Positions 1 through 31,198 of a DNA stretch of 31,198 bases are shown in pieces (position 1 is the stretch's first letter; each line of letters starts with the position of its first letter). The stretch is from assembly GCA_965649295.1 (NCBI GenBank), contig CBFGKH010000014.1:1-31198 (forward strand). Reading direction: 5' to 3'. The DNA is from a candidate division WOR-3 bacterium. Lineage in GTDB: Bacteria > Hydrothermota > Tepidihabitantia > Tepidihabitantales > Tepidihabitantaceae. Below the pieces are notes generated by a model. It worked only from the letters and a program-made list of their open reading frames with translations, did not search any database and was not told where the DNA came from. The translations under genes and the position numbers were made by a program.

Positions 1-111
1 AATCATGTTCACCCGAAACGCAATCTCCCGACTAAACGGAATCATCGAGAAAATCCGCCCCAGCGCCACAAACAAAGGCGTGCCCGGGGGATGCGGCACT
101 CCCATAATGTA
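1..111. repeat. Exact 111-nt direct repeat, copy 1 (copy 2 at 2995..3105)
   Basis: Base-by-base identity from aatcatgttcacccg to cccataatgta. It may extend beyond the window edge. Confidence 0.95.
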
Positions 112-243
112 GGAGACGGCAATCAGCTCTCCACAGTCCCAGAAAGAAGCAGTCGGCGCAACCGTGTATAGATACACCGCCAGCGTCGTAACGAAGATAA
201 GTCCAAAGATAATGAACCGAGTTGTTCGTTCGCCCACACTCAT
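1..243 (-). CDS. 5' part of a second DUF2723/TMEM260-like (GT-C) membrane glycosyltransferase, running off the left edge; not in ORF track
   Basis: ATG at 243 with GGAGGA upstream (256..251). Translates MSVGERTTRFIIFGLIFVTTLAVYLYTVAPTASFWDCGELIAVSYIMGVPHPPGTPLFVALGRIFSMIPFSREIAFRVNMI, colinear with the N-terminus of 388..3231. Confidence 0.92.
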   Translation of the reverse strand, partial: MSVGERTTRFIIFGLIFVTTLAVYLYTVAPTASFWDCGELIAVSYIMGVPHPPGTPLFVALGRIFSMIPFSREIAFRVNMI

Positions 244-387
244 CAACCAGTCCTCCTGTCATTACCGCAGCATCGGTAGCTTCTCACGAGCCGATGTTCA
301 TGCCAGTGCGACAACCGTCGCGCCTCGGCCGAAACGATCACAATGCTGCTCCTAAGCCGACTCGTCACCAACCACGCATCGCCGAGT

Positions 388-3231
388 TCAAGAAATGCTG
401 CGCAGTAGCTGCGCAGCGAGCGAGTCGGCCGGATTGCGACGCAGCCAGTCCTCTAGGACAGCCCGCGCCCGCGCCGTGTCATATAGCCGCTGCAGATAGA
501 GCATCGCCAGCGATTGGACTGGCTCGCGCCAGCCCGGCTCCCGGCTGCCAGCATCAAGATAGGCCTGGACTGCTCTGGCAAAATCGCCCTTCTGCTCCAG
601 CAGCCGGCCGCGCCGCAGCCAAAGCTCAGCATCGGTGATACCCAGCCGGATAATTGAATCAATCGCTACCAAGGCCAGGTCGAAGTTACCGTTGTCGCCG
701 GCAAAGAGCATCAGGTTGTAGTAGAGTGTCACCTTACGATCGTTGTCGAGGTCAAGTCGCAGTGACCGCAACACGGCCTCTTCGGCCTCGCTCAACCGAC
801 CCTGCCGCCGAAACTCGTTAGCCAGCGCCAGGTAGCTGGCAGCGTAGGTAATCAGTAGTCCACGAGTGTTATCGTCCCGATAGACCTTCGGGTCGAGAAT
901 TGACGCCATCCGATACTCGTCATAGAGACGGCGCCTAGTCAGCTCAACATCGACCTGACCAGGTGCTGCCACACCGGTTACCCGATAGACCAAACCTTCC
1001 AGCCGCAGGTATGGCGCGACATCAACCAGTTTCTCGCGACCGACTGTCGTGGCGAAATAGACCGGCGTCCGCGGCTGATAGCCAGGCCCGAAAACTCGCG
1101 CCTGATACTCTTCGGCCGTACAGGAATAGTCTTCAGGCCACTTGAGCTTGACGCCAGCACTTGTTGCCACAATCTCCCGAATCATGATGTCCTCAAGCAG
1201 GAATGTCCGATTGTTCTTACCCACAAAGCCACGCGGCAGTCGTTCAATTTCGTCCTCACTGAAGGATATTGGCGCGCCCCAACGCTTCAACTGTTTAATG
1301 TACCAGTTGGTGTTAAGCAACGACAGGATTCCGACCCGGACGTTCTTGCCAAAATTCGGGTCATAGCCCGCAACGTAGGATGGCACGACCTGAGCAAACC
1401 AGAGAGGAAACGTGTCATTGTCACCATTAGTGAAAATTACCGCCTTCTCACCTGGACAAGAATACAACATGTTGTAGCCATACTCGGCCGGTATCCAGTT
1501 GCCATGGCGTGTCACCGTGCCCCAGTTGAGTGCAGCCGGTACAAAACCAAACGCAATTAGCATAGCTGATGCCGCATAAACTGGCAGCCGCCGACCGCGC
1601 AACCAGTCGGTCAGGTAACGCAGGAAGCCATACGCACCAATGCCAACAAAGATTGTGTAGAAGACAAACGAAAAGGCGAAGAAGTAGTCTCGCTCACGCA
1701 CCTCTAGGAATCCAAGCTGTCCTTTGGCAGGATCTCCCCGTCGCGGGTCTGAAGGCGAGTACTTGAGGTTCAAGTAGGTGACGAGGCCAATCGAAGCAAC
1801 CAGGAAGGCGACAAAGATTAGGACAAATGAGCGCCTCTCTCGCTTGAATTGATGCCAAATGCCCCACAACCCAAGTAATGGCGCAACAAGTCCCAGAATC
1901 GCCTGCCATCTCACTCCAAGGAAGATATCAAAGAATCGTTCGTTGCCCCACTGCCAGAAGAAGTAACGGACATAGAACTTCACCTGCTCAAAGTATGCCT
2001 GGAGCACGCCAAACCGCGGATTCTGATTGAGACGCCAGTCATCCTCAGTCAGAAACTGAGTCTTGCGCGGCAGTAGCTTCATCGGATCATATTGCTCGCG
2101 TTTCAGCACAGAGACGAAATCGCGCCAAGTCGAAGGATCAGCCTCATTGATAACTGGCTGCTGCTGGGCCCGAATCATCATGATGAATTGCACGGTGCTA
2201 GCTAGGAGCACCAGTCCTAGCATTAGCCCAACATAGCGGAGGTTAAGCCGGCCCTGCCGTCGCAGCCAGTATAGGTAGCCACCATACCCGGCCACGAGCA
2301 GAACGAACCAGAACGGTGACCGCACCCAACGTTCGACAAACGCAACTGTCGGCGACGCAAGAAACAGCACCGTGTCGTCCATTATCTTGTTGCCAGCCGC
2401 CGCGTAGCCGATAAGAAAGACAATACCAAGCAGACCGAGACCCAGAAGCATCTTCCACCAGCGATCTGAGCGCTCCAGTACCCGGACACCAAGCCAGGTT
2501 GCCCCCAACATCAGGCCCAGCGCGAGAACCATTCCCACACCCGGTTTCATCTCGGCGCCGGTGAGAACGACCAGATAGGCGGCAAAAAGCTCAAATATGC
2601 GTAGCTGGATTATCGACTCCCGATCCACAACCAGCGCAAACACCAGCACCGCAAACACCGTCATCATCGGCGTGAAGTGAATCCCCGTCGACATAAACAA
2701 CAGAAATATCGCCGCCAGTATCAGCCGGTTGTCTCCCCCAGCCTGCACCTGCTCCCGCCACACCAGCGCCATGTACAGCACCAACAAGGCTATCACTACA
2801 CACGGCCCATACACCTCAGCCTCAACACAGTTGTCCCAATACGAATAGGCAAACGCACACGACAAAGCACCAAAGATACCCCCCGCATGCACCAGCCAAC
2901 GCAACCGCTCCCGCTCCGGCGTCGCATAGAGCGACAGCATCTTCACCACCAGCAGATAGATCAGCCCACACGAAAACGCCCCAAACAACACCGGAATCAT
3001 GTTCACCCGAAACGCAATCTCCCGACTAAACGGAATCATCGAGAAAATCCGCCCCAGCGCCACAAACAAAGGCGTGCCCGGGGGATGCGGCACTCCCATA
3101 ATGTAAGAAGCTGCTATTAACTCGCCGCAGTCCCAGAAAGCAGCGGTAGGCGCTACCGTCAGTAGATAAACAGTAACTACGGCAACAAAGACAACAGCGA
3201 AAACGACGAATCGAAGAGTGCGCTCGCTCAT
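388..3231 (-). CDS. DUF2723 / TMEM260-like (GT117-type) multi-pass membrane glycosyltransferase with C-terminal TPR-like region
   Basis: FWDCGE..GVPHPPG.P, EAEVY, REQY, RERDYFF and FTNGDNDTFPLW motifs; many hydrophobic segments; helical TPR-like tail. Confidence 0.88.
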   Translation of the reverse strand: MSERTLRFVVFAVVFVAVVTVYLLTVAPTAAFWDCGELIAASYIMGVPHPPGTPLFVALGRIFSMIPFSREIAFRVNMIPVLFGAFSCGLIYLLVVKMLSLYATPERERLRWLVHAGGIFGALSCAFAYSYWDNCVEAEVYGPCVVIALLVLYMALVWREQVQAGGDNRLILAAIFLLFMSTGIHFTPMMTVFAVLVFALVVDRESIIQLRIFELFAAYLVVLTGAEMKPGVGMVLALGLMLGATWLGVRVLERSDRWWKMLLGLGLLGIVFLIGYAAAGNKIMDDTVLFLASPTVAFVERWVRSPFWFVLLVAGYGGYLYWLRRQGRLNLRYVGLMLGLVLLASTVQFIMMIRAQQQPVINEADPSTWRDFVSVLKREQYDPMKLLPRKTQFLTEDDWRLNQNPRFGVLQAYFEQVKFYVRYFFWQWGNERFFDIFLGVRWQAILGLVAPLLGLWGIWHQFKRERRSFVLIFVAFLVASIGLVTYLNLKYSPSDPRRGDPAKGQLGFLEVRERDYFFAFSFVFYTIFVGIGAYGFLRYLTDWLRGRRLPVYAASAMLIAFGFVPAALNWGTVTRHGNWIPAEYGYNMLYSCPGEKAVIFTNGDNDTFPLWFAQVVPSYVAGYDPNFGKNVRVGILSLLNTNWYIKQLKRWGAPISFSEDEIERLPRGFVGKNNRTFLLEDIMIREIVATSAGVKLKWPEDYSCTAEEYQARVFGPGYQPRTPVYFATTVGREKLVDVAPYLRLEGLVYRVTGVAAPGQVDVELTRRRLYDEYRMASILDPKVYRDDNTRGLLITYAASYLALANEFRRQGRLSEAEEAVLRSLRLDLDNDRKVTLYYNLMLFAGDNGNFDLALVAIDSIIRLGITDAELWLRRGRLLEQKGDFARAVQAYLDAGSREPGWREPVQSLAMLYLQRLYDTARARAVLEDWLRRNPADSLAAQLLRSIS
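2995..3105. repeat. Exact 111-nt direct repeat, copy 2
   Basis: Identical to 1..111. Confidence 0.95.
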
Positions 3232-3236
3232 TTTGA

Positions 3237-3995
3237 CTATATCTCCTTTTGCAATGCCTGCTGCAGGTTATAACGAAGCTGAGACGGTGTCAGATTGACC
3301 AGCAAACGTCCCCGGTTGGCAAAGCTGATTCGGCCCGTTGTTTCCGAAACAATCACCGCCACCGCATCAGTGACACCGGTAATGCCCAATCCAGCCCGAT
3401 GCCGCATGCCTAGCGGCCCCTCGATATTACGCACGTCCGACAATGGCAAAGTGCAGCCTGCCGCCATCACCTGACTGCCGACAACAATCACCGCGCCGTC
3501 GTGCAGCGGCGCCGGTGGCGTGAATAGCGACGAAAGCAGGGCCGCCGAAACCCGAGCGTCCAGTCGCGTACCGGTCTCAATAAAATCACGCAGACCGACA
3601 TCTCGTTCAACCACGATAAGAGCACCAACCCGCCGGTCGCGCAGTTGAGCTGCAGCATCTACAATCTCATCAATCGCCCGGGCTCTTGCCTCCTGCTTCA
3701 AGAGAAACCGTAAGGGACGGTACCGACCAAACAACGAGAGCAAGTTGCGGATTTCCGGCTGAAAGATAATTACAAATGCAACAATCCAGATCGTGGTTAG
3801 TGAGGTAACGATCAAACCCAGCGCCTTGAAATCAAGCCAGCGGGCGACAAACGAAACTGCACCCAAGAGGAGCAGCGCATATAGCATCCGAATGGCTCGC
3901 GTTCCCTTGAGAAAACGCAGAAAATAATATGCCAGCAGCGCCACCAGCAGAACATCAACCACGTCGAGAAACCTAAACCGCAGAAACGAGATCAA
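3237..3995 (-). CDS. cdaA: Diadenylate cyclase CdaA (membrane-bound c-di-AMP synthase)
   Basis: Three N-terminal TM helices, FQPEIR, catalytic LHDGA and RHRA motifs, VSETTG.IS. Confidence 0.95.
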   Translation of the reverse strand: MISFLRFRFLDVVDVLLVALLAYYFLRFLKGTRAIRMLYALLLLGAVSFVARWLDFKALGLIVTSLTTIWIVAFVIIFQPEIRNLLSLFGRYRPLRFLLKQEARARAIDEIVDAAAQLRDRRVGALIVVERDVGLRDFIETGTRLDARVSAALLSSLFTPPAPLHDGAVIVVGSQVMAAGCTLPLSDVRNIEGPLGMRHRAGLGITGVTDAVAVIVSETTGRISFANRGRLLVNLTPSQLRYNLQQALQKEI

Positions 3996-5180
3996 CTACT
4001 GCCCCGCCATCACCGCATCGGCAACTGCTAGCGCTCTCTTGACCGGCAAGACATCATGCACTCGCACTATTGCCGCGCCATTCCTAGCTGCCACGACACA
4101 GGCCGCCACGGTTCCCTCCAGCCTCTCGGTCGGCTTCGTGCCGGTCAGCTCGCCAATAAAACGCTTACGCGAAGGGCCGACGAGAATCGGTCTACCTAGT
4201 GAACGCAGCTCCTTGAGTCGACGTAGAATCTCGAGGTTGTGTTTCAACTGTTTCCCAAAACCAATACCAGGGTCAACGATAAGTTGCTCAACCCCGGCAG
4301 CTGCACCTTTGGCCAGTGCCAGTTGCAGGTATGCGCAAATCTCCGCCATCAGGTCTCGGTAACTGGGGTTCTGCTGCATCGTACGCGGCCTACCCTGCAT
4401 GTGCATTATCACACACGGCACGCTAGCACGGGCAACAACCTCTGCCATCTTCGGATCAGCAAAAGCAGTCACATCGTTAACCATCGCCGCGCCCTCGGCG
4501 AGTGCCTGCTCCGCCACCGCCGCGCTCGCCGTATCTACAGATATCGGCACCCTAACTTTCTTGCGTAGCAGCCGTAGTACCGGCAGCAGCCGCCGTAACT
4601 GCTCACGGACCGGCACCGGCCGAGCCCCGGGACGGGTTGACTCTGCACCTACGTCAATCACATCAGCACCTTCATCTACCATCTGCTCGGCCTGATTCAA
4701 TGCTGCTGCCGGTTCAAGAAACCTACCACCATCCGAAAAAGAATCAGGTGTTACGTTAAGAATCCCCATCACATAGGTACGCCTACCCCACTCGAACCGA
4801 CAGTTGCCAATAATCGTTGTCGGCAGCTTAACCAGATAGCGACCAAGTAGCTCCCGCAGCTCTGGAGCAAGCCGAGCAACACATTCAGGCTGCCTCTCCA
4901 GCGCTGGTAGCAGTCGCTCAAGTTGCCGCAGCGTCGCAAAGAGAATGGCGTCGCTTTGACGCACACGCCCCGACACAACCTTACCGTGCACCGCACAGTC
5001 TGCGCCCGCTGCCAGACAAGTTTGCTTCAGTATATTGGCAGTTGCTACCGAAAGGGCCTCGAGGCGAATCGCTACCACCTCACGCTTGGCCGCAAAAACG
5101 CTCCAGCACTCCTGATCCACACCTACTGCAGCAAGTTCGCGCCAGAGGTCCTGTTCTTGTTCGAGGGACAGAATCCGCAC
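3996..5180 (-). CDS. folP: Dihydropteroate synthase, long form with ~120-aa N-terminal extension
   Basis: MGILNVTPDSFSDGG, GAESTRPG, DPGIGFGK, SRKRF and VRVHDV motifs. Confidence 0.96.
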   Translation of the reverse strand: MRILSLEQEQDLWRELAAVGVDQECWSVFAAKREVVAIRLEALSVATANILKQTCLAAGADCAVHGKVVSGRVRQSDAILFATLRQLERLLPALERQPECVARLAPELRELLGRYLVKLPTTIIGNCRFEWGRRTYVMGILNVTPDSFSDGGRFLEPAAALNQAEQMVDEGADVIDVGAESTRPGARPVPVREQLRRLLPVLRLLRKKVRVPISVDTASAAVAEQALAEGAAMVNDVTAFADPKMAEVVARASVPCVIMHMQGRPRTMQQNPSYRDLMAEICAYLQLALAKGAAAGVEQLIVDPGIGFGKQLKHNLEILRRLKELRSLGRPILVGPSRKRFIGELTGTKPTERLEGTVAACVVAARNGAAIVRVHDVLPVKRALAVADAVMAGQ

Positions 5181-5185
5181 GAAAA

Positions 5186-5213
5186 CTTATAGCCGATACG
5201 ACCGGCAAGTCAA
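5186..5213 (-). promoter_or_regulatory. Putative sigma70 promoter of folP-cdaA-DUF2723 operon (probably leaderless)
   Basis: TTGACT-16 bp-TATAAG, then 5 nt to the GTG start; no SD. Confidence 0.6.
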
Positions 5214-5284
5214 GGAGCAGCGGCAGATTCCGCCTGAAAGCACGCGGGGCAGCCTAGACCGCTCCCTAGTGAACCATGCTGGGA

Positions 5285-6484
5285 CTACCGTAGCACGTCA
5301 GCAATTCGGGAAAGCGCCCAATCCATCTCATCCTTCTTGATAACTAGCGGTGGCGCAAAGCGAATAATAGTACCGTGAGTCTCCTTGGCGAGAACACCCA
5401 ACTCCGCGAGTTTTTCGCAGAAGGGCCGCGCCTTGCCTGCTGCCGCGGTCAGCTCGACGCCGATGAGCAAGCCTCTACCGCGAATCTCCTTCACGTATGG
5501 CGATTTCATCTGCGCGAGTTCTCCACGCATGTACTCTCCCATTGCTAACGAGTTTTCCGACAGCTTCTCCTCGACGATCACCTCGATTGCTGCCTTCCCC
5601 ACCGCACAGGCGAGTGGGTTGCCACCAAAAGTCGAACCATGGTTACCGGGTACGAACACCGACATTAGCTCATCTGATGCTAGCGCACCCGACACCGGGA
5701 AGCAGCCGCCGCCCAAAGCCTTGCCAACAATCAGCACGTCGGGTCTTATGTCATCATACTCGTAACAGAAAAGGCGCCCGGTTCGTCCCAGACCAGTCTG
5801 AATCTCATCGGTCATCAGAAGCACATTACGTTCGGTGCAAATACGGCGGCACTCAGCCAGGTAGCCATCATTCGGTACTATTATTCCGGCCTCACCCTGA
5901 ATAGGCTCAACCAAGAACGCCACCGTATCGGACGTGATTGCTGCTGCCAAAGCACCGGGGTCGTCGTAAGGAATCAGCTTGAACCCGGGTGTAAACGGCC
6001 CAAAACCATCTCGATACAGCGGCTCCGAGGAAAAACCAACCTCGGTCGTAGTCCGACCATGGAAATTGTTTTCGCAGACGATGATTTCGGCCCTATCCCT
6101 AGGCACACCCTTCTTGGTGTATCCCCAGCGTCTGGCCAGCTTGATTGCCGTCTCCACACCCTCAGCCCCGGTGTTCATCAACAGCACTCGATCAAAGCCG
6201 GTCAGCTTGGTGAGAGCTTGACAGAACTCACCAAACCGATCGTGATGAAATGCGCGAGATGTGAGACAAAGCCTGTCCATCTGCTGCTGCATTGCCGCCA
6301 GGACTTTGGGATGCCGGTGCCCTTGGTTTAGGGCCGAATACGATGAAAGCATGTCTATGTACTTTTTGCCACCAACGTCCCAGACCCAGACCCCTTCGCC
6401 CCGTGCCAGCACAATCGGCAGAGGCAGGTAGTTCATCGCGCTGTACCGTTCTGCCAGACGGATGTGCTCAAACGTATCCATCAA
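5285..6484 (-). CDS. rocD: Ornithine--oxo-acid aminotransferase
   Basis: NY.PLP, YSALNQGHRHP, MNTGAEGVETA.K, FHGRT, EPIQGEAG, DEIQTGLGRTG, GKALGGG and HGSTFGGNPL motifs; AAGGAGA RBS. Confidence 0.95.
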   Translation of the reverse strand: MMDTFEHIRLAERYSAMNYLPLPIVLARGEGVWVWDVGGKKYIDMLSSYSALNQGHRHPKVLAAMQQQMDRLCLTSRAFHHDRFGEFCQALTKLTGFDRVLLMNTGAEGVETAIKLARRWGYTKKGVPRDRAEIIVCENNFHGRTTTEVGFSSEPLYRDGFGPFTPGFKLIPYDDPGALAAAITSDTVAFLVEPIQGEAGIIVPNDGYLAECRRICTERNVLLMTDEIQTGLGRTGRLFCYEYDDIRPDVLIVGKALGGGCFPVSGALASDELMSVFVPGNHGSTFGGNPLACAVGKAAIEVIVEEKLSENSLAMGEYMRGELAQMKSPYVKEIRGRGLLIGVELTAAAGKARPFCEKLAELGVLAKETHGTIIRFAPPLVIKKDEMDWALSRIADVLR

Positions 6485-6515
6485 GTCTCCTTACAATTGA
6501 CAACTCGGTAAATTC

Positions 6516-6543
6516 AGTCTAGCCGCGACAACCGTGAAGTCAA
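6516..6543 (-). promoter_or_regulatory. Putative sigma70 promoter of rocD
   Basis: TTGACT-16 bp-TAGACT upstream of the RBS. Confidence 0.6.
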
Positions 6544-6641
6544 ACCGACATCCGGACTGATTACCGCCTGCGAACCTAACAAGTGCCAGAGGGAAAAGAG
6601 AGAACTGCCTGTGTGTCCTACAGGCAGCGAACATATCTCAC

Positions 6642-8150
6642 CTACCTAGGTAGCAGCATTGCCACAGGCACCACCATCTCTTCCAGTGATATCCCACCAT
6701 GTTGAAAAGTATGCTTGTACGCCTTTTCATACTCCCGCGGCTTGGTCGGATAAATGAAATAGTAGTCGGATTTGGCTATAGCAAACTTAGTGTTCGCAAA
6801 CTCTGTTGGAAGCATGAAATCACCTGGGTCATGAAGCAAGATGGCATCGCGTCCCTCTACGCGCAATGCCCCACCATGCTTGTAACGCAGGTTGGCCGAT
6901 ATCTCGCGCGAACCGTAGATAAGCGTCGGTCGTCGCACCCGCACAAAACCGTGATCGCTTGTGATGATGACACGGCAATCGCGGTGGGCAAGGTCGCGCA
7001 GGAATTCAAACACCGGTGACGAAGCAAACCATACCCGAGTGAGTCCCACGAGTGCTGCATCATTTGGCACAAGCTCATCCAATAGTCGATTCTGACGAAC
7101 CGAATGAATCAGCAGATCAAGGAAGTTGACGACGACAGCCGTGAAGCGAACATTCTTATCAAGTAGCGATGACCTGGCCGCCTGTAGCTCTTCGCCGTGC
7201 GCCACCTTCAGGTAAGAAGACCGACCGGCAAATCCCAACCGTTTTAGCTGTTCACCCAACAACTCTGCCTCATACCGGTTCTGACCGGTATCGTCAAATA
7301 CCCACCAACGGGGAAATCGCCGGCTGATTTCCAGCGGCAGCAGACCGGCAAAGATGCTGTTGCGGGCATAGGGCGTAGCACTGGGCAACAAAGCACAGTA
7401 GTGCTCGGTCGTCACTACGAAGCTTTCGCGCAGCAACGGAACGATTGCCTCCCACTGGTCAAGCCGCATCGAATCGAAAACCACGAAATAAACCGGTTTG
7501 TCTTGCCAATAGGGTCTGACATGCCGTTCGATGAGTTGATGAGAGAGAACTGGTCCAGACCCGGCCAGCCAAGAACGGTAGTTCTCCTCGACATAGTGGG
7601 CAAACTCACCGTTCGCCTCACGCCGCTTGTCCAGCTCAACCTGCTGGAGGGTCGAATCAGCATGCCGACCAAGCAACCGCTGCCAGTGATTCAAACTACG
7701 GTAGAACTCTACCCATTCTATCCACCGTTCTGGCCACCTGGCATGGTTCATCGCCGCCATGTACTCGTGACCGATTCGGGTGGCGATAAGCTGCTGCTTC
7801 TCCAGCAGCCGCTTGACCACGGCCAGCAGCTGTACCGAAGTAAACGGCTTCACAACAAAATCGTCAACCAGCTTGCCATAGGCCTCATCCATCAAGGCCT
7901 CCTGATCTGACTTGGTCACCATCGCCACGAGCAGACTCGGGTCGATCTCCTTCAACTGCCGCAGTACCTCCAGACCATCCATGCCGGCCATTATCTCATC
8001 AAGCAAGATTAGGTCAAAGTCACGGCTTCGCACCAGCCCAATACCATCTGGACCATTCGTGGCCGTTACAACCTCATAGCCCCGCTCCTCGAGGGCATAG
8101 ACAAACGGCCGGAACATATCGATCTCGTCGTCAATCCAGAGAATCCTCAA
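6642..8150 (-). CDS. porX: PorX-like response regulator: receiver domain plus PglZ (alkaline phosphatase superfamily) domain
   Basis: ILWIDDE, LLDE.M.G.DG and MVTKS receiver motifs; PglZ motifs FDSMR.DQW, LPSATPYARN, TSDHG, FQHGGISLEEM; no DNA-binding domain. Confidence 0.85.
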   Translation of the reverse strand: MRILWIDDEIDMFRPFVYALEERGYEVVTATNGPDGIGLVRSRDFDLILLDEIMAGMDGLEVLRQLKEIDPSLLVAMVTKSDQEALMDEAYGKLVDDFVVKPFTSVQLLAVVKRLLEKQQLIATRIGHEYMAAMNHARWPERWIEWVEFYRSLNHWQRLLGRHADSTLQQVELDKRREANGEFAHYVEENYRSWLAGSGPVLSHQLIERHVRPYWQDKPVYFVVFDSMRLDQWEAIVPLLRESFVVTTEHYCALLPSATPYARNSIFAGLLPLEISRRFPRWWVFDDTGQNRYEAELLGEQLKRLGFAGRSSYLKVAHGEELQAARSSLLDKNVRFTAVVVNFLDLLIHSVRQNRLLDELVPNDAALVGLTRVWFASSPVFEFLRDLAHRDCRVIITSDHGFVRVRRPTLIYGSREISANLRYKHGGALRVEGRDAILLHDPGDFMLPTEFANTKFAIAKSDYYFIYPTKPREYEKAYKHTFQHGGISLEEMVVPVAMLLPR

Positions 8151-9436
8151 CGTCCCTCCTTTTCCATCGACTCCGCTACCGGCAGGAGAATCGAAAAGAC
8201 CGTCCGGCCCGGCCTTGACTCCTTCAGCATCAGCCGGCCGCCGTGATAACTCTCGACAATGCGCCGCGCTAGGGTCAGACCAACGCCCCAGCCATATTTC
8301 TTCGTAGTCACACCCGGGTCAAAGATTTTATCCGTCTTGACGCCTTCGCCGGTGTCGGTAATCTCGATCTCAAGGTACCGCCGGTCGAGACTGCAAGCAG
8401 TCCGTACCGTAATGGCGCCACTGTTACTGCCAATGGCGTCAACTGCGTTCTTAAGCAAGTTCTCCAGCATCCACGAGAACAGCACCCCATCAACCGGCAC
8501 AAGCGGATCGTCATCTAGCCTAACCGTGAACGCTACTGCCCGTGAAGTCCGCCGTCGGACAAACGCCACCACGTGCTCAATAATCTGACCTAGCCGCTGC
8601 GGACTGAGCCGCGGCGGCAGGCCGATGCGGCTGAAACGGTCGAGAATCTCCTGCATCCTTGCCAGATCAACCGCCATCTCGTCCGCCACTTCGCCGCCAG
8701 CTCGCTGACGAACAACATCAAGCCAAGCACTGAATGAAGAGAGCGGCGTCGCCAGTTGGTGGGCAGTCTCCTTAGCCAGGGCTGTCCATATATGCTCCTG
8801 TTCTCGCCGCTTGTAGGCAAGGATGCCCCAGATGCCGACGATGACGAATCCGACCAGCAAGAAAACCTGCAACAGCGAAAAGATTCGCAACGACCGAACC
8901 GATGCTGCCAGTTGACTGCTCACGCGATGCAGCGTCACCGTCGAAGCGGAAAGGCCGTAGTAGATCTCGCCCAGCCGACGAGTCGTGTCGCCGTCAGCGA
9001 CCAATAGTGGCACCGGCTCATGCTGTCGAGCCAGACTTACCTTGGCCTGTTCCAGTTCGCTTGAATCAGGCTCCGATACGGCAAGGTTACGCCAGGAGAC
9101 AGGTCGGCCCTGCCCGTCAGTTATAATCACCGGGAAGTCGAGCTGACGAATGACCTCCTCGAAGATAATGTCAAGCTCAGGTGAACCGCCCTCCGAAGGT
9201 TCCGTTGCCCGGCTCATAAACTTGGCATAGATTCGTGACCGCAGCTGGGTGTCGTTTTCCAACTCAGCAGCCAGAGTATTGGCATATGTCTGCCAGAGCT
9301 GACCCAGCCGCAAAAGCAGAAATTGTGAATAGAAAAACCAGACTCCGGCCAGACCCAGCAATCCGAATACGAAATAGAGCTGCAGCAGCCTGGCACCGAG
9401 TCGAAATCGGCGACCGCGTTTAGAAGGAGTTGACAA
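8147..9436 (-). CDS. Membrane sensor histidine kinase, PorY-like
   Basis: Two TM segments, H-box W..LAKETAHQLATPLSS, ENLLKNAVDA, DTGEG, G.TTK..GWG.GL.L.RRI. Stop overlaps the porX-like start. Confidence 0.9.
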   Translation of the reverse strand: MSTPSKRGRRFRLGARLLQLYFVFGLLGLAGVWFFYSQFLLLRLGQLWQTYANTLAAELENDTQLRSRIYAKFMSRATEPSEGGSPELDIIFEEVIRQLDFPVIITDGQGRPVSWRNLAVSEPDSSELEQAKVSLARQHEPVPLLVADGDTTRRLGEIYYGLSASTVTLHRVSSQLAASVRSLRIFSLLQVFLLVGFVIVGIWGILAYKRREQEHIWTALAKETAHQLATPLSSFSAWLDVVRQRAGGEVADEMAVDLARMQEILDRFSRIGLPPRLSPQRLGQIIEHVVAFVRRRTSRAVAFTVRLDDDPLVPVDGVLFSWMLENLLKNAVDAIGSNSGAITVRTACSLDRRYLEIEITDTGEGVKTDKIFDPGVTTKKYGWGVGLTLARRIVESYHGGRLMLKESRPGRTVFSILLPVAESMEKEGR

Positions 9437-9455
9437 AAACGTTGTGTTGCCCTAG

Positions 9456-9483
9456 ATAATAGACTATCCGGCCTGACTGTCAA
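9456..9483 (-). promoter_or_regulatory. Putative sigma70 promoter of the kinase-porX operon
   Basis: TTGACA-16 bp-TATTAT. Confidence 0.6.
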
Positions 9484-9527
9484 TCACTCCTCGCTTCCCG
9501 GCCTACAGCCATTAGGCCATTTCGGTA

Positions 9528-9555
9528 TTGATATTCTGCTGACCGATGCTACCAT
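9528..9555 (+). promoter_or_regulatory. Putative sigma70 promoter of the GNAT gene
   Basis: TTGATA-16 bp-TACCAT, divergent from the kinase promoter. Confidence 0.5.
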
Positions 9556-9581
9556 AGGTTAGTAGGAAGCCGGTCACAACA

Positions 9582-10532
9582 ATGATTACCCTGCCCAGCC
9601 CTACGATCCGGCCCTTGACCCCTGACGATGGCCGTGCTGTCGGCCTGCTCATCGCCGAAATCCACAACGAACTTGGCACCAGACCGATGCTCTCGGTTGA
9701 AGCCCATGTCCACCTCTTCAAGACACCCTGGCTCGCCAATGGCGCTGGTCTGGCACTACTCTACGGCAACACCTTCTGCGGTTACGGGTTTGCTCGTCAG
9801 TCCGAATGGCCGGGGGGCCCGTGCATACAGGTCGGGCTAGCCCTGCGCCGCGGATTCCGCACGGCTGGTGTGCATGAAGTCCTAACCCGTCCGCTAATCG
9901 AACTTGCCCGCCAGCTTGGCCAGGACACCGGCGTTGAGCAGGCTGTCGTGTTCAGCCGCAGTATTGACACGATTCACCCACCCATCCTCGCCGCACTTGG
10001 CTTCCAGTCCCACCCGCTCTCACTGCTTGGCTTCTCCCATAGCCTCGCTCCTATCCCCGACCGGCCTTTGGCCCCCGGCCTTCGTCTGCGGCCAGCCTGC
10101 ATTCCTGATGACTTCGAACTGATCGAGACCTTGGCCGAACGCATCTTTACCGAACCGACCACTCACGGCCGACCTCTTCACCGCTCCTACTACGAATTCG
10201 AGAGCACTCTCTCTGGCTTCTTGCCGGATCAGCTCACGATTGTCGAAGCCGGCTCCGACCCGATCGGTTATGTGTTCCTCACCCGTCAATGTGGCACCGA
10301 TGGCGAATGTCTGATGCTCTCAGAACTAGGTGTAGTGCCAGCGCTGCGCCGACGCGGCATCGGCAGTGCGCTGATCTGCCACGCCCTGCGTTGGGCTCGC
10401 CTGCACGGCTCGGGCCAGCTCCTGACCGCCTGTCTCAACCAGAACCCGGTTGCTGCGCTATACTGGCGGCTCGGCTTTCGACCAGACCCGCTCCGTACCT
10501 ACATCTACTACACCCGCCGCTTGACAGACTAA
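9582..10532 (+). CDS. GNAT family N-acetyltransferase, probably tandem GNAT folds
   Basis: LGVVPALRRRGIGSAL acetyl-CoA motif and N...LY.RLGF in the C-half; degenerate IRP..../LGF copy in the N-half. Confidence 0.82.
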   Translation: MITLPSPTIRPLTPDDGRAVGLLIAEIHNELGTRPMLSVEAHVHLFKTPWLANGAGLALLYGNTFCGYGFARQSEWPGGPCIQVGLALRRGFRTAGVHEVLTRPLIELARQLGQDTGVEQAVVFSRSIDTIHPPILAALGFQSHPLSLLGFSHSLAPIPDRPLAPGLRLRPACIPDDFELIETLAERIFTEPTTHGRPLHRSYYEFESTLSGFLPDQLTIVEAGSDPIGYVFLTRQCGTDGECLMLSELGVVPALRRRGIGSALICHALRWARLHGSGQLLTACLNQNPVAALYWRLGFRPDPLRTYIYYTRRLTD

Positions 10533-10549
10533 CCGGGGCGGGCTAGATT
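10521..10549 (+). promoter_or_regulatory. Putative sigma70 promoter of purM (probably leaderless)
   Basis: TTGACA-17 bp-TAGATT, then 5 nt to the ATG; no SD. Confidence 0.6.
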
Positions 10550-10554
10550 CGCCC

Positions 10555-11556
10555 ATGCTTTACCGTGACGCGGGCGTTGACATCGAACTGATGGACGCTG
10601 TCAAACGCCGCATCGGCCGCCTGGCCCGCTCGACTGCCACCGCCCAAGTCCTCTCTGACATCGGGCTGTTCGGCTCGTTGTTTCGGTTATCGCCGCACCA
10701 TCGTGACCCAGTTCTCGTCGCCAGTTGCGACGGCGTTGGTACCAAACTACTCATCGCCCGCGCTGCTAGCCGGCTCGACGGTGTCGGCCAGGACATTGTC
10801 AATCACTCGGTCAATGACATCCTCACGCTTGGCGCCCAGCCGCTGTTCTTTCTCGACTACATCGCCCACGCCGATCTGAAGCCGTCGCAACTACTCACTA
10901 TCGTCCGCGGCCTGGCTCGTGCCTGTCGGCAGAACAACTGCTCGCTCGTCGGCGGCGAGACAGCAATGATGCCTGATATCTATCGCCCCGGTGATTTCGA
11001 TCTCGCCGGTTTCATCGTTGGCATCGTCGAACGCCAGCGCATCCTTGACCCATCGCGGGTCGAACCCGGTGACCTCGCCATCGGACTGCCTTCCTCCGGC
11101 CTCCACACCAATGGCTACTCACTCGCCCGTAAGGTTCTTTTCGAACGGGCCGGGCTAAAACTCGACTCACCGGTTCCTGGCACCCGCCGTCGGCTCGCTG
11201 ATCTACTGCTAACTCCTCACCGGTCATACCTGAAACCGGTCTTCCCCCTGCTTGGCCGCGTCAAAGCCATCGCCCACATCACTGGTGGCGGCTTTGAGAG
11301 CAACATCGGCCGCCTGCTACCACCAGAGCGCGCCTGCGTCATTCGTCGTCGGTCATGGAGGCCCCCCGCTATCTTCCGGCTCATTCAGCGCTGCGGCGAC
11401 GTGCCGACTGAAGAAATGTACCGGACATTCAATATGGGCATCGGCATGATTCTTTTTGTCGGTCCGCAGCAGGCCAACGCTATTCTCCGTCGCATCCGCG
11501 GTAGCCGGATTATCGGTGAGATTATTCGCGGGACCTTCGGCGTCGCCCTAGTCTAG
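10555..11556 (+). CDS. purM: Phosphoribosylformylglycinamidine cyclo-ligase (AIR synthetase)
   Basis: Y.DAGVDI, DGVGTK, PLFFLDY, GGETA.MP, SSGLHTNGYSL, AHITGGG and TFNMGIG motifs. Confidence 0.97.
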   Translation: MLYRDAGVDIELMDAVKRRIGRLARSTATAQVLSDIGLFGSLFRLSPHHRDPVLVASCDGVGTKLLIARAASRLDGVGQDIVNHSVNDILTLGAQPLFFLDYIAHADLKPSQLLTIVRGLARACRQNNCSLVGGETAMMPDIYRPGDFDLAGFIVGIVERQRILDPSRVEPGDLAIGLPSSGLHTNGYSLARKVLFERAGLKLDSPVPGTRRRLADLLLTPHRSYLKPVFPLLGRVKAIAHITGGGFESNIGRLLPPERACVIRRRSWRPPAIFRLIQRCGDVPTEEMYRTFNMGIGMILFVGPQQANAILRRIRGSRIIGEIIRGTFGVALV

Positions 11557-12488
11557 CCGCGGGGGTGAAACGTTCGAATCACCTCACGCAAGTATTCCCG
11601 GTCAATGTGAGTGTAGATTTGCGTTGTCGCGATATTGGCATGCCCCAGCATCTCCTGCACTGACAGGAGGTCAGCTCCGCCCTCGAGCAGATGGGTGGCA
11701 AAAGAATGACGCAGTGTGTGCGGGGTCACTCGACGCCTGATGCCGGCCAGCGCAACACACTGCCGTAGAATCTTCCAGAGGCCCATCCGCGACAATCTGC
11801 CGCCGCGACAATTAAGAAAGAGCCAAGGGGACTGCCGGCCCCGGGCAAAGTGTGGCCTAGCTCCGGCCAGGTAGTCCTTAACAGCAGCGATTGCCAGATC
11901 ACCGAGCGGCACAATGCGCTCACGGCCGCGCTTACCCAGTACCCGCACCGAACCCCCGCTGTAGTCAATGCTATCAAGCCCAAGCCCAGCAAGCTCTGAC
12001 ACCCGCAGCCCAGCACCATACAGCACCTCCAAGATCGCCCGACTCCGCAACGCCCAGAATCTGTCCGGAACACTACTCGTCACTTCAATGAGCCGGGCAA
12101 CCTCATCCTGAGTTAGCACATCGGGAAGCCGTCGCTCCAGCCTTGGCAATACCAAGACCTCGGCAGGATTAGAACTGACCAGCCGCTCCGCCAGCAGAAA
12201 CCGAAAGAACAACCGCAGACTGACAACTTTCCGGGCAATACTCGTCCTTTGCAACCCACGATCAGTCAGGCTCCGCACAAAAGCCTGCAACTGGCGGGGA
12301 GTAATGCTGGCCGGTGCTGTCTGGGCTTCGGGAACCGAACCGAGAAATTGGCGAATGTCGGTCAGGTAGCTCTCGGTCGAATTGCGAGCAACGCCGCGCT
12401 CGACCAGTAGATAGTCTGCAAAACGATCGAGCAGCGACCTAGCGGGCCGCTTCGAGCTCAGCCCGGCTGACAACTGTGTCCCGCTCAT
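11553..12488 (-). CDS. xerD: Site-specific tyrosine recombinase XerD (start uncertain; ATG 12488 chosen over 12566)
   Basis: YL.VERG...N....Y, LY.AGLRVSEL, GK...ER.VP, LSRMG.W.I, TPHTLRHSFATHLL.GGADL..VQ.MLGH..I.TTQIYTH, and HPRG end. Confidence 0.9.
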   Translation of the reverse strand: MSGTQLSAGLSSKRPARSLLDRFADYLLVERGVARNSTESYLTDIRQFLGSVPEAQTAPASITPRQLQAFVRSLTDRGLQRTSIARKVVSLRLFFRFLLAERLVSSNPAEVLVLPRLERRLPDVLTQDEVARLIEVTSSVPDRFWALRSRAILEVLYGAGLRVSELAGLGLDSIDYSGGSVRVLGKRGRERIVPLGDLAIAAVKDYLAGARPHFARGRQSPWLFLNCRGGRLSRMGLWKILRQCVALAGIRRRVTPHTLRHSFATHLLEGGADLLSVQEMLGHANIATTQIYTHIDREYLREVIRTFHPRG

Positions 12489-14031
12489 AGGCCGCATCCG
12501 CGGCTTGATGGTCAACGTTGAAGTGGAGTCCCCGCGACTCTGGCCGCCGCAGCGCGCACTCAACAATCAACCGCGCCACCGTCAGCAGGTTCACAAGCTC
12601 AAACCGTCCTGGGCCGGCTGCTGCCAAACCGCCAATCACCGCAGCAAGCTCACCAAGTCGCGTTCGGGCCCGAGCTAGCCCAGCGTCAGTGCGAATGATA
12701 CCGGCCTCTCGCCACATTAGCGCTCGAATCTCAGCTAGCACCTGACCGGTCATGTCCTCATTGGACTCACGCGAGACCAATTGCGACGAAGGGCCAGCTC
12801 CAAGCTCGCATCTCCCGACCGCCACCATTCGCACCCGTTCGGCAGCACGGTCGGCAAATACCAAAGCCTCGAGCAAAGAATTCGACGCCAGCCGGTTGGC
12901 TCCGTGCAGGCCAGAGCAGGCACACTCTCCGGCAGCAAAAAGACCCTGCACCGACGTCTCTGCCCATTCATTTGTCTGCAGCCCGCCACAGATGTAATGC
13001 GCTGCTGGTACGACCGGAATCGGCTCAGCGGTAATATCAATGCCCAACTGAAGACAGGTCTGGTAGATGTGCGGGAACCGCTCCATCAGCCGTTCGCGGC
13101 CAATTGCCGTTGCATCAAGCAAGACATAGTCGTCACCGCTTCGCCGTAGCTCTGCCGCAATAGCCCGAGCAACAACATCACGCGGCGCGAGCTCGGCATC
13201 AGTATGGTATTCCGGCATGAAACGTCGGCCAGCCCGGGTAACCAAATAAGCACCCTCACCTCTAACTGCCTCGGAGATCAAGAAGGCCCGACCTTCCACC
13301 CGTCGCCCGAACAACGATGTCGGATGGAACTGAACAAACTCCATGTTGGCGACCCGGGCGCCAGCACGGTAACCCATAGCAATTCCATCGCCGGTCGCAA
13401 TCGGTGGATTGGTCGTATGCTGATAGACCTGGCCGCATCCGCCGGTTGCAAGCAACGTGAACCGCGCCCTAACCAGTCGCGGTGCTTCCTCACCGGGGAG
13501 CAAGACAAACGCCCCCTTACAACTACCGTCATCAGCGACTGCCAGCTCGAGTGCATAACTCTGTTCCACAATTCGGACAGTATCTGCCGCCCGCACCACT
13601 CGTAGTAGCCCACGCTCAATCTCCGAGCCGGTCAGGTCCCGAGCGTGGACAATCCGCCGGCGACAATGGCCACCCTCGCGCCCGAGGTCGAAACTGACCC
13701 GACCAGCCGAATCCACAGCAGTCGAAAAGGAGACGCCCAAATCGTATAGCTCCCTGACGAGCTTCGGGCCTGCCTCGGTAACTAGTCGAACAATATCGGG
13801 ATGCGCGATACCGGCGCCAGCAGCAATCGTATCGTTATAGTGAAGCTCGGGAGAATCATCTTGAGCAACTGCTGCCGCTATTCCGCCCTGAGCGTAGTTG
13901 GTGTTCGACTCGGTATCAGACTTCTTGGTGACAATGACGACGCGGCCGATTCCAGCGACGCGCCGGGCAAACCAGAGACCGGCAATCCCTGACCCAATTA
14001 CAAGAAAATCGGTCTCAATTGCGGGTTGCAA
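12439..14031 (-). CDS. nadB: L-aspartate oxidase (likely TTG start 14031; ORF track extends it to 14163)
   Basis: VIGSGIAGL, SNTNYAQGGIA, REGGH..RRI.H, EF.QFHPT, LISEAVRGEG, ELAPRDVVAR, PAAHY.CGG and GLHGANRLASNSLLE motifs. Confidence 0.95.
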   Translation of the reverse strand: MQPAIETDFLVIGSGIAGLWFARRVAGIGRVVIVTKKSDTESNTNYAQGGIAAAVAQDDSPELHYNDTIAAGAGIAHPDIVRLVTEAGPKLVRELYDLGVSFSTAVDSAGRVSFDLGREGGHCRRRIVHARDLTGSEIERGLLRVVRAADTVRIVEQSYALELAVADDGSCKGAFVLLPGEEAPRLVRARFTLLATGGCGQVYQHTTNPPIATGDGIAMGYRAGARVANMEFVQFHPTSLFGRRVEGRAFLISEAVRGEGAYLVTRAGRRFMPEYHTDAELAPRDVVARAIAAELRRSGDDYVLLDATAIGRERLMERFPHIYQTCLQLGIDITAEPIPVVPAAHYICGGLQTNEWAETSVQGLFAAGECACSGLHGANRLASNSLLEALVFADRAAERVRMVAVGRCELGAGPSSQLVSRESNEDMTGQVLAEIRALMWREAGIIRTDAGLARARTRLGELAAVIGGLAAAGPGRFELVNLLTVARLIVECALRRPESRGLHFNVDHQAADAAYERDTVVSRAELEAAR

Positions 14032-14038
14032 GAGACTG

Positions 14039-14728
14039 CTAGAACCGATAGGCGAGCTCAAGGCCAAGACGCTCAACCGGCTGACAGACTGTCCAACGCC
14101 GTTGCCGGTCAGTTGATGAGTGGCTGTTTCTGCCCTCAGCACGGACAAAGAAGGCGCAGTCAATAACGCTTGCCAGCCGGTTCAGCACCATACCGGCAAC
14201 CACAAACCCAGCCGCCTGAACTGCGCTACGGCCGCTGCGCCGAGTCTGCCAGTAGCGGATTCGAGCCGAATCCGAACTCCAGTCCCATACTGACGCGCCA
14301 AAATAGCCGACACTGTCATAGTAGGCGTGTTGGGCTGCCGGGTCATTGGGGAAACGTGACCGAGCATCAGCTCTGACCTTTTCGTTATACTCGTCAGCGT
14401 TATCATAGGCCTCCAGCGCCTTGTAATAACGCGACTCACGCTCGGCTAGGTTGGCGCCGGCCTCGCGGGCTGCAGCCAGCCGTGCTTCCTGTTCTCTTGT
14501 GCTACCGTACCAGCGTAGCCCAGCCCAAGCAACCGCAGCCGCGCCATCAAGCCAAAGCAGCGCCTCACCCCGCTTATGACTACCCAGCATTAGTTGACCA
14601 GTTCCCGGCAGCAGTGCTGAACTGGCAATTGCCAATGGCCGCAGCGATTGACGCGACCCGAGACTGTCAGCAGCAACAACCACTCTGACCATGACCAGGC
14701 ACAATAGCATCAGTAGATACCGTCTCAT
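14039..14728 (-). CDS. Hypothetical exported/membrane protein
   Basis: ATG overlaps the upstream stop (ATGA). Signal-peptide-like N-terminus, SALLPG.GQ hydrophobic motif, C-terminal L.L.YRF. Confidence 0.75.
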   Translation of the reverse strand: MRRYLLMLLCLVMVRVVVAADSLGSRQSLRPLAIASSALLPGTGQLMLGSHKRGEALLWLDGAAAVAWAGLRWYGSTREQEARLAAAREAGANLAERESRYYKALEAYDNADEYNEKVRADARSRFPNDPAAQHAYYDSVGYFGASVWDWSSDSARIRYWQTRRSGRSAVQAAGFVVAGMVLNRLASVIDCAFFVRAEGRNSHSSTDRQRRWTVCQPVERLGLELAYRF

Positions 14729-17460
14729 GGTACTACGACCTTGCGACATGACCCGTTGGACACGAGGAAATAGACACCGGCGCTGGGAACCCTGACCTCG
14801 TAACCGGCCTTGGCCGGCCGCGGCTCTGCTGGCTCCAATATTCGGCCGGTCGCACTGACCAACCCGTAGCTAGAATCGGGCAAGACGAACCGCCTACCCA
14901 TCGGCATAAAGACCGTAGCAGCACCAAAGACCGGTACGCTGGCTGCTGGCTCGCTGACTCCGACAAGATTCTGGTCAGTCACCTTGGCGACAATATCCCA
15001 GCCCCGGTGCCGCGGATTACCAGTCCAGGCGAATGCCACCCGGTTGCGCAGCACGACAACAGACTGACCGATGCTCCAGTGCTGTTCTTTGGGAAACCGG
15101 TTCGGCTCATTGATACACTGGTTGTTGCCGATGCGGGTTCGGTCTGACCGGAATCGCTGACAGTAATACTGTGAATTGCCAGCGACATCTCGCTCGTCAT
15201 TGAAACCGACAAAAAGAGTTCCGTCATTGGCAAACGCCAAGCTGGGCGAGTAGCAATCGTTCCCGGCTATGCCGTCGCTGACTCGCTCATTATCTCCCGG
15301 ACGCTGGCCGGTCGAATCGAACCACTGGAGATAAATCTCGTAGCGGTTGTCACGGCCATCCTCCCACGCCACTGCCACTCTGCCGTCGGCGGCGATAGCG
15401 CACGACGGATAGCCCTGATAGGCTCGACCGACGTCAGTATTGACGCGGATGTTCGGCCCAACCCGGCTGCCGTCTGGCCGAAACAACTGACAGTAGATAT
15501 CAAAACCCGAGGCAGAAGAGTTACGGTTGTCCATCCAGCTAACAACAAACCGGCCCGAACGGTTCATCGCCACACTGGCGTAATCGGCCTCAGCCGTCGT
15601 ATCCGATACAGCGAACTCCGGGCCAAAGGGATTGCCAAGGGAATCATAGCGTCGGCAGTAGATGTTAAACGGCCCGTTCCGCATATCCATCCAGACAATA
15701 GCAGCGTTGTCGGCCGAGTCCATAGCGCAGTAAGGATACCAGACAAACGCCGTCCCAGAACTGTTCACCACAAACTCCGGGCCTAGAGGATTACCGGCAC
15801 CATCAAGCAGACGGGCATAGATGTTACTTGTCTGGGGCCCAGTACGAAAATCAGTCCAGGCCGCAACAAAGCGACTGCTGCCGCCAGCAACTGCCGCATA
15901 ATACTGCGCTGCCCCGCCTGCCGGATCGCTGTTCAGGCGCTGATTGGGACCAAGCTCGCTGCCACTGGTGTCGAACACTGCCCGGTAGATGTCGGTTCCA
16001 CCATTCCGTTCATCCTCCCAGACCACACAGAAGTTGCCAGCAGCGGTTGCACCGATTGACGACACTCGCTGGTGGGAACTGGCCCAGTCGTCGTTACGTC
16101 GGCAGCTAGGTCCGGTGGCCATACCGGCCCGGTCGAGCCTAACTCCAAACAGGTCAAAATCACCAAGACGGTCATCAAGCCATACGACCTCGTAGCCGCC
16201 ATCAGGGCAGGCCGCGACAGTCGGAGACTTCTGAACAGCACTACCGACGTCGTCGTTCACCCGAAAAGAGCTTCCCAGCGCCGCACCGTTCGAGTCATAG
16301 CGACGGGCATAGATGTCAGCCGGGCCATTCCGAGAATCAGTCCAGACCACCAAAAACTCACCAAAGCTGTTAGCAGCAACTGCTGGCTCGACCTGGTCAG
16401 CGCTGCCGGCGTCATCGTTCACCCGGAAATCCGGGCCAACCGGTTGTCCTGCCGGGTTGTAGAGCCGAGCATAGATATCATACTGGCCACCAGCCCGCCG
16501 GTCCTCCCAGACAACTAGAAACTCACCCCCCGGTGTGCAAGCAACATCCGGACTCCACTGAATACTGTCATTCGTGGTCACCTGGATGTTGCTACCCAGC
16601 CGACTGCCGTCATTACTAAACCGCTGGCAGAAGATATTCCAGTCATAAGGATTGCGGCCTCGGCCGTCCATCCAGGCGACGACAAACCGACCCGAGTCGT
16701 CACCAGTCACTGCCGGCTCATACTGATTCGCCTGCCCAATGGCGTCGTCGTTCACCCGAAAGTTGGTATCGCGTCTCGTGCCGTCTGGGTTGAAGAACTG
16801 AGCGAATATGTCGCCGGTCAACCCGAACCGCCGGTCATCCCAGGCAACCAGCACAGTCCTGTTCGGTGCGGCATGGACACTAGAAAAGTCCTGGTCACCA
16901 GCAACGCCGGAATCACTCACCCGGAAGTTGGCGCCAATCGGCGAGCCGTCTGGCCCAAACCGCTGGCCAAACAGGTCAGAGTTGCCAATCTCGCGACGGT
17001 CCTCCCAGGTAGCAATGAAACCGCCATCCGCCAGCACCGCAACTGCCGGACTGCCCTGCCAGCCCAACGTGACATCATCGTTCGCCCGCAGATTTGGCCC
17101 CAGCGTAGCGCCACTCGCAGCAAACTGGCCAAACCAGACATCAGCGTCGCCATCCCGAAACTCGTGCCAGAACAGCACGCTCGTACCGTCACCCCTCACC
17201 TTCACTGCTGGTGACTGCTGCGAGGTTCCGCCGGTCGTATCGTCATTGACGACAAAGTCGTTACGCACAACACTGTCCACCACCAAACTTCTGCCCCCTG
17301 CCTTCCGCCCTCGCCAGCCTCGATTCTGCGCTCTACGCTCTTGACCCTTCTCCTCTGACCTCAGTCCCGGCACCGGCCGCAATACCCCGGCCTGCCGCTG
17401 CTGCAGCAACCACTCAACATCACTTGTCCCGGCCAGCAGCAGCACTAGCAGCAAAGTCAT
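14725..17460 (-). CDS. Secreted protein with 14 ~55-aa repeats (probable double 7-bladed beta-propeller) and degenerate T9SS-like C-terminal domain
   Basis: Repeat consensus NFRVNDD....Q..PAVA....G.F.V.W.D.R.G..DIYA..FD..G...G; signal-like N-terminus; tail ..SATGRIL..AGVYFL..RKVVV. Confidence 0.85.
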   Translation of the reverse strand: MTLLLVLLLAGTSDVEWLLQQRQAGVLRPVPGLRSEEKGQERRAQNRGWRGRKAGGRSLVVDSVVRNDFVVNDDTTGGTSQQSPAVKVRGDGTSVLFWHEFRDGDADVWFGQFAASGATLGPNLRANDDVTLGWQGSPAVAVLADGGFIATWEDRREIGNSDLFGQRFGPDGSPIGANFRVSDSGVAGDQDFSSVHAAPNRTVLVAWDDRRFGLTGDIFAQFFNPDGTRRDTNFRVNDDAIGQANQYEPAVTGDDSGRFVVAWMDGRGRNPYDWNIFCQRFSNDGSRLGSNIQVTTNDSIQWSPDVACTPGGEFLVVWEDRRAGGQYDIYARLYNPAGQPVGPDFRVNDDAGSADQVEPAVAANSFGEFLVVWTDSRNGPADIYARRYDSNGAALGSSFRVNDDVGSAVQKSPTVAACPDGGYEVVWLDDRLGDFDLFGVRLDRAGMATGPSCRRNDDWASSHQRVSSIGATAAGNFCVVWEDERNGGTDIYRAVFDTSGSELGPNQRLNSDPAGGAAQYYAAVAGGSSRFVAAWTDFRTGPQTSNIYARLLDGAGNPLGPEFVVNSSGTAFVWYPYCAMDSADNAAIVWMDMRNGPFNIYCRRYDSLGNPFGPEFAVSDTTAEADYASVAMNRSGRFVVSWMDNRNSSASGFDIYCQLFRPDGSRVGPNIRVNTDVGRAYQGYPSCAIAADGRVAVAWEDGRDNRYEIYLQWFDSTGQRPGDNERVSDGIAGNDCYSPSLAFANDGTLFVGFNDERDVAGNSQYYCQRFRSDRTRIGNNQCINEPNRFPKEQHWSIGQSVVVLRNRVAFAWTGNPRHRGWDIVAKVTDQNLVGVSEPAASVPVFGAATVFMPMGRRFVLPDSSYGLVSATGRILEPAEPRPAKAGYEVRVPSAGVYFLVSNGSCRKVVVP

Positions 17461-20400
17461 CGCACGATTGCCAGTTTGGTGAACTTGACCTCGGTTCGGC
17501 CGCCGTTCTCAACCTGTAGCCGCACAACATACATGCCCGGAGCGTAACGGGTGGCGTCGAGCACCAGCTCGTTATCAAGCTCAGGAACAGCCGGGCCCTG
17601 GTATTCGAGTCCGACCGGCTCAGCCGCCATATCAAAAAGCCGCACCCGGACAACACTCTGCCCTGGTCCCAGCCGATACCGAACCCGCGCCTCAGCACCA
17701 GCCGGATTGGGCCAAACATAGAACGAACTGACCATTGCTGCCGTCGGCGTCGGCAGCGAGGGCAACTCATTGTCGCACAGCAACCCGGTGTGGCACGGGT
17801 CGTGGTAGATACCAGACCAGACAATCCGGTCAGCCCGAGCCGGCAGGTTCCAGACATAAAACACACCCAAGTCTGATCCCACGGCGAGCTCAGCCGTGCC
17901 ATTGCCATCAAGGTCAGCAAGCAGCGGCACGGCACTGACACTGCTAGTTGTCAGTAGCGGGAACAAATCGAGGCTCCGGCCATTAGTGCCTGAGAATCCG
18001 AGCACTCCGTATTGTGGCGAGCCGATGACGATGTCGTTTCGGCCATCACCATCAATATCAGCAATCGCTGGTGCCGACGTGTACTGAAAATAGGTCTCAT
18101 ACGAGATTATCCAGTTACCGGCCAGCTCGGTTGTGACAAACGTCGAGTCCTGCTCAAATGGATAGTTACTCACAAGCGTACCGTTGGGATTGAAAGCAAA
18201 CAGCCGGTTCATCCCCGCAGCCAGAACATCGGGCCGACCGTCACCGTTCATATCAGCGCTGGCAGTCGCACCGGAGAAGCCGCTCGGCACCAGCTCACTC
18301 GACGCATACTCAACATTCCCTGCCAGGTCAGTAACCACCAGCCGCAGACGATTGCTGCCCGGCGCGACCACCGCAATCTCAGGACTGCCATCCCGGTCAA
18401 AGTCACCAACAATCGGCTGGGCAGTAGCATAGTAGGGTGCGGTTCCCAGTGTCAGCGGAAATCCGCTTGCCAGACTGCCGTCAGCACCGACAAGATAGAG
18501 ACGGGAGTCACCGGTCAGCACAACAATCTGCGGCCTCGTCGTATCGGTAACTGCGACCGGCGCCCGAATCTCGGCGCCGATGTCCACCGGAAAGCCGGCA
18601 AGCACATTGCCCTGCCCGTCCCAAGCATAGAGGCGACCATCACCCGCACCGAGCAGAATCTCTTTCTTGCCATCACCATCAAGGTCGGATAGCACCGGCG
18701 CGGCAAAAACGTGGTCAGCCGCGTTCATTGTCACCACCGGCCCGCCGTCATTACGAATCACCACCACCCGCCCTGAGTTCTGCGCCACCACCACTTCTGG
18801 CCGGCTGTCGCCAATCACATCGCCGACTGCCGGAGCCATTCGCGTCGGGCCACCGGTATTGATAGAACGGAAGACCGTGCCCGTGTCCCGCCAGATGCGC
18901 AGCACACCAAGAGTATCCAAGGTCACCAGTTCCAGACGGTTGTCGCCATCCATGTCAGCCGCATGGGCCGAAAGAAACGGTGCGCCGGCTGCGGCGATAG
19001 GAAAACCAGTCCGGCCCAGCTCCCACTCGATTCGCACCGGTATCACCGTATCCTTCAGCCGGTCGGCCGAATCGGCATAGCCCAACAGAGTAACGGCCAA
19101 TAGCGACTTGCCGGTGTAACCGTCCGAGTTCGGCGCTGTCCGGGCCGTAAACTTGTCGTTGTAGCCGCCCTTGAAGAAGGGGTCGAACTTGTAGCCGTAA
19201 ATCTCGTAATCTGGAGCACGTGACCGCCAGTATGGCACATCATAGTCCTGCACGCCATCACCCTCTTCGAGGTCCACGCCCTTGTGGCCCGGGTCAATAT
19301 TGACCGCGTTATACGGCCCGTAGTCAGCGATGATGCGCTCGTCCACGTGCCAGATAAGGATACCCGAACCCGGCTGGAAGAAGTCATACTCACCATAGGT
19401 GACGCTAATCATCACCCCATCTTCCATGTCAATGTCAATCGTGTCCGGCTGCCGCACATCAACCTGCCGGTTCTCAATCAGAAAATACTCGCTAGTCGTA
19501 ATCGGAATCTTGACAATCGTCGGTCGCAACGTGTCATCCCAGCCGGCAAAGTTCATCGTATCCATCGCCGCCGCAAAGACCGGCACTGACTCTCGCGGCA
19601 CCCTGACTACCAGCGGACTTATCCAACCCAACCAGTAGCGATGGAAGGCATCGAGGAATCCGGGAATGCTGCCGGGTGGCACACCTGCACCATAGTCACC
19701 AAGCCAGCCGCCATAGCCCATCAGACTCCACGAACCGACCCCCATCGTCACGCCCGTCACATCATAAAGGTCATAAGCTCCGAGCAGGTGGGCAAACTCG
19801 TGGCAGAGCGTGCCGGCCAATCCGGTCATTCCCAGGACATTGGTCTGGTCACCGAACATCGTGTCCTGACGCATCATCTCCGGCAGCACCGTTGCCTGCT
19901 CTATTCGCACCCGGCCCGAATCCACCAGGATATACGGCTCACCCAGGTAAGCCTCGATAGCGCCGGCCGGAATCTCACCCGCCAGCAGGTCGAACGGCGA
20001 ATCCCGGCGCAGACCGAAATCAGCCTGCAGTCCTGACCCGGCGTGAAAGATGATGAACTCGTCGTAGCGGCTGAAATCAATCGCCGGGTCAAGGTCTGCC
20101 ACCCGGAAAGCATCGCGCATCAATCGCACCAGGCCAAGCTCAATAGCAAAGTACGACGCCGTATCGCCATAGAACTGCATCTCCCGCGGCAGTTGATAGC
20201 AACTCTTCTCGTCCTCAGGCATCACCGTGTACTCGACATTGAGCCGGCCCAGCGACTGCGAGCGAAAGTAGTTACGCACGCCCTCCATCTGCCGCTCAAA
20301 ATAACGCTTGAAGTGCGGTGGGTCGTTGAACAGTGGCATTGACTCATACCCAGCAGGATAGAACCCGAGCGTGTCCATCTTGCCATTACCGGTTGTCAGG

Positions 20401-20681
20401 GGCGTTGTGTCCTCGAGAAACTCAACCCGCAAACATAGCACGCGCACGGTCACATCCTGACCCGCACGCAGGCGCCCAATCCGCTCGATATCAGCCTGGG
20501 TCGGTCGGAACCGATACCGCTCGAACGGTCGGACACCCTCCTGAAAACGGTTGTAGGACTGAATGAATCGGCCTGTCTGTTCGGCCTCGCCCGCAATCGG
20601 TCGGCGCTGCGAGCGGACAAGCTGTACCCGCGCCCCATACGCCACCGCCACAAACAGCAGCAGCGGCAGAAGCCACTTCAC
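17457..20681 (-). CDS. Secreted M6-family (immune inhibitor A-like) zinc metalloprotease with FG-GAP/VCBS repeats and T9SS type-A-like C-terminal domain (likely GTG start 20681)
   Basis: Signal peptide KWLLPLLLFVAVAYG; IFHAG, HEFAHLLGAYDLYD, WSLM.YG Met-turn, EYFLIENRQ, SGILIWHVDE; repeated AD.DGDG..E.V motifs; tail VWPNP..FD...PGMY.VRL..K.AIVR. Confidence 0.9.
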   Translation of the reverse strand: MKWLLPLLLFVAVAYGARVQLVRSQRRPIAGEAEQTGRFIQSYNRFQEGVRPFERYRFRPTQADIERIGRLRAGQDVTVRVLCLRVEFLEDTTPLTTGNGKMDTLGFYPAGYESMPLFNDPPHFKRYFERQMEGVRNYFRSQSLGRLNVEYTVMPEDEKSCYQLPREMQFYGDTASYFAIELGLVRLMRDAFRVADLDPAIDFSRYDEFIIFHAGSGLQADFGLRRDSPFDLLAGEIPAGAIEAYLGEPYILVDSGRVRIEQATVLPEMMRQDTMFGDQTNVLGMTGLAGTLCHEFAHLLGAYDLYDVTGVTMGVGSWSLMGYGGWLGDYGAGVPPGSIPGFLDAFHRYWLGWISPLVVRVPRESVPVFAAAMDTMNFAGWDDTLRPTIVKIPITTSEYFLIENRQVDVRQPDTIDIDMEDGVMISVTYGEYDFFQPGSGILIWHVDERIIADYGPYNAVNIDPGHKGVDLEEGDGVQDYDVPYWRSRAPDYEIYGYKFDPFFKGGYNDKFTARTAPNSDGYTGKSLLAVTLLGYADSADRLKDTVIPVRIEWELGRTGFPIAAAGAPFLSAHAADMDGDNRLELVTLDTLGVLRIWRDTGTVFRSINTGGPTRMAPAVGDVIGDSRPEVVVAQNSGRVVVIRNDGGPVVTMNAADHVFAAPVLSDLDGDGKKEILLGAGDGRLYAWDGQGNVLAGFPVDIGAEIRAPVAVTDTTRPQIVVLTGDSRLYLVGADGSLASGFPLTLGTAPYYATAQPIVGDFDRDGSPEIAVVAPGSNRLRLVVTDLAGNVEYASSELVPSGFSGATASADMNGDGRPDVLAAGMNRLFAFNPNGTLVSNYPFEQDSTFVTTELAGNWIISYETYFQYTSAPAIADIDGDGRNDIVIGSPQYGVLGFSGTNGRSLDLFPLLTTSSVSAVPLLADLDGNGTAELAVGSDLGVFYVWNLPARADRIVWSGIYHDPCHTGLLCDNELPSLPTPTAAMVSSFYVWPNPAGAEARVRYRLGPGQSVVRVRLFDMAAEPVGLEYQGPAVPELDNELVLDATRYAPGMYVVRLQVENGGRTEVKFTKLAIVR

Positions 20682-20684
20682 TGC

Positions 20685-20724
20685 CTGTCCACTAGACGAC
20701 TTGTTCACTGGACCACTTGACCAC
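20685..20724. repeat. Five imperfect tandem 8-mers between tRNA-Ser and the protease start
   Basis: Minus strand reads GTGGTCAA GTGGTCCA GTGAACAA GTCGTCTA GTGGACAG. Confidence 0.6.
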
Positions 20725-20740
20725 ATCCGGCCACGCAATC

Positions 20741-20830
20741 TGGCGGAGAGAGAGGGATTTGAACCCCCGATACCCTTACGGGTATACGTGATTTCGAGTC
20801 ACGCGCCATCGTCCACTCGGCCATCTCTCC
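20741..20830 (-). tRNA. tRNA-Ser(CGA), CCA encoded
   Basis: GGAGAGA acceptor stem, CGTGA-CT-CGA-AA-TCACG anticodon arm, long variable arm, GTTCAAATC T-loop, ends GCCA. Confidence 0.97.
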
Positions 20831-21302
20831 GTGATTCAGTTCGCCGGCGACTGAAGAACCGCTGCAACAGCTCTGCCGCCTCATCAGCCCGCACGCCAGC
20901 ACTGACAACCAGCCGATGATTGAACCGGTTGTCTGCCGCAATATCATACTGCGAGCCGAGGCAGCCGAACTTCGGGTCCGACGCCCCGAACACCACCCGT
21001 TCGGGCCGGGCCAAAATCAGCGCACCGGTACACATCAGGCAAGGCTCAATCGTCACGTAAACAGTCGCCCCGGCCAGCCGCCAGTTACCAATCGCCGCCG
21101 CGGCCGCACCAAGCGCCAGAATCTCGGCATGGGCAGTCGGGTCAAGTAACGCCTCGGTGCGGTTATGGCCGCGACCAATCACCGCTCCGGCCCGAACCAC
21201 CACACAGCCGACCGGCACCTCGCCTTCGGCCTCAGCCAGCCGGGCCTCGTCCAAAGCGAGAGCCATCCAGCGTTCGTCTTCAGCCCTATTCGGTTGTAGC
21301 AA
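20799..21302 (-). CDS. tadA: tRNA adenosine(34) deaminase
   Basis: DE.WM..AL, GEVPVG, DPTAHAE, WRL....YVT.EPC.MC.GA, FGA.DPK.G, FNH and LLQ.FF..RR motifs. The last 32 nt overlap tRNA-Ser. Confidence 0.96.
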   Translation of the reverse strand: MLQPNRAEDERWMALALDEARLAEAEGEVPVGCVVVRAGAVIGRGHNRTEALLDPTAHAEILALGAAAAAIGNWRLAGATVYVTIEPCLMCTGALILARPERVVFGASDPKFGCLGSQYDIAADNRFNHRLVVSAGVRADEAAELLQRFFSRRRTESRRDGRVDDGA

Positions 21303-21304
21303 AA

Positions 21305-21378
21305 CGCGCCCGGCGCGACTCGAACGCGCAACCTACGGATTCGTAGTCCGGCACTCTATCCAATTGAGCTACGGGCGC
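21305..21378 (-). tRNA. tRNA-Arg(ACG), no encoded CCA
   Basis: GCGCCCG/CGGGCGC acceptor stem, AGCTCAATTGGATAGAG D-arm, CT-ACG-AA anticodon loop, GTTCGAGTC T-loop. Confidence 0.96.
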
Positions 21379-21392
21379 GTGTCTTCGGGGCT

Positions 21393-21420
21393 ATTCTATT
21401 GGCTGGCGCTGACCAGTCAA
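21393..21420 (-). promoter_or_regulatory. Putative sigma70 promoter of tRNA-Arg-tadA-tRNA-Ser
   Basis: TTGACT-16 bp-TAGAAT, 14 nt before the tRNA 5' end. Confidence 0.7.
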
Positions 21421-21878
21421 GGACTGTCCGACTCTGGCGGCGGCAGTGGTTCCTCGGCTGACCGGAACCACTTGCCCATGCTGATAACCTCTTGTTCGAC
21501 AAAGCCACACTTGCGGTAGAAATCCACCACCCCGATCTTATCCGGATCAATCTGAATCTTCACCCGCGGACAGCCCTGCTCCCGCAGCCAGTTCTCGGCA
21601 TACTCGACCATCGCCCGACCGATGCCGCGGCGCTGATAATCCGGCCTTACTGCCAGCCGGTAGAGCCAGCCGCGCAGGCCGTCATAACCGACAATCACCG
21701 TTGCCACAATCTGGCCGTCATAGACTCCAACAAAGAACGAGTCCGGGCTGTGCCGCAGCTTCTTCTGAATGTCGTTGCGCGGGTTGACTGCGCCCCGCAA
21801 CAGCCCAGCACTCTGCCAGACACCGAGCACGCTGTCGGTGTCCTCAATAACGAACCGGCGAATCTCAAGACCTTTCAT
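21417..21878 (-). CDS. GNAT family acetyltransferase (YpeA-like)
   Basis: NPRNDI..K, GYDG.RGW.Y.LAV.P..Q.RG.GR and FY..CGF motifs; ATG 21878. Confidence 0.88.
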   Translation of the reverse strand: MKGLEIRRFVIEDTDSVLGVWQSAGLLRGAVNPRNDIQKKLRHSPDSFFVGVYDGQIVATVIVGYDGLRGWLYRLAVRPDYQRRGIGRAMVEYAENWLREQGCPRVKIQIDPDKIGVVDFYRKCGFVEQEVISMGKWFRSAEEPLPPPESDSP

Positions 21879-21919
21879 CGTGCCGGTCAAGACTACGGCC
21901 AGCACCCGTGCCGGTCAAG
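21879..21919 (-). promoter_or_regulatory. Putative promoter of the GNAT gene, embedded in a 13-bp direct repeat
   Basis: TTGACC-17 bp-TAGTCT; CTTGACCGGCACG occurs at 21919..21907 and 21891..21879. Confidence 0.55.
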
Positions 21920-21925
21920 TCGGCA

Positions 21926-23566
21926 CTAGAGGTCGCGCCGCCGGGCACGCCAGCGCCGCACCACCCGATCAACATCCATCTCGTGAATACCGGCGGTCCA
22001 CCACTTCGCATACTGCACATCGGCACTCTCTGGTTTGGGATTGGGGCAGTCAATCAAGACCCGGGTCGGCAAAGCCACCGCATCACCCAGAAGCAGCGCC
22101 TCACCGGTTCGCAGTGCCGGCAGCATTGCCAAGAGCCCGGCCAACGAATCCGGCACGAGCCGGCGCACATAGTCCTGGTCATCCGGATTGGTCAGCCGCA
22201 TCGCCACAAAGTTGTTACACTGCGACAAGACCGTTTCCGAAAGCTCCTTTGGCCGCTGTGACACAATCACCGTACCGATGCCATACTTTCGGCCCTCCTT
22301 CATTATCCGCTCAATCGCGGTTCGGGCTGCCGAAAAGCGAGCATCCTGCCGGTTCGGCACATAATTGTGCGCCTCCTCCAGCACCAACAGCACCGGAAAC
22401 CGGTCCCGCTCCGGATTCCAGAGATTGAACTCAAACACCATCCGCGAGACAACCGCCACCACCACCCCGACCGCCTCTGACGGCACGCCCGACAGGTCAA
22501 TAATCGCCATTTTCTTACCGGTATTGATTGAAAGATAGTCCCGCAGCAACTGGCCCAGACTGTCATTGTCGGCATAGCGCTCGGGCGCAAACATAAACCG
22601 ATACCGCGGGTCACTCACCTTCGAATCAAACCGAATCAGAAACCGGTCAAACGCGCCGTAAAGCGGCCCTGGCTCCAGCTCGCCCTTTGCATTCGGCACC
22701 ATCTGAATATTCCACGACCGAATCTGACCCAAAAGGTCCTCAAGACTGAACCAGACCGGCGAATCCGCGGTCACCCTCGCCCCCTTGCGCAGATTAGCCT
22801 CGCCCACCGTGCCCTCTCGCGCCCGCAACAAGGCATCACGCAGCACCGTCACCTGATTGCGAGCAGTAGCCTCGCTCATATCAATCGTCAGGTCCTGAAA
22901 CTCCTCAAAGTTCATCACCCAATACGGCATCTCCACTTTATCCGGATGCACGAACAAAACATCGTCCTCGGCAAACGCCGCTGCATACTCACCGTGCAAG
23001 TCGAGCACTACGATATGCGTATCCGGATACTTCCGCACCGCCTGTTGCAACATCGAGACCACGGCACACGACTTGCCGCAACCGGTCGTGCCCAGCACCG
23101 CCACATGCTGACCAAAGAAACGGTCAATGTTCACAAACGCTCGCTCATTCGGCGCCTGTGACGGCCGCCCAAAAGAATAACCGTATTCGTGAAACTCCGA
23201 GAAGATGTGCGACAGCTCAGCCACAGCCACCATCTGCGCCGGCTGGCCCACATTCGGATAGACCGCTACTCCCCGTTCAAACTTGCCCTGCTCTGACAGC
23301 GTCCCTATCAAAATGCAGTCGGCAATCCGGCGACAGGCCGCATCCGGCCCAGCACTGCCCAGCAAGGGCCGACCGCACTCCATCCGCACGCTCGCCACAA
23401 TGCCAATAACACTGTGGTCTGCAAAAGGAATCTTCAGATGCGAACCGGGCTGGCCCGGATAATAATCTGCTGCCAGCGGCTGTGTTGGGTCAGCGGTCAG
23501 CTCAACTAGCGCCCGCTCACCACTCACCTCAACAACATAACCAATATCAGTATCAAGACGATGCAT
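21926..23566 (-). CDS. HerA-like (DUF87 / HerA-FtsK superfamily) ATPase with N-terminal beta-barrel
   Basis: H.AVLGTTGCGKS Walker A, DLHGEY, LVLEEAHNY Walker B, EGRKYG, VSQRP.EL..TVLSQC and RLTN..DQ motifs; GAAGGAG RBS. Confidence 0.9.
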   Translation of the reverse strand: MHRLDTDIGYVVEVSGERALVELTADPTQPLAADYYPGQPGSHLKIPFADHSVIGIVASVRMECGRPLLGSAGPDAACRRIADCILIGTLSEQGKFERGVAVYPNVGQPAQMVAVAELSHIFSEFHEYGYSFGRPSQAPNERAFVNIDRFFGQHVAVLGTTGCGKSCAVVSMLQQAVRKYPDTHIVVLDLHGEYAAAFAEDDVLFVHPDKVEMPYWVMNFEEFQDLTIDMSEATARNQVTVLRDALLRAREGTVGEANLRKGARVTADSPVWFSLEDLLGQIRSWNIQMVPNAKGELEPGPLYGAFDRFLIRFDSKVSDPRYRFMFAPERYADNDSLGQLLRDYLSINTGKKMAIIDLSGVPSEAVGVVVAVVSRMVFEFNLWNPERDRFPVLLVLEEAHNYVPNRQDARFSAARTAIERIMKEGRKYGIGTVIVSQRPKELSETVLSQCNNFVAMRLTNPDDQDYVRRLVPDSLAGLLAMLPALRTGEALLLGDAVALPTRVLIDCPNPKPESADVQYAKWWTAGIHEMDVDRVVRRWRARRRDL

Positions 23567-23675
23567 TGCCTACTCCTTCCAAAACCAGCAGACGATTGTG
23601 ACCACGAGAAAAACCGACTCCGGCCAGAGCCGACAGGATGGAAAACCACAACCCAGAGAACTACGCAAGCCTCAC

Positions 23676-23704
23676 ATCATACCGGACAAACGCCAGTTAC
23701 GCAA
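23676..23704 (-). promoter_or_regulatory. Putative promoter of the HerA-like gene
   Basis: TTGCGT-17 bp-TATGAT, ~110 nt upstream of the ATG. Confidence 0.5.
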
Positions 23705-24201
23705 GCAATACCGGCCCTCCGCCGCTGGCCCCTAGCTTGGCCGCCTAACCCCGCGCCCTGCGGCTGAACCCTGCAGGACGGATGCTACTCCTGACACGAT
23801 TGATTGCCCCAGCCCGTTGCAATCTCCTTGCCTCACGGCAATACTCACCCAACTCAGAACTCCTAAGGACAGAGAGAAACAAACATGCCTGCAGATGCAC
23901 GACACAGCTCTGGCAAAGGCCAAGTTCCCGACATCTCCAGCAAGGCCGTCTGAATCTTGTACGCAGACTCAGACACAGAGAGCTCCGGCAACGTATCTGA
24001 AGACAGCTCCCCCAGCTCGTCGGCAAGTAGCTCAGAGAGGACATTCAGTGACTACTACGGCAAGCCCATCAGGGGCCATCCCCGGGACAAGGGAGGGGGG
24101 AGTTGGAAGAACTGGGCTATCAGATTACAGGCCCTGGAGTTACAGCCTACCAGCCCCAACAGCCCTTGCACCCTAAAACAGGTGCAACCGTCCGGAACAC
24201 C

Positions 24202-24234
24202 GTCATTCCGAGGCCGCATCGCGGCCGAGGAATC
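24202..24234 (+). repeat. REP-like palindromic element (GTCAT..GGAATC type)
   Basis: GTCATTCCGAGGCCGCATCGCGGCCGAGGAATC with internal GGCCGC/GCGGCC inverted repeat; resembles the element at 25103. Confidence 0.5.
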
Positions 24235-24250
24235 GCCGCCAACGCCGCCC

Positions 24251-24285
24251 AAAACAGGCAGGGGCGCGGCCGCGCCCCTGCTGTT
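24251..24285 (-). terminator. Probable intrinsic terminator of the FlgD-CTD gene
   Basis: Perfect 24-nt palindrome GCAGGGGCGCGGCCGCGCCCCTGC (24258..24281) followed by CTGTTTT on the minus strand, ~24 nt after the stop. Confidence 0.65.
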
Positions 24286-24304
24286 CGAGGAGGTGAGAAC
24301 GTGC

Positions 24305-24976
24305 CTAGTCAGTCAGAACAATCTTGGCTGTCGCCCGGTCTGTACCTGCCACCAGCCGCACAAGATAAATCCCTGTCGCCAACCGCTGGCCGCGACTGTT
24401 CCTGCCGTCCCAGACAAGCAAGTGTTCACCTGCCGGCAACACGCCGTCGGCAAGGACCCGCACAAGCGTGCCGGTGCCGTCATAAACCTCAAGTCGGGAC
24501 TGGGCCTCACGTCCAAGCCTCGCTTGCAGTCCGACCTGACCGAAGGCAATCGGCCAAACCCGCAGTCCAACACTGACGCGGGTCTCAGCCGACTGGGCCT
24601 CGCTCGTACCAACGGTTACCAACCGAAACTTGACCATCGGAATCGTTGGCGCCAGGTCGGGCAGCTCATACCACGAATCCTCAACCGGCGGGTCAATGTT
24701 CAGGTCAAACTCCTGTGCCCGGTCAACCGTTCCGAACACCCGTAGCCGCATCGGCCATTCTTGAACGCGCTCGAAGTCGAACGTATCGTACTCCATCGAA
24801 TCGGCACCCCAGCCACGGGTGACGTAGAAATGGACACCACCGCCAACAAAAACGGCAACACTGTCAACATCCACGCGATAGCTGCCGCTGGCAAGCACAC
24901 CCTGCATGAAGCGGTTCTGCGCCGGGCACAAACCGGCTAGCAGCAACAATATAGATAGCACTGATACTAAGCGCAC
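24305..24976 (-). CDS. Small secreted protein with FlgD-Ig/T9SS-like C-terminal domain
   Basis: Signal peptide; C-terminal VYD..G.LVR.L....AG.H...WDG.N..G..LA.G.Y.VRL...K.VL; AAGGGAG RBS. Confidence 0.85.
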   Translation of the reverse strand: MRLVSVLSILLLLAGLCPAQNRFMQGVLASGSYRVDVDSVAVFVGGGVHFYVTRGWGADSMEYDTFDFERVQEWPMRLRVFGTVDRAQEFDLNIDPPVEDSWYELPDLAPTIPMVKFRLVTVGTSEAQSAETRVSVGLRVWPIAFGQVGLQARLGREAQSRLEVYDGTGTLVRVLADGVLPAGEHLLVWDGRNSRGQRLATGIYLVRLVAGTDRATAKIVLTD

Positions 24977-25018
24977 GCAAAACTCCCTTCGCCGCCGACT
25001 TGCGGCAACTAGTGCACC

Positions 25019-25046
25019 ATCATACCAACGAGACCCGGTTGGTCAA
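25019..25046 (-). promoter_or_regulatory. Putative promoter of the FlgD-CTD gene
   Basis: TTGACC-16 bp-TATGAT. Confidence 0.6.
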
Positions 25047-25068
25047 GAGGCCAAGATGAACGGCCCTC

Positions 25069-25149
25069 GTAATCCCGACCAAGCGAGTCCTCACCACTTT
25101 CTGTCATCCCGACCGGAGCGGAACGAAGTGGAGCGAAGTGGAGGGATCT
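25069..25149 (+). repeat. REP-like element(s) (GTCATCCCGACCGGAGCG...GTGGAGGGATCT) with a partial upstream copy
   Basis: GTAATCCCGACCAAGCG at 25069 and GTCATCCCGACCGGAGCG at 25103; CGAAGTGGAG occurs twice in tandem. Confidence 0.5.
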
Positions 25150-25264
25150 TCTCCCTCTCATCCCGCGCCCAGCGATTCCTCGTCGCCCGACTCCTCCGGC
25201 TGGCAGGGACAAGCGCCTTCCCCGGCCCTTTCCGGCCCCAATCACCAGCCCTTCATTTTCCCTA

Positions 25265-25292
25265 TTGACACCACATATAGGGGGTTTATACT
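25265..25292 (+). promoter_or_regulatory. Near-consensus sigma70 promoter of the giant surface protein gene
   Basis: TTGACA-16 bp-TATACT. Confidence 0.75.
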
Positions 25293-25298
25293 GAAATC

Positions 25299-25524
25299 GC
25301 CGAACCGGGTTACCGGCAGAACCCGTCATAAGCACAATCTGGACGGTAAAGACACCTGCGCTCATACCGGGTGCGGTGTTCCTGCCGTAATCCGGACCGG
25401 CCTCGGTTGCTGCCGGTTTGGGCAGGCAGTAACCGGTACGAGTTGGAAGGAAAACGGTCTCCCGCGCAACGGCGGGCCGGGAGACTGCCGCACAACCGCC
25501 GGAAAGCAGTTCAAGGAGGCAAAA
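25299..25524 (+). ncRNA. Candidate structured 5' leader / cis-regulatory RNA (unassigned family)
   Basis: Three-way junction (25305..25395) plus hairpins at 25397..25446 and 25455..25487, between the promoter and the AAGGAGG RBS. Confidence 0.55.
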
Positions 25525-28500
25525 ATGAGAAGACGTGTGACAGCTCTGCTACTCATCCTCGGAGTAGCGGCAGCGGCACTGGCCTCACCGGAACGGGTCG
25601 AACCGACAACTCAGTTCCTAGGCTTGATGCCGGGTGCTGAGTCGAAGTTCGAGCTGGATGCCACATGGCAAAACAGCCCAATCTACAGCCCCACCGGTGG
25701 AGCCACGCTGCGCGACATGGTGGTCGCGAGCAAGATCAAGGGGCCGAACGATGACACGTCCCGTGTCATTGTCGTCCAGTCCGCTTCCCCGCGCAATGTC
25801 TTGATGTACACCGACATTGCCCTGAGCGGACCGCCGGTGTGGCGCGAGGACATCATCTACACTGAACCATCAGTCGGTGGCCACGGCCTCGCGGTCGGCG
25901 ACGTTGACGGCGACAACCAGAATGAAATCGTCTGGGGCCAGACCGTCAACGCCTCAGTCGCGCCGGCCCTTCGAATGGCGAAGTGGAACGGCAGCACTTT
26001 CTCGGTCTCGACTATCTACACCCACACGGCGGTCAACTTCTACATTGCCGACATAGCTATCGGCGATGCCGACAATGTTCCCGGCAACAACCTGGACATC
26101 ATCTTCGCCATCGGTGCCGCATCCGCGACCGGAACCGGTCAGATCCGCCGCGCCGTCTGGACCGGCAGCACGTGGTCGAACACGCTTGTCTATTCAACAC
26201 CCTACTCAGTCTATGGCGTTGCCATCGGTGACGTGGACAAGATATACCCGGGCAACGAGGTCATCGGCGTCACTCCGGGCGCAGCAACCAGCGTCAGCCT
26301 CTACCGCTCATGGTGGAACCCGGCCACGTCCACGTGGGTGAACAGCGCGCTCACCTGGTCGTTGAACAACCTCGACTTCTACGACTGCGCCATCGGCGAT
26401 GTGGACCCGAACCAGCCCGGCGATGAATTGGTCGTCAACGTCACCGGCTCGCTGGTAACGACCTACGGCTCTATCGCCATGATTTACACTAGCCCGGGTG
26501 GAGTCTGGTCGTACGTTGGTCTCTATGCTCCGGCCGCGACTACTGACTGGGGCGCATTTGGTGAGATTGCAGTCGGCGACTTCAACGGCGACAAGATTGG
26601 CCAGGAGATTATTGCCACTCCCGGCGACGTTTCCGGCCGAGCGGTCCGAATGGTACGACTTGTTGACAACCAGCCCTCGCCGTGGGTGGTCAACGAGGCT
26701 GTTTACACGCCGACTGGCACCAACTACGGCGTAGCCATCGGCGATGTCAACAAGTGGCGTGGCTACAACGCCGAGCTCGTCACCGGCAACCTCACCGACC
26801 TGCGGCTGGTCGAGCAGGTCCTGCCTGCCGACAATGACGTTGGCGTGATGGGATTCTGGGTGAAGAGCTACACGGCGGTTGTTGGCGTGCCGCAGACATT
26901 CGTGGTCCGCATTGGCAACTACAGCACCAACCCAATCAGCAACATCCCGGTGTACTACGACGTCGGTTCCGGCCCGGTCACGGAAACCTACACCGGTACG
27001 ATTCAGCCCAACTCCTTCTTTGATTACGAGTTCACCCCGGCCAGCAACTGGACCCCGGCTGCTACCGGTGCTCCGACCGTCACTGTCGGCGTAAACCTCA
27101 CCGGCGACCCGGTTGCAGCGAACAACACGATGTCCGAGGTCGTGCCCGTCTTCGTTTCCGGTACGGTCGTTGGCCAGCTCTTCAACACCTACTACTTCCC
27201 GCGCGGCTGGTCACATCGGAACCTGGTGATTCCGCCCGGTAACTATCCGGTCTTTAGCTGGGAACACAACATCGCCGCCGCGGCAACGACCTCTCCACCC
27301 GCGACCACGCTCGAAGGCAACATGATGCGGTTCCGCTCCTACAACTTCCCGAGCGGCTACGAGGCCGAACTGAAACTGCCGACTTTCAACACCGGTCCAT
27401 CACCCCAAAAAGTGATGCTCAAGTTCTACCAGTACACCTACAACATCGGCAACGACAGCATCTGGATTGACTGGTCAACCGACGGCATCAACTTCACCCC
27501 GGCCGTGGGCCTGCCCAACAACACGGGTGTGACGGCCTGGACCGCTCGGACAGTTGATGTCCGCGACTTCCCGGCAAACCGCGACGTCACGCTGCGCCTG
27601 CGCGGTGTGAGCCGTTTCGGCTACAACATGTACATTGACTCGCTGCGCTGCTACCTCGACGTACCCACGAGCCCGATGAACGACGTCGGCGTAACGCAGG
27701 TTTCGGTTCCCACGCCATTCACCATCGCTGTCGGCGCTAATGCCTACCCGCGGGTGAGAATTCAGAACTTCGGTCTCGCCCCGCAGACTTCGATTCCGAT
27801 TACGTTCACTCAGGGCACGTCGGTCGTCAACTACACTTGGACCGGCATACTGCCGGATGGTGCGTTTGTTGACGTTGACTTCCCGACACCATGGGTTCCG
27901 ACCACCGACGGCCAGTTGCCAATCAGCGCTACAACCAACCTGCCTGGTGACGCCAACCCGGCCAACGATGCTGCTAGCGGCACAGCCGATGTCTTTGTCG
28001 CCGGCACCGTTGTCGGCCAGCTCTTCAACGCCACGGCCTTCCCGCCACCCGGCTGGAGTCAGGTGCTGATTGCGCCGGCGACGCTCGGCTGGAGCCGGGT
28101 TACGACAACCTCCTATCCGTCCGGCTACAACCCGCTCGAAGGCGCCGGGATGACACGGTATCCCTGCTACAGCGTGAGCTCTGGCGGTGCCCGCCTCATC
28201 TCCCATCCGTTCACGCTCACTGCTGGTCAGGACGTCAATACCGACTACTGGATTCTCCACAGCACGTACTACGACTATCCCGACTCGCTCTATCTTGAAT
28301 ACACTATTGACGGCGGTGCTACCTGGATCAAGTTCGACAGTATCCGACCATACAACGCGAGCTATCCAACCCCAACCTGGGTCAAGTACAGCAAGCTGAT
28401 CGGCACCTTTGGCCCGGGCACCACGATGCAGATTGGCTACCGCGCTCGCAGCGCTTGGTGGCTCGACATCTACCTCGACTCGCTCCGCACCTATGTGACG

Positions 28501-31198
28501 CCGCCGACTGCTCCCATCACCGACATCGGTGTCCAGAACATCACCCCGTTCCCGAACCCGATGTTCACCGGTACGCCCTACCCGGTCACCGTCATGCTGC
28601 GCAACTATGGGGTCACGCCAATCCCCAATCCGCAGGTGACCTACGACCCGGGTGATGGTTCAGCGTCGGTTACCGAGGTCTTCCCCGGCACGTTGCCGCC
28701 GCTGACGATGAACATCCCATTCACATTCACGACGCCTTACACACCGACGACCGCGGGCGGCCCGTACACCTTCAAGGCCTACACCAGCCTGCCCGGTGAC
28801 CAGAACCTCGCTAACGATACGTCCTCGCGCTCAATCACGGTCTGCCCGTTCGCCCACACCGTCCCCTACACCAAGGACTTCGACGAAGCCTGGACCAACT
28901 CGACCAACCCGCCGTTCTGCGGCTGGACCATCATTGACGGTGGCTCCCAGTCACCACCGGTCGTGGACAACAACGACTGGCACATGTACCTCGACGCCAC
29001 CAAAGGAAGTCAGGTCGCCCGTATCTACTACTCGCCAACTGAATGGTCGGATGACTGGCTCATATCCCCGCGTCTTGACTGCTCAGCTCCGCTCCAGTAC
29101 ACCCTGAGCTTCTATAACTACTACTACGATTACAGCTCGTCGTCCATGGACTCCGGCGACGTGATTATCTCGCTCGACGGCGGTGCCACCTTCCCGCTCG
29201 CCAACCGCGTTGCTCACTACTCCAACACCACGGTTCCGCGCGGCGTTCAGACCTATGACATCACCAACATTGTCGCCGGCCAGAATAACGTCAAGGTCGG
29301 CTTCCACTATGTCGCCTACGACGAGTGGTACTGGCTCATTGACGACTTCTCGGTCACGGCAGTGCCGTTCGCACCGGTTCTTACCGGCCCGGCCAATGGC
29401 AGTGCCATCAATGTCCAGCCGACCTTCACCTGGAACGCTTCGGCCGGCGCGAACCTCTACAAGATCGAAATCTCGACCGACGGCGTAACTTGGCCAATCT
29501 TCGACATCACTGCTAACACTTCCTACAACTACTGGGACGTCCTTGCTGACGGCACCTACTACTGGCGCGTCTCAGCCTCGGCTGACAACGGCACGACTTG
29601 GGGCTCGGCCTCGACAGTCTGGTCGTTTGACCTCGACACCGAAGTACCGGGTGCAGCCACACTGCTCACCCCTGCCAACGGTGCCACCGACGTCAGCCTG
29701 CGGCCAGAGTTCACCTGGACCGAGGTTACCTTTGCCAAGACGAAGAAAGCTGAACTCGGCAATGCGCAGTCGCTCGATGCCACGCCGGTGACCTACCGCC
29801 TGCAGGTTGCCACGAGTCCAGACTTCAGTGATCCTTACATTGATGCCCTCGGCCTCACCGACGAAACCTACACCCCTAGCTTCGACCTCGACTACGTCAC
29901 CGAGTACTTCTGGCGTGTTCAGGCCTCGGACGCAGTCAATACTGGCCCGTGGAGCTCCGTCTTCAGCTTCACGACCATCCCGACCGCTGCTCCGACCCTG
30001 ATTGAGCCGATTGATGGCGCTCAGCTCACCAGTGACGAAGTTCACTTTGAGTGGAACGCTTCGACTGGTGCGAACTACTACTGGCTCCAGGTCGCTACCG
30101 ACGCTGGTTTCAACGACCTCGTAATTGACGAGGACGGCATTGACGACCTCTTCTACGACGACTTCTTCGATGATGGCGTTTACTACTGGCGTGTCGCTTC
30201 GTCGCCCAACGACGAAGACTACGGCCCGTGGTCGGCGGTCTGGACCTTTGAGGTTGATGCCAATGCTCCTGTGGCACCGGTGCTGGTCACGCCCGCACCC
30301 AATGCCACCGACGTCCCGATTGACGTGACGTTCGACTGGGAGCCGGTCACCCTCAAGGCCCGTAAGAACCTCGCCGCCAAGAAGGGTCTTGGCACCGACT
30401 CGCCGATTGAGGAATACCACCTCGTCGTCTCCCCCAATCCCGACTACTCTGACCCGATCTACGACGTCGCAATCCTCGGCACCGAGACCGAGTTTGCCCA
30501 GCCCGGTCCCACCTACCTGAACTACCTGACTCGCTACTACTGGAAGGTCTGGGCAGTTGACGCCTTCGGTAACGTCGGCGACCCGGCCGAGGCCACGTTC
30601 ATGACCGCCGAAGAGGCCCCGGCTGCCTTCAATCTGCTCACTCCGCCCAACAACGCGACTGGTGTGGCAACGAGTGGCAACCTGACCTGGGAGCCGGCTG
30701 CTCGCGCTGTCAACTACGACGTCTATCTCAGCAAGACCAACCCGCCGACCTTGTATCAGGCCAATGTGACTGGCACCAGCCTGGCCTACACTGGCCTTGA
30801 CAACAGCTCGGTTTACTACTGGCAGGTCGTGGCCAAGAATGCCGGCGGCAACACGCCTTCGGCAGTCTGGCAGTTCACGACTACCTCCGGAATGCCGGGT
30901 GGTTGGTATGCTCGCCGCGACTCAATGACCGGTGGCCCGGTCCGTGACGGCGGCGGCATCACCTACAACGCCGACAAAGGCTTGATGTATGCCATCAAGG
31001 GCGGCAAGACGAATGAGTTCTGGCAGTACAACCCGGTCGAGACGACCTGGACCAAGCTCACTGACGTCACCGCTGGCACCAAGCCGGTCAACAAAGGCGC
31101 AGCCATCACCACCGGCGGCGGGTTCGTCTATGTGCTGAAGGGCAACAACACCTACGACTTCTACAAGTACGACATCGAGGCTGGGACCTGGGCTGCCT
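25525..31198 (+). CDS. Giant (>1,890 aa) secreted surface protein/adhesin, truncated by the right edge; not in ORF track
   Basis: AAGGAGG + ATG, open to the window end. Signal peptide MRRRVTALLLILGVAAAALA; FG-GAP-like repeats (A.GD.D...E; ~25660-26815); 3x [CARDB-like + cleaved-adhesin/MAM-like] (~26830-29360); 5 FN3-like domains (AP.L..P.NG..W..Y..YYWRV; ~29370-30890); Kelch-like repeats (Y..KG..T..F..Y.....W) from ~30900. Strong C-ending codon bias. Confidence 0.93.
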   Translation, partial: MRRRVTALLLILGVAAAALASPERVEPTTQFLGLMPGAESKFELDATWQNSPIYSPTGGATLRDMVVASKIKGPNDDTSRVIVVQSASPRNVLMYTDIALSGPPVWREDIIYTEPSVGGHGLAVGDVDGDNQNEIVWGQTVNASVAPALRMAKWNGSTFSVSTIYTHTAVNFYIADIAIGDADNVPGNNLDIIFAIGAASATGTGQIRRAVWTGSTWSNTLVYSTPYSVYGVAIGDVDKIYPGNEVIGVTPGAATSVSLYRSWWNPATSTWVNSALTWSLNNLDFYDCAIGDVDPNQPGDELVVNVTGSLVTTYGSIAMIYTSPGGVWSYVGLYAPAATTDWGAFGEIAVGDFNGDKIGQEIIATPGDVSGRAVRMVRLVDNQPSPWVVNEAVYTPTGTNYGVAIGDVNKWRGYNAELVTGNLTDLRLVEQVLPADNDVGVMGFWVKSYTAVVGVPQTFVVRIGNYSTNPISNIPVYYDVGSGPVTETYTGTIQPNSFFDYEFTPASNWTPAATGAPTVTVGVNLTGDPVAANNTMSEVVPVFVSGTVVGQLFNTYYFPRGWSHRNLVIPPGNYPVFSWEHNIAAAATTSPPATTLEGNMMRFRSYNFPSGYEAELKLPTFNTGPSPQKVMLKFYQYTYNIGNDSIWIDWSTDGINFTPAVGLPNNTGVTAWTARTVDVRDFPANRDVTLRLRGVSRFGYNMYIDSLRCYLDVPTSPMNDVGVTQVSVPTPFTIAVGANAYPRVRIQNFGLAPQTSIPITFTQGTSVVNYTWTGILPDGAFVDVDFPTPWVPTTDGQLPISATTNLPGDANPANDAASGTADVFVAGTVVGQLFNATAFPPPGWSQVLIAPATLGWSRVTTTSYPSGYNPLEGAGMTRYPCYSVSSGGARLISHPFTLTAGQDVNTDYWILHSTYYDYPDSLYLEYTIDGGATWIKFDSIRPYNASYPTPTWVKYSKLIGTFGPGTTMQIGYRARSAWWLDIYLDSLRTYVTPPTAPITDIGVQNITPFPNPMFTGTPYPVTVMLRNYGVTPIPNPQVTYDPGDGSASVTEVFPGTLPPLTMNIPFTFTTPYTPTTAGGPYTFKAYTSLPGDQNLANDTSSRSITVCPFAHTVPYTKDFDEAWTNSTNPPFCGWTIIDGGSQSPPVVDNNDWHMYLDATKGSQVARIYYSPTEWSDDWLISPRLDCSAPLQYTLSFYNYYYDYSSSSMDSGDVIISLDGGATFPLANRVAHYSNTTVPRGVQTYDITNIVAGQNNVKVGFHYVAYDEWYWLIDDFSVTAVPFAPVLTGPANGSAINVQPTFTWNASAGANLYKIEISTDGVTWPIFDITANTSYNYWDVLADGTYYWRVSASADNGTTWGSASTVWSFDLDTEVPGAATLLTPANGATDVSLRPEFTWTEVTFAKTKKAELGNAQSLDATPVTYRLQVATSPDFSDPYIDALGLTDETYTPSFDLDYVTEYFWRVQASDAVNTGPWSSVFSFTTIPTAAPTLIEPIDGAQLTSDEVHFEWNASTGANYYWLQVATDAGFNDLVIDEDGIDDLFYDDFFDDGVYYWRVASSPNDEDYGPWSAVWTFEVDANAPVAPVLVTPAPNATDVPIDVTFDWEPVTLKARKNLAAKKGLGTDSPIEEYHLVVSPNPDYSDPIYDVAILGTETEFAQPGPTYLNYLTRYYWKVWAVDAFGNVGDPAEATFMTAEEAPAAFNLLTPPNNATGVATSGNLTWEPAARAVNYDVYLSKTNPPTLYQANVTGTSLAYTGLDNSSVYYWQVVAKNAGGNTPSAVWQFTTTSGMPGGWYARRDSMTGGPVRDGGGITYNADKGLMYAIKGGKTNEFWQYNPVETTWTKLTDVTAGTKPVNKGAAITTGGGFVYVLKGNNTYDFYKYDIEAGTWAA

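Follow-up and report, generated by a model that had tools for sequence, protein, structure and literature searches.

A tadA gene set between the gene of its substrate tRNA and a tRNA-Ser gene that contains its stop codon in a candidate division WOR-3 bacterium

Anatomy of the locus

The locus described here lies on the minus strand of the window, a stretch of 31,198 nucleotides from a candidate division WOR-3 bacterium (GCA_965649295.1 CBFGKH010000014.1:1-31198). The genome amounts to 2.28 Mb in 19 contigs and carries 47 tRNA genes along with a tmRNA gene. The features of the locus and its two neighbours are as follows, all of them on the minus strand.

21417..21905, minus strand: gene for a GNAT acetyltransferase, the upstream neighbour, whose stop codon abuts the -35 hexamer of the promoter
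21393..21420, minus strand: sigma-70-type promoter, TTGACT-16-TAGAAT, agreeing with the consensus at 10 of 12 positions and heading the tRNA-Arg/tadA/tRNA-Ser unit
21305..21378, minus strand: tRNA-Arg(ACG), the substrate of TadA (Rfam RF00005, 63.4 bits; anticodon loop CUACGAA)
20799..21302, minus strand: tadA coding sequence, 167 aa counted from TTG 21302, with an alternative start at ATG 21266 and the stop TGA at 20801..20799
20835..20855, minus strand: inverted repeat within the 3' end of tadA, 4 nt ahead of tRNA-Ser and probably due to chance
20799..20830, minus strand: overlap of tadA and tRNA-Ser, 32 nt, comprising the last 10 codons of tadA and the stop
20741..20830, minus strand: tRNA-Ser(CGA) with an encoded CCA (ARAGORN; Rfam RF00005, 56 bits)
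17457..20738, minus strand: gene for an M6-peptidase/FG-GAP protein, the downstream neighbour, with candidate starts 2-59 nt past tRNA-Ser

An earlier note on this DNA had described a tRNA-Arg(ACG) gene without an encoded CCA and, 2 nt on, a likely TTG start of tadA, and this arrangement is confirmed by ARAGORN, by Rfam and by the reading of the ORF. The tRNA is placed at 21379..21304 by ARAGORN but at 21378..21305 by Rfam, whose register gives a standard 7-bp acceptor stem with the discriminator G at 21305; the bases past the discriminator are TTTTGCTAC (TTTTGC), and TTG 21302 follows it by 2 nt. At the opposite end of the gene, the tadA stop was correctly placed 32 nt within tRNA-Ser(CGA), with the TGA at 20801..20799 and the tRNA at 20830..20741. 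The overlap spans the acceptor stem, the D arm and the 5' strand of the anticodon stem, in which the TGA itself sits. The tail of the tadA frame reads ..RRTESRRDGRVDDGA up to the stop, and the residues RRDGRVDDGA within it are encoded by tRNA-Ser. The promoter ahead of tRNA-Arg, also claimed to be single, is the sole minus-strand match in 20300..22100.

Both tRNA-Arg(ACG) and tRNA-Ser(CGA) are present in single copy among the 47 tRNAs of the genome, and a same-strand ORF of at least 100 aa ends inside a tRNA at just one of the 47, namely where tadA runs into tRNA-Ser. Several other tRNAs of the genome are closely trailed by same-strand ORFs, so that a short gap between a tRNA and an ORF is not peculiar to tadA. 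The M6-peptidase/FG-GAP gene downstream may be part of the same transcript as the tadA unit. An Rfam match to sX4 at 20684..20840 was set aside, as its 40 bits fall below the gathering score of 70 and it corresponds to tRNA-Ser itself.

The tadA ORF passes the NCBIfam equivalog NF008113 with 162.6 bits against a cut-off of 150, residues 6-158 falling on positions 4-156 of the 165 in the profile. Its product matches Pfam deaminase families as well as the solved TadA structures 7cph, 2b3j and 1z3a (E 1e-39 to 1e-43), and, counted from the TTG, its residues 8-160 fall on the equally numbered residues of the E. coli TadA chain 1z3a. The columns of the HAE and PCxxC motifs (H58, A59, E60, P87, C88 and C91) are invariant in 29 sequences of the phylum, that of the window included. 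Judged by these matches, the ORF is a bona fide and ordinary tadA, and nothing unusual was found in the enzyme.

The start codon of tadA deserves separate consideration. TTG 21302 is the sole in-frame ATG, GTG or TTG upstream of ATG 21266. The in-frame residues EDERW ahead of ATG 21266 match a conserved N-terminal motif in the 29-sequence alignment, and the alignments to Pfam, NCBIfam and PDB take in the protein from residues 6-8 onwards when it is read from the TTG. Owing to this motif match and to the alignments with known TadA counted from the TTG, TTG 21302 is quite likely to be the start. ATG 21266 is the lesser possibility, and it is entertained on account of a relative, L005, which offers the internal conserved ATG and no further canonical start. 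Among the 55 loci with tRNA-Arg nearby, 54 hold a canonical start between tRNA-Arg and the conserved Met. The start usually lies 6-25 nt past tRNA-Arg, behind an A/U-rich spacer (0-25 nt in most of the 55), and in four loci (L001, L011, L017 and L044) the sole candidate is a TTG at an offset of 0-1.

The genome does use Shine-Dalgarno sites. Of the ORFs that reach 200 aa, 24% have a Shine-Dalgarno-like 4-mer in the interval -16..-4 relative to their first start, peaking at -10, compared with a background of 7% within ORFs, and the tail of the 16S rRNA (..CACCUCCUUUCU) carries CCUCC. No such motif is present before either candidate start of tadA, TTG 21302 or ATG 21266. From what is known of E. 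coli, a TTG that follows a tRNA by 2 nt makes a poor start for a leaderless message. The proposal that 3' processing of tRNA-Arg would create a near-leaderless tadA mRNA is thus a weak one for the TTG, and initiation might instead use ATG 21266, the counterpart of the one canonical start in L005.

Gene order and overlap among relatives

In a sample at the level of the order, a search of 30 related genomes located tadA in 27, which gives 28 loci including that of the window. All 28 loci have tRNA-Arg(ACG), tadA and tRNA-Ser(CGA) in this order and on the same strand. The same TGA inside tRNA-Ser is used in seven of them (G000, G003, G004, G005, G009, G012 and G013), all of which belong to family f1 and share a tail of the form (R/W)RDGRVD(D/E)GA directly before the stop. 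At the other 21 loci the stop is situated 1-66 nt ahead of tRNA-Ser, and in 15 of these by no more than 13 nt; such a stop in relatives is what the earlier note had itself named as counting against its reading. The notion of a conserved clamp on tadA between the two tRNA genes therefore holds for the gene order, but not for the overlap, which is lacking in most relatives of the order. Both states are found within one genus, where G009 has the overlap whereas G018 has a stop 10 nt upstream of tRNA-Ser.

Across the phylum, tadA was detected in 128 of 151 genomes (E <=1e-25), and 60 further loci were picked to spread over families. Among these 60, several of which reach the end of their contig, tRNA-Arg(ACG) lies upstream in 35 and tRNA-Ser(CGA) downstream in 35, with both present in 25 and neither in 15. 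The tadA frame ends inside tRNA-Ser in 12 of the 60, with overlaps of the following lengths.

Overlap of 14 nt: L052, L053, L073, L074, L086
Overlap of 22 nt: L046, L049
Overlap of 23 nt: L064
Overlap of 24 nt: L079
Overlap of 47 nt: L048
Overlap of 48 nt: L044
Overlap of 94 nt, the whole tRNA: L050

Over all the phylum loci examined, an overlap is present in 19 of 88, or 19 of the 63 that have tRNA-Ser, and in 8 of 33 sampled families, with lengths of 14, 22-24, 32-33, 47-48 and 94 nt. The stop within the tRNA is therefore a recurrent feature of the phylum, but not a fixed one, given the two species of one genus that differ. Mapped onto the TadA tree, the overlap state must have changed at least 12 times, a rough count owing to the weak resolution of the tree (35 of 85 inner branches open). 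Since close relatives differ in state, the overlap is labile and not obligatory, and from this lability it follows that its consequences must be mild or buffered.

In 18 of the 19 overlapping loci, the frame in use is the one with the earliest stop in the tRNA, which would be expected if these stops are really read; the 18 are not independent events, as 15 of the 19 share one frame. The TadA tail beyond the FFxxxR motif is unconstrained in the 29-sequence alignment. In four loci (L052, L053, L073 and L086) the tail reads FFxxRRDG up to the stop, and the codon of the near-invariant Arg154 straddles the 5' end of the tRNA, being composed of one upstream base and tRNA nucleotides 1-2.

A pattern scan of species genomes extended the comparison to other phyla and yielded 599 matched stretches, the best 80 of which bear titles that name many phyla. 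Among these best 80 of 599, 27 have a same-strand tRNA-Ser(CGA) no more than 300 nt downstream, six have tRNA-Arg(ACG) no more than 300 nt upstream, and four have both; linked examples come from records titled Pyxidicoccus, Deltaproteobacteria and Gemmatimonadota. None of the 27 loci of other phyla linked to tRNA-Ser among the best 80 of 599 has an overlap, and the closest gaps between tadA and tRNA-Ser in this set are 3, 5, 5, 7, 10, 10 and 11 nt. By these sequence comparisons, the gene order is old and widespread, with the overlap confined to this phylum among the loci examined.

It was also considered whether the tRNA had become adapted to supply a stop codon, and this idea was rejected. 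The D-arm sequence GGCTGAG, which places a TGA at nucleotides 12-14, is also carried by tRNA-Ser(CGA) genes into which no tadA frame runs (L041, L057 and L059, together with L116, L124 and L128 of the cross-phylum sample). The tRNA is therefore not visibly adapted to the ORF.

Transcription, processing and the competing readings

A promoter of the form TTGAC(T/C)-16/17-TA(G/C/A)AAT starts 37-49 nt upstream of tRNA-Arg in all 21 same-family loci examined, and a looser promoter pattern fits 40 of 51 loci overall. From 21393 to 20300, a sigma-70-like scan of the minus strand returned no promoter-like motif. Across the phylum loci with tRNA-Ser, such a motif occurs within 100 nt before tRNA-Ser in only one of 39 tight loci (those with an overlap or a gap between tadA and tRNA-Ser of no more than 13 nt), as opposed to six of 24 loci with larger gaps, in scans that cover sigma-70-like motifs and could miss an unusual internal promoter. 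The spacers of the window, at 2 nt and -32 nt, leave no room for separate signals. Taken together, these signals strongly suggest that tRNA-Arg, tadA and tRNA-Ser are co-transcribed. Six RNA runs had small shares, and the contigs of two of them (X15 and X16) matched tRNA parts only, at 85-99%, and stemmed from other organisms.

Of the machinery for processing and rescue, the genome encodes an RNase P RNA (257 bits), a tmRNA with the tag ANNSYALAA and SmpB (177 bits). A search of the genome with the TIGR02651 profile found no RNase Z orthologue above the cut-off of 293; the best candidate, at 33 bits in one search and 44 in another, is a generic metallo-beta-lactamase-fold protein and was dismissed. 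Cleavage at 20831/20830, the 5' end of tRNA-Ser, leaves an end in ...UCAC that holds no partial stop, the complete TGA being 30-32 nt inside the tRNA.

The inverted repeat reported just before tRNA-Ser does exist, but it is neither significant nor conserved. The segment 20855..20835 folds at -6.5 kcal/mol, with z = +0.4 relative to shuffled sequences, and the other six overlap loci of the same family show no outstanding hairpin (z -1.2 to +1.3). Its candidacy as a processing element was dropped on these grounds.

The explanation that we consider somewhat probable is that of an old tRNA operon with an embedded tadA mRNA, made as one precursor from which TadA would be translated before RNase P frees tRNA-Ser. 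What the sequences establish is how the locus is built, that this layout is conserved and recurrent, and that the machinery is encoded; from this we infer that the unit is co-transcribed, that translation precedes cleavage and that the level of TadA is affected. A strong tRNA-type promoter ahead of tRNA-Arg would drive the whole unit as a single precursor. The spacers in this phylum would have shrunk to near nothing, with the start of tadA 0-25 nt past tRNA-Arg and its end close to or inside tRNA-Ser, and the frame would then simply continue into the tRNA until it meets a stop codon. Such an overlap would be tolerated because the TadA tail after FFxxxR is free to vary.

Under this explanation, a message for complete TadA would have to extend 14-48 nt into tRNA-Ser. 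With the stop, and in some families part of the near-invariant Arg codon too, located in the tRNA, full-length TadA should come only from precursor that RNase P has left uncut. Most simply, this would be done by ribosomes that trail the polymerase and arrive at the stop while the 3' half of the tRNA is still to be made and the cloverleaf cannot yet fold. The cut by RNase P would then free tRNA-Ser and leave behind a non-stop tadA mRNA, a substrate for tmRNA and SmpB. If a strong stable-RNA promoter drives a message that is short-lived and has a weak start, TadA would be made in small amounts that keep pace with tRNA synthesis; the stop within the tRNA, the lack of a Shine-Dalgarno motif and the TTG start would make for an output that is low and tied to transcription of the substrate gene. 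Co-transcription would follow from the anatomy, as would the clash of RNase P cleavage with termination of translation. The overlap is thus best viewed as a probable collapse of spacers in an old tRNA operon, with mechanistic consequences that would be real and an adaptive value that is unproven, as suggested by its lability, the free tail, the insignificant repeat, the TGA variant in non-overlapped tRNAs and the other tRNA-ORF neighbours of the genome.

Three further accounts, and one in which the run-on frame is an error, have to be set against the embedded mRNA. An indel near the 3' end, or some other fault of assembly or base calling, could have concealed a real stop before 20830, the more so as the window stems from an assembly of 19 contigs and metagenome contigs often break at tRNA genes. 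An indel of this kind was looked for, and none was found. Two DNA runs labelled hot-spring metagenomes (X1 and X2) each contain a contig about 96% identical to the window, spanning 20801/20803..21330/21331 with 20-22 substitutions and no gaps, and the single substitution near the end of tadA, at 20838, reads as synonymous in the tadA frame. The lack of gaps in so close a strain argues that no indel restores an earlier stop; the tadA frame runs to the same TGA as in the window in six further genomes of the family, and 12 more loci of the phylum overlap at other positions, which together make an artefact exceedingly improbable. A real overlap might still be a matter of DNA packing, were tadA expressed independently from ATG 21266, on its own transcript or a stable processed RNA, and tRNA-Ser driven by a promoter inside tadA. 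ATG 21266 is a canonical start, L005 has no alternative to it, the genome of 2.28 Mb is compact with many tRNAs closely trailed by ORFs, and the scans were restricted to the sigma-70 promoter type. This account, however, has to contend with the fit of EDERW to the family motif and of the alignments to residues 6-8, with the stretch from 21393 to 20300 devoid of promoter-like motifs on the minus strand, and with the single motif among 39 tight loci. Moreover, whatever promoter is used, a tadA mRNA that bears its stop must include the 5' third of tRNA-Ser. Independent expression is accordingly judged unlikely, albeit not negligibly so.

The earlier note had gone further and proposed that TadA output is coupled to tRNA maturation, possibly as a feedback circuit. 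The clamp would have evolved so that tRNA maturation controls TadA, whose level would sense the state of processing or editing: 3' processing of tRNA-Arg would generate a leaderless mRNA, and RNase P acting at tRNA-Ser would remove the stop. Such a dedicated device is made attractive by the position of tadA 2 nt behind the gene of the sole substrate of the enzyme, by a linkage kept across the phylum and seen in other phyla, by an overlap that arose or was retained in eight families, and by the presence of tmRNA/SmpB and RNase P. It is nevertheless poorly reconciled with 21 order loci that do without the overlap, with a state that differs within one genus and with stop positions that range from 14 to 94 nt. 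Nor is there a conserved RNA element at the junction, and the D-arm TGA variant of non-overlapped tRNAs speaks against a tRNA shaped for the purpose. With a labile overlap and an unconserved repeat, the proposed circuit is unsupported, and we regard it as improbable. Equally doubtful is processing-gated production of TadA, in which a race with RNase P and the blocking by TadA of its own initiation would together make a substrate-sensing loop out of a real tRNA. Were this so, no more than about one TadA molecule would be made per transcript, that is, per tRNA pair, and TadA bound to its own precursor could block a start situated 0-25 nt behind the unedited tRNA. The device would then be old and widespread, occurring in several phyla and sharpened in this one.

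Significance and relation to known systems

A bacterial protein gene is not expected to have its stop codon, still less a codon for a conserved residue, in common with the tRNA gene that follows it. If the tadA mRNA is embedded in an old tRNA operon, as favoured here, maturation of tRNA-Ser would destroy the tadA message, and the overlap has nonetheless been stable enough to recur in eight families for an enzyme generally held to be essential. TadA is given as essential in E. coli and B. subtilis in PMC4014445. A full-text literature search, including passages of PMC4014445, PMC3711424, PMC4681348 and PMC4633059, returned no account of a linkage or overlap of tadA with tRNA genes. The gene of TadA is deeply linked to that of its sole substrate, with the three-gene order present in several phyla. 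At about 0.7 kb, the locus would be a compact natural system in which to measure how translation, tRNA folding, RNase P and trans-translation compete. There is also a consequence for annotation, in that gene callers which bar overlaps of coding sequences with tRNAs would truncate or miss tadA in such genomes.

As an enzyme, the product resembles known bacterial TadA (1z3a, 2b3j and 7cph) in passing the equivalog, in its HAE and PCxxC zinc motifs and, when counted from the TTG, in having the length of E. coli TadA. It differs from them in that its last 10 residues are dictated by the sequence of tRNA-Ser.

The closest counterparts of the unit itself are mixed tRNA-mRNA operons, of which thrU-tyrU-glyT-thrT-tufB, metY-nusA-infB and secG-leuU are examples in E. 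coli. In these, as would be the case here, the promoter of a tRNA gene serves tRNAs and a protein gene alike, and the parts are separated by RNase P and 3' processing. Consensus scans of the tadA locus likewise give one promoter, with neither promoter nor terminator between the genes. Unlike the protein genes of tufB-type operons, tadA is flanked by tRNAs on both sides, with spacers of only 2 nt and -32 nt, and its product is the modification enzyme of the upstream tRNA. Furthermore, its stop lies inside the downstream tRNA, so that release of this tRNA would destroy the end of the frame.

In animal mitochondria, tRNA processing excises mRNAs from a polycistronic precursor, as described by the tRNA punctuation model of Ojala, Montoya and Attardi. 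The tadA locus may be likened to this arrangement, for tRNA processing would cut out an mRNA that has almost no leader and an incomplete 3' end. Mitochondria complete truncated stop codons by polyadenylation, but we know of no such completion in bacteria. The cut tadA mRNA, which has no stop that could be completed, would instead be a non-stop message for tmRNA, and the tadA case concerns a single locus rather than a genome-wide rule.

A third parallel is the operator of thrS, a tRNA-like element next to the start codon that mediates translational autoregulation. In both cases an RNA ligand of the enzyme lies directly upstream of its own start, a position that would allow steric control of initiation. 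The likeness may be one of layout only, and whereas the thrS element mimics a tRNA, that ahead of tadA is the real substrate tRNA of the enzyme.

Boundaries of the tadA frame and its flanking tRNAs

At the upstream boundary of tadA in the window, a terminator scan flagged the 3′ end of tRNA-Arg.

21305-21317, minus strand: terminator-like element (GC hairpin of 5 bp, then TTTTG)

This element is placed exactly at the tRNA/tadA junction and would be a competitor of the cloverleaf. Two loci from the phylum (L048 in genome G073 and L049 in G065) carry tRNA-Lys(CTT) instead of tRNA-Arg(ACG) immediately upstream of tadA, and a third (L038 in G045) carries tRNA-Arg(TCG) instead of tRNA-Ser immediately downstream, at a gap of 3 nt.

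The most extended overlap is that of L050 (G061, contig C2), where the tadA frame spans the entire tRNA-Ser(CGA) gene, for an overlap of 94 nt. Read-through of this gene is predicted from the frame to add approximately 34 tRNA-encoded residues to TadA, and L050 is the only overlapping locus in which the earliest-stop frame is not used. A sequencing error in the G061 assembly could account for the 94-nt overlap.

tRNA-led reading frames in the window genome

Downstream of tRNA-Ser(CGA), the window continues into a gene encoding an M6-peptidase/FG-GAP protein of 1093 aa, which may be co-transcribed with tRNA-Arg, tadA and tRNA-Ser.

20680-20738, minus strand: start region of the M6-peptidase/FG-GAP gene, with candidate starts 2, 14, 32 and 59 nt past tRNA-Ser(CGA)

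The candidate start at 59 nt begins a signal-peptide-like sequence. Rfam gives a sub-threshold match to sX4, a proteobacterial sRNA, at 20684-20840 on the minus strand (40 bits; gathering score, 70). This match falls on tRNA-Ser plus its trailer, and probably reflects no more than the similarity to tRNA-Ser within the sX4 model.

Across the window's own genome, 17 of the 47 tRNA genes are followed by a long same-strand ORF with a possible start approximately 0-15 nt past the tRNA 3′ end, as judged from mechanically called ORFs and candidate starts. Examples include:

Contig C1: tRNA-Leu(GAG)
Contig C2: tRNA-Asp
Contig C3: tRNA-Ile(GAT)
Contig C7: tRNA-Ala(CGC)
Contig C11: tRNA-Arg(CCT)

This compact genome may make general use of nearly leaderless mRNAs led by tRNAs. 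It also carries:

Contig C5, 88305-88399: tRNA-Sec
Contig C10, 57062-57135: tRNA-Arg(TCG)

The latter is present in addition to tRNA-Arg(ACG), and the genome therefore has two routes for reading CGA codons.

Longer clusters outside the phylum

Among the matches listed from the cross-phylum sample (best 80 of 599 matched stretches), three records, by title from Pyxidicoccus (L168), Deltaproteobacteria (L099) and Myxococcales (L164), hold a longer one-strand cluster of tRNA-Ser(TGA), tRNA-Ser(GCT), tRNA-Arg(ACG), tadA, tRNA-Ser(CGA) and tRNA-Ser(GGA). The Ser(GCT)-Arg(ACG) pair in these clusters is reminiscent of the E. coli serV-argV cluster.

Follow-up and report, generated by a model that had tools for sequence, protein, structure and literature searches.

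The 5′-terminal stem-loops of the ompA and papA 5′ untranslated regions (UTRs) of E. coli and of the aprE leader of B. subtilis stabilize the mRNAs that carry them. Each consists of one small hairpin whose effect is proven; pairing at or near the 5′ end is followed by a strong and accessible ribosome site, and the genes concerned encode surface or secreted products. The primary papers on these elements are cited in PMC3997798. A different architecture is seen in the c-di-GMP-I riboswitch (GEMM-I, RF01051), which has a three-helix junction outline, can be placed before surface-protein genes, and is defined by a GNRA tetraloop that docks into a receptor on another helix; three-way junctions are common aptamer architectures in general. 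Long leaders are described for S-layer genes, and section 5 of PMC3666127 ascribes the long half-lives of S-layer mRNAs to long structured 5′ UTRs. In the slpA leaders of Lactobacillus acidophilus and L. crispatus, as covered in the same section, a strong promoter and a long folded leader precede the gene for an abundant secreted surface protein (PMC3666127).

The leader considered here (25299-25524, plus strand) lies in front of a gene for a giant secreted protein in an uncultured bacterial lineage. Its sequence is an orphan, and its type is a known one, the folded 5′ UTR in front of a gene for an abundant surface protein. By analogy with slpA, ompA and papA, it is read with moderate confidence as a lineage-specific, stabilizing and translation-friendly 5′ UTR of a strongly expressed gene.

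Locus, promoter and gene

The genome comprises 2.28 Mb in 19 contigs and is rated 100% complete, and the window, that is the whole 31,198-nt stretch that was analysed, corresponds to contig C14. Promoter and leader are held in a non-coding stretch of 548 nt between two divergent genes. The sigma-70-type promoter at 25265-25292 (plus strand) consists of a −35 hexamer TTGACA (25265-25270), a 16-nt spacer and a −10 hexamer TATACT (25287-25292). It matches the consensus at 11 of 12 positions and is the sole plus-strand site between 24900 and 25700, where shuffled sequences would lead one to expect 0.2. From the geometry of this promoter, transcription is predicted to start at G25299 (plus strand), 7 nt past the −10 hexamer. 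The start codon (ATG, 25525) is preceded at a distance of 5 nt by a Shine-Dalgarno sequence, AAGGAGG, at 25513-25519 (plus strand), and opens a gene at 25525-31197 (plus strand) that encodes at least 1891 amino acids of a secreted multi-domain protein and runs off the end of the contig. The N-terminus of the protein is a signal peptide (MRRRVTALLLILGVAAAALA), and the remainder gives weak Pfam matches to FG-GAP-like, MAM-like, fn3/Ig and Kelch domains. The initiating methionine is aligned in all eight of the eight homologues compared, and no Pfam match that would point to hidden coding is seen in the six ORFs lying over or ahead of the leader. Promoter, start codon and absence of hidden coding together mark the 226 nt from G25299, the predicted start, to the ATG as a 5′ untranslated leader.

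Upstream of the real start the reading frame of the giant gene has no stop for another 129 codons (25138-25524, plus strand), across promoter and leader, so automatic annotation could make the gene too long. On the other side of the non-coding stretch lies a gene for a FlgD-Ig-domain protein identified by Pfam (223 aa, 24305-24976, minus strand), served by a divergent promoter-like site at 25046-25019 (minus strand; TTGACC-16-TATGAT with an extended TG), and the two surface-related genes are thus transcribed back-to-back. The spacer upstream of the promoter contains imperfect repeat or palindrome words at 25102-25160 (plus strand; GGAGCG..GAAGTGGAGCGAAGTGGAGGGATC, then TCTCCCTC), and a 30-nt piece of it (25167-25196) recurs with 93% identity on contig C1 at 81295-81324. 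A link to the 12-nt phased arrays found elsewhere in the genome was rejected, since neither the leader (0.03) nor the spacer upstream of the promoter (−0.07 and −0.13) gives a signal of lag-12 periodicity. Farther upstream of the locus are a HerA/DUF87 ATPase gene (546 aa, 21926-23566, minus strand) and two tRNA genes at 20744-20830 and 21305-21378 (minus strand; 63.4 and 56.0 bits).

Fold of the leader

The helices of the leader were read from the minimum-free-energy fold of 25293-25524. The 5′ part, domain 1 (25299-25401, plus strand), is a three-way junction of 103 nt and 35 bp with a folding energy of −51 kcal/mol. It is closed by P0 (25299-25302/25398-25401, 4 bp), an extra helix absent from the first reading of this DNA, and the predicted +1 nucleotide is the first paired base of P0. 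P1 (25305-25313/25387-25395 and 25315-25319/25382-25386) has 14 bp and a single bulge at 25314. P2 (25323-25327/25342-25346, CCGUC/GACGG) carries a 14-nt loop (AUAAGCACAAUCUG), and P3 is formed by 25351-25356 and 25358-25363 pairing with 25369-25374 and 25375-25380 around a 5-nt loop, AUACC. The junction strands are short, with AAC in J1/2, UAAA in J2/3 and C in J3/1. Domain 1 is followed by hairpin 2 (25403-25417/25422-25436, plus strand), which has 14 pairs including three G-U pairs and whose 5′ arm holds CTGCCGGT (25410-25417). A purine-rich linker (25437-25454, plus strand) that holds GGAAGGAAAA and forms few, weak pairs in the minimum-free-energy fold leads to the GC-rich hairpin 3 (25455-25487, plus strand), in which 25455-25464/25478-25487 and two more pairs amount to 12 pairs. 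The weakly structured 3′ segment (25488-25524, plus strand) holds the Shine-Dalgarno sequence. P1, P2, P3 and the two further stems had all been named in the preliminary description, and each of them is reproduced by the fold where that description had placed it.

The probed helices of domain 1 have pair probabilities of 0.97-0.999 at 37 °C and of 0.74-0.90 at 75 °C, which indicates a single well-defined fold rather than a bistable one. Hairpin 2 has a pair probability of 0.99 at 37 °C, and the same domains are retained on folding at 60, 70 and 75 °C. The Shine-Dalgarno sequence is unpaired with a probability of 0.45 at 37 °C, which rises to 0.63 at 60 °C and to 0.71 at 75 °C, and the ribosome site, a strong one, is accordingly modelled as accessible and largely unpaired.

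The fold is significant, unusually stable and favours the sense strand. For the whole leader the sense strand gives z −3.48 with none of 200 shuffles as stable, against z −2.57 and 2 of 200 shuffles for the antisense strand; separate shuffle sets for 25299-25524 give z −4.34 (60 shuffles) and −3.37 (40 shuffles). The junction domain (25299-25401) reaches z −5.39 in sense and −3.45 in antisense orientation, in both cases with 0 of 200 shuffles, and hairpins 2 and 3 together reach z −3.68 (0 of 200) and −2.39 (5 of 200), respectively. As a background, 88 random 226-nt windows of the same genome have a mean z of −0.37 (sd 1.05, minimum −3.0), with none below −3.0, so the leader lies outside that distribution. 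A structured RNA had been proposed at this position from inspection of the letters, and the comparison agrees with it in that the leader is more stable than all 200 shuffles and all 88 genomic windows.

Expression and proposed stabilization of the message

The giant gene has a codon adaptation index (CAI) of 0.786, at the 96.7th percentile of 1443 ORFs, the top ranks including a pilin gene (0.841) and EF-Tu (0.843). The reference set consisted of genes which we take, from operon order and N-termini, to be those of ribosomal proteins and EF-Tu. Together with the 11/12 promoter, this suggests that the gene is highly expressed. Promoter sites that match the consensus at 11 or more of 12 positions and have an ORF downstream number 102 in the genome, and many of these ORFs begin with signal peptides. 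Among the signal-peptide genes with leaders of 40-320 nt (n = 25) the median leader length is 107 nt, and the leader at 25299-25524 is the second longest. Across 47 leaders of the genome, longer leaders go with higher CAI (Spearman 0.38, p 0.009). It also speaks for the stabilizing reading that nine of 22 hand-picked leaders of the genome have z below −2, and that several homologues in relatives combine a consensus promoter with a long leader, at times a strongly folded one, of unrelated sequence.

According to the preferred reading, transcription would start at about 25299 from the near-consensus promoter, and the first base of the message would enter the 103-nt three-way-junction domain, so that the 5′ end would become paired once P1 and P0 close. 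Two autonomous hairpins would follow, and then a weakly paired stretch that would present the strong Shine-Dalgarno sequence. A 5′ end that is buried, together with several stable hairpins that each fold by themselves, may slow 5′-end-dependent attack, of which the likely agent would be the RNase E/G of the genome. A gene for such an enzyme is present (RNase_E_G, PF10150, C4:102077-102886, E 1.4e-95); RNase Y was also found in the genome, and RNase J was looked for there and not found. The same hairpins may also prevent upstream sequence from pairing wrongly with the ribosome site, and a gene of more than 5.6 kb would in this way have a message that lasts long and is translated well. The preliminary description had offered an mRNA-stabilizing leader of a highly expressed surface gene as one of its options; promoter, open ribosome site, CAI and RNase E/G all fit this option, and the stabilizing effect is the part of it that is deduced from them.

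The likeness to the described systems is one of arrangement. With the slpA leaders the locus shares the strong promoter, the long folded leader and a secreted surface protein that would be abundant. It differs from them in having no sequence or structural homology, in its three-way junction and two hairpins, in belonging to a different, uncultured lineage, and in its product, which has several domains and 1891 aa or more, as against lattice proteins of 25-71 kDa; an effect on half-life is presumed here. With ompA, papA and aprE it shares pairing at or near the 5′ end (predicted in the present case), a strong accessible ribosome site downstream, a surface or secreted product and a host with an RNase E/G-type enzyme, whereas it has a 103-nt junction domain and a predicted 5′ end in place of a single small hairpin. 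Compared with those systems there is also no genome-wide excess of 5′ pairing: among the 47 leaders the 5′ end is paired in 28, which is no enrichment over the 49% seen in shuffles. What counts against a stabilizer is that a simple 5′ hairpin would do, and that a junction of 35 bp with two hairpins exceeds that need.

Possible alternatives: bound factors, chance and switching

An architecture more elaborate than end protection requires may be taken as a sign that something binds it. The binder would be a small RNA or a protein, such as a dedicated regulator or the surface protein, and by attaching to domain 1 or the hairpins it would tune translation or decay; the exposed purine-rich linker and the large 14-nt loop of P2 would offer it sites. 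Thermus slpA, which is autoregulated through its own 5′ UTR, counts as a precedent, and a literature search for this autoregulation gave no relevant paper. No candidate partner for such a role was found. CsrA binding at the GGA motifs of the linker was considered and rejected, the search for a CsrA gene having come up empty. A regulon would be marked by further copies of the RNA, but a covariance model built from domain 1 alone matched only itself in the genome, where the leader is unique. The relatives searched gave no homologue either: across 100 relatives the same model produced a single chance-level match (E 0.35), in 150 genomes of the phylum (partly overlapping those relatives) it had no match at E up to 0.1, and in 49 loci of protein homologues it gave two junk matches (E above 3). 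These negatives do not prove absence, a model from a single sequence having little reach. A blastn search with promoter and leader against 60 relatives returned short chance matches only, the best of them (32 nt, E 0.003, in relative G007) lying inside a Kelch-repeat coding region, and a search for the pattern of junction words found nothing in the genome-contig collection, from which the source genome had been left out. Regulation by a bound factor is rated as rather unlikely.

The same absence of relatives is what an incidental fold would produce, in which a GC-rich, fast-evolving UTR, perhaps through word repeats such as CCGGCAG/CTGCCGG, has acquired a structure that is not under selection. 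The relatives of the protein itself are distant. Its closest matches are a paralogue in the same genome (37% identity) and foreign genes of at most 39% identity; matches at E up to 1e-10 occur in 23 of 61 genomes, the source genome counted. A metagenome scan with the single protein found no relative, a scan with an alignment found 20 loci (best 38% identity), and no orthologue is on record in the collections of relatives and metagenomes searched. The paralogue, on contig C18, has its own promoter and an unrelated 151-nt leader with z −1.05 and no Rfam match, and the closest homologue within the family (G010, 39% identity) has a 305-nt leader without excess structure (z −0.16), so a structured leader is not a rule in this gene family. 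Homologue loci with a clear start number 21; 16 of them have a promoter that matches the consensus at 10 or more of 12 positions, and in two of the 16 it belongs to a tmRNA gene. In the other 14 promoter-bearing loci, z is −2 or lower for seven leaders and close to zero for the remaining seven. None of these 14 leaders resembles the one at 25299-25524, their sequences being unrelated.

The two tmRNA genes had appeared as leaders of 375 and 395 nt before homologues in two relatives and were discarded as such. They lie at L030 2670-3020 (minus strand) in G055 and L048 1059-1406 (plus strand) in G047, each with its own consensus promoter and directly 5′ of a homologue, of about 510 aa, of the N-terminal domain of the giant protein, with a five-tRNA cluster nearby. 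At a further locus (L047, G056:C219) a consensus promoter is followed by a strongly folded stretch of 341 nt (z −5.55) before the homologue, with an internal Shine-Dalgarno-ATG and no tRNA or tmRNA call.

Within the genome, too, fold strength does not follow expression proxies, with no correlation to CAI across the 47 leaders (rho −0.10, p 0.5), as might be anticipated of incidental folds. The mean z of these leaders is −0.89, and the leader at 25299-25524 ranks second. What speaks for selection is that the fold lies, at z −3.4 to −5.4, beyond all of the shuffles and genomic windows, that folding is stronger for the sense strand than for the antisense strand, and that the structure sets in precisely at the predicted +1 and does not engage the ribosome site. 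An incidental origin is on these grounds unlikely. Other leaders of the genome also stand out. Among the 22 hand-picked leaders the highest degree of structure, with z −6.06 for the sense and −4.64 for the antisense strand, is shown by a 138-nt leader on contig C16 (promoter 11745, plus strand) before a lipoprotein-like gene of 96 aa. Two paralogous lipoprotein genes on contig C6 (promoters 90553, minus strand, and 72138, plus strand) have leaders of about 200 nt that open with an identical 13 nt (GAGGCTGAGCTTC), and they are a better candidate for a conserved leader than the one at 25299-25524.

The three-way junction also brings to mind a ligand-sensing RNA, and the preliminary description had proposed a new riboswitch or a variant of a known one. 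It had pointed to a perfect pairing of ACCGGCAG (25312-25319) with CTGCCGGT, which would exclude both P1 and hairpin 2 and could form part of a switch with the junction as aptamer. The pairing does exist, as a perfect helix of 8 bp, and its role as a switch finds no backing. On its own such a helix is not significant: shuffles contain 0.42 perfect helices of at least 8 bp on average, and two or more, as observed in the leader, in 8% of cases. Forcing it raises the folding energy by 6.9 kcal/mol at 37 °C, by 5.2 at 60 °C and by 6.4 at 75 °C, and its equilibrium probability is 1e-5 to 2e-3. A state only 5-7 kcal/mol above the minimum is within reach of ligand-binding energies, but transcription reaches the 3′ half of P1 (25382-25395) ahead of the competitor at 25410-25417, so that P1 is complete before the alternative can form. 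The forced fold leaves hairpin 3 and the Shine-Dalgarno region unaltered. A terminator scan found no intrinsic terminator on the plus strand, there is no U-tract after any hairpin (hairpin 3 is therefore not a canonical intrinsic terminator), and no anti-Shine-Dalgarno word is seen in the leader. With neither a terminator nor Shine-Dalgarno sequestration, and with an alternative helix that has no output, no expression platform was found.

Searches for known families are equally silent. Over the whole window at the gathering score Rfam yields two tRNAs and nothing else, and for 25150-25600 at E up to 10 it yields four chance matches (F6, M23, mir-1910 and HOXA11-AS1_5) of 11-16 bits, against cut-offs of 41-70. 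No family is thus assigned to the leader, c-di-GMP-I included. RF01051 in particular has no match in the window (gathering score), in 25150-25600 (E up to 10) or in the whole genome (E up to 1). A loose echo of c-di-GMP-I words in the junction had been remarked upon at the outset, and the junction outline and the place before a surface-protein gene are further points of likeness, but the covariance model is silent, GNRA tetraloops are missing from both hairpins of the junction, an expression platform is lacking, and no GGDEF cyclase (PF00990) was found at E up to 0.001 in this genome, a search that gave matches in 8 of 14 reference genomes as a control. The case for a c-di-GMP riboswitch breaks down for the RNA as well as for the ligand, and this version is excluded.

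For other ligands the genome does offer one lead. A DAC (c-di-AMP synthase) domain at 3306-3659 (E 1.3e-38), in a 252-aa ORF at 3237-3995 (minus strand) of the same window, indicates that c-di-AMP is made, and c-di-GMP apparently is not, no GGDEF having been found. Domain 1 may conceivably be a genus-restricted aptamer for a small molecule such as c-di-AMP, or for a protein, that controls the giant protein by a non-canonical output, for example through access of RNase E/G or Rho. Such an output, if true, would involve neither a terminator nor Shine-Dalgarno sequestration, and the proposal is held to be quite improbable. A new ligand-sensing riboswitch in the usual sense, with the 8-bp pairing as part of its switch, is very improbable: beyond the missing Rfam match, platform and output, it would be present as a single copy in a single genome among the collections searched, and to our knowledge no validated riboswitch class has such a distribution.

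The chief value of the leader is a negative one, as a three-way junction that looks like a riboswitch and has an apparent switch helix proves to lack any testable hallmark of a riboswitch. It would matter more only if congeneric genomes showed covariation together with invariant junction bases. As a stabilizing leader it would be of use in annotating transcription units and in choosing expression signals, and it would establish no new principle. If that reading is true, the locus would be a further case, from an uncultured lineage, of abundant surface proteins that use a consensus promoter and a long folded leader.
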